DNA from: a virus
Reading direction: 5' to 3' (one strand)
DNA length: 64,000 nt
IMG/VR virus record: IMGVR_UViG_3300050138_000621
Span: 1-64,000 of that record
The translations under genes were made by a program, and so were the position numbers. Below the pieces are notes generated by a model. It had not been told where the DNA came from. It worked only from the letters and a program-made list of their open reading frames with translations, and ran no database searches. Shown here piece after piece: positions 1 through 64,000 of the stretch; position 1 is the stretch's first letter; each line of letters opens with the position of its first letter.

Positions 1-394
1 CCTCGGCCTTGGTGCCATCGAAGGTCGCGACGATGTTCGCGACCAGCGTGGTGCGGCGAAGCTCCGAGTAGTACGACATCGGAACGGTTGCTCGGATGTA
101 GTCCGAGACCTCTTCCTGGCCGACCTGACCCTCCGTGCGCGCCGAACCACCGAGGATGCCGTGGCTGAGCACGCGGTTGAACTGCACGAGGTTGCTCTTG
201 TACGGCTTGCAGTCCATCTCCTTCTGCAAGGAGATCTGCTCGTTGCCGACGGTCACGCTGTGCATGATGTCGTCCAGCTCTTCACGCTGCAGGGCGCCGC
301 CCTGGGTGAGAGTGCTGGGGGCCGTGTCGTAGTTGCCGGCTTCCAGTTGAAGCGCCTTCTTGAGCTGCGCGATGATGTCCATGTTCGTTCCCAT
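1..394 (-). CDS. major capsid protein (HK97-fold type), N-terminal ~131 codons; CDS continues past window start
   Basis: Not in the ORF track because no stop lies in-window. Manual translation from ATG 394 gives MGTNMDIIAQLKKALQLEAGNYDTAPSTLTQGGALQREELDDIMHSV... GGAG lies 6 nt upstream. The GGaLxxEEL-type segment is typical of the start of the capsid domain. Sits directly downstream of the scaffold-like gene. Confidence 0.55.
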   Translation of the reverse strand, partial: MGTNMDIIAQLKKALQLEAGNYDTAPSTLTQGGALQREELDDIMHSVTVGNEQISLQKEMDCKPYKSNLVQFNRVLSHGILGGSARTEGQVGQEEVSDYIRATVPMSYYSELRRTTLVANIVATFDGTKAE

Positions 395-445
395 TTTTGT
401 CTCCGATGTGTCCTGTAAGAGTTTGCGAAATCTGAAACCTGTGAA

Positions 446-1393
446 TTAGGCGACGAGAAGGTCCTTCACCGACTCGACGTCCTCGTACTTCCCGCTGATG
501 AAGTCGTGCATCCGAGCCCGATCGTTGGCCGAGAGGGGTTTCTCGACCGTCTTTCGAACAAGAACCTTCATCTCGCTCTTGCTCAACGAAGCGAAGTCGA
601 CCGTGGCAGCGCCGAGGGCGGCGCCAGTGGCACGACGAACTTCGGAGAGCGAAGCTGCCGACTTGCGGATTGGCCGCTCGGCGTGCTTTTTGAGCGCCGC
701 AGAGATGTCGATCAGCTCGGCGATGACCGCAGTCTGATCGGTGACCTGTTTCTTCAGGTCCTCGATCAGCTTCTCGGATTTCTTGATCTCCGAGACCGAT
801 CCGTTGGGATCCGCCGGCATTTCCGCCTTGAGGGTCGGGTCCGCCATCGGAGGAACCGCCGGAGGAGCTGCAGAAGGGGCCATCGGAGGCGCCGCGGGAG
901 GAGCTACCGCTGCGGGGGGCGCCGCGATCGGAGCCTCCGGAGCAGGAGCCGCCGCCGGCATCGCCGCCATCATCGCGGCCCTGATCGCCAGGTAATGCAC
1001 CTGCAGCTCTTCGAGCGGCAGAGTGCTGTACGCGGCTTGCAGAGCCTCCGGGCTGTCGATGTCGCCATCGGCGGCCGGATCGATGAGGCCATCGTCCACC
1101 GGAGGACCGTCCACCGGGGCTTCCGGAGCGGGCGGTTCGTCGGTGGGCGCGTCCGCCGGCTTGTCGTCGGCGGGCGGAGCGTCGTCCTTGGGGGGCGGCG
1201 CAGTGGCCTTGTCGTCGGAGGCTTCCTTGGTGGCCGAGTCGTCCTTGGGGACTTCGTCCGTCGTCGACTCTCCGGGGATCGCCTTCGACAGCTTCTCGGC
1301 GGCCCTCAGGACCTCCGCTTTCACAACGGGTTCGAGCTGGGTGCTGACCTCTCGGAGGATCGCGTCAAGCTCTTTGAGTGGGATCTTTTTCAT
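446..1393 (-). CDS. putative scaffolding protein (helical ends, long Pro/Ala/Asp-rich centre)
   Basis: 315-aa ORF immediately upstream of the capsid gene. Low-complexity acidic Pro/Ala core flanked by helical segments. GGAG-type RBS (caggagaccagccaATG). Confidence 0.45.
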   Translation of the reverse strand: MKKIPLKELDAILREVSTQLEPVVKAEVLRAAEKLSKAIPGESTTDEVPKDDSATKEASDDKATAPPPKDDAPPADDKPADAPTDEPPAPEAPVDGPPVDDGLIDPAADGDIDSPEALQAAYSTLPLEELQVHYLAIRAAMMAAMPAAAPAPEAPIAAPPAAVAPPAAPPMAPSAAPPAVPPMADPTLKAEMPADPNGSVSEIKKSEKLIEDLKKQVTDQTAVIAELIDISAALKKHAERPIRKSAASLSEVRRATGAALGAATVDFASLSKSEMKVLVRKTVEKPLSANDRARMHDFISGKYEDVESVKDLLVA

Positions 1394-1435
1394 TGGCTGG
1401 TCTCCTGTGTGCGGCCTTTGGGTTTCGGGGCCGAC

Positions 1436-1891
1436 TTATTGCGAGGAGCGGGCGCCGTTGTAGAGGTTCGGGTAGACGGAGGCGACCGGGTTGCCGGTGA
1501 TGCCGGCGACGGCGGGGGCGCTGCCGTTGGCGACCTGGTACCAGTCCAGGCGAGTCCCGAAGGTGTTCAGAACCATCAGGAGCGACGCCAGCTCGACGGG
1601 GGTGAGGTACCCGACCGTGTGGGCCAGGGTCGAGTCGACCGACTCGGTCACCAGTTGGCAGACCGTCGGGGTGGGCACGTCGGCCGCCTGGCCGATCGCA
1701 TTCAGGGCCGGACCGGCGCTGGCTGCGATGAAGCGGATGAACGCGCTCTTGCTGCCCGCGGTGCCGGCGCCACAGGAGATCGTGGTGTTGCCGTTGGCGT
1801 CGTTGCCGACGGTGACGGGAGTCATGGTCGCGAGGCGCTTCGCCAGCTCGTCGCCGACCCGCTGCCCGACTGCATATGCTTTGTAGCTCAT
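1436..1891 (-). CDS. hypothetical head-module protein (possible decoration or minor capsid protein)
   Basis: ORF 1436..1924. The internal ATG at 1891 (MSYKAYAVGQRV...) is preferred, but 1924 is possible. Position between the protease fusion and scaffold genes. Confidence 0.55.
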   Translation of the reverse strand: MSYKAYAVGQRVGDELAKRLATMTPVTVGNDANGNTTISCGAGTAGSKSAFIRFIAASAGPALNAIGQAADVPTPTVCQLVTESVDSTLAHTVGYLTPVELASLLMVLNTFGTRLDWYQVANGSAPAVAGITGNPVASVYPNLYNGARSSQ

Positions 1892-2031
1892 TTGAAATTC
1901 TTTCTCGCCCCTTGCCGGGGACATTCAGAGTTGTGGGCCTCTTGCCCGTTGGGGCGTTGAGGCCAATTCGCTTGTACATAGATGGTTGACGTTCTTGCGC
2001 GGCAAAAAAACCGGTGACAATCATCCTTTGC

Positions 2032-2391
2032 ATGAAAGAGACCTATCGCTGTTCGCAATGCAGGTTCCCCAAGGACCGATCCGAGTTCCACGAGGAGTTG
2101 CGGCCCGACCGGAAGCGGCCCGTTTCTTCCAAATGCAGCGATTGCCGCTCGGACAACTATCACGCGACCAAATACGACCAGAAGTGCATGGCCTGCCTGA
2201 AACCTCGTGCCCTGGACTCAAACGGGATCTGCAATCGCTGCAACGATGCCGCCGGCAAGCGCCAATGCAGGCTTTGCAATGAAATGCGGCTTCGTTACTT
2301 CGACTTCTACGAGCGGCGGCGCGTCTGCCGCCACTGCATGGCCGCGAGGCGGACGAAAATTACGCCGCCTTCGGCTGCTTTGGCGTCGTAG
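2032..2391 (+). CDS. Cys-rich multi-CxxC zinc-ribbon protein (opposite-strand insert in head module)
   Basis: ORF 2014..2391. ATG 2032 gives MKETYRCSQCRF...CSDCRS...CMAC...CNRC...CRLC...CRHC. CAATCAT lies 7 nt upstream of the ATG. Confidence 0.55.
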   Translation: MKETYRCSQCRFPKDRSEFHEELRPDRKRPVSSKCSDCRSDNYHATKYDQKCMACLKPRALDSNGICNRCNDAAGKRQCRLCNEMRLRYFDFYERRRVCRHCMAARRTKITPPSAALAS

Positions 2392-4783
2392 GCGGCTTTG
2401 GGGCCCCCGAGGCCGCCGTACTGGGCATCTTCGGCGGCGCCGGACTTGGGGACGCTTCCGGCTTCGGCATCTTCGGCTCGGGAGGAGCCGCGGCGGGGTT
2501 CGACGGAGGCTTGGGAGGCTCGGCGTTCGCTGCAAGCGCGTTCGTCTGGGCGCTGCGGAGGGGGATGGCGCCTTCGGAGCCCGGGACCAAGGAGTGGGCC
2601 ATGTTTGGTGTGGAGCCCACTGGAAAGACGCGGCGCCGATCGCGTTCAGAAATTGCCTCTTGGCCGGGGTGGTACTTCTGAGTCTTGGCCTGAAGAAGCG
2701 CTTGGTCGGCCTGCTGCGGGTTGACCCCAAATCCCATCCCCGTCGAGATCTTGTGGATCCCACCCATCGGCGGCAGCGCCTCCAGCTTCTCGTGGAGCTT
2801 GCGCGTGAACGCCATCGCGTGCTCGTTCGACGGAAAGTGGGCCGTCATCTCGTCGCCACCTACCCGGAACAACTTCCCAGTACCCGGCGCGGCTTCATCG
2901 GCCGCTTCTCGCAGCGTTCTGCCGTAGGTGCGGATCGCGTCGTCGCCCATGTCGTGGCTGTGATCGTTCAGGGACTTGAGGTCGTTCAAGTCCATGCCCA
3001 CGTACACGCCCGGCTTGTTCTTGGAGCGAAACTCCTCCCACGCCTTCCTGTTGCCCAGGCCGGGGACCATCGGATCACCGTAAACGTGCTGGGTCATTCC
3101 CTCGGAGGTTCCGGCGGGGATGTGGCCGGCCGCCTCGGCGGCGCGTATGTGGGCGAGGAGGTCCTGGGCGTGGGGGGTGGACGCGGGATTGAGAGGGGTT
3201 GTGCCGGCGTCCGGGGAGGCCGTCTTGAGGCCAGGCGGTTGCCGCATTCCCTTCATGAGATCGCCGAACTGCTCCTCCATCTTGGCGATGGTCCCGGCCA
3301 GGTCCGGCGCCTTGTAGCGCAAGGTCGCGGCGCCGCTGCTGACGTTGGCCAGGATGGCCGCGGCCTCCTCGGGCGTGATGAGCTTGGCGTCCAGCAAGAC
3401 GTTGCCGTCGTGGAATTCGACGGTATGGGGCTCGTCGAAGCCAACGCGGTGGTAGTCGAACACCGGCGCGCGCACGGGGGCCGGCGGCGGGGGCGGCGCA
3501 TCGGGCTGCGGCTGCACTTCGTTGCCCTGGGGCTCGGGCGGCACGTACGGAGTCTCTTTGACGTCCAGCTCCGGGCTCTGCTGCATCGCCTGGATCATGT
3601 TGATCGTCGAGCTGGTCAGCGGGCCCTCGGGGATCGCCTTGGCGATCAGGCCGAAGTAGTCCTCCAAAATATGAACTGTATCGCCGATCAGCATGAACCG
3701 GCCGGCGAGGCGCGGTTCTCCGTTGATCTTCATGCTGACCGAATAAATGGTCGGCTTCCGAGGGTCGCCAAAGAGGATGGACGACCGCAAGTCGGTGAGG
3801 CTCTTGCGGAGCTGGATGCCCCACGAGTCCAGCAGGACCATCGGGTCGGTCTTCTTCACCTGCGAGCGGCCGACGCGGACGTCGTCGACGATCTTCTCGA
3901 AGTGGGCCAGGTACTCGTCGCTGGCCTCGGGCATCTCGGAGCGCATGAAATCCCGCAGCTCGCCCTTGTCGAAGGTCACGGCCTTCTCCAGGTACCGGCG
4001 GAGGGCGTCGACCGTCGTCGATACCATCTTTTTCTTCTTGGAGCCGTCGAGCGACTCCCGCTGCAGGGCCGCGCCGCCGGTCAGGGTGCTCGGCGCCGCG
4101 TCGTAGCTGCCGGCGGTGAGGGTTTTGGCGATCGGGTCCTCGACGATCGGGTTGTACACCCAGCCCAGCGCGCCACCGAGCTTTCGGGCGCGGGCCTCTT
4201 CCGGCAGCTCGCTCTTGAAGGCGGCTTCGAGGAGGCTGGACGTCTTCTTTTCGTTCGGGGTCTTGTCGAAACCGGCCGGGGCCTGCGGGTCCTCCAGCAG
4301 AATCGTGTCGCAGACCTTGTTGCAAGGGGTCCAAGTGGCCGCCAGCGCGATGGCCATGCTCTCTTTGAGGATGTTGCCTTCCCGGGACAGTGTGCTGCCC
4401 TCGATCGACCAGCGGACCAGCACCTTTTCGTCGTTCGCGACCTGATCACGGATGGAAGCCGCCAGGGCCATGGCCCCCGAGTGGCCGGCGCCGTCGAAAA
4501 GGCGGACGTGGCCAAAAACCAGGGGCTGGCGGACGCTCAACCAAGCCCGATGCTCCATGTCTGAGGTGCAATCCTTGGCCGAGAAGATCTTTTTTGCGTC
4601 CAGAACGACGCCGACCTTCTCCTCCCCGTTTGAGTCCTTAGCGTCCTTGTGCTCGTAATTCACGCTGGCAGTCCCGTCCTGAAAGGACGAGATGTCCAAG
4701 CCGTCGATCATCAGGCGCTCGCCGCTGCTGTCGATCGTCTCCGCGGCGAAGATGCCCGCCAAGATCATTCCAGTAGACGCCAT
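2360..4783 (-). CDS. prohead-protease-like N-terminal domain fused to a long linker and a GGDEF (diguanylate-cyclase-type) domain, with a Pro-rich tail
   Basis: 807-aa ORF. The N-terminus (AETIDSSGERL...VNYEHKD...WSIEGS) resembles the caudoviral prohead serine protease. Residues ~570-705 carry ordered GGDEF landmarks (PGLGNRKAW, MDLNDLKSLNDHSHDMGDD, RVGGDEM, STGMGFG, ADQALLQAK). Confidence 0.75.
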   Translation of the reverse strand: MASTGMILAGIFAAETIDSSGERLMIDGLDISSFQDGTASVNYEHKDAKDSNGEEKVGVVLDAKKIFSAKDCTSDMEHRAWLSVRQPLVFGHVRLFDGAGHSGAMALAASIRDQVANDEKVLVRWSIEGSTLSREGNILKESMAIALAATWTPCNKVCDTILLEDPQAPAGFDKTPNEKKTSSLLEAAFKSELPEEARARKLGGALGWVYNPIVEDPIAKTLTAGSYDAAPSTLTGGAALQRESLDGSKKKKMVSTTVDALRRYLEKAVTFDKGELRDFMRSEMPEASDEYLAHFEKIVDDVRVGRSQVKKTDPMVLLDSWGIQLRKSLTDLRSSILFGDPRKPTIYSVSMKINGEPRLAGRFMLIGDTVHILEDYFGLIAKAIPEGPLTSSTINMIQAMQQSPELDVKETPYVPPEPQGNEVQPQPDAPPPPPAPVRAPVFDYHRVGFDEPHTVEFHDGNVLLDAKLITPEEAAAILANVSSGAATLRYKAPDLAGTIAKMEEQFGDLMKGMRQPPGLKTASPDAGTTPLNPASTPHAQDLLAHIRAAEAAGHIPAGTSEGMTQHVYGDPMVPGLGNRKAWEEFRSKNKPGVYVGMDLNDLKSLNDHSHDMGDDAIRTYGRTLREAADEAAPGTGKLFRVGGDEMTAHFPSNEHAMAFTRKLHEKLEALPPMGGIHKISTGMGFGVNPQQADQALLQAKTQKYHPGQEAISERDRRRVFPVGSTPNMAHSLVPGSEGAIPLRSAQTNALAANAEPPKPPSNPAAAPPEPKMPKPEASPSPAPPKMPSTAASGAPKPPTTPKQPKAA

Positions 4784-4804
4784 GAGTCAATGATTGCCGT
4801 CGCA

Positions 4805-4824
4805 TTTTGGTGTTGACACCAAAA
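4805..4824. promoter_or_regulatory. perfect 8-bp inverted repeat TTTTGGTG-TTGA-CACCAAAA overlapping the -35 box (operator candidate)
   Basis: Read directly from the sequence. Lies in the 65-nt divergent region between starts 4783(-) and 4849(+). Confidence 0.45.
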
Positions 4825-4841
4825 CCGGGGTTCGCTATAAA
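4813..4841 (+). promoter_or_regulatory. sigma-70-type promoter TTGACA-17 nt-TATAAA driving the 4849..6250 insert
   Basis: TTGACA at 4813-4818 and TATAAA at 4836-4841. ATG 4849 lies 7 nt after the -10 box. The -10 region is a variant (GGTTCGCTATAA, 4829-4840) of the 12-mer. Confidence 0.5.
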
Positions 4842-4848
4842 AGAGGAC

Positions 4849-5550
4849 ATGGACAAGGACGTCAAAGTCGACACCCACCCCTCGTACGGCCAGGCGGTGT
4901 TCCACCGGGTGACCGGGAGCGTCGGGAAGCTCTACGGGAGCCCCCTCGCCGACCACCACTCGGTCATCCGGCTGACGATCAGCCGGTCGGAGATGAACCA
5001 CGATCTCGGCCGCGACTGGCGGTTCGGGCGCGACCAGCTCATCGAGGTCACGTTCTCCGCGGCACAATTCGCGGACCTCCTCACGAACATGAACGTGTCG
5101 GAGGGCGCCCCCTGCACCATCGACTTCATCCAGGGTGAGGGGAACATCGAGCCGCCGCCCGCAGACCAGGAGGTCGAGCACGAGAAGGTGACCAAGGCCT
5201 TCGAGGGTCAGGTCGCGGGGACGGCCAACCGGCTCCGGGAGAACCTGATCCAGCTCGGCGCCCTGCTGGAGAAGAAGGCCCTCAACAAAGAGGACAAGGG
5301 CAAGATCTACTGGATGGTCGAGAAGGCCCTCCAGGACGTCGAGTCGAACGCCCCCTTCATGGTGGAGCAGTTCGGCGAGGCCACCGAGAAGCTCGTGACC
5401 GCGGCGCGCGCCGAAGTGGCGGCCTCCACCGTCGCCATCGTCCAGAAGCTCGGGTTCGAGAAGCTGGAGGACATGCGCCAGGTGGCCGCGGCGCCCGAGC
5501 GGCGGTCCCACTTCGAGTACCTCGACGCGCCGAAGGGGGCGGGCAAGTGA
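4849..5550 (+). CDS. hypothetical protein (first gene of opposite-strand three-gene insert)
   Basis: ORF 4807..5550. ATG 4849 (MDKDVKVDTHPSYG...) lies 7 nt after a TATAAA -10 box. Confidence 0.65.
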   Translation: MDKDVKVDTHPSYGQAVFHRVTGSVGKLYGSPLADHHSVIRLTISRSEMNHDLGRDWRFGRDQLIEVTFSAAQFADLLTNMNVSEGAPCTIDFIQGEGNIEPPPADQEVEHEKVTKAFEGQVAGTANRLRENLIQLGALLEKKALNKEDKGKIYWMVEKALQDVESNAPFMVEQFGEATEKLVTAARAEVAASTVAIVQKLGFEKLEDMRQVAAAPERRSHFEYLDAPKGAGK

Positions 5551-5900
5551 AGCCGATCTTCCTCACCCTTGCGCTCCTGGCTGCAGTATCAGGCTGCCAC
5601 TCGAACAAGCTCCGCCCGGAGTGCTGGAAGAGCAAGAATGAGCGTCCGGCGAACTGCGAACCAAGCTGGTGCGGAGAGGGTGGAGAGTGCCCGGACGAAT
5701 GGGCGTTCCAGTGGATCGGTGGCTACGACAAGTGTCTGGAGCAATGGACCGACGAAGAGGTTCTTCACAACGAACTTCTCAAAGGCGAAACCACGGCCAA
5801 ACAGCACTGCTACAACTGGTACCTCAGGGCCCATCAAGGGGTCACCAAGGATCAGATGGAGCGGTATCGCCTGCTGAACCCAGCCAGGAGCGCACGCTGA
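5547..5900 (+). CDS. lipoprotein (signal peptide plus lipobox LAAVSGC)
   Basis: MKPIFLTLALLAAVSGCHSNK... is a classical lipoprotein signal. Start overlaps the upstream stop. Confidence 0.7.
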   Translation: MKPIFLTLALLAAVSGCHSNKLRPECWKSKNERPANCEPSWCGEGGECPDEWAFQWIGGYDKCLEQWTDEEVLHNELLKGETTAKQHCYNWYLRAHQGVTKDQMERYRLLNPARSAR

Positions 5901-6250
5901 TGGCCCGGCGTCAGTTTTGCGACGGACCCCACGCCTGGAGGGAGCACCAGCACCGCGGCAAAGTCGAGCTGCAGTGCTTAAAGTGTCCGGCCACCTTTCC
6001 TTGCCGAGATTCCTGCGCACACACCGACTGCGAGGACTACACCGGCCGCACCGCCGTCTGCCCGGTCTGCAAGAAGGAGGTCCCCTTCGCCGACGGGTTC
6101 CACTTCACCCGCTACGGGAAGCTGATCCGGACGTGCGCGGAGACCTGCCGGGAGGCTTTCGAGGGCCAACAGCACGACGAGACCTCGGAAGAGGCGCCCG
6201 AGCCCGAAACACGAGAGGAAGCTGCGGCACCTTCGGGCAGTTCAGCGTAG
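5900..6250 (+). CDS. Cys/His-rich zinc-binding protein
   Basis: In-frame ATG 5900 within ORF 5669..6250, overlapping the upstream TGA (ATGA). MARRQFCDGPHAWREHQHRGKVELQCLKCP...CPVCKK... Confidence 0.55.
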   Translation: MARRQFCDGPHAWREHQHRGKVELQCLKCPATFPCRDSCAHTDCEDYTGRTAVCPVCKKEVPFADGFHFTRYGKLIRTCAETCREAFEGQQHDETSEEAPEPETREEAAAPSGSSA

Positions 6251-6277
6251 AGGCGGTCGAAGAGCATCCAAGGCCGA

Positions 6278-6679
6278 CTATGGGATCGCGCTCCTGGCCG
6301 GCGGCCGACGGAACCGCGACAGAAGGTTGTTGAGGAACCCCACGCCACCGGCGCGCTTGTCGACGGCGAGCTGTTGTTGGGGGCCATTCGGGGTCACGGG
6401 GGGCCGGTGAGGCCGCTGCGAGGCGCGGTTATTGAAGAACCCCACGCCACCGTGGCGCTTGTCGTCGGCGAGGTGCCGGTGGGCCGTGGCCTCGGCCGTG
6501 GCAGCGGCGGAGGCCGGGACCTCCAAGCGGTCGGCCTCAGCGGCGATCTGCTCGCCGACGATCTTGACGTCGTTCACCGCCGCTAACTCTTCTGCGCTCC
6601 TCACATTCAGCTTGAGGTAGCTGGAATCGCCGATGAGCGAAAAGGCCCAATTTCTCATCCGATGGAATAATGGTCGCAT
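6278..6679 (-). CDS. hypothetical protein with an internal 13-aa duplication (DKRxGGVGFxNN)
   Basis: Internal ATG 6679 of ORF 6278..6970 (the upstream part overlaps the head-morphogenesis gene). Contains a 41-nt direct repeat at 6330..6370 and 6432..6472. Confidence 0.4.
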   Translation of the reverse strand: MRPLFHRMRNWAFSLIGDSSYLKLNVRSAEELAAVNDVKIVGEQIAAEADRLEVPASAAATAEATAHRHLADDKRHGGVGFFNNRASQRPHRPPVTPNGPQQQLAVDKRAGGVGFLNNLLSRFRRPPARSAIP

Positions 6680-6719
6680 GTCCCCAAAATGCTCATCGCT
6701 GGGGGTCTTGTCAAGGCCG

Positions 6720-7493
6720 TTACCCCCGCTGGGCCTTGTACTCGTCCCATCCGGGACTGATGTACGTGATCTTGCCGGCGCCATCGAAGCCGTAGCCGGG
6801 CAGCAACGTTGCGGGTCGGCACCTGCAGCTCGGATGGAGCCCGCACATGCTCGGGGCCTCCTCACCTCGCTTGTGAAACCCCGCGTTGATCTCCGACAGC
6901 TTCCAGGCCCGGGGCGTGACCTTGTTGGGCAACAGGTGGAGGCGCGTGCACTCTTCGCAGGCGTGGCCATCGCGAACGATGATGAAGAACATCGTCGGGT
7001 CAGAGATCCCCGAGGCCGCGTTGACCCTCACGATCCCTTCGAGGGTACCAAGATTGCTGGCGGTCGTGGCTTGACTGTCGACGATCTTGTTGACCTCCGA
7101 CGTCACCTGACCCCAAACCCGCGACAACTCGCCTTCGAGAACCGTCTCCAGGTCTGTCTTGACCTTCTTCGAGTACGCGTTCCGGAGCCATGAGTCCACA
7201 GCTCCCACGACGCGGGCCTTCGCGCGCTCGCGCTCCGCGTCCAGATAGGCCTCGGTGATCCTAGCAAATCCGTCCAGAGCCGTGTCGTTCGCCGTGGTGC
7301 CCTCTTCGGCGGCGGCGCGCTGATAGAGGCCGGGTAGGCTGAAGTGCTCGCGGTGACCGAAGCCGATCGTCTTCGCCTCGCGAGACGAAAGGTAGTCCGG
7401 GCCCAGGACCCGGGACTTGATGCGGTTGAAAACGGTCTCGACCGCTCGGTGGATCGTACCTACCGACTGCCGCGACAGGGGAACGATCTTCAT
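6720..7493 (-). CDS. head morphogenesis protein (SPP1 gp7 / Mu F-like)
   Basis: C-terminal CEEC...W...GLHPSCRCRP signature of the family. Lies directly downstream of the portal gene. Confidence 0.65.
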   Translation of the reverse strand: MKIVPLSRQSVGTIHRAVETVFNRIKSRVLGPDYLSSREAKTIGFGHREHFSLPGLYQRAAAEEGTTANDTALDGFARITEAYLDAERERAKARVVGAVDSWLRNAYSKKVKTDLETVLEGELSRVWGQVTSEVNKIVDSQATTASNLGTLEGIVRVNAASGISDPTMFFIIVRDGHACEECTRLHLLPNKVTPRAWKLSEINAGFHKRGEEAPSMCGLHPSCRCRPATLLPGYGFDGAGKITYISPGWDEYKAQRG

Positions 7494-7496
7494 CGT

Positions 7497-9512
7497 TTAG
7501 TTCCTCGGCGCTTGCTTCTTGGCCGCCTCAACGATGTCTTTCGTGGCCTCTTTCAGGTCGGCTTCGAGCCCCTGAGTGAATCGCTCCATGATCTTCCGGT
7601 GCTGAGACAGGAGCCGGCGCTGCGACTTGGGGAGCTGCTCCTCTTTCTTGGTCAGCAGCCCGATGGCCTGATCGATCGACCTGGTCAGATCTTCGCCGCC
7701 GTCGCCGGCGGGCTGATCTGTGGGCGCGTCACCTTTTCCGCCTTCGGCCGGTGGGGCTCCGCCGGGCGGCACAGCTGCCGCGGCCTGTTGCGCGGCAGCG
7801 TCCGCCTGGACCTGCTGAAAATAGAAGGGATCGCGGAGGTACTGGAACTTCGGGTCCGCCGAGGCCCCGGGCACGTCGAAGAACGTCTCCATGATGACGC
7901 CGACGGGGACGTACTTGTCGAGGACGGCCTGCCACTGCGGGTTGAGGAGGAAGTCGCCGCCGAACTTCTTCGGGAGCGTCGGCTTCTCCACCTTCTGCAT
8001 GATCTGGTTGATCGTGAGGTGGAGAGCGGCGTCCTGCTGAAGACGGACCGATTCCTTTTCCTCGGTGTCCGCGTCCAGACCGGTGAGTTCCACTCGGCAC
8101 ATCTGCGCCAGCTCGGGATCGATCAGCGGGAAGAGGACGTTGTTGGTGAAGTCCTCGAACTTCGTGAGCAGGGGCCGAATCCCGACGTCCCGCGCGGCCG
8201 TCATCTGGAACTGGTTGTTCGACTCCGACAGCGCCTGGCTGTTCGGGCCCTTCGAAAGGTAGGCCCAGCCCGGCAGCTCGTCGGGGCTCATCATGAACGC
8301 GCTCAGGATCGAGCGGGCGTTCATGTCGGTGAGGTACGTGAACTCGGCGTCGCGTGAGGCGCCGTCCATCGTGATGAACTCGACCTCGTCGTTGGGCGAA
8401 ATCGAGAACGTCGGCAGGCGCCAGGAGTTGTTCACCCCGTTGATGGATGCCTGGAAGTTCTGCTGGATCGTCTTCAGCATGTTCTCATCGACGTCGTCCG
8501 ACTTGAACACCAGCATCCCGCGCGCGGCGCGGCCGGTCTGGAAGTAGAGCTGGTTGTGCTGGGTGATGTTCAGGTGCGTGAGCACCGCCTTGATGCAGGT
8601 GTCGAGCGGCGGGACCGGGTATCCGTCGTTCTCCCAGTCGTTGACCGGGTCGAAACTGAAGACTGCAAGCTCTTTGTCGGTGAAGACCTGCCAGGTGACG
8701 CCATCGATCACTTGCACCCAGTCGAAGTGCTCGGGGGCCCCGCCCTCGGTCACCAGCTTCAGATTCTTCAGTTTCTCCAGGGCGATCTTCGACCGCTCGC
8801 GGACGCCGTCTTGGCCAGCGTCTTGTGGGTTGGCAAAGAAGATCGTCGAGACGTCGACGGGCCGGAAGTGATGGAACTCGTCCTTCCCTCCAAACTTGGT
8901 CTTGGGGATGATTTCCGTGGCGATACGCCCCAGGACGACGGCGTTGCGCGCGATCATTTGGAGGTAGGTGGCGAAGGACATCTGATCCTTCTGGGCTACC
9001 TCGTCGGTGTCACCGCAGGTGCTCAGTCTCGCGACCGCTGAGTCGATCTTCTTCTGCAGTTCCGTCTTCTGGATGTCGCTGAGGTTGTCGAGGACGCCGG
9101 CCTTGGCGTTGATCTTGAACCCAGTCTTAAAACGGGTCGGGCGCGGGCGGCCGAAGGACCCGATCTGCATCTCGCGGGCGCGGACGATCGCGGCCACGAG
9201 GTCGTCCTGGATGGCGATCCGCTTCAGGAACGAGTCCGGGACGCCCCTGGTCTTGGGCTTGTAGATCGAAATGTACTTGCCCTGCGTGGGCGAGACCTCG
9301 AACGCGAGGCGCTCGATGGTCCGGCCGCCGCCGCTGAGCACGCCGACGAGGGCCTTTTCCAGGGTCTCGTTCTTGCCCAGCTCCGCGCTCTTGGAGTCGA
9401 TGCTGAACCGGACCGGCTTACCCTTCTTGGCCGGAGGCGGCGCCGTCGTCAGGAGCGGGAACCGCTTCGTAAGCGACGACTCGGACTTTTTGAATAGATC
9501 GGTGGCGCTCAT
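7497..9512 (-). CDS. portal protein
   Basis: 671-aa ORF between the terminase region and the head-morphogenesis gene. Size and position are typical of a portal. No motif-level proof. Confidence 0.55.
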   Translation of the reverse strand: MSATDLFKKSESSLTKRFPLLTTAPPPAKKGKPVRFSIDSKSAELGKNETLEKALVGVLSGGGRTIERLAFEVSPTQGKYISIYKPKTRGVPDSFLKRIAIQDDLVAAIVRAREMQIGSFGRPRPTRFKTGFKINAKAGVLDNLSDIQKTELQKKIDSAVARLSTCGDTDEVAQKDQMSFATYLQMIARNAVVLGRIATEIIPKTKFGGKDEFHHFRPVDVSTIFFANPQDAGQDGVRERSKIALEKLKNLKLVTEGGAPEHFDWVQVIDGVTWQVFTDKELAVFSFDPVNDWENDGYPVPPLDTCIKAVLTHLNITQHNQLYFQTGRAARGMLVFKSDDVDENMLKTIQQNFQASINGVNNSWRLPTFSISPNDEVEFITMDGASRDAEFTYLTDMNARSILSAFMMSPDELPGWAYLSKGPNSQALSESNNQFQMTAARDVGIRPLLTKFEDFTNNVLFPLIDPELAQMCRVELTGLDADTEEKESVRLQQDAALHLTINQIMQKVEKPTLPKKFGGDFLLNPQWQAVLDKYVPVGVIMETFFDVPGASADPKFQYLRDPFYFQQVQADAAAQQAAAAVPPGGAPPAEGGKGDAPTDQPAGDGGEDLTRSIDQAIGLLTKKEEQLPKSQRRLLSQHRKIMERFTQGLEADLKEATKDIVEAAKKQAPRN

Positions 9513-10502
9513 TTATTCGGCCGAGATGACTGACCCGTTGGCCGTGGCGGACGAGCGGTTGATCAACGTCGCCTGCCACACGGGGCCGAACTTCATGAAC
9601 ACGCCCATGAAGCGGCTGTTCCCGGGCAGGAGCGGCGTGACCTCGTTGGAGACGTCGGTGCTCCCATTGAGCTGGACGATGATCTCCTGGTCGGTCTCGA
9701 TGAGGAGGAAGCGCTTGGCGGACGTGTAGACGGCGACGCCTGCCGCGGTGGGCTCGATCCCGGTCTGGTTCGCCAGCGGCAACAGGGCCTGGAACTCAAT
9801 CCAGCCGGCCGTGACCGCCAGGATCTCGTACGAGGACAGGGCGCTGGCGGCAAATCCCGCTGAAAGTCTCAGGGTGTCGCCGATCTGGGTCCCGGACGGC
9901 GAAAATGCGAAAAAAGAGACGTCATCCGAGGGAGTGACGGTCTCGGAGGTGGCCGAGAACGCGCCCGTGCCGCGGGTGAGCACCAGGACCGTCGAGGAGG
10001 CCGTGAGTACGGTCCACCAGCCCTCGTTGAGCGAGCTGAAGGGGCCGGCGGGGTCTCCGGTCGACAGCCCCGGGACGAACACCTGGTCGCCAGCCAGGAT
10101 CGCCGAGAACGGGGTGCCGGACTGGGCGGTGAACGAGACGCTGAGGTTCGCGTTCACCGTCACCACGACGGCGATGGTGTTCAAGGTGACGGCGCGGGCG
10201 GTGCGGAAGCCAGGGGCGGTGCCGCCGGTGGCAGCCAATCGGTAGCGGGAGGCGGAGAGCGGGCTGGAAGTGAGCGAAAAGACGGTCGTATTGTCGACCG
10301 TGAGGCTTCTCGTGCCATTCAGGAACGTCTGGGTGGCGCCGGGGGGCAGCTCGAACGGAACGGTGCCGGGGTTCTCGAAGGGAAGGTTGATCAGCGAGGC
10401 CCCCCACCTGATTGGTGTCTTCAGGGGGTTGCTGGTTCTCGCCGAGTCGTTGTAGGCGACGACCTTCATGGCGAGCGAAAGGTTAGAGAGAGCCATCGTC
10501 AC
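9513..10502 (-). CDS. hypothetical beta-rich Ser/Thr/Ala-rich protein between terminase and portal
   Basis: 329-aa ORF with a GTG start. CAATCAT lies 3 nt upstream (9 nt from the in-frame ATG). Confidence 0.6.
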   Translation of the reverse strand: MTMALSNLSLAMKVVAYNDSARTSNPLKTPIRWGASLINLPFENPGTVPFELPPGATQTFLNGTRSLTVDNTTVFSLTSSPLSASRYRLAATGGTAPGFRTARAVTLNTIAVVVTVNANLSVSFTAQSGTPFSAILAGDQVFVPGLSTGDPAGPFSSLNEGWWTVLTASSTVLVLTRGTGAFSATSETVTPSDDVSFFAFSPSGTQIGDTLRLSAGFAASALSSYEILAVTAGWIEFQALLPLANQTGIEPTAAGVAVYTSAKRFLLIETDQEIIVQLNGSTDVSNEVTPLLPGNSRFMGVFMKFGPVWQATLINRSSATANGSVISAE

Positions 10503-10526
10503 TCCATGATTGCGGGTCGGCTGAGA

Positions 10527-13500
10527 TCAGAGCGCATACTTGAAGCCACCCTTCTTGCCGGACTGACCGTCCGGGCCGCCCTCGATGATCCCGTTGTCCT
10601 CTTTCCACTTTTGGAACCAGTTGGCGGTGTGCTTCCGGAAGTTCTCCAATGGGGTCGGGGGCGCCTTCTTGGCGTCGTTGGCTGGGGCGGAAACGATGCG
10701 CTTGTTGGGCGGGAACTCGTTCATGACGAGATAGCGGAGGCCGTCACATTCGTCGTCGTCCTCCTCGTCCGGGACGTCGGTGGGGTCCCCTTGGGAGTCG
10801 ATCGTCCAGTGGTACTGGGACATGTTCTTGTAGAGCACCTCGACTCCGGGGTCGCCGGCCAGGAAGTAGAGCAGGGGCTCGCCGAGGGTCGGGCGGAGGC
10901 GCATGCAGACGATATCAATGCCATCGTTCACGGACCCCGAGCCCTTGTTCCATTCCCGCATCCGATACCCGGATTTCTTGAACATCGCGATCAACTGCGG
11001 GCTCGCGGTGTCGGGCCAGATCGACGGGTTGAACGATTTGATGTCCGCGTCACACTTGTGGATCATCGCGTCCGGCAGGAGTTCGGGAGCGCTGATGCAG
11101 GCGATGACGAAGGCGCGGGCGCCATCGATCGCCGCCAATGGCACGGCGAAATTGTGCTTGAAGCCGAAGTCCATGCCGGCGGCGAAGCGGACGCCGCGGA
11201 GTTTGAGGAAGACGATCAGCTCCGCTTTCGTCATATCCGGCCTGACCGTCTCGCCTGTGATTTTCTGGACGATTTGGGCCGGAGTGAGCATGTGGATGCT
11301 GCGCTCCAGGTGCGGGTAGATGAGACCCTCGGTTGAGGGCTTGCGGCAAAGGAGTTGGGCGTTGGCGGTCGGCACCGAAACCGTGCGGAACTGGGCCTGA
11401 GTGAAGGAAATGGACCGAAGCAGAGGAGAGGTCGACTTCTGCTCGGTGGCGAGGAAGCCGCGGCAATTGTGCACTGCAACGCCATCGGCGATATAGCTAT
11501 GATCCTCTTCTACCTCTAGGTTGAATACCTCGCCGGCATAGGCCGTCACGGAGCTGTCATCTAGGCGATATTGATTATATCCATTCTCGAATTTGTACAC
11601 GCTGGAGCGATGGCGCAGAACATGGCCTATGCGATTCCAGGACACCTGATAAGACTGTCTCTTGCCAGCGATCGGGGGGAGGGTCCTAAATCGCGGACAG
11701 AGCCCAAGCCTGGATGCAATAAGGAACAGTTGGGAGGCAAGGTCGCGGCCCGTGATGTCTATATCAGATCTGCTCTCCAAGCCCTTCTTCCCGTCCCCGT
11801 CAAAAACCCCATTGAGGATGGCCGCCTGGACCTTCAAATCCATGTCCAGCAATGAGGGATGGATCTTTTTCTCATCGCAATATTCGCCACATAAGGCAGA
11901 GAAAAGATCTGCCATCGTAGAGCCGTATATGTACGTGGCCGCTCCAAGCGATCGTGCGCTTTTGGGCGAAGTCTTATAGGGCAACCCGAAAGACTCCGCA
12001 AATGCATGGAGACGGGCGTGGAAGTCGACCTCCTTTACGTGGCTAGAAAAGCACAGTGAATTCTTCGCCCTCTTCCCCCCACGCGCATGTTTTCCAAAAC
12101 TCCCCTCCGCCAGAAAGAAACCAAGAGTCCACGCAAAGTCTTCGGTGATTTGGATATCTACGGGCAGCGCATATGCGCGCTCCGTCCTGGACCCAGTACG
12201 CGCACGGTGGTTGTGGACCAGCATCGGAGCGCGGATGAAATCGATCAACGATATCTGAGAGGCTCTGGTTGGAGAAAAGCCGGACGGAAGCGACAAAAAG
12301 TCATTTGGCGTACGTATCCCGTCAGGAACGTGACCCGTAAAAGAGAGATCCGAAGCCTGCATGCGAGAGGCCTCTACGAAATCGTTCCCGTTAATAAAAT
12401 ACGGATGCTCAGGAGTAACGATCGTGTCTATCGCCCAGGCCCCGTGACGAACGGAGAGGGCGGGGCCGCTATAAGGCCTGCTCATGACCTCAGTTACTCG
12501 GCGGCGTGCCCCAGTGTGTGAAATAATAACGTCCCCGATAGAGATCTGGCAAATACTTCGGAACGTACCGTCCCCCATCAGAATCTGAGTGTCAGGAGCA
12601 AAGCAGGAGGCGAAGAGCTTGCAGTTCGTCAGGCAGCCGGTGTAGCCCTCCTTCTCGACGAACTTCCTCCGAGCGTCGGGATCCAGCTTGTCGTACTTCT
12701 CCTGGGAGAGTGCGACAAGATTCGGCTCGTCCAGGTAGATCGGCAGCCGGGGGAGGTCGGGGCGGTGGCGCGAGGCCGGACAGGCCTCCGTAACGTCGAT
12801 GATGTTCCAGTGTCGGATGTGAAGGCGGCGGTCCCCGTCCTTGTCGAACTCGTTGTCGATTTCCTTCTGGACCAGACCGAACGAAAACTTCCGGCTGGAC
12901 GTGAGCATCGAGATCGGGTTGACGCCGGGCCTGTCGGCTGCCGGGATCATCAGCGATTCCTGGAACGCGGCGATGTCGTTGATGACGTCCAGCTCGTCGG
13001 TACAGAAATAGGAGGCGTGAAGCCCGTTCGCCCCCTTCATCGTGCAAACGACGACCTTGATGAAGTTGCGAACCTCCACGAACGGGAGCTTTTCGACCTC
13101 TGAAAGGAGTTCGTACTCGCCCTTCGAGAGGGTCAAGCCGTCGTTGCGGTTGATGTAACGGAGGATCACCGTCGCGCCCTTGGCGTCCCCTTCCACGAAG
13201 TCGCGGAACGGCAGCTTCGCAAAGAAGCCTCTGACGTAGCCGAGGCTGATGTGGCTCTGCACCTCCACCGCGGCCATGTGCGCGACGTTGCGATTGAGGT
13301 GGAACACCATCAACAGCTCGATGATGGCCGCCGAGAGCGTCTTGAAGCATCCGCGGGCCGCATAGAACAGGGCGCGGCTGTAGTCGGGGTCGTTTGCTCG
13401 CGCCTTGGAGTAGATCTCGTAGATCATGTCCATCGGCGAGCTGTTCGAGTCCGGGTCCACGATGCAGTCGGGGATGTCCAGTTCCAAAAATAGAAGGATC

Positions 13501-13601
13501 CAGCGATGAAGCGCCTCTTTGGAGTCGCACGGGATCGCGAAGATCTTCCGCTTGATCGCTTCCTTCTGTTCGTCAGTGGTCAGGGGCGTTGGGTCGCTCA
13601 T
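10527..13601 (-). CDS. terL: terminase large subunit interrupted by an intein
   Basis: 1024-aa ORF. The exteins resemble a terminase ATPase and nuclease. Residues 333-712 form the intein. Confidence 0.7.
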   Translation of the reverse strand: MSDPTPLTTDEQKEAIKRKIFAIPCDSKEALHRWILLFLELDIPDCIVDPDSNSSPMDMIYEIYSKARANDPDYSRALFYAARGCFKTLSAAIIELLMVFHLNRNVAHMAAVEVQSHISLGYVRGFFAKLPFRDFVEGDAKGATVILRYINRNDGLTLSKGEYELLSEVEKLPFVEVRNFIKVVVCTMKGANGLHASYFCTDELDVINDIAAFQESLMIPAADRPGVNPISMLTSSRKFSFGLVQKEIDNEFDKDGDRRLHIRHWNIIDVTEACPASRHRPDLPRLPIYLDEPNLVALSQEKYDKLDPDARRKFVEKEGYTGCLTNCKLFASCFAPDTQILMGDGTFRSICQISIGDVIISHTGARRRVTEVMSRPYSGPALSVRHGAWAIDTIVTPEHPYFINGNDFVEASRMQASDLSFTGHVPDGIRTPNDFLSLPSGFSPTRASQISLIDFIRAPMLVHNHRARTGSRTERAYALPVDIQITEDFAWTLGFFLAEGSFGKHARGGKRAKNSLCFSSHVKEVDFHARLHAFAESFGLPYKTSPKSARSLGAATYIYGSTMADLFSALCGEYCDEKKIHPSLLDMDLKVQAAILNGVFDGDGKKGLESRSDIDITGRDLASQLFLIASRLGLCPRFRTLPPIAGKRQSYQVSWNRIGHVLRHRSSVYKFENGYNQYRLDDSSVTAYAGEVFNLEVEEDHSYIADGVAVHNCRGFLATEQKSTSPLLRSISFTQAQFRTVSVPTANAQLLCRKPSTEGLIYPHLERSIHMLTPAQIVQKITGETVRPDMTKAELIVFLKLRGVRFAAGMDFGFKHNFAVPLAAIDGARAFVIACISAPELLPDAMIHKCDADIKSFNPSIWPDTASPQLIAMFKKSGYRMREWNKGSGSVNDGIDIVCMRLRPTLGEPLLYFLAGDPGVEVLYKNMSQYHWTIDSQGDPTDVPDEEDDDECDGLRYLVMNEFPPNKRIVSAPANDAKKAPPTPLENFRKHTANWFQKWKEDNGIIEGGPDGQSGKKGGFKYAL
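11466..12605 (-). mobile_element. intein with LAGLIDADG homing-endonuclease domain in terL (380 aa)
   Basis: Begins CFAPDTQILMGDG (block A) and ends ...HSYIADGVAVHN followed by +1 Cys. Two dodecapeptide motifs: LGFFLAEGSF and ILNGVFDGDGKKG. GC content is visibly lower than the flanks. Confidence 0.8.
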
Positions 13602-13940
13602 TTATTCCCGCGCAGTCAGGGCGCCGCCCGAGACACGAAAGAGCACCCGCTTCGAGATGCATGTTTCACAGGCGGCCGTGGCCGTGAATTCGAAAGATCC
13701 CCGCATCGGCCGGCAGGTGGTGACCAGGCTGAATGCGCCAGCGCCTCCTTCGATGGGCTCGGCTCGGGTGACGGGCATGCTCTCCGCGCAGGAGTAGTCG
13801 ACCGCGAAGAGCTGGCCGTCGATCGCGTAGTACGTCGCCCCGGGCGTCAGGTCGAACGTGTAGAGCTGGACGATCTCTTCCCCGCACTCACAGAGGACCG
13901 CGTCGGAGCGACTGCCGGCACGCACGATGGCGGGAATCAC
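13602..13940 (-). CDS. hypothetical protein
   Basis: 112-aa ORF tightly packed between the terS-like and terL genes. Confidence 0.55.
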   Translation of the reverse strand: MIPAIVRAGSRSDAVLCECGEEIVQLYTFDLTPGATYYAIDGQLFAVDYSCAESMPVTRAEPIEGGAGAFSLVTTCRPMRGSFEFTATAACETCISKRVLFRVSGGALTARE

Positions 13941-14569
13941 TTCGGCACCTCGGTTACGTCAATGATCTTCTCGCCCAGGAGCTGACGTGCGATGGCGTCT
14001 GCCTCGGCCGACGACATCGAGTTCGCCGCCCCTTGCTGTCCCTGGGCGACCGTCACCTTGCCGCTGAATTCGATCCGCTTCTTGTCCTGCCCCGTCGTCT
14101 TCATGAGCAGCTCTACAAGCTCCTTCAACTCCTTGGCGTTCTTCACCAAGATGACGCCCTTCAGGTCGTCCTCGTTGCGGGTAAGCATGTACCTGTCGAT
14201 CGCATCTGACATCCGCATCTGATTAACGGTCAGGAGCTTGGAGATGAAGTCGACTGTCTCCAGGGTCGTCTGGATTGCCCGATCCGGCACCGTCATCTGC
14301 AACGTCTCTTTGTACTTCGAGACGCGAGCGTCCCAGCCGTACTTGATCCGACACGCAACTATCTGGCCGAGGCTGTATCCTTTGTTGACCTTGCGAATGT
14401 CCTCGCAGGCCTTCCCGGCCAGGAACATCTCGTACATCCTCTCGGCGGTGTCTTCGGCGATCTCCAACGACTTCACCTTCAGGACGTACCGGTAGGCATC
14501 CATCTCGCGCTGATCGAGTCCATTCAGGGCGATCGTCAGGGCGGTTTCGGCGGGAGTGCTAGGCGACAT
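13937..14569 (-). CDS. putative terminase small subunit
   Basis: 210-aa helical protein two genes upstream of terL. Assignment is by position only. Confidence 0.3.
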   Translation of the reverse strand: MSPSTPAETALTIALNGLDQREMDAYRYVLKVKSLEIAEDTAERMYEMFLAGKACEDIRKVNKGYSLGQIVACRIKYGWDARVSKYKETLQMTVPDRAIQTTLETVDFISKLLTVNQMRMSDAIDRYMLTRNEDDLKGVILVKNAKELKELVELLMKTTGQDKKRIEFSGKVTVAQGQQGAANSMSSAEADAIARQLLGEKIIDVTEVPK

Positions 14570-15032
14570 TCTCCGCCTCCGCTTTCAGGCGATCGATGAT
14601 GCCCTGGATGTTCGCCCCTTTGCGCTTCTGGCCGGAGCGCGAGAACATCTTCTCGCCGTTGATGATGATGGCGAAGTCGAAGTGCTTGCCCAGGATGTCC
14701 CAGATCGAGCGATGCAGGGCGCGGTAGATCTTGTCGGCGTTCCTGGGGGCCTTGGCGTTGGTGAGGCCACGGAACTCGACCCGGTTCTCGTCCGTGAGCG
14801 TGTCGGTGGTCCCCGCCCGGCTCCCGTCGTCGCTGCGGGCAGTACCCAAAGTGGGCAGGGCGACCGCGATCTCGACATCGTGGCAATGGGGGAGGGCGAG
14901 TCGGCTCCAGTACTTCAGGTGCATCACCTGGAAGTCGTTGATGCCGCCGAAGTTCTCCGTGAACATCCGCGCCTTGACCACCTGGTCGGCAACGTTGTTG
15001 ACAGTCGGTTTCTGTTTTGCCTTAGATGCCAA
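14559..15032 (-). CDS. hypothetical protein
   Basis: 157-aa ORF overlapping its neighbours by a few nt. Confidence 0.55.
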   Translation of the reverse strand: MASKAKQKPTVNNVADQVVKARMFTENFGGINDFQVMHLKYWSRLALPHCHDVEIAVALPTLGTARSDDGSRAGTTDTLTDENRVEFRGLTNAKAPRNADKIYRALHRSIWDILGKHFDFAIIINGEKMFSRSGQKRKGANIQGIIDRLKAEAENVA

Positions 15033-15990
15033 GACGTTCCCGGATCATGGTTGAGAGCGTTTCGGTGGAGGTCCCGTAGCGGGGTATGTACTTGCCGAGA
15101 AAGCTGCGGAGCGCGGCTGGGATCCCCTCGGACTCGCGGACGACGACCTTTTTTGTGTCAGTCTTGAAGGTCCGAATCTTCGCGCCCGGGATCTGGAGGG
15201 CTTCCTTCTGGGCCTGGACGAAGTCGGCTGGGCCGCGAATGTCGATCCGCCAGTCGACTTCTGGGTCGGGGACGAGGTTGAAGGGGTTCTCGGGCGTGAC
15301 CTCGACGTAGCGGATCTGTCGGCAGACGGTTCCGGTGTCGAACGACGTCTTTTCGATGACGTTCCCAACGTCGTCAAAGACGTACAGCCAGATCGCGCGC
15401 GGTGTGTTGGCGTCGCTCAGGCTGCGCCAGCGCGGGGCGCCGATGTACGTGATCTTTCCGAAGGTGGAGGGCTTGTGGATGTGGCCCGAGAGCACTTCCT
15501 CTTGGGGGATGTCGGCTGGCTCGACGCCGTCGGGGGCGTACATGCCGTTCTCGAACTGCGCCCCCATGAAGGTCTCGTGGCAGACGACCGTTCGGGTCGG
15601 GTTCGCCCTGCAAGCGGCAACGAAGCCGGCCTTGTCGGGGTAGTAGGGAAGGAAGAGGACGCCGTCGAGCACGAGCGGCTTGTCGATCACCACGATCTGC
15701 TCCTCGTGCGCGGCCATCGCGTGGATGCTGTTGCCCTCGCCGCTGATGTCGTGGTTCCCGACCAGGGCCGAAACGGGTATCCCGGCCTCCTTGAATGCCT
15801 TGAAGGTCGAGCGCCAGAAGTTCATGACCTCTGAGCGAATGATCTGATGGCTGTGGTACTGATCCCCGAGGAAGAAGGCCTCGGCGAGCTGCTCCTTGGC
15901 CGTGGCCCGGACGAAGTCCATCAGGGCCTGGCAGTCGCCCAGCTCTGACGGCACGGCGTGGACGTCGCCTACGAAGAGAACGCGGCGCAT
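15022..15990 (-). CDS. Mre11/SbcD-like metallophosphoesterase nuclease
   Basis: Internal ATG 15990 of ORF 15022..16092 gives MRRVLFVGDVHA. Ordered calcineurin-like motifs: GDVH, GDQYH, GNHD, GHIH. Confidence 0.7.
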   Translation of the reverse strand: MRRVLFVGDVHAVPSELGDCQALMDFVRATAKEQLAEAFFLGDQYHSHQIIRSEVMNFWRSTFKAFKEAGIPVSALVGNHDISGEGNSIHAMAAHEEQIVVIDKPLVLDGVLFLPYYPDKAGFVAACRANPTRTVVCHETFMGAQFENGMYAPDGVEPADIPQEEVLSGHIHKPSTFGKITYIGAPRWRSLSDANTPRAIWLYVFDDVGNVIEKTSFDTGTVCRQIRYVEVTPENPFNLVPDPEVDWRIDIRGPADFVQAQKEALQIPGAKIRTFKTDTKKVVVRESEGIPAALRSFLGKYIPRYGTSTETLSTMIRERLGI

Positions 15991-15995
15991 GGGTG

Positions 15996-16331
15996 CTACG
16001 CGCGATCCTGCGGAGCAGCGCGCGCCCACGGCTCCTGAGTCGCCTGCAGGACGTGCTTCACCGCAATGATCTGCTCGGGCGGGCAAACGCATACCTGCTT
16101 GCCGTCGATCTCGACGGTGGCCTGCCCCCAGGACTTTTGCCCTTCACCGTTGACGAAAATGACGTCGCCAGGCCAGATGTCCTTGCCGTTGCCGAAGACC
16201 ACCGTCAATCTAACGCAGACGGTTTTGTGCTTGGCGGTGGCGAATCCATTGCTTTCGAGGGCCTCCACGCCCTTTCGCTCGAAAGGACCGCAAAGGATTT
16301 TCCCGTTGTAGCCGACCGTCGTTGATTCCAT
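15996..16331 (-). CDS. hypothetical protein, possible GroES/gp31-like co-chaperonin
   Basis: ATG 16331 lies 8 nt after a 12-mer copy. The upstream part of ORF 15996..16358 would read through the motif. About 110 aa, with ...FGNGKDIWPGDVIFVNGEG...EIDGKQV...EQIIAV resembling the GroES core. Confidence 0.35.
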   Translation of the reverse strand: MESTTVGYNGKILCGPFERKGVEALESNGFATAKHKTVCVRLTVVFGNGKDIWPGDVIFVNGEGQKSWGQATVEIDGKQVCVCPPEQIIAVKHVLQATQEPWARAAPQDRA

Positions 16332-16339
16332 GTCCTTAC

Positions 16340-16351
16340 CTATAGCGAACG
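16340..16351 (-). promoter_or_regulatory. 12-nt element CGTTCGCTATAG
   Basis: Exact match, 8 nt upstream of ATG 16331. Confidence 0.6.
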
Positions 16352-16375
16352 GGGGCAACGATTATTTGATCAGCC

Positions 16376-18016
16376 TCATGACCCGCAGGACCCCGCTTTG
16401 AACCGGTCGCAGACGTCCACCGACTCGACGAAGATCTGACCGACGTGCTTCTCGGCAGTGGAGTACTTAACTGGGCTCAAAGGCTGCCCTCCACGCGCGC
16501 CGTCCGGATAGCAGGTGATCCCGCGTAGATTTGGGAGGTGTTTGTAGAGCATCTCCCCGAAGCTCCTGACACCCTTGGAGTTGTTGTCGTCGGAGCCCCA
16601 CGCAGGCAGGTTGATTGTCGAGGAAATGCCGTGGTCGACATAGCCTTGCACCCAGGCCTGGAATTGCACCCTCCGATCGACATCAATCGAGTAGGCGTCC
16701 TCGATGGTGTCGGGGTTCACGCCAGAGTCGACCAGGCGCTTCGCGGTGGGATCGAGGACGTACTGGTACGTCATGTCGCTCTTCACCCAGTAGCGACGCT
16801 TGTAGGCGACACAGAAGATCGGCTCGATGCCGGTCGTCGTCTCGGCCACGATCCCGATGGTTCCGGTCGGCGCGATTGCGCGAACCTTTACCGGCGTGCT
16901 GAGTTCCCAGAGCTTCGAGAAGTGAGCTGAGGCCTCGTTGCTGACGTCGCGATAGACCTCCAGCCACGTCCCCAGTTCCTCGTCCGGGCCGTACTTCTTG
17001 CCGCGCTTCAGGAGCCACTCGTGCATGCCCATGAGCCCGAGCCCGAGGCGTCGGTTCTTTGTGCGGATCTGGTCGACCTTGCCGTACGGGACGTCGGAGT
17101 AGACGGTTCCAGCGATGAGGAAGCCAATGGCGTCCCAGACGATGGTGCGGAACTCCTCGATCGTGTTCACGCGTGCGAGATTCACGGACCCGAGGTTGCA
17201 GATGTCCGAGTCGTCGCGGGACGTGATCTCGGTGCAGGCGTTCCGGAGGTCTTCGCCGTCATCCGCACCTACGTTGACACTGAAGCCGGGCTCGCCGGTC
17301 GACAGCATCTGCAGGATGACCTGCCAGTAAACTTTGTGCGCCAGCTCGTGGTTCTTGTTCTTCGAGTTGTCGTAGGCCTTGAAGAAGGCGGTGTCGAGAA
17401 TGACGGAGATGTTCGTCATGTCCATCGGCGCCGATGCGTTCATGTCCTTCAACTTCGCGGCCTTGATGTCGTCGGACCAATCCTTGATATGGATGAACTT
17501 GAACACATCCGGGTGGTTCCAGTGGAGGCCCGCCCAGATCGCGCCACGGCGGTCGCCACCCTGGCGAATGAAACGGCCGACCTCGTTCACTCCTTGCATG
17601 AGCGAGATGGGGCCCGAGGATACGCCGCCCGTCTTCCGGATCGGGGCGCCCTCGGCGCGAAGGTCGCTGTACACGCCGCCGATGCCGGCGCCGGTCATGA
17701 GTGCCATCATCGAGTTGTGGACGTGCTGAGCCCAACCTTCGCGCGAGTCCTGCGCTCTCATGAGCAAGCAGTTCTGGACCTGATGGAACGGACGCCCGGT
17801 GGCGTAGAGGTATCGACCGCCAGGCATGAACGTCTTGGCTACGATGTGTCCCTGGACCGCGCTGACCAGCTCTTTGGGGGCGTCGACCGCCTTCAGGACG
17901 TTCTTGGCGACCCGGTGTCCGAGTACGTCCCAGGTCTCTTTGCTGCCATCTTGCAGGGTGTGCGCGTACTTCGCGTTGAGGGTCGTCAACGCGAACTTGG
18001 ACATGTCACTTTTCAT
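16376..18016 (-). CDS. nrdJ: ribonucleotide reductase, class II (B12-dependent) type
   Basis: 546 aa. Contains NCLLM, GGDRRGA, CTEI...CNLGSVNL and PTGTIGI...TTGIEPIF blocks characteristic of the RNR catalytic barrel. No separate beta-subunit gene nearby. Confidence 0.7.
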   Translation of the reverse strand: MKSDMSKFALTTLNAKYAHTLQDGSKETWDVLGHRVAKNVLKAVDAPKELVSAVQGHIVAKTFMPGGRYLYATGRPFHQVQNCLLMRAQDSREGWAQHVHNSMMALMTGAGIGGVYSDLRAEGAPIRKTGGVSSGPISLMQGVNEVGRFIRQGGDRRGAIWAGLHWNHPDVFKFIHIKDWSDDIKAAKLKDMNASAPMDMTNISVILDTAFFKAYDNSKNKNHELAHKVYWQVILQMLSTGEPGFSVNVGADDGEDLRNACTEITSRDDSDICNLGSVNLARVNTIEEFRTIVWDAIGFLIAGTVYSDVPYGKVDQIRTKNRRLGLGLMGMHEWLLKRGKKYGPDEELGTWLEVYRDVSNEASAHFSKLWELSTPVKVRAIAPTGTIGIVAETTTGIEPIFCVAYKRRYWVKSDMTYQYVLDPTAKRLVDSGVNPDTIEDAYSIDVDRRVQFQAWVQGYVDHGISSTINLPAWGSDDNNSKGVRSFGEMLYKHLPNLRGITCYPDGARGGQPLSPVKYSTAEKHVGQIFVESVDVCDRFKAGSCGS

Positions 18017-18630
18017 TGGATCCTCTGAGTGAACGCGCGCCCCATCAAGATCGCGTCGGCAACGTCGTTATCTTTTTGAATCAGCGTCAGACCGTACAGC
18101 TCGTTGGCCATGCGAACAGCAAGGTGTTTCTTGTTCACCTTGCCTTTGATGCCCAGAGTCTTCTTGTCGACCTTCTGACCAGCGGCCTTGGCCGCCTTCG
18201 TTGCCTTCGAGAGCGCGGTATTGGCTTTCTTGTCCTCCTTGCTCATCCACATGCCGACGGCCTTGCGCCACTCCGAAGTGTCCATGTAGATCATCGGGAG
18301 CCTGTTCTGGATGCGTTTGAGAAATGCGAAGTGGATGAACTCAAGAGCACGCTGTGTGTTTCGGTTCTTGCCCTTGTTGGTGTTCTCGGCGACGAGCGCG
18401 TCCACCCCGCCCACGGAGGCGATCAGCTCGTCGATCTGGTCGACCACCTTCTCGGCGGCGGTAACGATGTTGTAGGGGTAGGCTGGCGATTTCTGAGGGT
18501 CTTTGTTCACGTTGAAGTCCGTGATTAGGACCTTTGGGAGTAACCCAGAACGTTCCAGCTTCCCGTCGACAAACAGCGCCCAACCAGTCGATGTGCTGAT
18601 GTCCAAAGAGAGCACACGCGCGGGACTCAT
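18013..18630 (-). CDS. RuvC-like Holliday-junction resolvase
   Basis: VLSLDISTSTGWA (first Asp), ...VAENTN... (Glu), ...NDVADAILMG (terminal Asp pair). CAATCAT lies 9 nt upstream. Confidence 0.65.
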   Translation of the reverse strand: MSPARVLSLDISTSTGWALFVDGKLERSGLLPKVLITDFNVNKDPQKSPAYPYNIVTAAEKVVDQIDELIASVGGVDALVAENTNKGKNRNTQRALEFIHFAFLKRIQNRLPMIYMDTSEWRKAVGMWMSKEDKKANTALSKATKAAKAAGQKVDKKTLGIKGKVNKKHLAVRMANELYGLTLIQKDNDVADAILMGRAFTQRIQ

Positions 18631-18650
18631 CGTCCCCCGATGATTGGGAG

Positions 18651-18914
18651 CTAGGTCTCCAGCTCGTGGATCTCGAACGAGTCGTCGGTCGACATCCCGA
18701 GCACCAACACCTTCGTGTCCTCGCCCAGTGCCAGATCCTCCCTGATACGGCCCTGGATGGGACCGAGGCGCTCGGCGAGTCGATGGTCGTCAGACTTGAA
18801 TACGAGAAAAAGCGTTCGCCTATTCCCGGTCTCGATGACGAACTTCTCCCCGACGAATCCCTCTGCCGACACTTCGGAAGAGGGAAGTCGGACGAGATTG
18901 AGCTTCTTGCTCAC
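18651..18914 (-). CDS. hypothetical protein
   Basis: 87-aa ORF in an operon context. Confidence 0.5.
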   Translation of the reverse strand: MSKKLNLVRLPSSEVSAEGFVGEKFVIETGNRRTLFLVFKSDDHRLAERLGPIQGRIREDLALGEDTKVLVLGMSTDDSFEIHELET

Positions 18915-18920
18915 GATCTA

Positions 18921-19250
18921 CTAGAGCCCCTGCTCGCGCTCGGAGCCGTTCTGGTTCTCCTCGGCGACCTCGTCGGCAACGAACTCGCCCGTGTCCTTGC
19001 CGCCGTCTTCGAGGGCGCGGTGGCAGAAGAGGATGCGAATCTTGTTCATCTTCGTCCCCTCGCGGTAGATGGCACCGGCATCCGAGGCGGCCTGGCGCTT
19101 CTGGATGAGGTCCAGGTCTTCGTCTTTGGCGTTCATCAGGTTCACCTGGTCGAGCGAGACCTTCGCGATCAGGTCGCGAATCCGCTCCTCACTCATCTTG
19201 GCGACGTTGTCCTTGAAGTCGGAGTCGAGTGCGGCGAATGGATCTTTCAT
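18921..19250 (-). CDS. hypothetical acidic protein
   Basis: 109-aa ORF. A 12-mer lies 46 nt upstream, with an AAGGA RBS in between. Confidence 0.6.
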   Translation of the reverse strand: MKDPFAALDSDFKDNVAKMSEERIRDLIAKVSLDQVNLMNAKDEDLDLIQKRQAASDAGAIYREGTKMNKIRILFCHRALEDGGKDTGEFVADEVAEENQNGSEREQGL

Positions 19251-19296
19251 TTGGGCCTGTCCTTTTGCGAAACGAATGTGGAAACGGTTGATCTGT

Positions 19297-19308
19297 CTAT
19301 AGCGAACG
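19297..19308 (-). promoter_or_regulatory. 12-nt element CGTTCGCTATAG
   Basis: Exact match, 46 nt upstream of ATG 19250, 2 nt after upstream stop 19311. Confidence 0.6.
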
Positions 19309-19310
19309 CC

Positions 19311-19623
19311 CTAGCTGACGGTCGCGTGTGGATCCAGGAGCGTCTCCGCCTCGATCAGCTCCCCGAGGGCGTCGTACTCGCAGAGCACCACGCGAATGTG
19401 CTCCTCGGACGTGCGAGCCGAACCCAGGACGTCCGTGAGCTTGTTCGTCGCGACGATGGCCTTGATGCCGAAGAAGACGCCTAGCACGTCCTGGGCGGTG
19501 GGCGGCCTCGTCCTTCGTTCGGTAGACGCGCAGGGTCAGGGACTTGTTCGGCAGATCGATCTCGGAGAAGGCCGAGCCGAGGTCGTCGAGGTAGAAGACC
19601 GCCTCCGGGACCGCGCCGATCAC
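19311..19623 (-). CDS. hypothetical protein readable only with a +1 frame change near 19495-19503 (indel, pseudogene or programmed frameshift)
   Basis: GTG 19623 (GTGA overlap with the upstream stop) reads ...IGAVPEAVFYLDDLGSAFSEIDLPNKSLTLRVYRTKDEAA. Protein-like sequence then continues only in the +1 frame: TAQDVLGVFFGIKAIVATNKLTDVLGSARTSEEHIRVVLCEYDALGELIEAETLLDPHATVS, stopping at 19311. Confidence 0.45.
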
Positions 19624-19811
19624 GCCGGCACCTTGTGGCACTCGAAGTCGTGCTCGCAGCGCAGGCAGAAGCGTTCCGAGGTCCCGCTGGCGCCGCCCTG
19701 GAACTCCTCGCAGACCGCGGGGACGTCGTTCGGGTCCATGTAGGTCAGCGGATCGCAGATGCAGCCCTCGGGGCGCACCGGCGGCGTGAAGGCGTGCGCG
19801 CTGCAGCTCAT
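19620..19811 (-). CDS. small Cys-rich protein
   Basis: Internal ATG 19811 of ORF 19620..20000 gives MSCSAHAFTPPVRPEGCICDP...CLRCEHDFECH. Confidence 0.5.
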   Translation of the reverse strand: MSCSAHAFTPPVRPEGCICDPLTYMDPNDVPAVCEEFQGGASGTSERFCLRCEHDFECHKVPA

Positions 19812-20086
19812 AGCGACGCCCCTCCGGTCTCTTCTTCGATGACCTCCTGGACCTCCGTGTAGGGCTCCGGGTAGAAGCCCTGCGTGAGTTCGGGAGGGGT
19901 GATCCCCACCCGATTCATGTGCAGCATGACAGCGCCGGTCCAGGACAGGACCTGCTTGTCCGACTCCGTCAGATCCGTGGTCATCCCCTTGAGGCGGCAC
20001 CGGGAGGGGAGCGCCTGGAAGGCCACAATGGCCCCCTCTCGAATGGCTACGATGTCTCGAATTCCGAACTTGAAGTCTTTGCCCAT
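19808..20086 (-). CDS. hypothetical protein
   Basis: 92-aa ORF. ATG lies 7 nt after a 12-mer copy with no SD. Confidence 0.6.
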   Translation of the reverse strand: MGKDFKFGIRDIVAIREGAIVAFQALPSRCRLKGMTTDLTESDKQVLSWTGAVMLHMNRVGITPPELTQGFYPEPYTEVQEVIEEETGGASL

Positions 20087-20093
20087 ACCCGGT

Positions 20094-20105
20094 CTATAGC
20101 GAACG
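20094..20105 (-). promoter_or_regulatory. 12-nt element CGTTCGCTATAG
   Basis: Exact match, 7 nt upstream of ATG 20086. Confidence 0.6.
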
Positions 20106-20110
20106 TCCTC

Positions 20111-22231
20111 TTATTCGATCCGCGACTCCCCGTCCTCGTAGGTCACGTTGATGACGCGCTCAAAGGCTCCCTGCATCTCGCTGGCGTGGTCCACCACGAT
20201 GACCAGGCGTTCCTTGCTATATTTTTGAAGGATCTCGACGCAGCTCTCCTTGCTCACTGTGTCAAGGCCGTCAAAGCTCTCGTCGAGGACGAGCCAACCC
20301 GGGCAGACCCCGGAGCGCCGGCTGATCACCGCACCTACAGCCAGATCTGTCGCCAGCTCGACCGTGGTCAACATCCCCCCGCTCAGACCACCCTTGACGG
20401 ACGTCTCGTTACCGTGAACCGTCAGCACCGGTTTGATCTCTTTCGAGACCTCCCCTTTCTGGGTCACGTTCTCGGAGCGGAACTCCAGGGTTACGTGGCG
20501 CGTGTTCGCAACGCTGGCGAGCACGCCATTCGTCTCGTCGCTGATCTCCTGCAGGACCTCGTCAAAGATGAGCCCGAGGAACCCCTCGCGCCCGATCAGG
20601 TGTGCGAAGTCTCGCTCCGCGCGAAGACCGAGGTCGAGAACCGTGCGGCGGCCTCGAACCTGGGCCAGCTCGTCTGCGATGGCCTTCGCCTGCTTCTCCT
20701 GGGTCTGGAGTCGCGTGGCCTGAATCCGAAGCTCCGTGAGTCCCTCCATGTCCTTCGAGAGCGCGCGGCGCTCGATCTCCATCTCGACCATCTGCTCTTG
20801 GGTCGACGCGGCCGTCAGCGCCATGCACCGGGAGGCTTCCTTCTGCAGCTCCCCTTCGACCTGGGCCAATCCAGCATCTGCCACTGCGATCTCTTTGCGT
20901 CGCTCTGCCTGGACCAGCGCGACCGCACCGCGAAGCTTCTGCTGCTCGGTAGCGAGCTGACCCGACATCTTGGCGGCAGCCTCGTGGAGCTTGGCGATCA
21001 TCGGGTTCGGCTCGAACGACGGGATCGCGGCGATCTGGGCGGACAGCTCCTCCGCCATCGCAGCAACGGCCATCGCGGCGGCAATCTTCTCGTCCAGGGC
21101 AGCGAGCGTGGCCTTGAGGCGCTCTCGGTGATCGCAGGCCTTGTCCCAGTCACGTTCACAGGTGGGGCAGATGTCGACTGCGAGCTTCTTCAGCTCCTGC
21201 TCAGCTGCTAACTTCTCCCGAACGAACCCGCCTTTGGCTGCAGCTTTCGAGGAAAGGGCGCGCAACTCCGTGTTCAGAGAGCTACTCTTCGCGTCCATCT
21301 CCTTTCGGCTAACGTTGTCTTCGGCCGTCAGTTTTTTGAGCCGCACGTCGCACTGGGCGACCAGGCCTTCGAGGCGTGCGATCTCCGCCTCGACTGTGGG
21401 ATCGTTCTGCGGCTGGACGTTCTTCAGCTCCGCCCGCAGCGTCGCACAGCGAGCCTTGGCGACGTCGATCCTCGCCTGGAATGCGTCGCCGATCTGCATC
21501 AGGTCCCGGTTACCGGCGGCTTGGATGCCTTCCACCTGGCTGGCCAAGAAGTCGAGCTTGGTTTTTCTCTCTTCCGTCCGGTTCTTGAGCTGCGTGCCCG
21601 CCGCCATGACCTCTTCCAGGTTGCAGTCGGAGGCGAGCGTCCCCATCTGGCGCTCCAAGGAAACGATCTGGGCGTCGAGGGCGGCGACCTCTTTCTCGGC
21701 CACCGAAACGGCCGCGGCGCTCTGCTTCGCCTGCTGCTCGAACTTGTCCAGCCCGAGGACAGGCGTCAGGAAGGCCTTCTTCTCGGAGTCGGTCTTGGAA
21801 AGGAAGATGCCAGGCTGGCGCTGTCCGCGGTAGGTGAGCGCGAGCACCGTGTCCATGTCGAGCCCGCCGAACAGAGAGCGGATGCGCTCCTCCTTTTGGG
21901 GGTTCGAACCGGGCTCGGAGACGCCCGCGATCGTGACTTCGAGCTTCTTGGCTCGCTGGATGGTGATCGGGACGTCGTCGTTCTTGAGCCCGAGGAGCGA
22001 CGAGGCCGGCTGTTTGGAGCCCCACGAGCTGAGCAGCGTGCCCGGGATCTCACACGCCCCGAAAGCGTGGGTGACGCCCATGGCTACGCTGGACTTGCCG
22101 CCTCCCGACGAGCCGCCGGTGTCAAGATTCTTGCTCGACAGCAAGTAGAGGCCTGTGGGCGCAAACTGGATCCTCGCCTTCTTGACGAATGAGCGAAAAC
22201 CAGTCAGTTCGAGGTAGTCGAGAGTGAGCAC
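20111..22231 (-). CDS. SbcC/Rad50-like SMC ATPase
   Basis: N-terminal Walker A (GGSSGGGKSS), long coiled coil with a CPTC zinc hook, C-terminal LSGGM signature and LVLDESFDGLD Walker B. Confidence 0.8.
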   Translation of the reverse strand: MLTLDYLELTGFRSFVKKARIQFAPTGLYLLSSKNLDTGGSSGGGKSSVAMGVTHAFGACEIPGTLLSSWGSKQPASSLLGLKNDDVPITIQRAKKLEVTIAGVSEPGSNPQKEERIRSLFGGLDMDTVLALTYRGQRQPGIFLSKTDSEKKAFLTPVLGLDKFEQQAKQSAAAVSVAEKEVAALDAQIVSLERQMGTLASDCNLEEVMAAGTQLKNRTEERKTKLDFLASQVEGIQAAGNRDLMQIGDAFQARIDVAKARCATLRAELKNVQPQNDPTVEAEIARLEGLVAQCDVRLKKLTAEDNVSRKEMDAKSSSLNTELRALSSKAAAKGGFVREKLAAEQELKKLAVDICPTCERDWDKACDHRERLKATLAALDEKIAAAMAVAAMAEELSAQIAAIPSFEPNPMIAKLHEAAAKMSGQLATEQQKLRGAVALVQAERRKEIAVADAGLAQVEGELQKEASRCMALTAASTQEQMVEMEIERRALSKDMEGLTELRIQATRLQTQEKQAKAIADELAQVRGRRTVLDLGLRAERDFAHLIGREGFLGLIFDEVLQEISDETNGVLASVANTRHVTLEFRSENVTQKGEVSKEIKPVLTVHGNETSVKGGLSGGMLTTVELATDLAVGAVISRRSGVCPGWLVLDESFDGLDTVSKESCVEILQKYSKERLVIVVDHASEMQGAFERVINVTYEDGESRIE

Positions 22232-22488
22232 TACAGATCGTCTTCTGCGGAACTGGGACCCATGGCGGCTCGCTCCCTGTACAGCCGCTCGGCCTCCGGA
22301 TGCCGCTCCACTCGGCGAGTCATCAGGCCGTTGTCGATCGTCTCTACGACCTCGCTGGATGTCGCAGGCGTGCTGCGGGCCAAGGACTCACCGCAGATGC
22401 AGTATTGCGCCTGGATCTGCTCCCCCGGCTCCAGCATCTTGCGGACCGTCTTGTCACAGACAGCACAAAAGAAACGGTAGAGCGGCAT
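22231..22488 (-). CDS. zinc-ribbon protein (FmdB-like CxxC...CxC)
   Basis: MPLYRFFCAVCDKTV...YCICGE. Confidence 0.5.
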   Translation of the reverse strand: MPLYRFFCAVCDKTVRKMLEPGEQIQAQYCICGESLARSTPATSSEVVETIDNGLMTRRVERHPEAERLYRERAAMGPSSAEDDL

Positions 22489-22665
22489 CTACTGAGCCGC
22501 GTCCCAGTCCTGAACTTTCGGCGCCAGCGCCAAGTCGACCAGCTTCGGGTCCAGGTCGTCGTCGAGATCGGACTCGGCGATGTCGAGGAACCGGTCGTTC
22601 TTGACCTTGACGAAGACGGCCACCAGGCCGGCTCCTAACAGCAGAATCAGTACAGCAGAGATCAT
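22489..22665 (-). CDS. small single-pass membrane protein (58 aa, below ORF-track cutoff)
   Basis: Manual translation: MISAVLILLLGAGLVAVFVKVKNDRFLDIAESDLDDDLDPKLVDLALAPKVQDWDAAQ. GGAG lies 5 nt upstream. Confidence 0.5.
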   Translation of the reverse strand: MISAVLILLLGAGLVAVFVKVKNDRFLDIAESDLDDDLDPKLVDLALAPKVQDWDAAQ

Positions 22666-22674
22666 GCGGGCTCC

Positions 22675-24447
22675 TTATTCGGAAAAGGTCTGTTGTTCGG
22701 GCTCGACCGTCTCGCGCATGAACGCCGCCGTCGACTTGGCCTCGGCTCGTTCCAGCTCGGAATCGCGCGGAATGACGACGAGTCCCCCCAATGTGCCGTG
22801 CTGCGAGGCGATGGAGATCGAGTTGCGGATGGCCTCCAGGACGGCCGGGGTGCTATCGAGGACGCCCGCCGTGTACGGGTCGACGTGCTTCCAGTTGAGG
22901 AAGTCGTAGACCACCGGCGGCTCGTCGGCGGCGATGGGGGCCATGATGCCGGCGAGGATGTCCTGGGCCTCCTTCACGTCGTAGATCCCGCAGTTCGACA
23001 CCAACCGCTTGAAGGGCTCGATCAGCGACTTGCGAAGGACCTCCGAATTGATGTCATTGTTCGGAAGCTCGTGAAGGACCTTCAAAAGCGTCCACGCGCC
23101 GCCGGGCAGGCAGCCCGACTTGATGGCCCCGCGGACGGCGCAGACCGCGTCGTCGGCCCTGTCGCGCTTTTCCTTCAGCTCACCGTTGGACACGCCGAAC
23201 ACCTTGAGGTTGGCGATCCCGTTGGCGAGATTGGCCTTCCGCTTCCGGATAGACATCGCGTCCAGTTCCGACTCCGGCGCCTTGAGCTGCTGCTCCAACT
23301 CCTCGACACGCATCCCGAGCAAGTCCGGGTCCGCGTGGCCGACGATCGTCGAACGGAATCGCGAGACCTCGAACCTGGCGACACCTGGCCCCAGGTCATC
23401 CAGCTCGGCCCGCTCCGGCGGATTGGAGATGGCGTCGAGGATTTTGGCTCCCGTGATCGCCTGCAGGTCCTTGAGAAAATCCGACTGCCCGTTCGAAAAC
23501 GGGTTCGGGGGGATCATGAGGGGGAAGACGTTGATGGTGCTCTGGACGGGGAAGTTCGTCGCAAGATCTGCCAGCACGGAGTCCGAGAAGCCGGTGGCGA
23601 CCAGCACCACGTTGCTGTGGGGGTAGTCCTTGGCGGTCCCCCAGTGGAACCCGATCTTCTCCAGGAGCATCTGGACAGTCTGGGTGTTGGAGAGGTGCCC
23701 ATTGAAGAGGACGAAGACTGGCCGATCGAGGACGCAGCGCTGGGTGCCGGCGTCGTTGATGAACACCGAGCTGTAGCGCATACAGCAGTCGTCGTAGCCG
23801 ATGTGGATCGGGAAGCCCTCCACTCGCTCGACCTCGTACCGGGACGGTCCGCTGTTCTCGGAGATGGTGACGTTGCCCTCGTCGCCGGTGATGCGGAAGC
23901 ATTCGAGGACCGCGTCGGCCAGGTCGGTGTCGCCGTTGGCCGAGATGGTGGCGACAGCCTTTAGGAGGGCTTGGCCTTCGGCCGTATCGGGATCCGCCTT
24001 GCGGGAGAGCTGGGTGATCAGAGGGGCGATGACATCCCGGAAGGTCTTCTCCAGGTGCCGCACGATCTTCTGGGGAGAGATCTGGCGGTTGGACTCGCAG
24101 TACGCGTAGAGGTGCCGCACGATCGACTCGGCCAGTATCGTTGCCGTGGTCGTTCCGTCTCCGGCCTCGGTGGCAGTGCGCTTGGCGGCGTCGCGGGCCG
24201 TCTCCATGATGACGTGCGCGGCGGCATCCTCGAAGCCGAGGGATTGGAACACGGTTACGCCGTCCTTGGTGATGATGGGCGGCACGCCGTTCTCGTAACG
24301 TTCGATGAGAACGACCTGACCTCCTGGGCCCAACGTTGACCCGACGATGTCGGAGATGGTCTTCATGGTCTCCAGGATCACCTTCTTGAGACGGGGACCT
24401 TTGACTTCGATACGTTTGCCGGTCGACTTGACTTTTTTGTAGTCCAT
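22675..24447 (-). CDS. groL: GroEL-like (Cpn60) chaperonin
   Basis: 590 aa. TEAGDGTTTATILAESIV matches the Cpn60 ATP-binding signature and the length fits. A 12-mer lies 11 nt upstream. Confidence 0.8.
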   Translation of the reverse strand: MDYKKVKSTGKRIEVKGPRLKKVILETMKTISDIVGSTLGPGGQVVLIERYENGVPPIITKDGVTVFQSLGFEDAAAHVIMETARDAAKRTATEAGDGTTTATILAESIVRHLYAYCESNRQISPQKIVRHLEKTFRDVIAPLITQLSRKADPDTAEGQALLKAVATISANGDTDLADAVLECFRITGDEGNVTISENSGPSRYEVERVEGFPIHIGYDDCCMRYSSVFINDAGTQRCVLDRPVFVLFNGHLSNTQTVQMLLEKIGFHWGTAKDYPHSNVVLVATGFSDSVLADLATNFPVQSTINVFPLMIPPNPFSNGQSDFLKDLQAITGAKILDAISNPPERAELDDLGPGVARFEVSRFRSTIVGHADPDLLGMRVEELEQQLKAPESELDAMSIRKRKANLANGIANLKVFGVSNGELKEKRDRADDAVCAVRGAIKSGCLPGGAWTLLKVLHELPNNDINSEVLRKSLIEPFKRLVSNCGIYDVKEAQDILAGIMAPIAADEPPVVYDFLNWKHVDPYTAGVLDSTPAVLEAIRNSISIASQHGTLGGLVVIPRDSELERAEAKSTAAFMRETVEPEQQTFSE

Positions 24448-24458
24448 GTGCTCTCTCC

Positions 24459-24470
24459 CTATAGCGAACG
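24459..24470 (-). promoter_or_regulatory. 12-nt element CGTTCGCTATAG
   Basis: Exact match, 11 nt (GGAGAGAGCAC) upstream of the groL-like ATG 24447. Confidence 0.6.
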
Positions 24471-24474
24471 GGGT

Positions 24475-25998
24475 CTACGCCGCCTTCGATTGTGTCGAGG
24501 TCGGAGCTAGTTTGGATGGAACCGGTTTGGGCTGAGCCCCCTTCCGCGACCACACGATCTGGCCCCTGGCCCACGGCGGGCGTTCCCCGGTTTCGTTCCA
24601 AACCGTGTCCGCCTTCGATGACTTTCCCAACACGTAGGTGTCTCCGTACGCTCCGTACTTGAAGAACGGAACGATCGTGTACGACGTTCGGGAGGCGCCG
24701 TAATCGCGAGACTTCAGGAAGCGCACCAGGGTCGGGTTCCCGTTGAATTTGGCGCGCAGCTCAGTGGAGGGGAACTTTTCTTCCTCGATGTGCGCGGTCT
24801 GGGATTGCGCGATCACCCAGGTGGCGACCTTGGAGACGCTGCCCGACCCGTAGATGTCGTCCATGGACGGCAGGAGTGTGTGAAACCGCTTCGCCTCCTG
24901 CTGCTTCTTCACGTGGGCTGCCAAAATGATCGGAATGCCCAGCCGCAGGTTCAGGTCACGAAGCCGCTTCATGATGAATTCGAGCGACTCCGTCTCGGTC
25001 ATCCCTTTGGCACGGTCGATGTAGTGCAAGTGGTCGATCAAGACCACGTCGATGTCGCCGCGGATATTCGAGATGTCCCGCTCGATCTCCTCAACCCCGT
25101 ACCGGCTGTTCTTTTTGTACGTTACGGAGACGTATTTCAAAATCTCCTTGAGAGCGCGGGGGTCCTCGTACGCCTTGGTCTCGGGATGAAGGCCGCGCTT
25201 CCAGGATCCGTAGTCGATCGCGCTGTAGACCCTGTTCGCCGCGCGCTGCTCCATCATCTCGCGGTACATCAGCCGCATCTCGATCTCGTGGTCACCGGCT
25301 TCCAGTGCGAAGAACTTCGCCCGCTTCTTCTGCATGGCGAACGACTTGGCGAGCATCGACATCAGGGCCGTTTTGCCTTGCCCCGTCGGTGAAGCGATGA
25401 CGAGCAGGTCGTCGTGGCACAGGCCGCCCATGGGCTCATCGAGGAACGACAGGCCTGTGGTGATGAGCTTGCCCGCCATCTGGTCCTTGGCCGCCAGACC
25501 GGCGTCGATGCCCTGGTCCATCGTGTACGTGTGCTGGCTCGGGTCGCACTCGCGGAGTTGGTCTGCAAGACCGAGGACGATCGACTGCACTTCATCCAGC
25601 GAGCTGGCGTTGTACTTCTGGATCATCGACTCGCCCGCGGTTCGGACCAGCCACGATTTTCTGAACTCGGAGAGGTCCTGGATCAAGACGTCCAAAGCGA
25701 CTCGGTTGAGGGCCGCCATGCCCGCGTCCAGGTCGGCGCTCATTCGGGCCACGACGCGCGGGTCCTCCTGGGTCCACTGCTTCATCCCCTGGAGTTCGTC
25801 AGTGGTAGGGACCCGGTGGTTGGCCGCGTGGAACTCTTGGACGAGCTTGTAGACTTTGCCGGCGGGGATCGACTCAGAAAACCAACTCGGCTCCGTCACG
25901 TAACGGGACACGAGATCGTACCCGGTATCGGAACTCACCGCGTAACCAAGGGCCGCGAGCTGCTTGGCCTTGGAAAAGATCATCTCTGCGTATGCCAT
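24475..25998 (-). CDS. dnaB: DnaB-like replicative helicase
   Basis: Walker A IASPTGQGKTALM, Walker B VVLIDHLHYI, RecA-like C-terminal domain, helical N-terminal domain. Confidence 0.7.
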   Translation of the reverse strand: MAYAEMIFSKAKQLAALGYAVSSDTGYDLVSRYVTEPSWFSESIPAGKVYKLVQEFHAANHRVPTTDELQGMKQWTQEDPRVVARMSADLDAGMAALNRVALDVLIQDLSEFRKSWLVRTAGESMIQKYNASSLDEVQSIVLGLADQLRECDPSQHTYTMDQGIDAGLAAKDQMAGKLITTGLSFLDEPMGGLCHDDLLVIASPTGQGKTALMSMLAKSFAMQKKRAKFFALEAGDHEIEMRLMYREMMEQRAANRVYSAIDYGSWKRGLHPETKAYEDPRALKEILKYVSVTYKKNSRYGVEEIERDISNIRGDIDVVLIDHLHYIDRAKGMTETESLEFIMKRLRDLNLRLGIPIILAAHVKKQQEAKRFHTLLPSMDDIYGSGSVSKVATWVIAQSQTAHIEEEKFPSTELRAKFNGNPTLVRFLKSRDYGASRTSYTIVPFFKYGAYGDTYVLGKSSKADTVWNETGERPPWARGQIVWSRKGAQPKPVPSKLAPTSTQSKAA

Positions 25999-26071
25999 TT
26001 GTTGTGCTGTCTCCTGGTAGTTGTTTGGCGGCCCCAGCCGCGCTGGGACACCGAGGCAATCGTGATCGGGT

Positions 26072-26083
26072 CTATAGCGAACG
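26072..26083 (-). promoter_or_regulatory. 12-nt element CGTTCGCTATAG
   Basis: Exact match, 73 nt upstream of ATG 25998, directly after hairpin 26084-26098. Confidence 0.6.
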
Positions 26084-26098
26084 CCCCCCGTTGGGGGG
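26084..26098 (-). terminator. GC hairpin CCCCCC-AAC-GGGGGG after the replication-gene stop (no U tract)
   Basis: Perfect 6-bp G:C stem starting 8 nt downstream of stop 26106 and abutting the next 12-mer. Confidence 0.3.
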
Positions 26099-26105
26099 TC
26101 AGCGC

Positions 26106-27026
26106 TTAATAGGGGGCCGGAGCGTCGTCTTCAGGTGCCGCCAGCGAGTCGGGATTGAACGGCCTCTCCTGATCCTGCCAACGTTCGACAATGAACGTGT
26201 AGAGAAACCCAAGGTACGTACGATCTCCTCGGGCCCTGGACGCCTCAACGGCCCAATTGAGCCGCTCCGAAAAGGCGGACCAGTTCTCGGCGTTGATGTG
26301 CTTCGTGAACGCCTTCCGGGCGGTCGTGAGGTTGAACTCCTCGGGGTGCCGTCCGGCGTTCCCCCAAACCTCCCTGGTCACGTTCCACGACGCCTCGGGG
26401 TCGAACGGCCCAAATACCCCCACCTCGCCCTCGGTCTCGGGCGCCGCCGTCACCTCGGGTTCGGATTGTGGATCTTTTTCGGATTTCGACAGGCTGGGGG
26501 GGAGTGCTGACGGGAGAACGGGTGCCGGTTTTTTCTGAGTTGATCTGAGTTGATCTGAGTGGTCATTTTTGTCATTGCCGTCATTTTTCGTCAGCACTGA
26601 AGAATTCTGCGCACTTGGGCCAGCAGCAGCCTCCAGAGCGTTCCGCTCCTGCGTGTCCTTCGCTCGCTTGCGTTCCATGTACTCGCGTTGCCGGCGGGCG
26701 GCGGCCTCGCGCTTCTCGTCTGCCGACTGAGCGTCGCGGTACTTGGCGTGATTCAGGAGTTTCCATCCGCCGTCGACCTCGACCAAACGACGGCCCTCCC
26801 AATCCTTCGTTCGCGACTTGGGATCCGGAGCCGAAAACAGCGCCAGCGCCTTCTCCGTGATCTCCTCGGACACCAATGCGGCCCGAGCGATCCCTTCGCT
26901 ACTCGCGCCGATGTAACCGTCGCGGTCCGCCAGCGCCATGAGGGTGAACCAAACCTTAACGATCTCGGGGCGTTCCTTCCAAACGGTCGAGTAAATGATG
27001 TTCGTGTCCAGCTTCGTGTACGCCAT
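26106..27026 (-). CDS. putative replication initiator / replisome-organizer protein
   Basis: Winged-helix-like N-terminus (FTLMALADRDGYIGAS...GIARAAL), low-complexity linker whose DNA carries phased repeats, positioned next to the helicase gene. Confidence 0.35.
   Translation of the reverse strand: MAYTKLDTNIIYSTVWKERPEIVKVWFTLMALADRDGYIGASSEGIARAALVSEEITEKALALFSAPDPKSRTKDWEGRRLVEVDGGWKLLNHAKYRDAQSADEKREAAARRQREYMERKRAKDTQERNALEAAAGPSAQNSSVLTKNDGNDKNDHSDQLRSTQKKPAPVLPSALPPSLSKSEKDPQSEPEVTAAPETEGEVGVFGPFDPEASWNVTREVWGNAGRHPEEFNLTTARKAFTKHINAENWSAFSERLNWAVEASRARGDRTYLGFLYTFIVERWQDQERPFNPDSLAAPEDDAPAPY
26535..26593. repeat. phased short direct repeats: 3 x CTGAG at 10-bp spacing, then 4 x GTCA at 9/9/10-bp spacing, in a locally AT-richer patch (iteron / origin candidate)
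   Basis: ctgagttgatctgagttgatctgagtggtcatttttgtcattgccgtcatttttcgtca, inside the linker-coding part of 26106..27026. Confidence 0.45.
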
Positions 27027-27096
27027 CTAGTTTGGGGTCCCTTCGTTGCGGTGGACGTCAGCAATGACGTTGTGACGTTAGCAATGGTTGTCAGTC

Positions 27097-27108
27097 CTAT
27101 AGCGAACC
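27097..27108 (-). promoter_or_regulatory. 12-nt element, variant GGTTCGCTATAG
   Basis: 11/12 match, 70 nt upstream of ATG 27026. Divergent partner of 27126. Confidence 0.55.
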
Positions 27109-27125
27109 GCGTCGGCGAGGAGGGG

Positions 27126-27137
27126 CGTTCGCTATAG
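27126..27137 (+). promoter_or_regulatory. 12-nt element CGTTCGCTATAG
   Basis: Exact match, 10 nt upstream of ATG 27148. Confidence 0.6.
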
Positions 27138-27147
27138 GGGTTGTACG

Positions 27148-28683
27148 ATGATGCAGTGTGTCAAGCCCCCGACGAAGCGAACGCCGCCCTCGCTCGTTGC
27201 GGAGACGCCAACGAAACTCCGCATCAACGACATCAACGAAACCGAGCGGGCAGCGCTGGTTGAGGTGCTTTCGTACGTCGACAAGAAGGTCGATTACGCC
27301 CTCCGCAAACTCAAAGGCGGCAGCGCGTGGTTCATTCGGAACCAAGGCCGGGCGCTGTACCAGGCCCGACTCGAAGACCTCCAGCGGCAGCGGGATAAGT
27401 GTTTGCTGTTCAAGGACGAGAAGGGGTACTGGACGTACACCGGCGTCGCCAAGCTCGTCGCAGATACGATCGACACGCCTCCGCCGCGCATCTCCTACGC
27501 GATGCCGGAGCCCAAGTTGGTCCCGTGGGCCAAGGTGCCTGAGAAGAAGCTGCGGAAGTACCAGGAGGACATGGTCGCCGCGCTCATCGCCGCGGCGCCG
27601 TTCGGGCCGGCCGCGGTCGAGGTAGGGACCGGGCTCGGGAAGTCCCTCAGCGCTCTCCAGGTCGTGAAGGAGCTGGGGCTCCAGACCGTCGTGATGGCCC
27701 CGTCAGCGTCGATCGCTGGCCAGCTCTACAACGACTTCGTCGAGCACTTCGGCAAGGCCAAGGTCGGGATGTACGGCGACGGCAAGAAGGAATTCAAGAA
27801 GCAGTTCACGATTGCGATCGGAGCAAGCCTGACCCGCGTCGACGAGGGGTCCCCGGTATGGAAGGCGTTGTCGACCGCACAGGTCTTCATCGCCGACGAG
27901 AGCCACCAGACGCCGGCCGCCACGCTCGCCAAGGTGTGCTTCGGACTCCTGGCCTCTGCCCCCTACCGATTCTTCTTCAGTGGCACCCAGTTGAGGGGAG
28001 ACGGCCTGGACCTCGTCCTCGGTGGAATCACCGGACCCATCGTCTACACGATGTCGGTCCAGGACGGTGTCGACCAGGGCTTCCTCGCCAAGCCCGTGTT
28101 CCGGATGGTCTGGATGAAATCCACCGTCGAGTGCGACAGCGACGACGTCAATGATCTGACTCGCGCGCACGTTTACTACAACGAGTTAGTCAACAAGACC
28201 GCTGCAATGTTCGCCAACAAGGCGGTTGCCGTCATGGGGCGACCGACGCTCATCCTCATCGACGAGCTGGAGCAGTTCTCCAAGCTCCTGCCGTACCTCG
28301 GGTACGACGTTCGATTTGCCCACGGTGGCGTGACCTCGGAGAACAAGAAGTTCGTCCCCGAGAAGTACCACGACAGCGATCCGGACCTGTTCGTCGAGGA
28401 GTTCAACGACGGCAAATTCCCAATTCTGGTTGGGACGTCCTGCATTGCGACGGGAACCGACATCAAGGTCGCTGCGGCAATTATCTACCTCCGCGGTGGC
28501 AAGTCCGAGGTTGAAGTTCGCCAGGGCGCGGTCGGCCGCGGAACCCGGCTTGTGCCTGGGAAACAAGACTGCGTGGTCATCGACTTCGGAATCGAGAACG
28601 TAGAGCCCCTGAAGCGCCACGCCGAGGCCCGCCGAGCCATCTACAAGTCCGTGTACCCATCGTACACCGAGATCCGTCTCTAA
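27148..28683 (+). CDS. superfamily-2 (DExH) DNA helicase
   Basis: Motif I VGTGLGKS, motif II FIADESHQ, motif VI QGAVGRGTR. A 12-mer lies 10 nt upstream. Confidence 0.75.
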   Translation: MMQCVKPPTKRTPPSLVAETPTKLRINDINETERAALVEVLSYVDKKVDYALRKLKGGSAWFIRNQGRALYQARLEDLQRQRDKCLLFKDEKGYWTYTGVAKLVADTIDTPPPRISYAMPEPKLVPWAKVPEKKLRKYQEDMVAALIAAAPFGPAAVEVGTGLGKSLSALQVVKELGLQTVVMAPSASIAGQLYNDFVEHFGKAKVGMYGDGKKEFKKQFTIAIGASLTRVDEGSPVWKALSTAQVFIADESHQTPAATLAKVCFGLLASAPYRFFFSGTQLRGDGLDLVLGGITGPIVYTMSVQDGVDQGFLAKPVFRMVWMKSTVECDSDDVNDLTRAHVYYNELVNKTAAMFANKAVAVMGRPTLILIDELEQFSKLLPYLGYDVRFAHGGVTSENKKFVPEKYHDSDPDLFVEEFNDGKFPILVGTSCIATGTDIKVAAAIIYLRGGKSEVEVRQGAVGRGTRLVPGKQDCVVIDFGIENVEPLKRHAEARRAIYKSVYPSYTEIRL

Positions 28684-28769
28684 ACCTGTGCCCCGTAAAG
28701 GAACCATGGCCCGCCCAAGCAGCACTCAGCGGACGAAAAAAGCCCAAAACGACGACCTATTTGGAAGCA

Positions 28770-29066
28770 ATGGAGAGTTCGTGGCCTCGGGGCCGCTATC
28801 TCGTCGAGTTGATAGAAGGAAGCACGAAGACCAGGACCGAAAAGGACACGATCAAGGCCCTGCGGTTCGCAAAGGAGAGGCTGAACCAAGAGATTGATCG
28901 CCTCGCGAAGAAGCGCACCTCCGTCCTAGCCTCCCTGGTCCGACTCTGTACCCACCCACTCGAACAAACCCAAATCACAGAGACCCACGAAGAGGCCGAG
29001 GACGTCTACACAGTCACCTGTGGCAGCTGCTCGGCCGAGTTGCGCGTTCACAAAAAGGAAATCTGA
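28770..29066 (+). CDS. hypothetical protein (coiled coil plus C-terminal CGSC)
   Basis: ATG 28770 within ORF 28761..29066. Confidence 0.5.
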   Translation: MESSWPRGRYLVELIEGSTKTRTEKDTIKALRFAKERLNQEIDRLAKKRTSVLASLVRLCTHPLEQTQITETHEEAEDVYTVTCGSCSAELRVHKKEI

Positions 29067-30107
29067 ATGAAAACGACCACCGTTGACGAGCATTTTCGCC
29101 AATTCGCCCATTCCGTCGAATTGGGGATCCGACACGTGGGGGCCAAGGACCGTAATGGCCACCAGCTCGACGCGGTAAACACACTCCTCGACCTGGAGGA
29201 CCGGTTCAAGGTCGCGATCCTGCGGTCGAAGCACAAAATCGACGTGTACTCGGCCTTCATCGACCACATCCGCCTCGAACGCCACAACATCCTCGACGCC
29301 CGTCCGTTCTTCCGAGAGCGCAAAGAGACGTTCTCGGACCAGATCAGCGATGCGTTCAAGCAGGAACGCCCGGAAATTCTCTTCAGGTACCGGATCAACT
29401 ACCGATTCGTTACGTTCGTCATGGGGCTCGGCCTGTTCATCCCGACGAGCCGGGTGGCAGTGCTCGCGAAGAAGATCGAAGCCCTCCGACAGGAGCTGGC
29501 GGTCGTCCTGCTTCCCTTGTGCATCAACCGGGCGCGTGTTTTCTACCGCAAGACCCCGAAGGCGCACTTGGCCCACATGGACATGGTCCAGAACGCGTTC
29601 GAGGGCCTGCTCTGCGGGATGGACAAATATTGCCCCGAAGAGGGCCAGCCCATCGACATGGTGGTCTTCCGCTCGACGGTCATCGGCCGCATCTCCGGCA
29701 ACCTGATCTCGGACTACAACCAGACCGCGATCCACTTCTACCCGTTGGAGCGTCGCAAGCTCTACCGCGCCCGCAAGGCGGCCGTCAGGGCGGTCGCCGG
29801 GGGAATGGATTCCGCCCAAATTGCCTCGATCGTGAACGAAGACCTCGGCGCGGAGAACACCGAGCTTCACACCACGGCCTCGGAAATCGCGGAGCTGATG
29901 GCGGCGTCGTCGCCGGTATCGGCGGACAGTGCTCCAATCCAAGATCCCGAGGCAATTGGGCTGCTCGACCGTTACGCAGCGCCGGAGGAAGGGCGACCGG
30001 ATGTGTTGGTTGAGGAAAAGGGCGCGATGTCGTCGTTGGCGAGGGCATTTGCTCAATTGACCCCGTACGAACAGAAATTCATGAGGCTGCGGGGCGTACG
30101 CCTGTAA
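29067..30107 (+). CDS. divergent sigma-70-family factor apparently lacking region 4.2
   Basis: Region-2-like MDMVQNAFEGLLCGMDKYCPEEG...FRSTVIGRISGNLISDY. C-terminus LTPYEQKFMRLRGVRL resembles region 4.1, then stops. Confidence 0.55.
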   Translation: MKTTTVDEHFRQFAHSVELGIRHVGAKDRNGHQLDAVNTLLDLEDRFKVAILRSKHKIDVYSAFIDHIRLERHNILDARPFFRERKETFSDQISDAFKQERPEILFRYRINYRFVTFVMGLGLFIPTSRVAVLAKKIEALRQELAVVLLPLCINRARVFYRKTPKAHLAHMDMVQNAFEGLLCGMDKYCPEEGQPIDMVVFRSTVIGRISGNLISDYNQTAIHFYPLERRKLYRARKAAVRAVAGGMDSAQIASIVNEDLGAENTELHTTASEIAELMAASSPVSADSAPIQDPEAIGLLDRYAAPEEGRPDVLVEEKGAMSSLARAFAQLTPYEQKFMRLRGVRL

Positions 30108-30110
30108 GGG

Positions 30111-30122
30111 CGTTCGCTATAG
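30111..30122 (+). promoter_or_regulatory. 12-nt element CGTTCGCTATAG
   Basis: Exact match, 3 nt after the sigma-gene stop and 45 nt upstream of ATG 30168. Confidence 0.6.
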
Positions 30123-30167
30123 GGAAGGGTAAGGGAAGATTCGTCTCCCCACCGAAAGGAAATGTAG

Positions 30168-31004
30168 ATGCCGACCGACTTCTTCGACGATGAGAACCAG
30201 ACCGAGGTCCCGAGTACGGAGTTCGAAGAGGACGGCGGCATCGACCTGGGAGGAGCGGGCTTCGAGGCGGAAGCAGTTGCCGAGGATTTCGTCGCCAACA
30301 TGACGAGGGAGTCGACCGACATCGCCAACATGAGCGAAGCGGAGCGCCGCCTGGACATCGCCAGCTACTACCGTCAGCTCTTGCGCGGTTCGATCTTCGA
30401 AAGTAACGAGCCAGGCGCGCGCCAGGTCAACTCCGAGTTGGCGGCCTTCGCTGAGGGAAGGCTCCAGATTCTCCTGGGCATACGTGCCGACCACCAGCCC
30501 ATCGCGATAGTGAAGCCGCAATTCAGCGACGAGGAAGCAGCGTCGTTGCGCAAGTTCGCCGCCATGTCGGAAGCAGAGCTGAGGGTTCTCCGGGCCCTGC
30601 TCGCGACCGCGGCCCGCTCCAAGAGCGTCGTGGGCGCGCCGGCGGTCAAGGATCAGCCGGCCCCAGCGAAGGCCGGTCTCGTTCAGCAGGCAGTGAAGCC
30701 TGTCCCGACCATCAGGAGAGTCGCGGCTCCGATCAGCGCTCCGGCACCTGCCCCCCGCACCGCCAGACCTGCAGCGCAGCCGCAGCCGCAGCCGCAGCCG
30801 GCGTCGCGACCTCGTCCTCCCGCCCAGCAGCCCCAGCCGGCCGAAGCGCCATCCGCGGGCCCGCCCAAGCCACTCCGTATGCCCAGAGGGAAGGCAATGG
30901 AGGGCGTGATGATGCACACGGCGATCTCTCAGGCGACCTCGGGCGAGCGCATCGACGAGGCCTATCGCAGCGGACGTTCCGGCGACACCAAAGTTCAACG
31001 CTAG
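30168..31004 (+). CDS. hypothetical protein (acidic N-terminus, Pro/Gln-rich C-terminal half)
   Basis: 278-aa ORF. A 12-mer lies 45 nt upstream, with an AGGAAA RBS. Confidence 0.6.
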   Translation: MPTDFFDDENQTEVPSTEFEEDGGIDLGGAGFEAEAVAEDFVANMTRESTDIANMSEAERRLDIASYYRQLLRGSIFESNEPGARQVNSELAAFAEGRLQILLGIRADHQPIAIVKPQFSDEEAASLRKFAAMSEAELRVLRALLATAARSKSVVGAPAVKDQPAPAKAGLVQQAVKPVPTIRRVAAPISAPAPAPRTARPAAQPQPQPQPASRPRPPAQQPQPAEAPSAGPPKPLRMPRGKAMEGVMMHTAISQATSGERIDEAYRSGRSGDTKVQR

Positions 31005-31055
31005 CAACGTTCCGCGTAGCGGCGCGACAAGACCAAACAACAAGGAGATTCAAGT

Positions 31056-31745
31056 ATGGGTTCAGGTATCGGCAAACGGGCAAACGACAACGCTCTCTCG
31101 GCTCTGCAACGGATCGCTCGGGCGGAGGGCCAGATCGCTCTCTTGAACGAGGACCGAATGAAGTTCATCGAGGCTATCAACGGCGTCATCGCACAGCAGA
31201 GAGAGAAGCTGTCGACCATCGAAGGCGTCGTCAACGCGATCGTCGACGTCCTGGACAAGACGACGTCCAACTTGGTCGCGAGCAAAACCCTCACGATCAG
31301 CCCCGGGACCGTCCTGGAGACCTTGAAGACACATCTGGCGATCCGTAAGGCGGCCCAGGTCGAGCGCGACAAGGCGGCAATCGCAACCTTGACCGAGAAC
31401 GGATCGCTGGTGGCGTCCGAGGAGATCGCCGAGGACTCGCTGATCGTCGGCGAAGAGCTGAACGACAAGGACGGCGGCCCGGGATGGGTCCAGATGGAGT
31501 TCGGCAACGTCCTGGAGGAGTTCCAAGCGCTCCTGATTGGGAAGCACGTCGGCGACGAGGTCCTGCTCGGGGCGCACACGCTCGTCGTGAAGGAGATCTA
31601 CAAGATCGTCCCGACCGTGGACGTGCCGTCAGCGAGCGAAGCTCCGCCGGTGCCGACCGAAGAGGCCCCGGGGACCGGCTACGTCGCCCAGACGTTCGCC
31701 GAGGCGCAGATCCCCGCCGACAACGCCACCGCCGAGGTGGCTTAG
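31056..31745 (+). CDS. hypothetical coiled-coil protein
   Basis: 229-aa ORF with an AAGGAG RBS. Confidence 0.6.
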   Translation: MGSGIGKRANDNALSALQRIARAEGQIALLNEDRMKFIEAINGVIAQQREKLSTIEGVVNAIVDVLDKTTSNLVASKTLTISPGTVLETLKTHLAIRKAAQVERDKAAIATLTENGSLVASEEIAEDSLIVGEELNDKDGGPGWVQMEFGNVLEEFQALLIGKHVGDEVLLGAHTLVVKEIYKIVPTVDVPSASEAPPVPTEEAPGTGYVAQTFAEAQIPADNATAEVA

Positions 31746-31748
31746 TCC

Positions 31749-33356
31749 ATGTCGAACGCCCCCCAATGTCCCAATTGCAACGGGGACATGAAGCCCCGCT
31801 CGAAGTCGCCCGGCGGCAAGACCCGCTGGGAGTGCAGGACCTGGGAAGGAGGAGTCGAGCGCTACTGCTACTCGACCACCACCCCGGGTGCTCCTGCCAA
31901 GGCTTCGAACGGGCGCTCCAGGGGGGCGAAGAAGAGCCCGGTGTTCAAGCGCAAGCTCAAGGACACCCAGGTCTACGTAATCACTGCGGCCCAGAACTCA
32001 ACGCCTGTCCACCCGGTGTTCTGGGGCGGACTCCGACAGATCGTGAAGCACCGCAACGCCGAGTTGATGGTGGTGCCGATCCGCTACAAGAACCCGACCA
32101 GTCGCTGGACGAACTCCCAGGCGAACGCTGAGATCTGGGTCGAAGAAGTCCGGCCGTTCCTCTGGAACCAGCGCAAAGTCCTGAACCAGAACCTGGTGCT
32201 GTTGGGCGACGTCAAGACGCAGCCCACCGCGGTGAGCCCCCTTTCGGGCTTCGATCCTATTTCTGGGGCGTCGAGCGCAATCCTAGGTCACACGAAGCTG
32301 GAGCTGAACTCGGTCGCGACGCCGTCCAATCGGATGGCGAAGATCATGACGACCACTGGCGCCTGCACGGTTCCAAACTACACGGACAGCAAGGCGGGAC
32401 GCCTAGGTAAGTTCCATCACGCGCTCGCGGCCGTGATCGTCGAGGTTGTGGGGAAGACGTTTTTTCTTCGCCATCTCAACTTCGACACGAAGACGGAGAG
32501 CTTCACGGATATCGGCACCCGTTATTACGAGGACCGCCATGAGCCGGCTCCGCGCGCCCTCGCGCTCATCATGGGGGACACCCACACCGACTTCATTTCG
32601 AAGGAGGTGGAGGCGGCCACCTTTGGGACCGACGGCATCGTCGAGGTCATCAAGCCCCAGCACCTGATCTGGCACGATCTACTCGACGGCTACGCTGTGA
32701 ACCCGCATCACAAGGGCAATCCTTTCAACAGTATCGCCAAGATCCAGGGCGGCCGTTCTGACATCAAGGCGGAGGTCGAGCGTGCCTGCCACTTCGTCAA
32801 GGATCACACGCCGGCCGACACACTCTCGGTGATCGTGCCCAGCAACCACGATGACTTCCTTCGACGCTGGATCGTCACGGCCGACTGGAAGACGGAGCCC
32901 GGCAACGCTGAATTCTACCTGGCGACCGCGCTGGAGATGGTCCGGCGGACTCGGTTTGTTGAGGGCTTCGGGACCTGGTACCCGAGCCCGTTCCCGATGA
33001 TCTTTCGGCGGACCGTCGAATGCAGCAACGTCGAGCTTCTAGAATCGGACCCGGAGCGCCCGGAGAAGAGCTTCACTCTAGCCGGCATCGAGTTGAGCAT
33101 GCACGGCGACCGCGGCCCGAACGGAGCACGCGGCAGCATCCAGAACCACAAGCGCCTCGGCGTCCGCTCCGTCATCGGGCACTCGCACAGCCCCGGCATC
33201 AAAGAGGGCGCCTACCAGTGCGGCACCAGCACGAACCTGCGGCTGGAGTACACCGGTGGCCCAAGCAGTTGGCTGAACTGCCACTGCGTCATCAACGCGG
33301 ACGGCAAGCGCCAGCTCCTCATCATCGTTGGGGACAATTGGCGGGGCGACATTTAG
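31749..33356 (+). CDS. metallophosphoesterase with N-terminal zinc ribbon
   Basis: CPNCNG...WEC at the N-terminus. Ordered GDTHTD, HDLLDG, SNHDDF, HGDRG, GHSHSPG motifs. Confidence 0.55.
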   Translation: MSNAPQCPNCNGDMKPRSKSPGGKTRWECRTWEGGVERYCYSTTTPGAPAKASNGRSRGAKKSPVFKRKLKDTQVYVITAAQNSTPVHPVFWGGLRQIVKHRNAELMVVPIRYKNPTSRWTNSQANAEIWVEEVRPFLWNQRKVLNQNLVLLGDVKTQPTAVSPLSGFDPISGASSAILGHTKLELNSVATPSNRMAKIMTTTGACTVPNYTDSKAGRLGKFHHALAAVIVEVVGKTFFLRHLNFDTKTESFTDIGTRYYEDRHEPAPRALALIMGDTHTDFISKEVEAATFGTDGIVEVIKPQHLIWHDLLDGYAVNPHHKGNPFNSIAKIQGGRSDIKAEVERACHFVKDHTPADTLSVIVPSNHDDFLRRWIVTADWKTEPGNAEFYLATALEMVRRTRFVEGFGTWYPSPFPMIFRRTVECSNVELLESDPERPEKSFTLAGIELSMHGDRGPNGARGSIQNHKRLGVRSVIGHSHSPGIKEGAYQCGTSTNLRLEYTGGPSSWLNCHCVINADGKRQLLIIVGDNWRGDI

Positions 33357-33788
33357 GTGACCGCGCTCGACGAGATCTGTTTCCTTGAGCAGCAGATCCA
33401 CGACCTGGTCCGTTCGTCTCAGGAGTACGAGGGCCGCGCGGTCCGGGCACGGATAGACATCAAGAAGCTTCAAGCGACCCTGGAGAAAGCAGCGATAGAT
33501 CGGCAATTCCACGAGAACAACGTCCTCCACGTCAAACGGACCGACATGGAACTCCCGGTGAACCTCATGGATTTCGCCAAGTCCAAAAAGAACCTCCAGA
33601 AGGCCCAAATCAGCTACGAGAACGCGAAGGTTGGCATCCTGCATGCGGAAGGGGTCATTTCGAGGTGCCAAGAGGATGTGGACGGCAACGCGAGGCGCAT
33701 CGCCTCAATCAGGGCACGCCTGGCCGAGTACGGACAGGTCCTCGAATTCCCAGAGCTTCTAAAGGAGTCAGCAAATGGAAACGAATGA
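33357..33788 (+). CDS. hypothetical coiled-coil protein
   Basis: 143-aa ORF with a GTG start abutting the upstream stop. Confidence 0.5.
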   Translation: MTALDEICFLEQQIHDLVRSSQEYEGRAVRARIDIKKLQATLEKAAIDRQFHENNVLHVKRTDMELPVNLMDFAKSKKNLQKAQISYENAKVGILHAEGVISRCQEDVDGNARRIASIRARLAEYGQVLEFPELLKESANGNE

Positions 33789-34032
33789 AAAGAACGCGGC
33801 TGAGCTGGCGACGCCTCGCGTGAAGGCTGAGGACCCACGCGAGCGCGTCCTCCGGGACTACGATTTTGTGAACGCCAAGCGAATGAATAACTCGCTGGCG
33901 GTCGTTGAGGAGAAGTATGCGGAAGGGGCTCCGGACCACGTCATTGCGACGTTGCTGGCGATCACCGTAGAAGAGGTCGAGCAGGAGAACAAAGCGATCA
34001 CGGAGAAGCTGCGTCGTTTGATGAAGGTGTAG
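33775..34032 (+). CDS. hypothetical protein
   Basis: 85-aa ORF. Confidence 0.5.
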   Translation: METNEKNAAELATPRVKAEDPRERVLRDYDFVNAKRMNNSLAVVEEKYAEGAPDHVIATLLAITVEEVEQENKAITEKLRRLMKV

Positions 34033-34036
34033 GGAG

Positions 34037-34048
34037 CGTTCGCTATAG
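34037..34048 (+). promoter_or_regulatory. 12-nt element CGTTCGCTATAG
   Basis: Exact match, 9 nt upstream of the dnaE ATG 34058. Confidence 0.6.
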
Positions 34049-34057
34049 ACCGAGTAG

Positions 34058-35842
34058 ATGTCCCGTCGCTTCGCCAATTTCGTTTCTTGCCACGTCCATC
34101 CGAACAGCCTCGACAGCGGATCGACCCCGGAGTCGTTCGCCGAGCGAGAGGCTGAGCTGGAGACCGGTGCCCTTACCTGCACCGATCACGGCACCCTCCA
34201 GGCCGCGCGCAAGATTTACGACCTCGGCAAGGAGAAGGGGCTGACGCCGATCGTTGGCATCGAGGCGTACTTCCGGGATGACGAGTGCAGCATCCTCACT
34301 GCCAACGGCTACCAGAAGAACGAGCGCGGCGGGTTCATCAGCGCTCCCAAATACTCGCACATTACTTTGCACGCAATGGACTACACCGCGTACCGGTGCA
34401 TGGTCCGGCTGATCTCGCGCGCCGACACCCGCCTCGAAGACGACAAGCTTCGGATGGAGCCCGCCCACCGGAAGATGGGGAGCGAGCGGAAGGCTTTGTT
34501 TCGTTGGTCCGACCTGGAGGAGCTGGGCACGTACAACGTGACGGCGACCTCGGGCTGCATGACGGGGATCTGCAAGCGCCACATCTTCGACAACGACGAC
34601 CCGAAGACGGCGATCCAATACTTCGAGCGCCTCAAGGCCACGTTCAAGCCCGGCAATTTCTACGTCGAGCTGAATCCCCACGATACCAGCCACGACTGGA
34701 TCCAAGGCGTGTTCATCACGATGATCGACGGGACCGAGCACAAGCTCTACGACGGCAAGATCGTGATGACGGACGCCGGGGAGATCCGGGCCGGGCAGTT
34801 GGCGAAGGAGTGGACATTCGGGAAGCACAACGTCCTCAAGTCCATCAAGGACCGCAGCAAATGGCGGGAGATGGCCGAGGCAAAGATCGTTAAGGTGGAG
34901 CAACGCGAGGGGTTCGAGCGCAACGAGTGCCGACCCTGGGCACAGGACGGCAACTACGAGGCCGCCTTGAACCGCTTCATGTTCATTCTGGCGAAGAAGC
35001 ACAGGGTCCCAATCACCCTCGGGGACGACTCGCACTACTCGACCCCGGATGCGGCCATCGTCCAGGACGTTCGCCTGGCCCAGAACGGGCCCTGGCGCTT
35101 CTATACCGGCGGCCCGCACAACACCTACCACCGGATGACGAGCGACGAGGCCTGGACCCACTTCCAATCCATGCCGGGCGTTGGCGAGAAGGAATTCGAG
35201 AGCTGGATCGGCAACTCCCACGACCTCGCGAGCCGCTTCAAGGACTTCAAGTTCGAGTCGGCGCCGTCGTTGCCGACCAAGTTCTACGAGACGGAGTACC
35301 AAAAGCGGCCTTGGTACGTGGCAGGGAAGGCCGACAACAGCGTCCGCTACACCATGGAGCTGATCCGTAAGCAGGGCCGGATGCGCTGGGACGACGCGAA
35401 GTACGTCAGACGTCTCAGGGAAGAGATCGACCTGCTGCACGGTAACGGGACGATTGACTTGTTGCCGTATTTTATGATCGACGAGGACGTTTGCTCCACT
35501 TACGAGCTGGCGGAGGAATTGACGGGCCCGGGCCGAGGTTCGGCGGCCGGCGCCCTGATCTCGTTCCTCCTCGGGATCACTCACGTAGATCCGTTACGTT
35601 TCGACCTCTCCCTCGATCGGTTCTTGACGAAGGACCGGATTGCGAGCGGCAAATTGCCGGACATAGACCAGGATCTCTCAAGCCGCGACCTTCTAACTGG
35701 CGGTGTCAGTTACGTCGAGATCGAGCTGGACAACGGTACGAAGAGGATCGTCCGGGCCTCGGCCCAGGTCACCACGGACGAAGGCGATGTCACCGTCCAG
35801 GAAGCGTTCGACCGAGGACTCGACATTCGGAGTTGGGCATGA
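34058..35842 (+). CDS. dnaE: DNA polymerase III alpha (DnaE) N-terminal fragment: PHP domain through the catalytic PDIDxD motif
   Basis: CHVHPNSLDSGS...TDHGTLQ (PHP), GPGRGSAAGALISFLLGITHVDP, LPDIDQDL. Ends with a TGA that overlaps the next ATG (ATGA). Confidence 0.8.
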   Translation: MSRRFANFVSCHVHPNSLDSGSTPESFAEREAELETGALTCTDHGTLQAARKIYDLGKEKGLTPIVGIEAYFRDDECSILTANGYQKNERGGFISAPKYSHITLHAMDYTAYRCMVRLISRADTRLEDDKLRMEPAHRKMGSERKALFRWSDLEELGTYNVTATSGCMTGICKRHIFDNDDPKTAIQYFERLKATFKPGNFYVELNPHDTSHDWIQGVFITMIDGTEHKLYDGKIVMTDAGEIRAGQLAKEWTFGKHNVLKSIKDRSKWREMAEAKIVKVEQREGFERNECRPWAQDGNYEAALNRFMFILAKKHRVPITLGDDSHYSTPDAAIVQDVRLAQNGPWRFYTGGPHNTYHRMTSDEAWTHFQSMPGVGEKEFESWIGNSHDLASRFKDFKFESAPSLPTKFYETEYQKRPWYVAGKADNSVRYTMELIRKQGRMRWDDAKYVRRLREEIDLLHGNGTIDLLPYFMIDEDVCSTYELAEELTGPGRGSAAGALISFLLGITHVDPLRFDLSLDRFLTKDRIASGKLPDIDQDLSSRDLLTGGVSYVEIELDNGTKRIVRASAQVTTDEGDVTVQEAFDRGLDIRSWA

Positions 35843-38800
35843 AGATCACGTCGTTGAAGGTCGTCTCGGACGCAGATAGCGGATGGCTCCATCGCAGGTT
35901 CGGGGACCATGTCGCTCAGATCTCGGTCGAGACCAAGATGAAGATGAGGCTCGCAGTCCGCGACGTCTCCAGGCAGCAGCGCGGGTTCGTCACCTCCGAG
36001 ATCGAGACGCTGGCCAAGAAGTTTCCGCAGCCCCCACAGGGAGTGGAGGATCTAGACTTCGTCCTTGGATACGACAACGACGAAGGGCACCAGCAGGGCG
36101 CCATCGAGGTCGATGAGGCGATCCAGGAGTACGTTCGCCTCTACCCCAAGGACTGGGAGATCGTGCAGCAGTGCCTCGGGCTGGCGCGCCAGCGCTCCCG
36201 TCACGCCTGCGCCTACGTCATAGGAAACGAGCCAATCGAGCAGATGATCCCGCTCACCACCGTGGGCGGGGTGCGAGTCACGGCTTACAACGCCCCGGCC
36301 GTCGAGGCTGTTGGCGGGCTCAAGATGGACTTCCTCGTCGTCAACTCGCTGATGGACATCGGCGACTGCATCAAGCTGGTCCAGAAGCGCCATCGGGAGG
36401 TCGAGTACAAGGAGGCCGCGCTCAGCGGGCTTCGCGTGCCCCGGTTCCGCCAAATCCCCATCCCCGGCGGCGGCCTGGCGGACATCTGGAACCTGCCGGA
36501 CGACCAAAACGTGTTCACCGACGTGTCCCAGGGCCGCACGGAGACTGTTTTTCAATTTAATACGGAATCAGCCCGCAAGTGGTTGAAGCACTTCAACTAC
36601 AGGAAGGCCAACGGCAACTACGCGATCGACTCGATCGCGACGATGGCCTACTTCACGGCCCTCGATCGCCCTGGCCCCCTCGACGCGTACGTGTCCAACC
36701 CCGAAGAGGAGGACACCAAGCACAACATGCTCGTCGAGTACGCGCGCCGCGTCCGCGGCGCCCCGAAGAGCCCCGACATCCTGCCGATCTTCGACGAGCT
36801 GCTGCCGCACATGAACGGGATCATGATCACGCAGGAAGCCCTTCAATACATGTACCAGCGCCTCACGGGGTGTTCTGGTCCGGAGGCCGAGGACTTCCGC
36901 TCGAACATAGCGAAAAAGAAGATGGCCAAGGTCGAGAAGGCCTACCTGCCGTTCATCGAGTCCGCAACCAAGACGATCGGCAAAGAGAACGCCGAGGCCG
37001 TGTGGAAGAACTTCATCACCTTCGGCCAGTACGGATTCAATCAATCTATTGATGGAGACACAATCATCTCCACATGCGATGGAACGATGAGGCGACTCCG
37101 GGACTACAACGCGGGCGACAGCGTGAACGCGGTGGACGATCGCGGCAACGCGATCAGCACGGCAGTAATGGCCCTTCACGATCACGGAATGCTGGAGGGG
37201 TTCGAGGCGACGTTCGACGATGGATATTCATTGATCATTTCGTCCGATCACAAATTTCTCACCGCCCAGGGACAAAAGCCGCTGTACGAGATCGTCGCGC
37301 GGGGGATGGAGGTTCTGTCTAGTGGCCGCCAAGCTTATGGATGGATGGACGGCACGTTGCGGGGAGGGGTTCCTAACGAGACGGTCATTGCAGTCTCACC
37401 TGAATCAATGCACGGACTGCATGAACCACCGGGGTATGGGCCGCAAGCCCGACCCTCGCGGATACCTGGTGAGGTGCGGGACGAAGGTCAAGAAAGCGAC
37501 GGACGTAAAAACCCATCAGAGCATTTGCGAACGGTGCTGGGAGATGTTGTGGCGCCGGCCAAACAACGCTGGCTGGGCAGCTCGCTGCGGGCAGATCTGT
37601 CCTGGAAAGAGGGATCGTGCGGAACATCACCGGACGTGCTCAGTGTGCGCGGCGGTGAAGAAAGAAAACATCAAAGTCAGGCAGGCGAAGTTGGCGGCAA
37701 GCCCAGGGTTCCGAGAAATGTGTTCGGAAACGGCCAAGAAAACTTCCATGCGGAGGGACATTCAGCTTCAGCGCGCGGGGAGGCTGAAGGCTTGGAGAGA
37801 CGGCAATCCGGAGAAGTTTCAAGAGATAGTCAAAAAACTGACCCACTCCCCAAAGAACTCGAAGGCGGAGGCATGGCTTCGACAGGAGGGGATCCTAATG
37901 TGGCCAGATGCTCAAATTGTTTGTGGGACGGAGCGGAAGCAGGTGGATTTTGTAAGCCCGGATCACAAAGTGTGGGTGGAGATGGACGGAGGATTCCACT
38001 TCTTCCCTCTGACGAAGGGGAGGAAGGCGACGCCTGCAGAACACCTGGAGTACGTCCAGGGGCGGGACGCGATGCTCAAAATGGAAGCGTTGCGCCGGTC
38101 AGATGTGACATTGATCCGAATATCTTGCGAGTGTTTCAGGGGAAACTCGAAGAGAAAACTGAAAGACGAGTGGCTCGGGACACTTACGCAAATGCTCCAC
38201 TTTCCTCAACCGGGGATTTGGTGCTTAGGCGAATTGTACAAGTCCGTTCTGTGGGCCCAAGACGGATGTACGATCTTGAGGTCTCCCATCCCAAGCACAA
38301 TTTTGTTCTCCCGAACGGAGTGGTCACCTCCAATAGCCACGCCGTCTGCTACTCCGTCATCGGCTACGCCTGCGCCTACCTGAAGCACCACTACCCGCTG
38401 GAATGGTGGACCTCGGTTCTCTCCAACGCCTCGAAGAACGAGGTCTCCGACAAGTTTTGGAAGCATTGCGGGCAGCTCATACGCCTCCCCGACGTCACGA
38501 AGTCCGGGGCGAAGTTCACCATCTCCGGGGAGCACATCCAGGCCCCGCTCAACATCATCAAGGGCGTCGGCGACGGCGCCGACAAGCAGCTCTCGAAGTA
38601 CGCTCCCTACACCGACATTCTCGACTTCTGTCGCAAGATCGAGAAGCACCGCATGGACGGCGGCGGCTACGTCATGAAGACGGTGAAGTACAAGGACAAG
38701 GACAACAAGGTCCTCAATCCCGAGACCGGCCGAATGGTAGCGACCGATGCCATCAAGGAGGAGCGAACGTTCAAACGGGGCCCCAACACTCTCAATGCGG

Positions 38801-39588
38801 GCGTCATCAAGGTGTTGATTGCCTCGGGCGCCATGGACGGCCTCTTCTCCGAGAATGTCCTCCTCGAAGAGCAGATGACGGAATACGAAAAGGCGATGGC
38901 TGCCGCGGAAACCGAGACCAACATAGCAACGGCGCCCGCCGGAAAGACCGTCCGCCCCATTAAGCCCAAGAAGGTGGATCCGAGCGAATTCAACCTGAAT
39001 GCTTTACAGCGGTACCAGTCCCGCAAGGCAGTGTTGCCGATTTACGGAGCCGACCTCATTCCCATGGTGGTCCGCTCGGGCAAAGCCAACGGCCTCAAAC
39101 AGTACCCTGGGCGTGCACTTATGGAGTGGATCTCCCCGTTCAACGGGAAGGAGAGCATCGTCGAGCTGATTGGCGCAGACGCCCTGTCACACGACGAGGA
39201 TTTCATCGTCAAGGACAAGAAATCGGTCAACGTGGCGGTCGCCGCGTACATCGAAGAGGTGGAGATCCGTAAGTACGGGCCGCTGCTAAAAGAAATGGTT
39301 AAGGTCAAGCTCGACGTCGAGGGCGCTCGGTTCGAGTTCGTCAAGTTCTCCGGTAAAACTGGGGTAGTCGCGGACTGTTTCAGGCAGCCGTTGCAGGGCG
39401 CGGTCGCCGTTGTGATCCTCAACAAATGGACCAACGATCGGCCGTTTGGGCCCGAGGACGTGCTCGTTGTGGAGCCACCAATCAACGTGAAGACACCTGA
39501 CCCGGACCCGGCGCCTGCGGACGTCGAGCAAGCTTTGGACAACCGGCAACCATCGGATGAGGTCGATTGGACCGGGCGTTCGCTATAG
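35839..39588 (+). CDS. dnaE: DNA polymerase III alpha (DnaE) C-terminal fragment, interrupted by an intein
   Basis: ATG 35839 inside ORF 35491..39588. FGDHVAQISVETKMKMRLAVRDVSR, RHACAYVIG, GGLKMDFLVVNSL, FGQYGFNQ[intein]SHAVCYSVIGYACAYLKHHYP. Confidence 0.8.
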   Translation: MKITSLKVVSDADSGWLHRRFGDHVAQISVETKMKMRLAVRDVSRQQRGFVTSEIETLAKKFPQPPQGVEDLDFVLGYDNDEGHQQGAIEVDEAIQEYVRLYPKDWEIVQQCLGLARQRSRHACAYVIGNEPIEQMIPLTTVGGVRVTAYNAPAVEAVGGLKMDFLVVNSLMDIGDCIKLVQKRHREVEYKEAALSGLRVPRFRQIPIPGGGLADIWNLPDDQNVFTDVSQGRTETVFQFNTESARKWLKHFNYRKANGNYAIDSIATMAYFTALDRPGPLDAYVSNPEEEDTKHNMLVEYARRVRGAPKSPDILPIFDELLPHMNGIMITQEALQYMYQRLTGCSGPEAEDFRSNIAKKKMAKVEKAYLPFIESATKTIGKENAEAVWKNFITFGQYGFNQSIDGDTIISTCDGTMRRLRDYNAGDSVNAVDDRGNAISTAVMALHDHGMLEGFEATFDDGYSLIISSDHKFLTAQGQKPLYEIVARGMEVLSSGRQAYGWMDGTLRGGVPNETVIAVSPESMHGLHEPPGYGPQARPSRIPGEVRDEGQESDGRKNPSEHLRTVLGDVVAPAKQRWLGSSLRADLSWKEGSCGTSPDVLSVRGGEERKHQSQAGEVGGKPRVPRNVFGNGQENFHAEGHSASARGEAEGLERRQSGEVSRDSQKTDPLPKELEGGGMASTGGDPNVARCSNCLWDGAEAGGFCKPGSQSVGGDGRRIPLLPSDEGEEGDACRTPGVRPGAGRDAQNGSVAPVRCDIDPNILRVFQGKLEEKTERRVARDTYANAPLSSTGDLVLRRIVQVRSVGPRRMYDLEVSHPKHNFVLPNGVVTSNSHAVCYSVIGYACAYLKHHYPLEWWTSVLSNASKNEVSDKFWKHCGQLIRLPDVTKSGAKFTISGEHIQAPLNIIKGVGDGADKQLSKYAPYTDILDFCRKIEKHRMDGGGYVMKTVKYKDKDNKVLNPETGRMVATDAIKEERTFKRGPNTLNAGVIKVLIASGAMDGLFSENVLLEEQMTEYEKAMAAAETETNIATAPAGKTVRPIKPKKVDPSEFNLNALQRYQSRKAVLPIYGADLIPMVVRSGKANGLKQYPGRALMEWISPFNGKESIVELIGADALSHDEDFIVKDKKSVNVAVAAYIEEVEIRKYGPLLKEMVKVKLDVEGARFEFVKFSGKTGVVADCFRQPLQGAVAVVILNKWTNDRPFGPEDVLVVEPPINVKTPDPDPAPADVEQALDNRQPSDEVDWTGRSL
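37045..38334 (+). mobile_element. intein (430 aa) in dnaE at the conserved GFNxSH site
   Basis: Starts SIDGDTIIST (block A, Ser1). Block B is IISSDHKFLT. Blocks F/G are RRMYDLEVSHPKHNFVLPNGVVTSN, followed by +1 Ser. The extein junction restores FNQSHA. Confidence 0.75.
37322..38383 (+). CDS. nested endonuclease gene in the +1 frame of the dnaE intein: three Cys/His fingers plus a Vsr/DUF559-like nuclease core
   Basis: 353-aa ORF (ATG at 37337). Three repeats of RCG-x10-13-H-x3-C-x2-C. QVDFVSPDHKVWVEMDGGFHF...GRDAML...LIRIS resembles the DUF559/Vsr fold. The tail beyond ~38200 is probably fortuitous read-on. Confidence 0.55.
   Translation: MAAKLMDGWTARCGEGFLTRRSLQSHLNQCTDCMNHRGMGRKPDPRGYLVRCGTKVKKATDVKTHQSICERCWEMLWRRPNNAGWAARCGQICPGKRDRAEHHRTCSVCAAVKKENIKVRQAKLAASPGFREMCSETAKKTSMRRDIQLQRAGRLKAWRDGNPEKFQEIVKKLTHSPKNSKAEAWLRQEGILMWPDAQIVCGTERKQVDFVSPDHKVWVEMDGGFHFFPLTKGRKATPAEHLEYVQGRDAMLKMEALRRSDVTLIRISCECFRGNSKRKLKDEWLGTLTQMLHFPQPGIWCLGELYKSVLWAQDGCTILRSPIPSTILFSRTEWSPPIATPSATPSSATPAPT
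39577..39588 (+). promoter_or_regulatory. 12-nt element CGTTCGCTATAG
   Basis: Exact match. Its TAG is the dnaE stop. 27 nt upstream of ATG 39616. Confidence 0.6.
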
Positions 39589-39615
39589 AGAGAAACACAT
39601 TCAAAGGACCCCCCC

Positions 39616-40500
39616 ATGAAACGACCCCTCAAGACGATCCTCGCCGACATCGCTGACAACGCCGAGACCATGGCGCGAGATCTAGATGCCCTTCCCCCGA
39701 GCGTCCGTCCGGGTCACCAGGGTGCCATCCGCCGTGCGCAGGAGGCGGCCCCAGCGCTGCTACAGGAGTACCGAGAGGCGGTCCTGGCCAACTCTCTGGC
39801 CTTCTTCGTGTCGGGAGGAGCGGATGGAGCGCCCATGCAGTTCGCGGAGATCGCTTACGACGAGGGCGCCTTGCCAGCCGACTTCGGAGCGATGTACGCC
39901 GCCCTGGCGGACCAGCTCGGACCCCTCATGGGCAAATCTGTGGATTTCGGGATGGACCAGGTCGTTCGTTTGGATTTCCTTCTCCGGGGCATCGCCACCA
40001 CGTCTGGATTCGGACGCGCCGTCGATCTGCCGCGAACCGCGGCGACCTACGCGGTCAAGGGCAAGCGGGCGCTCACCGACCACATCCGGAAGCTCGCCGA
40101 GACGACGACCGACGGGGCAAAACTGAACCTCCTCGTCACGACCAAGAAGCTGATCGAGGCGGCGGTGTCGCATCGGTTCGCGCGCAAGACATTCAAGGTC
40201 GTGGTCATCAACGCCAGCGCCGCCGACCGGAAGCTCTTGGAGGCCCTGTTCACTCGGAGCGTGACGGTCGACCTGACTGACGTAGAGACGATCGATGTGG
40301 GTTTCGTTGTTGGCGCTTTCAAACGGGCCCACAACGAAACGCCTCCGGCGCCCCCCGAGTGTGCCGCCGCCAGCTCCCAACGCAACAACGTAGGGGCGTT
40401 CGCTATAGGTAGTGTGAACCAACAACGCAACGAGCCAAGTAACGGAGAAATGAATGAGCAACGTTTTCGGTACCCCCAAGTTCGGCAATTCAGGCGGTGA
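39616..40500 (+). CDS. hypothetical protein
   Basis: 294-aa ORF. A 12-mer lies 27 nt upstream. The 3' end overlaps the next 12-mer and the next start, so the true C-terminus is uncertain. Confidence 0.55.
   Translation: MKRPLKTILADIADNAETMARDLDALPPSVRPGHQGAIRRAQEAAPALLQEYREAVLANSLAFFVSGGADGAPMQFAEIAYDEGALPADFGAMYAALADQLGPLMGKSVDFGMDQVVRLDFLLRGIATTSGFGRAVDLPRTAATYAVKGKRALTDHIRKLAETTTDGAKLNLLVTTKKLIEAAVSHRFARKTFKVVVINASAADRKLLEALFTRSVTVDLTDVETIDVGFVVGAFKRAHNETPPAPPECAAASSQRNNVGAFAIGSVNQQRNEPSNGEMNEQRFRYPQVRQFRR
40397..40408 (+). promoter_or_regulatory. 12-nt element CGTTCGCTATAG
   Basis: Exact match, 45 nt upstream of ATG 40454. Lies in the 3' end of ORF 39616..40500. Confidence 0.6.
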
Positions 40501-41680
40501 CTACAAGAAGACCCGCACTGTCGGAGCCGGAGACACGTACTTCCGCGCTCTTCCCCCGATGTTTTCGCTGCGCGATGTCGGCGAGTGGCGGAAGTATTTT
40601 GCCACGCACTGGGGCTACGAGGGCGTGAGCGATCGCGACCCTTCGAAGACGTTCCAGAAGCCCTTCCGCTGCATCCTCGACAAGGATCGGCGCACGGGTC
40701 TCGTTCGCCAGGAATGCCCGGCGTGCAATAAGCGCGCTCAGGTCGAGAAGGAGCTGGCAGACCAGGAGAAGGCGATCCGCGCTCAGATGGTCGGCAAGGA
40801 CGAGGCGGTGATCGTGGCGCGCCTGACCAAGGAGCTGGCGCCGATTGTCCAGTGGCTGGAAGACCACCGGCTCGACGGCAAGTGGTACGTGAACGCGAAG
40901 TTCAAGGACGGGACCTTCGGCAGCATCAAGCTGAATCACAAGTTCCACATGTCCCGCATCCTGGAGATCATCAACGGCAAGGCCGCGACCGCGACAACTC
41001 CGGCCGTGCCGGGGCTGATGGAGGCCGAAGGGATCAACCCACTCGATCCGGCCCAGGGCGTGTGGTTCGTGGTCCATCGTACCGGCGCCAAGCGCTCGGT
41101 GGTCGACACGACGGACATCGAGATGGAGAACGTGGTCGGCGTGGTGAACGGTCAGAACCGCAACCTCAAGCAGATCGTCCCGGCCCCGCTCACCGACGAA
41201 GAGTGTGAGAAGGCGGGGAAGGACTGTGAAGACCTCGCGACCCTGGGCGGCGCCGCTCTCACGTTCGAGCAGATCGACTCGCTCGTGAACGGCAGCGGAG
41301 ACCCGGAAGAGATCGACCAGGCGATGTCGACCGCCGAGACGGAGGCGGCGCAAGCCGCTGCGGCTCGCCAGGCAGCTGCCACCGCGCAGCTCGAAGCCGA
41401 CAAGGCCACCGCGGCTGCCAGGGTCGCACATCTGGAAGCGGAGGCGAAGAAGGCCCCCGTAGCTCCGGCGGCCGGCACCGCGCTGAACGATGCCGTCAAG
41501 GAGCGTCTCGCCGAGATCGCCGCCCGCGAGGCAGCGAAGAAGGCCAAGGAAGAAGAGACCGCCCGCAAGGCCGCCGAGGAAGCTGCCGCGGCAGCGAAAC
41601 CCGCTCCGTCCGTCGACATCGCCACCATGAGCGACGCCGACTTCTTGCGGGACTACGGCCCGGGCGCGGGGATGGCGTAA
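40454..41680 (+). CDS. putative gp32-like single-stranded DNA-binding protein
   Basis: Zinc-site-like FRCILDKDRRTGLVRQECPACNK, Ala/Glu-rich C-terminal region ending ...MSDADFLRDYG, positioned before the recombinase gene. Confidence 0.4.
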   Translation: MSNVFGTPKFGNSGGDYKKTRTVGAGDTYFRALPPMFSLRDVGEWRKYFATHWGYEGVSDRDPSKTFQKPFRCILDKDRRTGLVRQECPACNKRAQVEKELADQEKAIRAQMVGKDEAVIVARLTKELAPIVQWLEDHRLDGKWYVNAKFKDGTFGSIKLNHKFHMSRILEIINGKAATATTPAVPGLMEAEGINPLDPAQGVWFVVHRTGAKRSVVDTTDIEMENVVGVVNGQNRNLKQIVPAPLTDEECEKAGKDCEDLATLGGAALTFEQIDSLVNGSGDPEEIDQAMSTAETEAAQAAAARQAAATAQLEADKATAAARVAHLEAEAKKAPVAPAAGTALNDAVKERLAEIAAREAAKKAKEEETARKAAEEAAAAAKPAPSVDIATMSDADFLRDYGPGAGMA

Positions 41681-42286
41681 ATGATCGAGTCCACGGACTT
41701 GGTCGTCCCCCTGGGGGACGGATCCGCCGAGCTGCGGATCTCCCTCGGGGACATCATGACCGCCGAGATCCGGCAGGACGAGGTCGCGTGCGTGACCCCG
41801 GGCAAGGCGCCCGAGCTGCTCTCCACCTACAACCGGGCGTGGCGTGAGACGCACCAGTGGGTGTCCCGCCTGGAGGCCGAGAAGAACCGGGCAGAGAAGG
41901 CCCAGAGGGCGAGAAAGGGCGTCCTCCTTCTGGAGGTCATCCCGGAGAAGTTGAAAGCGCTGGACATGAAGTCGAGCGCCGACATCCGCGAGGCTGTCAT
42001 CGACACGGACATCGAGTACGGCCTGCTGACGGACCGGGTCGACCAGATCAAGGCCGCCATCATGTTCCTGAAAGGGAAGCTGGAGTCGTTCGAGAACGCC
42101 TTTACTTCCGTCAAGAAGATCATGGGGGAGAGCACGTACTCGTTCAGTGGCCCCAGTCTTCCCGCTGGGACCGGCACTGGCCGAGTCGGCGGTGGCGGGG
42201 GATCCGCCCACCAGGGCGGTGGAGGCCCAATCGCCGGCACCGGCGGCGCGAGCCGCGGTGGCGTATTCGGCAAACCGAAGTTCTAA
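41681..42286 (+). CDS. hypothetical protein with Gly-rich C-terminus (possible recombination mediator, by position only)
   Basis: 201-aa ORF between the SSB-like and RecA-like genes. Confidence 0.5.
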   Translation: MIESTDLVVPLGDGSAELRISLGDIMTAEIRQDEVACVTPGKAPELLSTYNRAWRETHQWVSRLEAEKNRAEKAQRARKGVLLLEVIPEKLKALDMKSSADIREAVIDTDIEYGLLTDRVDQIKAAIMFLKGKLESFENAFTSVKKIMGESTYSFSGPSLPAGTGTGRVGGGGGSAHQGGGGPIAGTGGASRGGVFGKPKF

Positions 42287-42316
42287 ATCACTCAGCGACT
42301 TGAAGGAGATTCACGT

Positions 42317-43414
42317 ATGGCGAAGAAATGGCTGACGGCGTTGCAGAAGATGGAGGGGGCGGTTTTGGGGGACTACAACCCAAACGATCACGTGTTGCGG
42401 AGCCCGTCTCCGTCGTTCAACTTCATGTTCGGCAACGGACACGGGCTGCCGCAGGGGTTCACGATGGTCCTGGGCGGCGTTCCCAAGGGCGGGAAGAGCG
42501 TCATTTGCAACGCCATGATCGGCCAGCTGCACAAGGACGATCCGGACGGCTTCGTCATCAAGTTCGACACGGAGTACCGCGAGTCCGGTCAGCTCACCAG
42601 CGAGCAGGCCGGGTTGTGGGGCATCGATCGCGAGCGATACCTTTGCTACCAGACCAACTCCGCGGCCGTGGTGTTCGATCGCATCGAGAAGGAGATCGCG
42701 GCGCTGTGTCAGGAGGGGATGCCGCTCAAGATGATCATCATCGACTCCATCAATGCCATGCAGGGCATTCGCGGGCAGAACTCGGACGGTCTCGAAGCGC
42801 AGGTTAATCAGTTCGGTGACCTCGCCCGCGCCCTCCCGGAGGCGTTCAAGCGGATCGTGCCGATGCAGCGGAAGTACCGGATCGGCCTGATCCTCACCTG
42901 CCATGTGCGGGCGGAGATGGACGCTCAGGAGCAGCGTCGCACCGGGTCCAAGACGCGGCTCGCGCTGCCCTTCGGCGCCGCCCACTTCGCGGAGAGCTTC
43001 ATTTCCGTCGAGCCGAACCGCAACAAAGACGCCAAGACGGACCTCTCCGGCAACGAATTCCGCAACGAGTCCTTGGGCGACATCGCCGACAACTCGGAGC
43101 AGACCGGGCACAAGATCCGCGCCAAGATGGTGAACGCTTCGATGGGCCCCAAGGGCCGCGTTGCCGAGTTCACCCTCGACTACCACAAGGGGATCATCAA
43201 TACCCACGAGGAGGTCTTCCTCCTCGGCAAGAACCGCGGCGTCATCACGATGCCGAATCAGCTCTCCTACGAGTTCGGTGGCCAGAAGTGGGTCGGCAAG
43301 CAGGCGATGCTGGACGCGCTGGCGAAGGATCGGGTGCTATACGATGCCGTTCTCGCCGAGGTCTACCGGCGCGATACGAACCACAACGAAGCCGAAGAAG
43401 TCCCGGCGGCCTAA
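42317..43414 (+). CDS. RecA/UvsX-like recombinase
   Basis: Walker A GGVPKGGKS, Walker B MIIIDSINAM, AAGGAG RBS. Confidence 0.65.
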   Translation: MAKKWLTALQKMEGAVLGDYNPNDHVLRSPSPSFNFMFGNGHGLPQGFTMVLGGVPKGGKSVICNAMIGQLHKDDPDGFVIKFDTEYRESGQLTSEQAGLWGIDRERYLCYQTNSAAVVFDRIEKEIAALCQEGMPLKMIIIDSINAMQGIRGQNSDGLEAQVNQFGDLARALPEAFKRIVPMQRKYRIGLILTCHVRAEMDAQEQRRTGSKTRLALPFGAAHFAESFISVEPNRNKDAKTDLSGNEFRNESLGDIADNSEQTGHKIRAKMVNASMGPKGRVAEFTLDYHKGIINTHEEVFLLGKNRGVITMPNQLSYEFGGQKWVGKQAMLDALAKDRVLYDAVLAEVYRRDTNHNEAEEVPAA

Positions 43415-43423
43415 GAGCACCGC

Positions 43424-44464
43424 ATGGACTGCGATCCGGGACGCCTGGAGGCCTTCATTGAGGCCTCCGGGCTCTCTTTCCGTCAAAACAGTGTGTCGTG
43501 GATATTTGCGTGCCCACGCTGTAGCAAGAAAGACAAGCTGTATGTGCGACGCTCGGACGGCAGGTTCGTTTGTTGGAGCTGCCGCACCGAGACCGGCTTC
43601 CAGGGCAAGGCCGAGTATGCCCTCACCGAGCTGACGGGCCTCCCGATGAAGGAGGTTCGTCGTGTCCTGTACGGACAGAGGGACGTCGAAGGCGCTTCGG
43701 AGTTCAGGACCCTTGATGTTGGCGACTTCTTCGGCAGCGGGGACGATCTGGATGTCGACGCCGTCGAGATCCCGACGATGTACTGGCCGTACGACGACTA
43801 CTTCCCGATCGACGATCCGCGTGCCGCCAGGGGCCGCGCATACCTGGAGGGCCGCGGCGTACCCCTGGAGATTGCCAGTCAGTACGGGATCAGGTATTCG
43901 GCCAAGAAACGCAAGGTTGTGTTCCCGGTCGAGATCGGCGGCAGATTGGTCGGCTGGCAGGAGCGCACGATTCTCCCGACCAAGCGCTGGGACGAGGCGA
44001 AGCAGGACGTCGTTGTCACCGCCAAGATGCTCTCCTCGAAGGGGATCCCCACCTCCCAGACTGTCATGTTCCTGGACCGGTTGGTCGGCAAGGACTACGT
44101 CGTCGTGTGCGAGGGCCCCTTGGACGCCATCAAGTTGCACCGTGCTGGGGGCAACGTCTGCACGATGGGTAAGGAAGTCACTGATGGGCAGCGGGCTACG
44201 ATGCGCGATGCGAACCGGCTCTCACGGAGCGACCTGGGCCTGATCTTCAACTCTGGCATCAAACGGATATACCTAGCCCTGGACCCGGACGCGGCAACCG
44301 AGACGACTCGGCTGATCAGCGACTTCAGCGACCTGGAGACGTACCTGATCTCGGTTCCGAAGCCGCACAAGGACTTCGGGGACATGTCAGTCGACGCAGC
44401 CTACGACGCTTTCCTCGCCGCCAAGAGAGTTACCCCCAGCAACTGGATCGGCCACTTCGGGTGA
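43424..44464 (+). CDS. DNA primase (zinc finger plus TOPRIM)
   Basis: CPRCSKKDKLYV...FVCWSC, TOPRIM VVCEGPLDAIKL and YLALDPD. Confidence 0.7.
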   Translation: MDCDPGRLEAFIEASGLSFRQNSVSWIFACPRCSKKDKLYVRRSDGRFVCWSCRTETGFQGKAEYALTELTGLPMKEVRRVLYGQRDVEGASEFRTLDVGDFFGSGDDLDVDAVEIPTMYWPYDDYFPIDDPRAARGRAYLEGRGVPLEIASQYGIRYSAKKRKVVFPVEIGGRLVGWQERTILPTKRWDEAKQDVVVTAKMLSSKGIPTSQTVMFLDRLVGKDYVVVCEGPLDAIKLHRAGGNVCTMGKEVTDGQRATMRDANRLSRSDLGLIFNSGIKRIYLALDPDAATETTRLISDFSDLETYLISVPKPHKDFGDMSVDAAYDAFLAAKRVTPSNWIGHFG

Positions 44465-45493
44465 TTCCGGCGCCGGGCACTGGGAGCAGCCCTCTTCTCG
44501 GTGGCGCTCCAGCCGCTTCTCGGCCTCGCGGCGCGCGTCGGGATGGATGCGATCGTTCTCCACCACGGCCGTCAAGGTCTCGACCATCTTGTCGTGCCCC
44601 ATGGCCGAGAGCAGGTCCGAAAGCTCCTGTCCGATGCCGGCCGCCCGATGGGCGACGCCCTCGGCGATTGCGCGCTTGGCGTCCTCGTCCAAGTCCTCCC
44701 CACAGCTCTCTTCTTTTTCGCGCTCGGGAGCCGTGATCCAGTGGGTGGGGTCCGTCTGGTAGCGGCCCTCGTTGTCATGATGGTGACGGAAGTCCGAGCG
44801 CTCGCGGGTGTAGCCGTACAAGGCGATGCTGGCGTCGTCAGGCTTGGGCAGCTCGTTGCGGCCCTTGTTGATGAGGATGGTGCGAAACTCATTGAAGCGC
44901 TGGATGAGGTAGGTGTGGAGAAGCTTGTCGTTCGCGGTCTGCGTCAGGTCCGCGCGCTCGTAGAGCCCGATGAAGTTGCAGGTCCAGATGGCCGCATGGC
45001 TCTTGAGGTCGTCGATGTCCAGCATGTGGTCCTGGCAGCGCCACTGGTCGCGGGAGAAGAACTCTTTGCTGGCCTGGGTGATGAGCCACTGGTAGCTGGC
45101 GAGCTTTTCGTCCGAGGGGTTGGGTACGCGGCGGAACTCCGTGTGGCGGAAGGCGGCCAGATCAGAGTCCTCGCCGTTGCTCAGCTTGCGGTCCAGGACG
45201 GGGCCACGGTTGACCGGGCTCGACGCCTCGAATCCGAGGGCGACCTGCAACTCGGCGAATGCGGCCAGGGCCGTGGAGAGATTCCGGTGCGTCAGACGTT
45301 TGACGTCGACGGCGTATGGACCCGTCTCGCCCTCGACTGCAAGGGTCACGCGGCGTTCCATTCCTTCCGCATCCGTGACGACCATGGAAACGCCGTTACG
45401 TTCCAGGACTTTGACGCCAGAACTCTGGCACCAGCTCGCCAGGATGTTCATCGCTCGCGAAATGATCTGGGGGCTCATGCGGGTGATAGCCAT
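44387..45493 (-). CDS. hypothetical protein, the lone minus-strand gene in the plus-strand block; weak sigma region-2-like segment
   Basis: 368-aa ORF. Its 3' end overlaps the convergent primase gene by 78 nt. It has a 204-nt leader after a 12-mer. LDIDDLKSHAAIWTCNFIGLYE...LLHTYLIQRFNEF is only vaguely sigma-like. Confidence 0.5.
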   Translation of the reverse strand: MAITRMSPQIISRAMNILASWCQSSGVKVLERNGVSMVVTDAEGMERRVTLAVEGETGPYAVDVKRLTHRNLSTALAAFAELQVALGFEASSPVNRGPVLDRKLSNGEDSDLAAFRHTEFRRVPNPSDEKLASYQWLITQASKEFFSRDQWRCQDHMLDIDDLKSHAAIWTCNFIGLYERADLTQTANDKLLHTYLIQRFNEFRTILINKGRNELPKPDDASIALYGYTRERSDFRHHHDNEGRYQTDPTHWITAPEREKEESCGEDLDEDAKRAIAEGVAHRAAGIGQELSDLLSAMGHDKMVETLTAVVENDRIHPDARREAEKRLERHREEGCSQCPAPESPEVADPVAGGNSLGGEESVVGCVD

Positions 45494-45697
45494 GTGATTC
45501 TGCTCCGTTAGGTGTTTGGGGCGGGGAGACGGACTTTACTCTCGTCCTTAAAGAGTAACGCTGCTTACAGTTCCGAAGATACTGGACCGGGGATAACCTG
45601 ACAAGATCTTTTCGTCACAACGTTACGTTTTCCGCCACGACGTGACATTTCGTGGTTACCATCCGGTCCTGAATTTTTGATCACCATCCTGATCCGC
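45494..45697 (-). promoter_or_regulatory. 204-nt untranslated, lower-GC, structured leader or small RNA downstream of a 12-mer
   Basis: Long-range helix GGACCGG..TAACC (45584-45598) pairs with GGTTA..CCGGTCC (45654-45669). Hairpin TTACTCT (45536-45542) / AGAGTAA (45552-45558). No credible ORF. Confidence 0.35.
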
Positions 45698-45709
45698 CTA
45701 TAGCGAACG
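45698..45709 (-). promoter_or_regulatory. 12-nt element CGTTCGCTATAG
   Basis: Exact match, 204 nt upstream of ATG 45493. Divergent partner of 45720, 10 nt apart. Confidence 0.6.
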
Positions 45710-45719
45710 CCTCGAACCC

Positions 45720-45731
45720 CGTTCGCTATAG
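45720..45731 (+). promoter_or_regulatory. 12-nt element CGTTCGCTATAG
   Basis: Exact match, 7 nt upstream of the clpP-like ATG 45739. Confidence 0.6.
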
Positions 45732-45738
45732 GACCTGT

Positions 45739-46299
45739 ATGGAAGAAGCTCCGACCTCTCCTGACGACCCGAAGGCCCGCGTCATCTTCCTGTTCGGCTC
45801 CCTCGACGACGAGAAGGCAGCCGGAGTGGCGGTCGGGCTGCGGCAGCTTCAAGAGCAAGGCCCGGAGCCGATCCAGATCGTTCTTTGCTCAACCGGCGGC
45901 GGTGAAACGGCCGGCTGGGCCATATACGACGCGATCCGGTTGTGCCCGAACCACGTCAACATAGACGCAATCGGCTCGGTGTGGAGCATGGCCGTGGCCG
46001 TCCTTCAGGCCGGGGACACGCGGCGGATGTCACCAGAGTGTAGGTCGATGATCCACGCCGGCAGCGCGGCGTTGAGCGATTCAGTCGACCAGAAGACCTT
46101 CATCGCACTCGGCCGCGAGGCAAAGAAGACGAACCGCCGCTACCAGCAGGTGCTGGCCAGGCATACAAGCCTCTCCACCAAGCGGATGCGCGAGTTCTGC
46201 GACACCGAATCCTTTTTCTCCGCCAAGGAAGCCCTGAGGCTGGGCTTCATAGATTCGATCACCACCTACCCCGCCAAGTTTCCAGGAGCAGCTCAATGA
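45739..46299 (+). CDS. clpP: ClpP-family serine protease
   Basis: RVIFLFGSLDD..., STGGGETAGWAIYDAI, GSVWSMAVAVLQAG (Ser), RSMIHAG (His), collinear with ClpP. A 12-mer lies 7 nt upstream. Confidence 0.75.
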   Translation: MEEAPTSPDDPKARVIFLFGSLDDEKAAGVAVGLRQLQEQGPEPIQIVLCSTGGGETAGWAIYDAIRLCPNHVNIDAIGSVWSMAVAVLQAGDTRRMSPECRSMIHAGSAALSDSVDQKTFIALGREAKKTNRRYQQVLARHTSLSTKRMREFCDTESFFSAKEALRLGFIDSITTYPAKFPGAAQ

Positions 46300-46907
46300 C
46301 CCCCACGTCCAGCAAGATCGCCAAAGTCGCCATCGTCGTCGCTCTCGTCGTCGGGGGTTACGCCCTTGGCCGCTACGCACAGCCGGCCAAGGTCGTCGTC
46401 ACCGAGCGTGTCGTGACCGTCGAGAAGCAGGTCGTTGTCACCCAGGTCGTTACCAAGACCCAGATCCAGGTCGTCAAGGTGCGTGACACGCAGAAGGACG
46501 TCCACAAGGTCGAGGTCACGGAGAAGAAGGCCGACGGCACCGTGACGACGACAGTCACCACCGACGACAAATCGAAGTCGCAGACCGATCTCAACAAAGA
46601 CGTGAACGCCGCCACTCAGACGAATGTCACCGCCAAGACGGTCCTCTCCCAGACCGACGACAAAAAGACGGTCACAACCTTCGGCAGCAAGCCACAGTGG
46701 TCGCTCGTCCTGCAGCCCGGCTTCGAGTTCGGTGAAGCGCTCGGGGTCACCAACAGCTCCTACAACCTGCTCTCCAAGGCGCTGCCCATGGCCCCCCACC
46801 TGATGGCTAACATCGGCATCGAGCACCGGTTCATTGGCCCGATCTTCCTGGGTGCCTGGGCGAACACCCGCCTTGACGCCGGCCTCAGCATCCGCCTGGA
46901 GTGGTAG
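46296..46907 (+). CDS. membrane-anchored Val/Thr/Gln-repeat protein with an OMP-like C-terminal signal (...GLSIRLEW)
   Basis: N-terminal TM helix (VAIVVALVVGGYALG), repetitive VVT/VTT stretch, terminal aromatic residue. Confidence 0.55.
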   Translation: MTPTSSKIAKVAIVVALVVGGYALGRYAQPAKVVVTERVVTVEKQVVVTQVVTKTQIQVVKVRDTQKDVHKVEVTEKKADGTVTTTVTTDDKSKSQTDLNKDVNAATQTNVTAKTVLSQTDDKKTVTTFGSKPQWSLVLQPGFEFGEALGVTNSSYNLLSKALPMAPHLMANIGIEHRFIGPIFLGAWANTRLDAGLSIRLEW

Positions 46908-47491
46908 TGGACAAACACTCTGAGCTGGAGCTGAAGTTCGCCGCCGACCACGTGGATCCGGTCAAGTTCAAGGCCTGGGGCATGGCCATGCGGCCGACCC
47001 GGTTCAACAGCGCCTGCTACCCCGACGTCTACTACTTCCGCGGCGACAACGTGGTCCGTCACCGGCTCCTGAGTGGCCCCGGCGAGCTGACTGTGAAGAG
47101 GCGGAAGAGAGTGGACAGCATCACCGACCGCCAGGAGATCGACCTCACCTTCGCTCCCTTGGTCACCGCGGCCGACATCGCCGCGTTCTTGCTGGCCGCG
47201 GGATGGGAGGTCGCGTTCACTCTCCAGAAGCACTTCTCGTACCCGTTCTGGTTCAAGCACGTCGACGCTCACGTCGTGGTGTCGCTGTACGAGGTCGAGC
47301 GCACTGACACGAGGGAAACGCGACGGTTTCTGGAGATCGAGGTCGACAAGGACTCCGAGGTGTCCGACATCGCCGCCCGCAATCTCCTGAATCTGTGGGC
47401 CAGTACCGCAGCCGACGAGTTTGACCTGGGCGTTCCCGTGGATCTCTCGCTCTACGAGCTGTACAGCGGTCGGCGCTACCTCGGCGTGTAG
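46901..47491 (+). CDS. CYTH / triphosphate-tunnel metalloenzyme-like protein
   Basis: N-terminal ELELKF (ExExK signature) and a late RFLEIEV strand. About 196 aa. Confidence 0.45.
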   Translation: MVVDKHSELELKFAADHVDPVKFKAWGMAMRPTRFNSACYPDVYYFRGDNVVRHRLLSGPGELTVKRRKRVDSITDRQEIDLTFAPLVTAADIAAFLLAAGWEVAFTLQKHFSYPFWFKHVDAHVVVSLYEVERTDTRETRRFLEIEVDKDSEVSDIAARNLLNLWASTAADEFDLGVPVDLSLYELYSGRRYLGV

Positions 47492-47494
47492 GTC

Positions 47495-47998
47495 GTGGAG
47501 ATTCGGCTCACCCAGGGGCAAGCCGCGGTCGTTGACGACGACGACGCCGACCTGGCGACGTCGAGGTGGTACGCATGGAAGGTCAAGTACGGCAAGACGT
47601 TCTACGCCGTCCGCAACGTGCGAAAGCCAGACGGCAAGCGGACGACAGAGCGCCTCCACCAGGTCATTGCCGGTCGCATGTGCATTGCGGGAGTCCCTGA
47701 CCACATAGACCGAAATGGCCTGAACAATCGTCGAGACAACCTGCGCCCTGCCAACGATTCTCAGAACCAAGCAAACCAGTCGCTCCAGACCAACAATACC
47801 AGCGGCTTCAAGGGAGTTTGCTGGGGCACGCGCGACGGCAAGTGGATGGCCTACATCACCGTTAGCCGCAAGAGGCGCTACCTCGGCGTCTTTGGCGACC
47901 CGATCGAAGCCGCGAGGGCCTACGACCGCGCGGCCGAGGAGGCGTTCGGCGAGTTCGCATTCCTGAACTTCCCCGACGCACAGCAGCGTTCGCTATAG
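47495..47998 (+). CDS. HNH endonuclease with AP2 DNA-binding domain (homing-endonuclease type)
   Basis: HIDRNGLNNRRDNLR (HNH) and SGFKGV...GKWMAYI...LGVF...EAARAYDRAA..FGEFAFLNF (AP2). The stop codon is the TAG of a 12-mer. Confidence 0.75.
   Translation: MEIRLTQGQAAVVDDDDADLATSRWYAWKVKYGKTFYAVRNVRKPDGKRTTERLHQVIAGRMCIAGVPDHIDRNGLNNRRDNLRPANDSQNQANQSLQTNNTSGFKGVCWGTRDGKWMAYITVSRKRRYLGVFGDPIEAARAYDRAAEEAFGEFAFLNFPDAQQRSL
47987..47998 (+). promoter_or_regulatory. 12-nt element CGTTCGCTATAG
   Basis: Exact match. Its TAG is the stop of the HNH-AP2 gene. 6 nt upstream of ATG 48005. Confidence 0.6.
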
Positions 47999-48004
47999 GC
48001 GACC

Positions 48005-48310
48005 ATGGACAAAGATACGGTAAAAGAAATCGTCACCTTCGAGTTGGAGTCGAGCTGCCCGGATTCCGCGGACATCGAACGATGCGCCGAAGGGATCGCC
48101 GAGAAGCTCGGCGACGACTTCGCACCGCTCCTCTATCGGGTCCGCACGGTTGTCCTGGACGGCCTCCAGACCTTGGAAGACTGCCTCGTAGAGGCGGAGA
48201 TCCAGCAACTGGCAAGAGAGATCGCCGAAAAGCTCTGCGCGGGATCTGAGTTCGAAGAGGACGAAGAGGAGTTTCTCCTCGAAATCGAGGACGAAGAGGG
48301 AGAGGAATGA
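48005..48310 (+). CDS. small highly acidic protein
   Basis: 101 aa, ending EFEEDEEEFLLEIEDEEGEE. A 12-mer lies 6 nt upstream. Confidence 0.6.
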   Translation: MDKDTVKEIVTFELESSCPDSADIERCAEGIAEKLGDDFAPLLYRVRTVVLDGLQTLEDCLVEAEIQQLAREIAEKLCAGSEFEEDEEEFLLEIEDEEGEE

Positions 48311-48558
48311 CAAGATCCGTTCGATCTGTCGAGATCGGGGACCACGTCACACCCCTGAAACGCCACTTCTTGGTCATCGCCGACAACCCCTCGGGTCCAT
48401 CCCCGATCGACATCAGCGCCCGGCTAGTGACCTTCCTCCAGGAGATGTTGGCCATGCCCAGCCTTCTGGCGGTCGGACCAGTGGCCACGCCACACTACAG
48501 CATCAGTCACGACGGGGAACGGTGGACGATCCGGGGCGAGGGCGAATCGGCGCAGTAG
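48307..48558 (+). CDS. hypothetical protein
   Basis: 83-aa ORF overlapping the upstream stop. Confidence 0.5.
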   Translation: MTRSVRSVEIGDHVTPLKRHFLVIADNPSGPSPIDISARLVTFLQEMLAMPSLLAVGPVATPHYSISHDGERWTIRGEGESAQ

Positions 48559-48562
48559 GGCC

Positions 48563-48574
48563 CGTTCGCTATAG
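48563..48574 (+). promoter_or_regulatory. 12-nt element CGTTCGCTATAG
   Basis: Exact match, 7 nt upstream of ATG 48582. Confidence 0.6.
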
Positions 48575-48581
48575 ACTGATC

Positions 48582-48923
48582 ATGGACAAGTTTTTCAGCG
48601 TTACCGGCAACGTCCGGAAGGACCACTTCGGCCGAATCGTCGTCGACACCTGTTCGTCCGATCCCGACCACCTGCGTGAGTCGAGGACGGACCCGGCTCG
48701 GAACCGACCGCTCTGCAGGAAGCTGGTCGAGGATGCTTTCGAGGGCTTCCTGGGGAAAACCGGGACGCTGGTCATGACGATCTCGCTCAAAGAGGACAGC
48801 GTTGGCGCGATCCCGGGCGCAGAGATCCACACTGCTGTCACGGTCCAAAACAAGTCCTGCTCAACAGGTGGCCTGGAAGAAGCCGTGATTGCGGCACTGG
48901 AGCAGCTCGATGGCACGCTCTAA
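48582..48923 (+). CDS. hypothetical protein
   Basis: ATG 48582 (MDKFFSV...) lies 7 nt after a 12-mer. The upstream part of ORF 48522..48923 spans the motif. Confidence 0.55.
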   Translation: MDKFFSVTGNVRKDHFGRIVVDTCSSDPDHLRESRTDPARNRPLCRKLVEDAFEGFLGKTGTLVMTISLKEDSVGAIPGAEIHTAVTVQNKSCSTGGLEEAVIAALEQLDGTL

Positions 48924-49458
48924 GAAGCCCGTCTCGTTCGCGGAGAATCAGTGGGAGACGCTCTGGAAGCCTCTCGTCACCACCAACGGCCGCATCGATA
49001 AGGCCAAGCTGATGACGGAGCTGGCGGACTTCTCGATACTGATGGAGGAGGCCGGCAAGGTCTACAACCACGTCAGCGGCGGCCGGATCACCACCGTCAG
49101 AGTCATGTCCGGCGACGTCATCAACGCTGCGACCGAAGCCGACAACGACGCGCTCCGGGAGATCCTCGCCGACGAGAAGACGCGCTGGGACGAAGAGCGC
49201 GCAGAGCGAGATTCGGTGGTCGAACTCGAAGATGCAGATGTCGAACAACTCGAAGACGTTTGCTACGTAAGCATCGGATCGCCGACGCTGAGCTTCAAGG
49301 GCCACCACGTCCACGTCACGGTCCCCGGCGGCACGTACGTCGCGGCCTGGTCCTCGGAAACAGGCCAGCTCTTTCTCGACGAAGCGCGACCGCTGCCGGC
49401 GGACTGGGTAGATACCACGAAAGAAGCCGCCAGGGCCCTGCTGAGCAAGGAGCGATAA
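48910..49458 (+). CDS. hypothetical protein
   Basis: ATG 48910 (MARSKKPVSF...) in ORF 48889..49458. Confidence 0.55.
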   Translation: MARSKKPVSFAENQWETLWKPLVTTNGRIDKAKLMTELADFSILMEEAGKVYNHVSGGRITTVRVMSGDVINAATEADNDALREILADEKTRWDEERAERDSVVELEDADVEQLEDVCYVSIGSPTLSFKGHHVHVTVPGGTYVAAWSSETGQLFLDEARPLPADWVDTTKEAARALLSKER

Positions 49459-49459
49459 G

Positions 49460-50092
49460 ATGTTCACCAAAGAAGAGCACGATCGGCTGCACGACCTGGT
49501 TTTTCGCGACGATTATTCGGGCTACAAGCCGACCGTTCTGGAGAGCCCAAACGGCGACGGCAAAATCGACGTCGAGAAGCGTTACGCGCACATTGCAACA
49601 AAGTACTTCACGACCGCCCAGCAGCGCATCGATCTGCTGCCCTTCCTGCAGCTCGCCCACGCGGCGGCCTCGGAGATCGCTCGCGCCATTCGGCTGCCGC
49701 CCGAGTTCCATCCGCAGCTGGAGGTAAGCGCCCTTCGCGTCCTGGAGTACCCACCTGGAGCCTTCAGCAACGAACATGTGGACGCCGATCTGTTCACGCT
49801 GATGCTTTACCGCGATCAAGTCGATCGGTTCTGTTCGAAGGACATGGGCAACCAGACGCTGCGCTACGTCCGCCACTTCAATCTACAGGCCCATATTGGT
49901 CAGATGGGCACGGAGATGGGACTCGGGGAGGCAACTCCCCACTGGGTTCTGCCGAGCGATACAATCCAGCACTCCATCGTCTACTTCGCGATCCCCGCCC
50001 ATGACAGCAAGATGCCGAGTGGGGTGTTCGTTCGCGACTGGCTGAACGAGCGGATGGCTCGGATGCGATCAGACTTCAAGGAGTACGAGTAG
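49460..50092 (+). CDS. 2OG-Fe(II) oxygenase-superfamily protein
   Basis: LRVLEYPPG...NEHVDADLFTLM (HxD) and a later ...HWVLPS..IQHSIVYF pattern. Confidence 0.5.
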   Translation: MFTKEEHDRLHDLVFRDDYSGYKPTVLESPNGDGKIDVEKRYAHIATKYFTTAQQRIDLLPFLQLAHAAASEIARAIRLPPEFHPQLEVSALRVLEYPPGAFSNEHVDADLFTLMLYRDQVDRFCSKDMGNQTLRYVRHFNLQAHIGQMGTEMGLGEATPHWVLPSDTIQHSIVYFAIPAHDSKMPSGVFVRDWLNERMARMRSDFKEYE

Positions 50093-50524
50093 ATGCTCGC
50101 CTGGAAGAAGCTCGCGAAGCGCTACAGTGATCGCGTCCGCGATTTCAGTGCCAACCCGGCCCTTTTGCTCGGGATGATGGTCATGCAATCGGACGGCGAC
50201 GAGAACAAGATGGCTTATCGCGCTGCCGAGTGCCTCTCGTGGGTGTTCGAGTGGATGCTGCGCCACAACCCGCAGGCGAAAAACTACGTTGAGATCGCGA
50301 TGATCACCGGCGACGGAGAGCAGTTCTTTGTCACCGTCCAGCGGCCGGGCGGGAAGACGCCGTCCCAGCTCTACACCGCGGCCAAGGCCGAACTGGAGCA
50401 ACTCCGGAAGGCTGACGGGAGGCGGAAGTGCCTCAAGGACGGCTGCGACACGTGGTACCGGCCGGGCGTGCTCGGCGATGGGGGTCCGCGGCACTGCCCC
50501 GCCCACAACGACCTGAATCCATGA
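50093..50524 (+). CDS. hypothetical protein (C-terminal Cys/His cluster)
   Basis: 143-aa ORF. Confidence 0.55.
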   Translation: MLAWKKLAKRYSDRVRDFSANPALLLGMMVMQSDGDENKMAYRAAECLSWVFEWMLRHNPQAKNYVEIAMITGDGEQFFVTVQRPGGKTPSQLYTAAKAELEQLRKADGRRKCLKDGCDTWYRPGVLGDGGPRHCPAHNDLNP

Positions 50525-50694
50525 TCGTCTTCGACCTCATCAGGTCCCCGCGGTTCTTTCCTGGGATCATTATCGCGCTGCAAGCCTGCGCGGCGATTCG
50601 CTGGGGCTTCGCCGGCAGCGCCTGGAATATGTTCTATTGGGCCTTCGCCGTTGGTCTCAATACGATCGTTACGTTCGGAAAGCTGGGGCAGTAG
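50521..50694 (+). CDS. small hydrophobic protein (about 2 TM segments)
   Basis: ATG 50521 (ATGA overlap) gives MIVFDLIRSPRFFPGIIIALQACAAIRWGFAGSAWNMFYWAFAVGLNTIVTFGKLGQ. Confidence 0.45.
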   Translation: MIVFDLIRSPRFFPGIIIALQACAAIRWGFAGSAWNMFYWAFAVGLNTIVTFGKLGQ

Positions 50695-50703
50695 GATAGT
50701 AGG

Positions 50704-52020
50704 ATGTCGATCTCGACGATGAACAAGCCTGGCCAGGTGGTGCCGGTCAAGCTGTGGACAGAGCTGCACGAGGTTGAGTCCGAGGCCCTGGACCAGCTGG
50801 AGAAGGTCGCCAGCCTGCCGTGGGCTTTCCACCACGTCGCCGTCATGCCCGACGTCCACTATGGCAAAGGCGCTACCGTAGGCTCGGTCATCGCCATGAA
50901 GAACGCGCTGGCGCCGGCGGCGGTTGGTGTCGACATCGGCTGCGGCATGGGTGCCATCAAGACCTCGTTGAAAGCGTCAGACCTTCCCGACAATCTGGAA
51001 GCGATCCGCACATCGATCGAGGCGGCAATCCCCGTCGGCTTCATGTCTCACGAGGAGCCGCCGATCACGGGCTCGTCCGCTGAGGCCATCAAGCGCGCTG
51101 GAGCCAAACTGTTCTCGGAATTCAGCGGCCTGACGCCTAAAGTCCAAGACCTTCTCGGGCGTGCGCGTCGCCAAGTCGGGACGCTGGGCGGCGGCAACCA
51201 CTTCATCGAGATATGCCTGGACGACAGGAAATGTCCGAACTGTGAAAACGGATCTGGGTACACCCGACACCTCGGGATGGACAACGATGAGGTGGTCGAG
51301 GACTGCAAGAACCACCAGGAAGATCCGCAGGTCTGGCTGATGCTCCACAGCGGCAGCCGCAACATCGGCAAAGAGCTGGCCGAGTTCCACATCGGCATCG
51401 CCAAGAAGCTCCTCCACAATCAGGAGCTGCCCGATCGCGACCTCGCCGTCTTCCTGTCGGGAACATCGGAGATGGAGGCCTACCGCAACGACCTGTTCTG
51501 GGCGCAGCGGTACGCGTTCTTAAACCGCAGGGTCATGTTCGAGCTGTTCAAGGAGGTGGTCAGGAACGCCTTCCCGTACCACACCGCTGGCGAGCCCGAT
51601 CTGGTGTTCTTCGATGAGCCCATCCTCTGCCATCACAACTACGTCAGCGAGGAAACCCACTTCGGCGAAGGCGTGATCGTGACCCGCAAGGGCGCCATCC
51701 GCGCAGGCGTCGGAGAGATGGGGATCATCCCGGGCTCGATGGGCACCAAGAGCTACATCGTGCGCGGCCTCGGCAATCCGGAGTCGTTCTCCAGCGCGAG
51801 CCACGGGGCTGGCCGCCGCATGTCCCGAACCAAGGCCCGGAAGACGTTCACGCTCGACGACCTCGCGGCTCAGACTTCGGGCGTGTGCTGCCGCAAGGAC
51901 CGTGAAGTAATCGACGAGATCCCGGGCGCCTACAAGTCGATTGAGCAGGTGATGTCGAACCAGGCCGACCTCGTCGAGGTCGTGGCGACTCTCAAGCAGG
52001 TTCTATGCGTCAAAGGATGA
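50704..52020 (+). CDS. rtcB: RtcB RNA ligase (3'-phosphate/5'-OH)
   Basis: PDVHYGKGATVGSV, DIGCGM, GGGNHFIE, HSGSRNIG, CHHNY, PGSMGTKSY, SASHGAGR, all in canonical order. Confidence 0.85.
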   Translation: MSISTMNKPGQVVPVKLWTELHEVESEALDQLEKVASLPWAFHHVAVMPDVHYGKGATVGSVIAMKNALAPAAVGVDIGCGMGAIKTSLKASDLPDNLEAIRTSIEAAIPVGFMSHEEPPITGSSAEAIKRAGAKLFSEFSGLTPKVQDLLGRARRQVGTLGGGNHFIEICLDDRKCPNCENGSGYTRHLGMDNDEVVEDCKNHQEDPQVWLMLHSGSRNIGKELAEFHIGIAKKLLHNQELPDRDLAVFLSGTSEMEAYRNDLFWAQRYAFLNRRVMFELFKEVVRNAFPYHTAGEPDLVFFDEPILCHHNYVSEETHFGEGVIVTRKGAIRAGVGEMGIIPGSMGTKSYIVRGLGNPESFSSASHGAGRRMSRTKARKTFTLDDLAAQTSGVCCRKDREVIDEIPGAYKSIEQVMSNQADLVEVVATLKQVLCVKG

Positions 52021-52028
52021 GCCCGCAG

Positions 52029-52040
52029 CGTTCGCTATAG
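52029..52040 (+). promoter_or_regulatory. 12-nt element CGTTCGCTATAG
   Basis: Exact match, 7 nt upstream of the dut ATG 52048. Confidence 0.6.
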
Positions 52041-52047
52041 GATCAGC

Positions 52048-52539
52048 ATGTACGAAAACGTCTTCATCAAGATCAAGAAGCTGCACACCGACGCCAAGCT
52101 GCCCGTGTTCTCGACGGCGGGCGCCGCCGGTGCAGACCTGCACGCGTACGTCCGCCTGGATGACGAGCGCCTCCGTTACGACGACAAAAACTGCCCGTTC
52201 GTCCGCATCTACCAGGACGAACACAGGGTCATCGGCTGCGGCATCGCCATCGAGGTGCCCGAGGGCTTCGAGGCGCAGGTTCGCCCGCGCTCGGGGCTCG
52301 CCGCAAAGCTCGGGATTTCCATCGTCAACAGCCCGGGCACGATCGACAGCGACTACCGTGGCGAGATCGGGGCCATCCTCATCAACCACGGAGCGCATCC
52401 ATTCGACGTGCGGTCCGGAGACCGTATCGCGCAGATCGTCGTGGTCCCGATCCCCAAGGTCACCTTCATCGAGGCCAACGAATTGACCGACACCAAGCGC
52501 GGCGCCGGGGGCATGGGCAGCACGGGGGTATCGTCATGA
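52048..52539 (+). CDS. dut: dUTPase
   Basis: GAAGADL, RPRSGL, NSPGTIDSDYRGEI, GDRIAQ, RGAGGMGSTG motifs. A 12-mer lies 7 nt upstream. Confidence 0.85.
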   Translation: MYENVFIKIKKLHTDAKLPVFSTAGAAGADLHAYVRLDDERLRYDDKNCPFVRIYQDEHRVIGCGIAIEVPEGFEAQVRPRSGLAAKLGISIVNSPGTIDSDYRGEIGAILINHGAHPFDVRSGDRIAQIVVVPIPKVTFIEANELTDTKRGAGGMGSTGVSS

Positions 52540-52820
52540 AAACGATCGAGATGAGAGGCTGGGTGCCCGAGGCCATCAACACCTGTGAGGACAACGAGCT
52601 TCTCATCCAGGACATCGTTCAGACGCTGAGCGGCCAGGAACCGGGCACCAACACGGTTTCGGTCGGCGGCGAAACGCTCATCTTCGGCGCCGTCGACGTC
52701 GATGGAAAGCTCTGCATTTACGAGTGCGAGATTCGCCGCGCCAGTGTGAACGTCGTCGAGGACATCGTCCCGGACGGTTGCGTGGGGACGAACGTCACAA
52801 AACAGACGCACTTCTCGTAA
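52536..52820 (+). CDS. hypothetical protein
   Basis: 94-aa ORF with an ATGA overlap. Confidence 0.5.
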   Translation: MKTIEMRGWVPEAINTCEDNELLIQDIVQTLSGQEPGTNTVSVGGETLIFGAVDVDGKLCIYECEIRRASVNVVEDIVPDGCVGTNVTKQTHFS

Positions 52821-52921
52821 CTCCACGGTATCCCTGGGCCGGTCCACGGGATTCCGTGGCTGAGCTGGGTACACTTTGTGCATGGCAGCGCCCTTCCTGG
52901 CGTGCTACGCTTCTCGTTAAC

Positions 52922-53287
52922 ATGCCCGAAACGCAATTTGAAGTGGTCACCAGGAGCAACCCCTTAACGGCCGTGAAGCTTAAGATCGAGAGCCTGATAG
53001 CATCCAGGCTGGGGATTTTGCACTGCGAAGCGTCAGACCTGGCTGCCGACATGGAGGCGCTGATCGGGCGCCTTCGTAGCAGGGGCCACAAGGCCAAGGT
53101 CGACGACCTCAAAGCTGGCAGATGGTACAGAACGGCCTCGGACCTCCGTCTTCTACAGGAGCTGTACACGTTCGTCTGCGATGTGGGCGGCGTAGATGAG
53201 TCGCCGATCGAAATGGAGATCATGGACGCCGAGAGCGGGCCCTCCGAGATCCAAGACGAGGTCACGGAGTCGCACAGGTTCCGGTGA
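52922..53287 (+). CDS. hypothetical protein
   Basis: ATG 52922 (MPETQFEVV...) in ORF 52724..53287. Confidence 0.5.
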   Translation: MPETQFEVVTRSNPLTAVKLKIESLIASRLGILHCEASDLAADMEALIGRLRSRGHKAKVDDLKAGRWYRTASDLRLLQELYTFVCDVGGVDESPIEMEIMDAESGPSEIQDEVTESHRFR

Positions 53288-53288
53288 G

Positions 53289-53300
53289 CGTTCGCTATAG
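53289..53300 (+). promoter_or_regulatory. 12-nt element CGTTCGCTATAG
   Basis: Exact match, 6 nt upstream of GTG 53307. Confidence 0.6.
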
Positions 53301-53306
53301 AGATGC

Positions 53307-53861
53307 GTGGGACAGCTTCTACGCCTCTGGGTTGACGATGAGCGACCGGCGCCCGAGGGTTGGTTTCACGTAAAAACGGCGCGGGACGCCATCGACGTCC
53401 TGAGCACTCAGGAGGTTCACGAGCTGTCGCTCGACCACGACCTCGGGCACTGCGAGAAGTGCGTCGGCTGTAAGGGGTACAAATCGAAGTGCGGGTGCCA
53501 GTGCCACTGGTCCGGGTACTCGGTCGCCCTCTTCATGTCGACCACCGGGCGCTGGCCCGAGAAGAAGCCGACCTGCCACAGCGCCAACCCCGCCGGCAAG
53601 GCGAACATCGAGGCGACGATCCATCGCTACTTCGGGCAAAAGCTCGCGGCGTCGACGGGCGAGTTCCGGCTGACGTGGAAGGAGCTGGAGATCTCCAAGC
53701 GGTTCACCACACGGCACGTCATTCGCCATCGCAAGGAAAAGAAGACAGCGATCGGAGGCCGGTTCACCTACAGCTTCACGCCGACGAGTCTCGGCGAGAT
53801 CGCGGCCATCCGTTGCGCGTGCGGCAAGAAGAAGACGCTCACCGACTTCTCGGACTGGTAG
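53307..53861 (+). CDS. hypothetical protein; N-terminal domain resembles the phage 'cyclic-phosphate processing receiver'-type domain (WxDDxR...DHDLG)
   Basis: LWVDDERPAPEGW...AIDVL...ELSLDHDLG, followed by a Cys-rich insert. GTG lies 6 nt after a 12-mer. Confidence 0.4.
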   Translation: MGQLLRLWVDDERPAPEGWFHVKTARDAIDVLSTQEVHELSLDHDLGHCEKCVGCKGYKSKCGCQCHWSGYSVALFMSTTGRWPEKKPTCHSANPAGKANIEATIHRYFGQKLAASTGEFRLTWKELEISKRFTTRHVIRHRKEKKTAIGGRFTYSFTPTSLGEIAAIRCACGKKKTLTDFSDW

Positions 53862-53863
53862 GG

Positions 53864-53875
53864 CGTTCGCTATAG
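53864..53875 (+). promoter_or_regulatory. 12-nt element CGTTCGCTATAG
   Basis: Exact match, 6 nt upstream of GTG 53882. Confidence 0.6.
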
Positions 53876-53881
53876 ATTGGG

Positions 53882-54382
53882 GTGGTAACGATCCGGCTCA
53901 CCCAGGGCAAAGTCACGTTTATCGACGACAAGCACGCCGACCTGGCGGGACTGGGGTGGTATGCGGTCAAGCGCAAAAGATCGAAAACCGTCTACGCCGC
54001 TCGACACGTCCCCGAACGCCCAGGTCGCCCGCTAGAATATCTCCACCAGCGGATCGCCGAACGCATGGGCATTGTAGGGGCGCCCGACCACAGGGACCGT
54101 GACGGCCTCAACAATCGCGAGAGCAACCTGAGGCCTGATCCAAATGGCCGAAACGCCGCCAACGTCGGACGGCGGACTGACAATACTAGCGGCTTCAAGG
54201 GCGTCAGTCCCCACAAGGCCAGTGGCAAGTGGCAGGCCCGAATCATGGTCGACCGCAAGAGCCGCTATCTCGGCCTCTTCGATGACCCGATCGAGGCAGC
54301 CAAGGCCTACGATCGCGCAGCCCCGGAAGCATTCGGGGAGTTCGCAGTCCTGAACTTCCCCGCAACGGAGGCGGGGGCTTAG
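53882..54382 (+). CDS. HNH endonuclease with AP2 domain (paralogue of 47495..47998)
   Basis: HRDRDGLNNRESNLR plus SGFKGV...GKWQARI...LGLF...EAAKAYDRAA..FGEFAVLNF. GTG lies 6 nt after a 12-mer. Confidence 0.75.
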   Translation: MVTIRLTQGKVTFIDDKHADLAGLGWYAVKRKRSKTVYAARHVPERPGRPLEYLHQRIAERMGIVGAPDHRDRDGLNNRESNLRPDPNGRNAANVGRRTDNTSGFKGVSPHKASGKWQARIMVDRKSRYLGLFDDPIEAAKAYDRAAPEAFGEFAVLNFPATEAGA

Positions 54383-54717
54383 ACGCCGGTGCGGCGGGTG
54401 TACGCCATATCGACCGGGGCGACCTGGGTCTCGATGCAGAGCGTGGCGCTGCCATTATAGGCGCTCACGTCAATCGGGCTGTTGGACTGGGACGAGAAGC
54501 CGTTCTTCCCCACCACCGGGTCTGCGTTGCCCACGACGACCGTGGTCGCTGTCGGGCAACGGAGGAGTTTGACGTGAACCGATGCCGATGCGTCGTTCAG
54601 GGTCAGCCAGGCGGTCGTGCCTGGGAACAGCGAAGCGGTCTCATCGACCGTCAGCACGCCTTCGTTCGTGGCCGCGCTGACGGCCTTGGACGACTTGAAG
54701 ATGGGGATACCGGCCAT
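54379..54717 (-). CDS. hypothetical late protein
   Basis: 112-aa ORF. CAATCAT lies 6 nt upstream. Confidence 0.55.
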   Translation of the reverse strand: MAGIPIFKSSKAVSAATNEGVLTVDETASLFPGTTAWLTLNDASASVHVKLLRCPTATTVVVGNADPVVGKNGFSSQSNSPIDVSAYNGSATLCIETQVAPVDMAYTRRTGV

Positions 54718-54738
54718 GACTTGATGATTGGTGCCGGA

Positions 54739-55314
54739 TTAGATCCAGGCCCAGATGCGGTGCCAGGTGCGCCCAATCCACCCGGAGGCGGCGTTCGCGT
54801 CTTCCTTGGCCTGGGCCCCCAACTCCTTGGCGGCGGCCACAACGGCGGCCTGGGTGGCTTTGGCGGCCATGGCGGCGGTGGAGTCGACAATGGCGACGAC
54901 CACGGGGTTCTTCAGGTGGTCGACCACCGTCTCCAGCTCCTTGATCGCGCTGGACTTGGCGGCCTCGTCCTTGACTGCTTTGACGAAGGAGGTCAATGCA
55001 GTCGACACGGCCTCGATGGCGGCGTGGGCGTCGCTTTCGAGCTTCTTGGCCTCGGCCTCGGCGGCTGCGGCGACCTTGACGGCTTCCGCCTTCGCGGCGG
55101 CATCCATCTTCTCGCACTCGGCGCAGACGAACTTGCAGCCCTTGGCGGCGATCTTCTCGACCTCGGTCATGAGGCCCTTGACGTCGGCGACGACCGCAGT
55201 TTCGATCTTTTTGGCCTCTGCGACGACTGCAGTTTCGACCTTTTCGGTCCTGGTCTCGACCGCAGTTTCGGCCTTCTTGATGGCCCCTTCGACACTCTCG
55301 ACGATGTTGCTCAT
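54739..55314 (-). CDS. Ala-rich helical-repeat protein with Trp-rich C-terminus
   Basis: ATG 55314 (MSNIVESVEGAIKKAETAVE...) inside the long ORF 54739..56055. CAATCAT lies 10 nt upstream. Confidence 0.55.
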   Translation of the reverse strand: MSNIVESVEGAIKKAETAVETRTEKVETAVVAEAKKIETAVVADVKGLMTEVEKIAAKGCKFVCAECEKMDAAAKAEAVKVAAAAEAEAKKLESDAHAAIEAVSTALTSFVKAVKDEAAKSSAIKELETVVDHLKNPVVVAIVDSTAAMAAKATQAAVVAAAKELGAQAKEDANAASGWIGRTWHRIWAWI

Positions 55315-55322
55315 TTGTGGTC

Positions 55323-55793
55323 CTATGATTGAGGCGCTCGGGGGACGATTGTGAACGCGCTGATGAACGGGATCTCCGGCAACGTGCTTTTGAACTCGTA
55401 CTTCGTTCCGTTCTCTACCAGCTCGCCGGAGATAGTCTGCGTGCAGATGTAGGTGGTGCTTGGGGCGATCCCCGTGCCCTTCCCGCACTTCGAGCACGCT
55501 GGCGGACTGACCGACATCCACACCGTTGGGTAGTCGTGGGCGCCGCCCATGGGGCACATGTCGTTGTAGACAAAGCTCGGCCACGGATCCGGGAGCGGGT
55601 ACTGCGGCTGGTAGGGCACATCGATGAGCTTGCCGATGCTCTCCTTGTCCCCGAGGCCGGGACACGCGGGATTCGCGGGCGGAGTGAGAGTGACCTTCGG
55701 TAGCAGCGTAGGATCGATGATGGAGGCCAGCTCGGCTGCCGTCCCTTCCATTTCGATGACGGTGCCATCCCCTTTTGTGATCTTCGCTTTCAT
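55323..55793 (-). CDS. hypothetical protein
   Basis: 156-aa ORF. Confidence 0.55.
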   Translation of the reverse strand: MKAKITKGDGTVIEMEGTAAELASIIDPTLLPKVTLTPPANPACPGLGDKESIGKLIDVPYQPQYPLPDPWPSFVYNDMCPMGGAHDYPTVWMSVSPPACSKCGKGTGIAPSTTYICTQTISGELVENGTKYEFKSTLPEIPFISAFTIVPRAPQS

Positions 55794-56116
55794 TACACTC
55801 CCGTGGTGATTTCGAGATTTTCTGTACGCATAAGGTGGTCCACCTTGCGATCCAAGGACGCGAACCCTTCGTCAATCGCGGCCACCTGGGCGTGGGCCCA
55901 GTACACGAACTTCGGGTGAACAGACAGGCGCCGAAGGGCTTCCCGGCGATTCTGGTGCTGGGATCGCTGGGACTCGGACTCGCCGATGGCGCCGGACGGC
56001 TCGTGAGTGAAGCGGATCGCGCTCGAAGTCTTGTTGCGCTTCTGCCCGCCCGCACCGGAGCCCCGGTACTGTTCTTCGCGCAGGTCTGCGAGCTTGACAG
56101 AGAATACGCGGGCCAT
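55793..56116 (-). CDS. GGQ-motif peptidyl-tRNA hydrolase domain protein (ArfB / release-factor-like)
   Basis: YRGSGAGGQKRNKTSSAIRFTHEPSG...SQRSQHQNRREALRRL is collinear with the RF-1/ArfB catalytic domain. 107 aa. Confidence 0.75.
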   Translation of the reverse strand: MARVFSVKLADLREEQYRGSGAGGQKRNKTSSAIRFTHEPSGAIGESESQRSQHQNRREALRRLSVHPKFVYWAHAQVAAIDEGFASLDRKVDHLMRTENLEITTGV

Positions 56117-56139
56117 CAGGCCCTGAATGATTGGAACGA

Positions 56140-56631
56140 TTACGCGATGCGGACGTACCCCTTGCGCTCCGGGTCGCTGACGGTGCGGCGATTCAAGAGA
56201 AAGACGCCGACGCCTTCTCTCGATCCTCCATTGTTCGAATTGGGATCGACGGTCTGCAGGTGCCCCGTGGCCTCGTCAAGGCCGACGATCAAGAAGCAAT
56301 GTCCGTGCTGCCCATCGGCATCTTGGTTGATGCCGAGGCACGGAATGTCGGCCGACGTCAGCTCGGTGAAGAACAGGTCGGGGTTGTTGCGAACGACGCC
56401 CAGGGCGCTCCCGCTCTTCTTGAACTCCGGAGTGACGCCCAGGGCCTGGGCGGCTTCGTGAATCCAGAGCGAGCAAGCGGAGCTGCAGTAGGCGCTTCCG
56501 AGGGGAAGTCCAGTGTAGGCCTGATACTCATCGACGCGCGCGCCGCGATTGGAGCCCAAAGGGACCTCCATCACGCCAACGTCGTGGGAGGCGATTTCAG
56601 CGGTGGCACGGGCTAAATCAGTTGCTTCCAT
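56140..56631 (-). CDS. CHAP/NlpC-P60-type peptidoglycan hydrolase (endolysin candidate)
   Basis: ATG 56631. GSNRGARVDEYQ...GSAYCSSACSLWI (Cys) and GQHGHCFLIV (His). Confidence 0.55.
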   Translation of the reverse strand: MEATDLARATAEIASHDVGVMEVPLGSNRGARVDEYQAYTGLPLGSAYCSSACSLWIHEAAQALGVTPEFKKSGSALGVVRNNPDLFFTELTSADIPCLGINQDADGQHGHCFLIVGLDEATGHLQTVDPNSNNGGSREGVGVFLLNRRTVSDPERKGYVRIA

Positions 56632-57157
56632 TCGAGGTGTCCTTTGATTTGTGAGCACGAGCGTATTCAAGCGCCCGCGCCAGGGAGGTTTCGTTGTCGC
56701 GAAATAAACCAAGGGCTTTGTTGCAGGGGCCACACAGCAGGCCTCGAACGCAAATCGAGCACCCGTGCATCCCCGAGCAGTGGCCGTGATCGTGATCGAT
56801 GTGCGGAATGACCGTTTCGAGGTCGATCAAGCAGATTCGGCAAACGCCACCCTGATCGATCCAAATCGCGTCGAATCGCTCCTGGGTGATCCCGTGGCGC
56901 TTAAGAAGACTCTTCCTCTTGGAGAGCTTGCCAGCCTCGGAGGTCTGGTACTCCGCAGTGCGCGCATATAGAGTCGCCCTTGTGTCAGGATCCTGGCGAC
57001 GTCGGTGCGAATACTGACGATTTCGTTCCCGTTCTCTCTCGGCGAATACTGGATCGAGGCGCCGTAGGCGCTGATATTCCCGCTGGTGGGCCCTGCTTTC
57101 TTCGGACCTGCCTCGCTTTACGGTTTTATCGCAGGCGAGATCTGTTGCTTCGGGCAT
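56618..57157 (-). CDS. endonuclease VII-type resolvase
   Basis: HIDHDHGHC...VRGLLCGPCNKALGLFRD matches the T4 endo VII family core. CAATCAT lies 6 nt upstream. Confidence 0.7.
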   Translation of the reverse strand: MPEATDLACDKTVKRGRSEESRAHQREYQRLRRLDPVFAERERERNRQYSHRRRQDPDTRATLYARTAEYQTSEAGKLSKRKSLLKRHGITQERFDAIWIDQGGVCRICLIDLETVIPHIDHDHGHCSGMHGCSICVRGLLCGPCNKALGLFRDNETSLARALEYARAHKSKDTSNGSN

Positions 57158-57301
57158 GGCCTAATGATTGGGAGTGGACCTGCCGATTCTCGGGCGTTGG
57201 GCCGACACTGTTAACGCACCGTGCACTAATTTGATGTCGATCGCGAAATCGCCATTGAGGTCGAGAGCAAAAAAGACGATGCTGTTTTCAAGGAGATCAC
57301 G

Positions 57302-58138
57302 ATGAAGACCCTGACCAAGACCCTGTTCGCTTTCGCCCTCTTCTTTGGCATCCAGGCCTGCGGCACGGTGGACCCCGCCACATTGGGCGGTCCCGATGCC
57401 GGCGCCGGCGCCGGCGGCGCGGCCGCCGGGGGAGACACGGGCACAGGGGGAACGATGGCGGCAGCCGGCGCGCCAGGGACTGGCACCGGCGGTTCGGTTG
57501 CGACCGCGGGCCAGACCGGCGCAGGTGGGCAGCCTGCCACTGGTGGGTCAACGGGCACCGGGGGAACCAAGGCGGGCGGCGGGTCAACGGGAACCGGCGG
57601 CGCAGCTCCGGTGACCAGCTGCATGTTCCAGGGCACGAGCGGGTCCCAGCACGGCGTTTCCCAGGCAGGCACCTGCCGAGCCTGTGCCATGGATTCAGAG
57701 TGCGTTACGGCGTACGGAACCAGTCAAGAGTGTCTGGCCGGATCCTGCACGCTCGTAGGCCCCTTGGGTCCGATGCCGCGCATGACCTGCAACATCTTCA
57801 GCGCGAGTTTCGCGAATGGACCTGCGTCTGTGACCAGCTCCTCGGCTGTCGATCAGACGAATGCCTCCTGCGTCACGCAGGCAGCCAATTTCTTGGCCAA
57901 CCGCCCCAGTGTTACCCTCTGCATGGGCGTGCCGAATGGCTACACCGCAACCGTCCTGTCGGTCACGACCAGCTCAGCGAATAGCGACGACAACGGCAAC
58001 TGCAACGCCACCGTCGTGGCTCAAATGAACGGTGCCAGCGGCTGTCTCTTCGACATCACCATGAACATGCTGGCCCAGGCGCCTCCGAAGGCAACTCCGG
58101 ATCAGCCGGGACCTTTCCCGCCCCCGAGCTGTAACTAG
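57302..58138 (+). CDS. lipoprotein with Gly/Thr/Ala-rich linker and Cys-rich globular domain (opposite-strand insert in late arm)
   Basis: MKTLTKTLFAFALFFGIQAC lipobox. AAGGAG RBS. Flanked by minus-strand late genes. Confidence 0.7.
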   Translation: MKTLTKTLFAFALFFGIQACGTVDPATLGGPDAGAGAGGAAAGGDTGTGGTMAAAGAPGTGTGGSVATAGQTGAGGQPATGGSTGTGGTKAGGGSTGTGGAAPVTSCMFQGTSGSQHGVSQAGTCRACAMDSECVTAYGTSQECLAGSCTLVGPLGPMPRMTCNIFSASFANGPASVTSSSAVDQTNASCVTQAANFLANRPSVTLCMGVPNGYTATVLSVTTSSANSDDNGNCNATVVAQMNGASGCLFDITMNMLAQAPPKATPDQPGPFPPPSCN

Positions 58139-59013
58139 ACGACGGGGCCGAGAGCGGTCGAAAGGCCGTTCACATGGTAGGTATGACCTGCGGCACCTGC
58201 GGCACCTGCGACGCCTGAACCGTGACCGGCGCCGCCGGCGCCGCCGGCGACGTTGATGGAACCGCTGAGAATCAGCTGGCTGTAGACGAGAATGATGGTC
58301 CCGCCCCCGCCGCCGCCACCACCGCCATTGTTTCCTGCCGCATTGCCGGCGCCGCCGGCACCGCCAACACAAGAGAGGGTTCCAGCAATTTCGATAATGG
58401 GCGCGGCCAAGTAGATGACGTTGGCTCCGCCACCGCCGCCGCCGCCGCCCGCGGCCGTGTCGCCGCCACCACCGCCACCACCGGTGCCGCCGCCGATGTA
58501 CACGATGCTGCCGCCCTGGACCACGCACCAGCCATTGAACAGGGTGCTGTAGTTCAGGTGCTGCCCGAGCATGTTGCTCAGCAGGACCAGGCCGCCGGTG
58601 GCGCCGTTATGGGAGCCCGAGTTGCCGCCGGTGCCACCGGCGCCGCCAAGGCCCTTCCAGTTGGAACTCATGTTGGCGCCGGCCACGCCGTCGCCGCTGG
58701 AGCCGCCGTTCCCCCCTGCTTCCGCAGCCCCGAGGGTCCCAGCGGTTCCGATACCGGCGACGACGCCGCCGGTATTTCCGCTGGCGGCCAGACCGTCGCC
58801 CTTTATCGTGGCGCCGGCGCCGATCGTGATCTTGCTCCGGGCCACGATGCGGTTGCAGAAGGCGGTCAGGATTGTGCCTGAGCCCGTCACTGAGAAGGTA
58901 TCACAGTAGACGTCGCCCGAGGTGGAAATGTCGTTGTTCGACGTGTACGAAACAGCTCCGGTCCCGAGCCCGAAGAGGATCTTGTCGATGCCGCCTGTGC
59001 CTGAGAGAGCCAT
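58135..59013 (-). CDS. glycine-rich tail fibre/spike protein with poly-Gly runs
   Basis: 292 aa. GGGTGGGGGGGDTAAGGGGGGGGAN and NNGGGGGGGGGTIIL. Start overlaps the upstream stop (TAATG). Confidence 0.5.
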   Translation of the reverse strand: MALSGTGGIDKILFGLGTGAVSYTSNNDISTSGDVYCDTFSVTGSGTILTAFCNRIVARSKITIGAGATIKGDGLAASGNTGGVVAGIGTAGTLGAAEAGGNGGSSGDGVAGANMSSNWKGLGGAGGTGGNSGSHNGATGGLVLLSNMLGQHLNYSTLFNGWCVVQGGSIVYIGGGTGGGGGGGDTAAGGGGGGGGANVIYLAAPIIEIAGTLSCVGGAGGAGNAAGNNGGGGGGGGGTIILVYSQLILSGSINVAGGAGGAGHGSGVAGAAGAAGHTYHVNGLSTALGPVV

Positions 59014-60758
59014 TACGAAGCCGGTCCTTCCGCGATGACGCTCGTGTCACCATTTTTCCAGGTGACGATGAGCTGCTGACGATTGTTGGGCGATGCGATC
59101 CCATTGCTCTGGAACGAGATCAGGGCGTCGATTGGGAACGTGCTGGTCGGAGCTACCGCGGGGAACCCCCCGGATCCGGCGGAACGGAACCCGAGCGTCC
59201 CGTTCGCATAAATGACGAAGTTGGTCTCGAAACGACTGAATCCCGCATTGTAGCCGCGAAACCTGGCCGCTAGGTTCCTGACGTCGCTGGGCATGCTTCC
59301 GACGAACGGCTGCGCGTTCTGGACAGTCAGCGGCGCACCCTCGGGAGTCGTATTCCACGCTTTCGTGCCCTGAACCACGACCTCGTCCTGGTTCCGCGTG
59401 GTCGTCAGCGTGATGTTGTGGTCGTTGCCGTACCCACCAATGGCGAGATCGCCGGCGCCACCGAAGAAGTCGGAGCCTCGGCTCAGGCCGCCGGCGTATG
59501 CGACGAACGTGGCCGAGTCGACGGTCGCGACGGCTGCCGGCGACACCGCCAAGCTGTCGGTAGCCGAGAGCTTCACGTTGCCCGCGGCTGAAGTCGTCGC
59601 CAACTTGAAGCTGGAGCCGATCGCGTACGACTGGTCGCGAGTGAAGATGCTGGACCCGTAGCGCCACGCAAGGATCCAGCGGCTACCGGGGACCGAAGGC
59701 GTCCCCAGCAGTGCCAGCGCCGCCTTCTGGGCGATCAGGGCGGTGCTGCCGCCGCGGGTCCGGGTCAGCGTTCGGTCCAGGTCGACGTAAAGGCATTCTC
59801 CGTCAGCGAGATCGGTGGTGCCGGCGGCGTCGGTGGTCTGGTTGACGACCTCGTTGTAGATGCCCGTGCTGTTGGAGAAAGTGATCGCGACCCCCTGCCA
59901 GTGCAGGTTGGTGCCGGTCCACTCGAAGTACTCCCCGTTCGAGGAGAACGGACTCCCGGTTCGAACCATCACCACGTTGCGGTCCGCGGCGGAGCTGTAC
60001 CAGTATTCGCCGCCGCCCAGTTCCCAGGCGCGGGTCATGATCGAGTCCATCCACGACTTCATGCTCCCGATGGCCTTGTCGCCTCCGAGAAACGGATCGG
60101 CGGAGGTGGCCTCGTTTCGGCCGGCCGGCCACGAGTACGTGTTCTTGGTGTTGGGCGTCGAGCCGCCGGTGCCCAGGCGCCACAGGATGTTCCGGGCGTC
60201 CTGCACGGACGTGATGCTGCTGTTCGCGTCGAGGGTGACCTTCGAGAGCGGGCAGACGCCGCTGTTGGAGTCGAAGTCCGAAGCCGAAATGATGATCGTG
60301 TAGTCGAGCGTGCGGCCGAGGGGGACCGTCTTTGTCACTTCGGCGCCCTGATCCGTGTCGTAAAACTGTATAGCATCGGCCGTCGTGGGATCGTTCGCGC
60401 GCGAGAAGTCCAGCCCGATGTAATTCGTCTGGTTCGGAAGAAATGAGCCCTGGATCTTGGGGTTGGTGCTCGACAGGACTTCGTTGGGACGATTGGCGTC
60501 GACCTGGAAGATGGTTCCTGCATCCGTAGCGTAGTAGTGCATCAGCACGCCGCCGGCCACCTGGATCTGAAGGGCTCCGGGCTGCGTGATGCCGGACGTG
60601 ATCAGGTTGAATCCCGAGACGATGGCCGGGATCCTGTTGGCCATGATCGTTCCGGCCAAGAGGTCGAAGTCGGCCGCAACGGCACTTTCGATGGCCCGCA
60701 AAAATGGAACGTCAACCCGCTGCTGCGCGTTCCAGGAGACTTGACGTTTTACTGCCAT
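59013..60758 (-). CDS. tail fibre / baseplate-associated protein
   Basis: 581-aa Ser/Thr/Gly/Ala-rich beta-type sequence in the tail arm. CAATCAT lies 12 nt upstream. Confidence 0.45.
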   Translation of the reverse strand: MAVKRQVSWNAQQRVDVPFLRAIESAVAADFDLLAGTIMANRIPAIVSGFNLITSGITQPGALQIQVAGGVLMHYYATDAGTIFQVDANRPNEVLSSTNPKIQGSFLPNQTNYIGLDFSRANDPTTADAIQFYDTDQGAEVTKTVPLGRTLDYTIIISASDFDSNSGVCPLSKVTLDANSSITSVQDARNILWRLGTGGSTPNTKNTYSWPAGRNEATSADPFLGGDKAIGSMKSWMDSIMTRAWELGGGEYWYSSAADRNVVMVRTGSPFSSNGEYFEWTGTNLHWQGVAITFSNSTGIYNEVVNQTTDAAGTTDLADGECLYVDLDRTLTRTRGGSTALIAQKAALALLGTPSVPGSRWILAWRYGSSIFTRDQSYAIGSSFKLATTSAAGNVKLSATDSLAVSPAAVATVDSATFVAYAGGLSRGSDFFGGAGDLAIGGYGNDHNITLTTTRNQDEVVVQGTKAWNTTPEGAPLTVQNAQPFVGSMPSDVRNLAARFRGYNAGFSRFETNFVIYANGTLGFRSAGSGGFPAVAPTSTFPIDALISFQSNGIASPNNRQQLIVTWKNGDTSVIAEGPAS

Positions 60759-60784
60759 TGGTCAGTCCTTATGATTGCAACGGC

Positions 60785-61207
60785 TTATCGCGAAAGTTCG
60801 TTGCCGGCGTCGATCGAGAGGAAAGTGACAGTCCCTTTGACGATCCCGCGCTCGGGGACCGACCAAGATTGGCCTGAAATTGCCACGCGTTGCGACTGGA
60901 AGAGGACCCGCTTGGACCGGCGCTCCAGGAGGACGAGCGACACGTACCGGGTCTTCCCGACGTCGATCAGCGGCGCCGTCATGCCCGCGCCCTCGGCCCC
61001 GCCGTCGTTGAGCGTCCGCAGCACGTACAGGGTCCCGCCAACGGACGTGTTGGAGTTCGCGAGTTCGTACGGCTGGGGACAATCAACCCCTCGAAGCTCT
61101 TCGATCGGAGTCGCGACGTCCCAATCGATCGCAGTCACCCGCCCGTAAGGGCCGGCGTTGACAAACAAGATTACCTGCGCGTTGGAGATCGTGATGGGCT
61201 GGCTCAT
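60785..61207 (-). CDS. hypothetical tail-module protein
   Basis: 140-aa ORF abutting the upstream giant gene. Confidence 0.55.
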   Translation of the reverse strand: MSQPITISNAQVILFVNAGPYGRVTAIDWDVATPIEELRGVDCPQPYELANSNTSVGGTLYVLRTLNDGGAEGAGMTAPLIDVGKTRYVSLVLLERRSKRVLFQSQRVAISGQSWSVPERGIVKGTVTFLSIDAGNELSR

Positions 61208-64000
61208 TTAGTCGCCCTCCCGGAGCGCCGCGAGTTCGTCTTCCAGGCTGTCTCCGCCCCAGACCTCGGTGGCGTCAGAGAGCTTCTGAGCCCCAGAAGT
61301 GGGCAAACCCTCTCCTCCCAATCCTCGATCCGACGGGTACACGACCGATCTCTCGATGGCGAGTCCCGAGGCCTGGATGTCGTCCAGGGCCGCCCCGGCT
61401 GCGATGCGGCCGGCGGCGGAAGAGGTGAGGTAGAAGTTGCCCGTCAAAGGATCTGCGTTGGGATCCGGCACAAATGGGAGGTTGGACTGTAGGAGCGTCA
61501 CGGTGACCCCAGCCGGGATGGAAGCCGGGAAGCGGAAGGAAGCGTCGAGCTTCAGCGATACGTTGTCGAGCCGGCCGATGTACTTCACGGGCCCGCTCTG
61601 GCCCTTGAAGCCGAAGTCGAACGCCAGGTAGCCGACCTCGTCGGGGAACAGGAGCGCTGGATTCGGGCCACTGCCGGTGTCGAGAGCGAAGGTGGCGTAG
61701 CTCTGGTTGCCGTTGATGGCTTGTCCCAGCGTTGCCACGATCCCGGTGACCGAGAGCCCGGCCTTGGTATCGTACGAGAACGGCCCGGGCAGACCCGCAG
61801 GCGCAGGCAGCGCTTTCGAGGGCGTGACGGTAGCCCCGGTCGTCTCGACGTAGGGGGCTCCGCGTGAGATGGAGTCCGAAACCGAGTAAGTGAACGTGGT
61901 GGGGCTCGGGACCGAGGCGATGGAGGCTTGACGGTTCATGCCACCTGCCCGGACGACGTCCGAGCCTGGCACGACGACGTAGTTGAGCTTGGTGGTGTTG
62001 TTGGCGTCCTGGAGACCACCTACCACCACGAAGGCGTCGGTCGCAGCCAGGCCGCCGCCAGGCAGCGTGAGCGCGGTGCCAAGGACCGCCCGCGACTTCC
62101 TCCAGCGCATGGTGGCGACGTCGAGCATCTCAACGACGGAGCTGCCCCCGCCCACCACGAAGACGGCATTGCGCGTCGGCAAGTAACTGATGACCGGGCT
62201 CACGCGGCCGACAGACATCGGGGGCAACGGCGCCCAGAGCCCAGTGCCCGGGTCGTAGATCTCGCAGCTCGCGAGCGTGTTGTTGTAGGAGTGCTGGGTG
62301 GCGTTGCCACCGGTGCCGCCGAAAACGAGTACGCGGCCATCGGGGAGGACCACGGCACCGAAGTCGCGGCGCGCGTCCGTCATGGGAGCTACCGTGGCCC
62401 AGGTGTGCCCGGTGACGGAGTAGGACTCGACCGAGTTCAAGATGTTCGAGGACCCGTCGACTCCGCCGATGGCGAGCCCGTTTCCGTTGGCGAGAGCGAC
62501 GATCTGGTGCCACATGCGCGCACGCACCATGGATCCGCGCGCGGTCCAGGTGACGGTGGCAGGATCGAAGGTGTAGGAGGTCGCGACCACGGCGCCTCCG
62601 CTCCAACCTCCTCCGATGAGGGCATTGCCGCCGATCAGGGTGCACTGGCTGTGACCGGCCTTGACCGCCGGCAAGGTCCCGCTCGTCAGCAAGTTCTGCG
62701 CCGGCACGTTTGTGTACGTGTAGAGGTCCCAGTTGTTCCGGGCAGTGCCCGAGACGTCGGTGTCGCTGTTGGTGCCGCCGGTGACGAGGACACGGCCGTC
62801 CAGGAGCGCTGAGGCCCCCATGCCACGCTTGCCGACCGTCTGCGTGTGCGTGGCGAGATTGGTCCATTTGTACCCGAGCTGCCGGCCTCCGTTGCCGAGC
62901 ACGGTGTCGCTCGTGATCTCGAAGATCTTGGGGTTGGCGATGGCGGTGTTGGTGCCGGGCGCGGTCTGGGTCATGCCCCCCACCAACATCAGCAGGCCTT
63001 CGGCCGTGCGCACCATCCTATGGTTGACGGCCTGGACGGTATCCGCTTCGCTTGCCATCGACTGCAGGGACGCGCTCGTGGCGCCGGTCGCGATGTTCGA
63101 GCTGAAGTCGCCGCTGATCGTGCCGGCCGTGATGGGCGGCGCGGCGCCGGTCGGGATCGCGCCGTCGATGAATACCTGATCCCCAACTGACATTCCGTGG
63201 GCGGCGGCCGTCACACCTGTCACGACCCCACTGGGAGCCCGAATCAGAGAGGTGAGAGGGATTGGGACCTGCACGTTCACGTACGCGCCGGTGCCGGGAC
63301 CGCGCCGAACGATGTTCGTGGTGGCTGGCAGCTCGACCTTCCCGAGCTGGGTTACGATCACGTGGCGCTGCTGGTCGTACAACGTCGCCTTCGTGGGCCG
63401 GTAGAACACCGCGCTCGTGAAGTCGGACTGCACGTACGCGCCAATGGGCACATCCACGTAAGCGATCTCGAAGTACTGATGGACGGTCGGCGACCCCGAC
63501 GCCACGATGTAGTACGTGTCGACCGCGGCGATGGGGAACGTACCTTGGATCCCGGCAACTGCGAATGGATCGGTCGGTCCGCCGAAGATGCACACGACGT
63601 CGTCGACGCGCAGTTTTGACAGGTCGAAGCCCACCGAGCTGGTCGAGAACCGGGCGACGCCGGGGGCCGGGGAGGAGACGGTCCAGGTGGTCGAGGAGAA
63701 GTCTGCGACGTCGAAGACGGGCGTCGGGAACTTGAGCCAGCGCTGCGCGGACCCTCCGAGCACCCTGACGCTGGACGAGAGGCCTCGGCTGCCACTGTAG
63801 ATGCGGACGTAGGTACCGCGGGTGGTGGGATCGACATACGCGACAGCGTAGGCGTTGCTTCCGGCTTCGCTGAGGGCACGGTTGATCTCGCCGCTCACCT
63901 CAAGGGCCGAGGCGGCGGCGATGGAGGTGTAGTGGGTGCGATCGATTGTGACGTTGACCGTGAGCTTCTCGTCCAGAAGGAGCACCAGTGTGTCCTGGTC
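61208..64000 (-). CDS. giant tail protein with Kelch-type beta-propeller repeats; 5' end lies outside the window
   Basis: The frame is open to base 64000, so the track's 63985 start is only the first alternative start codon. Repeated ...GG..G......YDP....W....M...R... units (residues ~330-620). Confidence 0.6.
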   Translation of the reverse strand, partial: DQDTLVLLLDEKLTVNVTIDRTHYTSIAAASALEVSGEINRALSEAGSNAYAVAYVDPTTRGTYVRIYSGSRGLSSSVRVLGGSAQRWLKFPTPVFDVADFSSTTWTVSSPAPGVARFSTSSVGFDLSKLRVDDVVCIFGGPTDPFAVAGIQGTFPIAAVDTYYIVASGSPTVHQYFEIAYVDVPIGAYVQSDFTSAVFYRPTKATLYDQQRHVIVTQLGKVELPATTNIVRRGPGTGAYVNVQVPIPLTSLIRAPSGVVTGVTAAAHGMSVGDQVFIDGAIPTGAAPPITAGTISGDFSSNIATGATSASLQSMASEADTVQAVNHRMVRTAEGLLMLVGGMTQTAPGTNTAIANPKIFEITSDTVLGNGGRQLGYKWTNLATHTQTVGKRGMGASALLDGRVLVTGGTNSDTDVSGTARNNWDLYTYTNVPAQNLLTSGTLPAVKAGHSQCTLIGGNALIGGGWSGGAVVATSYTFDPATVTWTARGSMVRARMWHQIVALANGNGLAIGGVDGSSNILNSVESYSVTGHTWATVAPMTDARRDFGAVVLPDGRVLVFGGTGGNATQHSYNNTLASCEIYDPGTGLWAPLPPMSVGRVSPVISYLPTRNAVFVVGGGSSVVEMLDVATMRWRKSRAVLGTALTLPGGGLAATDAFVVVGGLQDANNTTKLNYVVVPGSDVVRAGGMNRQASIASVPSPTTFTYSVSDSISRGAPYVETTGATVTPSKALPAPAGLPGPFSYDTKAGLSVTGIVATLGQAINGNQSYATFALDTGSGPNPALLFPDEVGYLAFDFGFKGQSGPVKYIGRLDNVSLKLDASFRFPASIPAGVTVTLLQSNLPFVPDPNADPLTGNFYLTSSAAGRIAAGAALDDIQASGLAIERSVVYPSDRGLGGEGLPTSGAQKLSDATEVWGGDSLEDELAALREGD

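Follow-up and report, generated by a model that had tools for sequence, protein, structure and literature searches.

The window analysed here, a stretch of 64,000 nucleotides from the IMG/VR virus record IMGVR_UViG_3300050138_000621, carries on its forward strand a phage dnaE gene whose open reading frame embeds a predicted intein, and this intein in turn contains a putative homing-endonuclease gene. The N- and C-terminal parts of the intein share one frame (hereafter, the host frame), with the nuclease gene lying between them in the +1 frame. The features of the locus are the following:

35491..39588, + strand: host ORF (dnaE plus intein), with ATG 35839 as the likeliest real start; stop-free across 37045-38334
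35839..37044, + strand: dnaE N-extein, palm/finger part, with the C-terminal end ...FGQYGFNQ (Pfam DNA_pol3_alpha and DNA_pol3_finger; junction alignment)
37045..37326, + strand: N-terminal splicing domain of the intein, host-frame residues 1-94 (translation, Pfam Intein_splicing/Hint, AF2)
37308..37312, + strand: GGAGG Shine-Dalgarno sequence of the nuclease gene, within the 3' end of the N-intein coding sequence
37322..38383, + strand: putative homing-endonuclease gene, +1 frame, 353 aa, GTG start (alternative ATG 37337)
37343..37648, + strand: three zinc-finger repeats of the nuclease, presumed to be a DNA-binding module (sequence, alignment, AF2)
37859..38239, + strand: nuclease core of the +1 product, residues about 180-306 (invariant columns, Foldseek, BFVD)
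37327..38214, + strand: host-frame linker of the intein, residues 95-390, corresponding to the -1 register of the nuclease gene; stop-free
38215..38334, + strand: C-terminal splicing domain of the intein, residues 391-430, ending ...LVLRRIVQVRSVGPRRMYDLEVSHPKHNFVLPNGVVTSN (AF2, codon-position identity)
38335..39588, + strand: dnaE C-extein, with the N-terminal end SHAVCYSVIGY... (Pfam HHH_6; gapless junction versus Mx1 DnaE)

The ORF listing and the translations bear out the statement of an earlier, sequence-only reading of this DNA that both frames are free of stops for about 1 kb; the third frame contains 20 stops over 37045-38400. That reading was also right that the region is lower in GC than the rest of the window (about 60% as a whole), the intein having a GC content of 0.53-0.58 and its flanks one of 0.59-0.66. 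An Rfam search of the region matched zero families, group I introns included, and thereby rules out a known intron of group I or II. A search for sigma-70-like promoters at the locus gave none, and the frequency of terminator-like sites, of which there is one, is no higher than chance. Gene callers break the polymerase ORF at the nuclease gene.

The intein and its host protein

Judging from its motifs, the segment 37045-38334 is a Ser1...Asn/Ser+1 intein within a phage dnaE gene, and one that presumably splices. The splicing blocks already recognized in the sequence-only reading (SIDGDTII, IISSDHKFLT and MYDLEVSHPKHNFVLPNGVVTSN followed by Ser) are present. Both Ser1, in SIDGDTII, and the block B His (SSDH) are kept in relatives, and the C-terminal end reads ...NGVVTSN|SHAV, with Asn430 and Ser+1 in all of them. 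In block B the usual Thr is replaced by Ser (SSDH in IISSDHKFLT), and the penultimate residue of the intein is a Ser, a deviation from the usual His. The match of the window to Pfam Intein_splicing (E 6e-7, 29.8 bits) falls below the curated cut-off of 35.8 bits, which is exceeded by the homologue P0017 (40.5 bits).

With the intein taken out, the host protein is continuous and conserved. In Myxococcus phage Mx1, DnaE is without an intein, and the in-silico spliced junction (101 aa) aligns with it free of gaps (59% identity, 99% coverage); in 293 phage records at least 80% of this query is covered. The spliced DNA of the window reads ...GGATTCAATCAA|AGCCAC... at the insertion point. At the nucleotide level (blastn of the region), similarity is confined to about 60-84 nt of the C-extein, in Mx1 and in Gordonia phages.

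In the AF2 model of the host-frame product, confidence is limited to residues 1-94 and 391-417, that is, to an all-beta N-intein (pLDDT 66-86) and to the C-intein (pLDDT 75-89, residues 391-417). Between them, residues 95-390 have a pLDDT of 26-37 and no Pfam domain, in keeping with the description of the roughly 300-codon centre as featureless in the sequence-only reading. The identity of the N-intein by host-frame codon position in 22 relatives is 0.61/0.72/0.36; in the DNA of the C-intein all three positions are conserved (0.69/0.81/0.60).

The nuclease encoded in the +1 frame

As the sequence-only reading had proposed, the +1 ORF is a real gene and a conserved one; its product is predicted to be a nuclease that would cleave DNA and promote homing. 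It has 11 homologues at E<=1e-55 and 167 clusters at 50% identity, and its AF2 model reaches a pLDDT of 80.6. Moreover, across relatives the nuclease frame is under purifying selection, as revealed by the nucleotide identity by nuclease codon position (0.55/0.61/0.38) and by the amino acid identity in the linker (0.44 versus 0.23 in the host frame). Among phages, a tblastn search of the nuclease against 50,697 records gave zero matches.

The product's N-terminal portion contains three fingers of the form C-x12-H-x3-C-x2-C (C13/H26/C30/C33, C52/H65/C69/C72 and C89/H102/C106/C109), every one of which is modelled (AF2) as a beta-hairpin plus a helix; across homologues their number varies from 0 to 3, and distant relatives have Ros/MucR zinc fingers at the same position. 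The core motif is VDF...E.DG..HF...RD...LIR, in which D209, E220, D222, H226 and D249, the putative catalytic residues, are invariant across the alignment. The spacing of 11 between D and E equals that from Asp51 of Vsr to position 62 (PMC2677866 numbering) when the two are matched by eye, without an alignment.

Fold and motif together assign the +1 product to the Vsr-like nucleases with a restriction-endonuclease fold, an assignment that relies on a predicted structure. The best PDB match of the model in Foldseek is 1vsr (prob 0.91, E 0.034, with a modest TM of 0.48 on the target), and the BFVD matches comprise homing endonucleases of phages as well as restriction endonucleases (prob 1.0, with modest E values of 2e-4 to 1e-2). 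No sequence-profile match exceeded the threshold for a nuclease family in the Pfam, PHROGs and PDB searches: DUF559 matches stay sub-threshold (best E 0.0072 and 0.019; 0.12 for the window), PHROGs returned weak matches alone (a family of unknown function, E 8e-4, and an HNH-annotated one, E 5e-3) and PDB profile searches returned zero matches. Aligning the nuclease alignment to E. coli Vsr with hhalign also gave nothing, a result of little weight, given the provisional Vsr sequence used. Thus, of the three fingers and Vsr/DUF559-like core seen in the sequence-only reading, the motifs and the fold, the latter shared with Vsr and phage homing endonucleases, stand up in these searches, and a family membership at the level of sequence profiles does not.

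The closest architectural parallel that we considered is I-Bth0305I of the EDxHD family (Taylor et al. 2011, PMC3239194; PDB 3r3p), which likewise joins an N-terminal DNA-binding module (a role presumed here) to a C-terminal Vsr-like catalytic domain, seems to share the conserved pattern D...E.D...H...D of acidic and His residues and has a gene tied to phage mobile intervening sequences. Unlike I-Bth0305I, which has NUMOD helix-turn-helix motifs, the window nuclease has zinc-finger repeats; no sequence or fold match to 3r3p was recovered with it.

The gene would be translated from its own signals, the GGAGG sequence lying 9 nt before GTG 37322. In relatives, (A)TAGGAG is found 8-12 nt upstream of an ATG that opens MPKRK..GW..CG, and a ribosome-binding site (RBS) plus start codon is present in most of them. 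A hairpin masking the RBS is significant in relatives and absent in the window (z +0.7). At its 3' end the ORF of the window is without the usual stop and 20 codons longer than its homologues, and by reaching 38383 it overruns the C-intein (38215-38334), whose DNA is therefore constrained in both frames. The match to distant relatives ends at residue about 307, ahead of the tail that overlies most of the C-intein.

Selection on the host frame and split siblings

About 28 assemblies, independent of one another and differing in the length of their nuclease genes, have the same frame layout, which excludes the pair of compensating sequencing indels that the sequence-only reading had raised as a concern. 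Pairwise nuclease identity among the related loci is mostly 35-70%, so they are not one recent clone. Mobility of the cassette is indicated by its presence at three distinct sites in host genes; Pfam searches gave no identification for the second and third host genes.

Selection, not GC, keeps the host frame open. The probability that the open frame is a chance shadow ORF arising from base composition is negligible, in spite of the high GC of the window and of the scarcity of T at third positions of its nuclease gene (only 15%). Indeed, the window has 0 host-frame stops versus a mean of 9.8 in synonymous shuffles that hold the nuclease protein and its codon set fixed, none of which (0/2000) was stop-free; the third frame in this comparison has 15 stops. 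Moreover, the avoidance is specific to the three contexts in which a T at nuclease position 3 makes a host-frame stop: before codons beginning with AA, AG or GA the window has such a T in 0/80 cases, versus 38/213 in all other contexts (p 2.7e-6) and 13/94 when the following codon is another A/G-initial one (p 2.4e-4). Pooled over loci, the figures are 0/2526 versus 427/2079 before other A/G-initial codons (p 8.5e-160). Finally, the linkers of 28 distinct related loci, with GC contents from 36 to 62%, have 0 host-frame stops where shuffles give 5-25, and those at 36-41% GC are stop-free too. Base composition is thus refuted as the cause by the shuffles and by the context test, and the suspicion in the sequence-only reading that GC is a weaker explanation here and that selection holds the frame open proved well founded.

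Within the linker, amino acid selection acts on the nuclease frame, the host frame being merely kept open: no selection on linker composition was detected, hydrophobic content equalling that of the shuffles, and the polar excess of the linker may stem, in part at least, from the exchange of potential stops for other codons. The constant frame relation between N- and C-intein across loci was dropped as evidence for read-through because indels in a coding nuclease gene come in threes anyway.

Two close relatives, L001 (in dnaE) and L003 (in the second host gene), are true fractured genes of the kind described by Dassa et al. (2009, PMC2677866), in which split inteins are associated with Vsr-like genes (three DnaE loci included) and a stop after the N-intein is followed by a non-coding spacer of 27-51 nt. 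Both fit this description, the stop of the N-fragment after the N-intein included. They have 14 and 11 host-frame stops, matching the unconstrained expectation, and no avoidance of T at position 3, and serve as internal controls. The window and its 28 open relatives resemble fractured genes in their phage DNA-metabolism hosts, DnaE among them, in the Vsr-like endonuclease placed between the intein parts on the same strand, in the overlap of its 3' end with the start of the C-intein coding sequence and, in relatives, in the hairpins upstream of the start that sequester the RBS. They differ in having neither stop nor spacer; there is no stop in 37045-38334, and the continuous host ORF is under selection.

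We consider it unlikely that the window is itself a fractured gene, with a split intein acting by trans-splicing, a C-fragment made from an internal start and an open frame of no functional relevance. Such an explanation would fit the truly split state of L001 and L003, which have an ATG at the position homologous to GTG 38171 of the window, and the exact agreement with fractured genes in how the nuclease 3' end overlaps the C-intein. However, if read-through were dispensable, stops would build up as they have in L001 and L003, and the 28 lineages show none, nor any T in the stop-making contexts. Furthermore, the putative internal start is a K, D, N or H codon in L006, L009, L024, L026, L033 and L044, the window is without a good RBS upstream of 38171, and a conserved internal start for the C-fragment was sought in the open-frame loci and not found.

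Less probable still is that programmed +1 frameshifting yields the nuclease fused to the N-intein, or that assembly or sequencing indels have displaced an endonuclease domain that in fact lies in frame. In the window, 87 nt of open +1 frame precede GTG 37322, and an N-intein-nuclease fusion in frame does exist in a distant relative, P0147; both observations speak for this possibility. Against it, the offset is identical in all of the independent assemblies mentioned above, whatever the length of the nuclease gene, the RBS and start codon are conserved, and a fusion product is excluded in L005, L009, L033 and L036, where the +1 frame opens just 0-9 nt before the ATG.

Known systems and a possible mechanism

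The sequence-only reading knew of no described case of such an arrangement. This does not hold: the arrangement is rare, and it has been described. Gosselin, Arsenault and Gogarten (2025, bioRxiv 10.1101/2025.01.02.630785) reported contiguous inteins of actinobacteriophages whose endonuclease gene lies in a different frame or on the other strand, and Phillips, DeSimone and Gogarten (2026, bioRxiv 10.64898/2026.09.14.751524) a cyanobacterial dnaX intein of the same kind; both preprints cite Gorbalenya (1998) for an out-of-frame or antisense endonuclease gene in a contiguous intein. The cases reported in these sources, for Gorbalenya (1998) as far as the preprints relay it, comprise antisense LAGLIDADG, antisense Vsr-like, frame-3 endonuclease VII-like and +2 LAGLIDADG genes, and both preprints propose that a free-standing endonuclease gene secondarily invaded a mini-intein. 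The locus analysed here is like these inteins in the following respects: its host ORF is contiguous; the in-frame stretch between the confidently modelled splicing domains is unstructured; an overlapping ORF, which has a Shine-Dalgarno sequence of its own, encodes a folded endonuclease; and purifying selection falls on the endonuclease frame, with the host frame relaxed. It differs from them in that the nuclease is Vsr-like, has zinc fingers and is encoded on the same strand in the +1 frame within a phage DnaE, that its 3' end overruns the C-terminal splicing domain with both frames constrained, and that split siblings occur within the same family. What is new is the same-strand +1 Vsr-like gene in a DnaE intein, which links the inteins with out-of-frame endonucleases to the fractured genes.

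A homing endonuclease gene (HNH) that lies out of frame in a stop-free host ORF, starting at a GTG a few bases inside the insert, is also found in the DNA methylase of phage ShiLan (Arsenault et al. 2025, PMC11855218). Unlike in our case, where the intein would remove the insert, the insert of ShiLan is without splicing domains and stays in the mature protein.

Taken together, these data support the interpretation given in the sequence-only reading as essentially right: very probably, the locus is a contiguous cis-splicing intein of phage DnaE invaded by a homing endonuclease gene of the free-standing type that lies out of frame. According to this model, ribosomes translating dnaE would run through the nuclease gene in the -1 register and produce a disordered tether of about 295 residues between the two splicing domains, of about 94 aa at the N-terminus and about 40 aa at the C-terminus. 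The two halves would then dock like a tethered split intein and excise the intein, joining ...GFNQ to SHAV.... The nuclease, with its three zinc fingers and Vsr-like core, would be translated separately from its own GGAGG/GTG inside the intein ORF. In co-infecting phages it would presumably cleave dnaE alleles without the intein at YGFN(K/Q)|SH, and repair of the cut would copy the intein and the nuclease gene together. Since DnaE would need read-through, selection would purge each host-frame stop (T at position 3 before AA, AG or GA), leaving the linker sequence otherwise free.

More tentatively, and with the odds rather against it, the family as a whole might stand, as a living intermediate, between contiguous inteins and fractured genes. 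As for its origin, it is plausible that a free-standing Vsr-like endonuclease gene inserted into a mini-intein and left the host frame intact, because in a high-GC phage T-ending codons are rare. On the same reading, the layout would then have been locked by selection and carried into phages down to 36% GC, and at least two changes to true split inteins (L001 in dnaE and L003 in the second host gene) would represent its decay. It is also possible that host-frame ribosomes crossing the nuclease start, where relatives have the RBS hairpin, gate nuclease translation; if so, the dose of endonuclease would be coupled to polymerase synthesis.

This family offers an unusually clean case of two-frame coding, in which one frame is selected for its protein and the other solely for the absence of stops. 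It is also a caution for genome analysis, since automated annotation splits or overlooks such genes. An intein with Ser at both 1 and +1, halves pre-joined by a long tether and natural split siblings may interest protein engineers. Open and split cassettes occur side by side, which makes the split-intein origin model of Dassa et al. directly testable. The class of inteins with hidden endonucleases now takes in a new nuclease type as well as large environmental phages, and in these phages reading through the intein appears to be indispensable, beyond being merely tolerated.

The intein and its nuclease gene

The intein (37045-38334) lies in the phage dnaE gene, whose frame we call the host frame, and is overlapped by a second ORF:

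35491..39588, + strand: long ORF (dnaE), stop-free throughout 37045-38334
37322..38383, + strand: nuclease ORF of 353 codons, in the +1 frame

Between 37045 and 38400 the third frame carries 20 stops; the GC content is 0.53-0.58 in the element and 0.59-0.66 in its flanks. In the Pfam search, the long ORF matched DNA_pol3_alpha, DNA_pol3_finger and HHH_6, that is, a DnaE-type polymerase, and gave an Intein_splicing/Hint match below the cut-off (E 6e-7, 29.8 versus 35.8 bits). The host-frame intein starts with SIDGDTII, contains IISSDHKFLT and ends with MYDLEVSHPKHNFVLPNGVVTSN, followed by Ser; ORF scan, translation and GC profile agree with the sequence-only reading on the intein blocks, the two open frames and the lower GC. 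When the 47 residues before 37045 were joined in silico to the 54 after 38334, the 101-aa junction peptide gave a single gapless alignment with DnaE of Myxococcus phage Mx1 (59% identity, 99% coverage), and in 293 phage records the match covered at least 80% of the query. These alignments indicate that the intein boundaries are right and that intein-less alleles exist, the insertion point being FN(K/Q)|SH within the conserved YGFNKSH motif. No Rfam family matches the region, which excludes a known intron as an explanation. The AF2 model of the host-frame element, built on an alignment of four sequences only, is confident just for residues 1-94 (pLDDT 66-86, beta strands) and 391-417 (75-89), residues 95-390 scoring 26-37.

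The +1 ORF is a genuine gene: in a 90% clustered collection 11 homologues match it at E 1e-55 to 1e-72, and 167 clusters at 50% identity contain relatives at E<=1e-3 (74 of these <=1e-10). In fold, its AF2 model (mean pLDDT 80.6) comes closest in the PDB to Vsr of E. coli (1vsr; prob 0.91, E 0.034) and in BFVD to phage proteins named "homing endonuclease" and "restriction endonuclease" (prob 1.0, ~125 residues aligned, rmsd 3-5 A). The invariant residues D209, E220, D222, H226 and D249 fit those described for Vsr-like "EDxHD" homing endonucleases (PMC2677866, PMC3239194). Since the DUF559 profile matches of the family are sub-threshold (best E 0.007-0.02), its assignment rests on fold and motif; of the Vsr/DUF559-like core proposed earlier, the fold and motif stand, and the sequence profiles fall short. 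The N-terminal half bears three C-x12-H-x3-C-x2-C fingers, whose copy number varies among homologues and in place of which distant relatives have Ros/MucR zinc fingers.

In the window, GGAGG lies 9 nt upstream of GTG 37322, and in relatives the ATG is preceded at 8-12 nt by (A)TAGGAG. In several relatives the +1 frame opens just at the nuclease ATG or a few bases upstream, and therefore the nuclease is there independently initiated, with no fusion. Four of the related loci (L numbers) have a hairpin (z -2.2 to -2.9) that takes in the ribosome-binding site, the same as reported for fractured genes, i.e., split inteins that have a free-standing endonuclease gene between the halves; no significant hairpin covers this site in the window. 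The hairpins pair the nuclease Shine-Dalgarno (e.g. GTTCTCC...GGAGAAC) just before the ATG, inside the host ORF:

L002:215-260
L005:3945-3990
L006:3950-3995
L036:370-415

The nuclease ORF of the window is 20 codons longer (38322-38383) than all homologues, which end ...SPTE*, and enters the C-extein with a Pro/Ser/Thr/Ala tail of low model confidence (WSPPIATPSATPSSATPAPT).

Stop avoidance and selection in the two frames

We fetched 46 related loci, metagenomic in origin, from viral, metagenome and genome collections, and placed N-intein, nuclease and C-intein on each by tblastn. In our view this comparison provides the decisive evidence. The window apart, 28 distinct loci have both intein halves in one frame and the nuclease in +1, with zero stops in the host frame over 346-429 codons, at a linker GC ranging from 0.36 to 0.62. 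When the codons of each nuclease are shuffled synonymously, 5-25 host-frame stops are expected, and <=0.15% of shuffles are stop-free; for the window, whose third frame has 15 stops, the mean is 9.8. A host-frame stop needs a nuclease codon ending in T followed by one starting with AA, AG or GA. Before such codons T occurs in 0/80 cases in the window, versus 38/213 elsewhere (p 2.7e-6); the pooled figures, from 28 loci with the window included and the near-duplicate L008 left out, are 0/2526 versus 427/2079 before the remaining codons beginning with A or G (p 8.5e-160), the lineages being less than fully independent (most pairwise nuclease identities 35-70%, third positions near saturation).

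The idea that the open host frame is a GC shadow, which the sequence-only reading had considered weakened here, is refuted by these T counts and by the window shuffles, none of which (0/2000) was stop-free. A frameshift fusion, or the compensating indels that the same reading proposed to check for, is contradicted by ~28 independent assemblies and, as regards fusion, by +1-frame stops just upstream of the nuclease start codon in several loci. If trans-splicing used an internal start, read-through would be dispensable; this conflicts with the host-frame stop avoidance, and the candidate internal start is not conserved.

Nucleotide identity by segment, at codon positions 1/2/3
N-intein, host frame: 0.61/0.72/0.36
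Linker, nuclease frame: 0.55/0.61/0.38
C-intein, host frame: 0.69/0.81/0.60

Read along the element, these segment-wise identities show selection on the host frame first, then on the nuclease frame and finally on both, the C-intein being conserved at all three positions because the nuclease ORF overlies it. Of the two frames of the linker, whose constraint across relatives the earlier reading proposed to profile, the nuclease frame is the better conserved, with an amino-acid identity of 0.44 versus 0.23 in the host frame (71% versus 35% for the pair L032/L035). Distant nuclease relatives match up to query residue ~307, and only intein-associated ones reach 320-333; the nuclease model is still confident up to ~residue 320. 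The linker has the hydrophobic content of synonymous shuffles, by which measure no selection beyond "no stops" was seen.

Split relatives and other insertion sites

Two members of the same family, L001 (in dnaE) and L003 (in another host gene), carry 14 and 11 host-frame stops versus 12.4 and 11.5 predicted by shuffling, and show no T avoidance (25/147 versus 21/138, p 0.75). The N-fragment stops ~100-110 residues after the intein begins, and the C-intein has an ATG ahead of it; by their sequences, both are true fractured genes like those of Dassa et al. 2009. In a more distant subgroup (L013, L014-16) the nuclease is in the other frame, and the intein is likewise split. The dnaE of the 173-kb L001 has a second fractured site (2961-3889), where a 255-aa ORF with a faint match to DUF4379 (zinc ribbon) separates the PHP fragment from one that opens with a C-intein (MKIVAAVEIGVEDVYDLSVEHDDHSFQLSAGPVAHN|CAYVI); there the window reads RHACAYVIGNEP, uninterrupted.

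The cassette occupies three host-gene sites, consistent with a mobile element: DnaE YGFNK|S, a second gene and, in L012, a third. In L003, L007, L008, L010 and L038 the second-gene junction is ...RDR.NAY|S...N|SET..HFYP, and proteins related to this host bear the JGI name "RNA polymerase specialized sigma subunit"; in L012 the cassette lies within a 1554-aa ORF. Pfam identified neither host. At the DnaE site of L047 (3001-5340, protein P0147; GYGFNR|TLHDN...) an in-frame fusion joins the N-intein to zinc-finger and nuclease domains, where the protein ends; a Pyr_excise homologue comes next, with no C-intein or C-extein after. This is possibly a third cassette state, or a decayed one.

Upstream of the intein, too, the dnaE of the window is interrupted, giving two ORFs (34058-35842 and 35839 onwards) that overlap by ATGA. 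Relative to L043 and L020, which are unsplit, the upstream ORF has a ~47-aa extra tail (GGVSYVEIELDNGTKRIVRASAQVTTDEGDVTVQEAFDRGLDIRSWA*) and the downstream one a ~12-aa extra head (MKITSLKVVSDA), exactly at the break, where intein blocks and an inserted gene are both lacking. The locus is reminiscent of a fractured gene that has no intein and has lost its endonuclease (cf. Aeh1 NrdA and the SbcD case of Dassa 2009).

Known systems and proposed mechanism

The arrangement, which the sequence-only reading did not know to be described, is rare but already published. Actinobacteriophage inteins harbor LAGLIDADG and Vsr-like genes in antisense and endonuclease VII-like genes in frame 3, with an unstructured in-frame middle (Gosselin, Arsenault and Gogarten, bioRxiv 10.1101/2025.01.02.630785); before those antisense cases, according to the same authors, reports of Vsr-like genes in inteins concerned just the split form. 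That form, with DnaE loci among its cases, is described by Dassa et al. 2009 (PMC2677866). A cyanobacterial dnaX intein has a +2-frame LAGLIDADG gene under frame-dependent selection (Phillips, DeSimone and Gogarten, bioRxiv 10.64898/2026.09.14.751524). Both studies cite Gorbalenya 1998, which we take from their citations. Arsenault et al. 2025 (PMC11855218) report an out-of-frame HNH gene located in a methylase that has no intein. In the published accounts compared we did not find a contiguous DnaE intein with a same-strand +1 Vsr-like gene, such inteins as a broad environmental family (here on contigs of 1 to 459 kb), stop avoidance shown explicitly at the codon level, or one family with both open and split siblings.

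In the best-supported reading, whose splicing, initiation, cleavage and homing we infer, ribosomes would translate dnaE straight across the nuclease gene, a disordered tether would allow the splicing halves to dock and splice in cis, and the nuclease, made separately from an internal start, would home the entire cassette into intein-less alleles.

Automated gene calls split the polymerase ORF at the nuclease gene in L001, L002 (e.g. 251-1117, then 1114-2517) and the contig that carries protein P0001. Open-frame loci therefore look like fractured genes in annotation, and annotation-based counts of "split" inteins may be too high.
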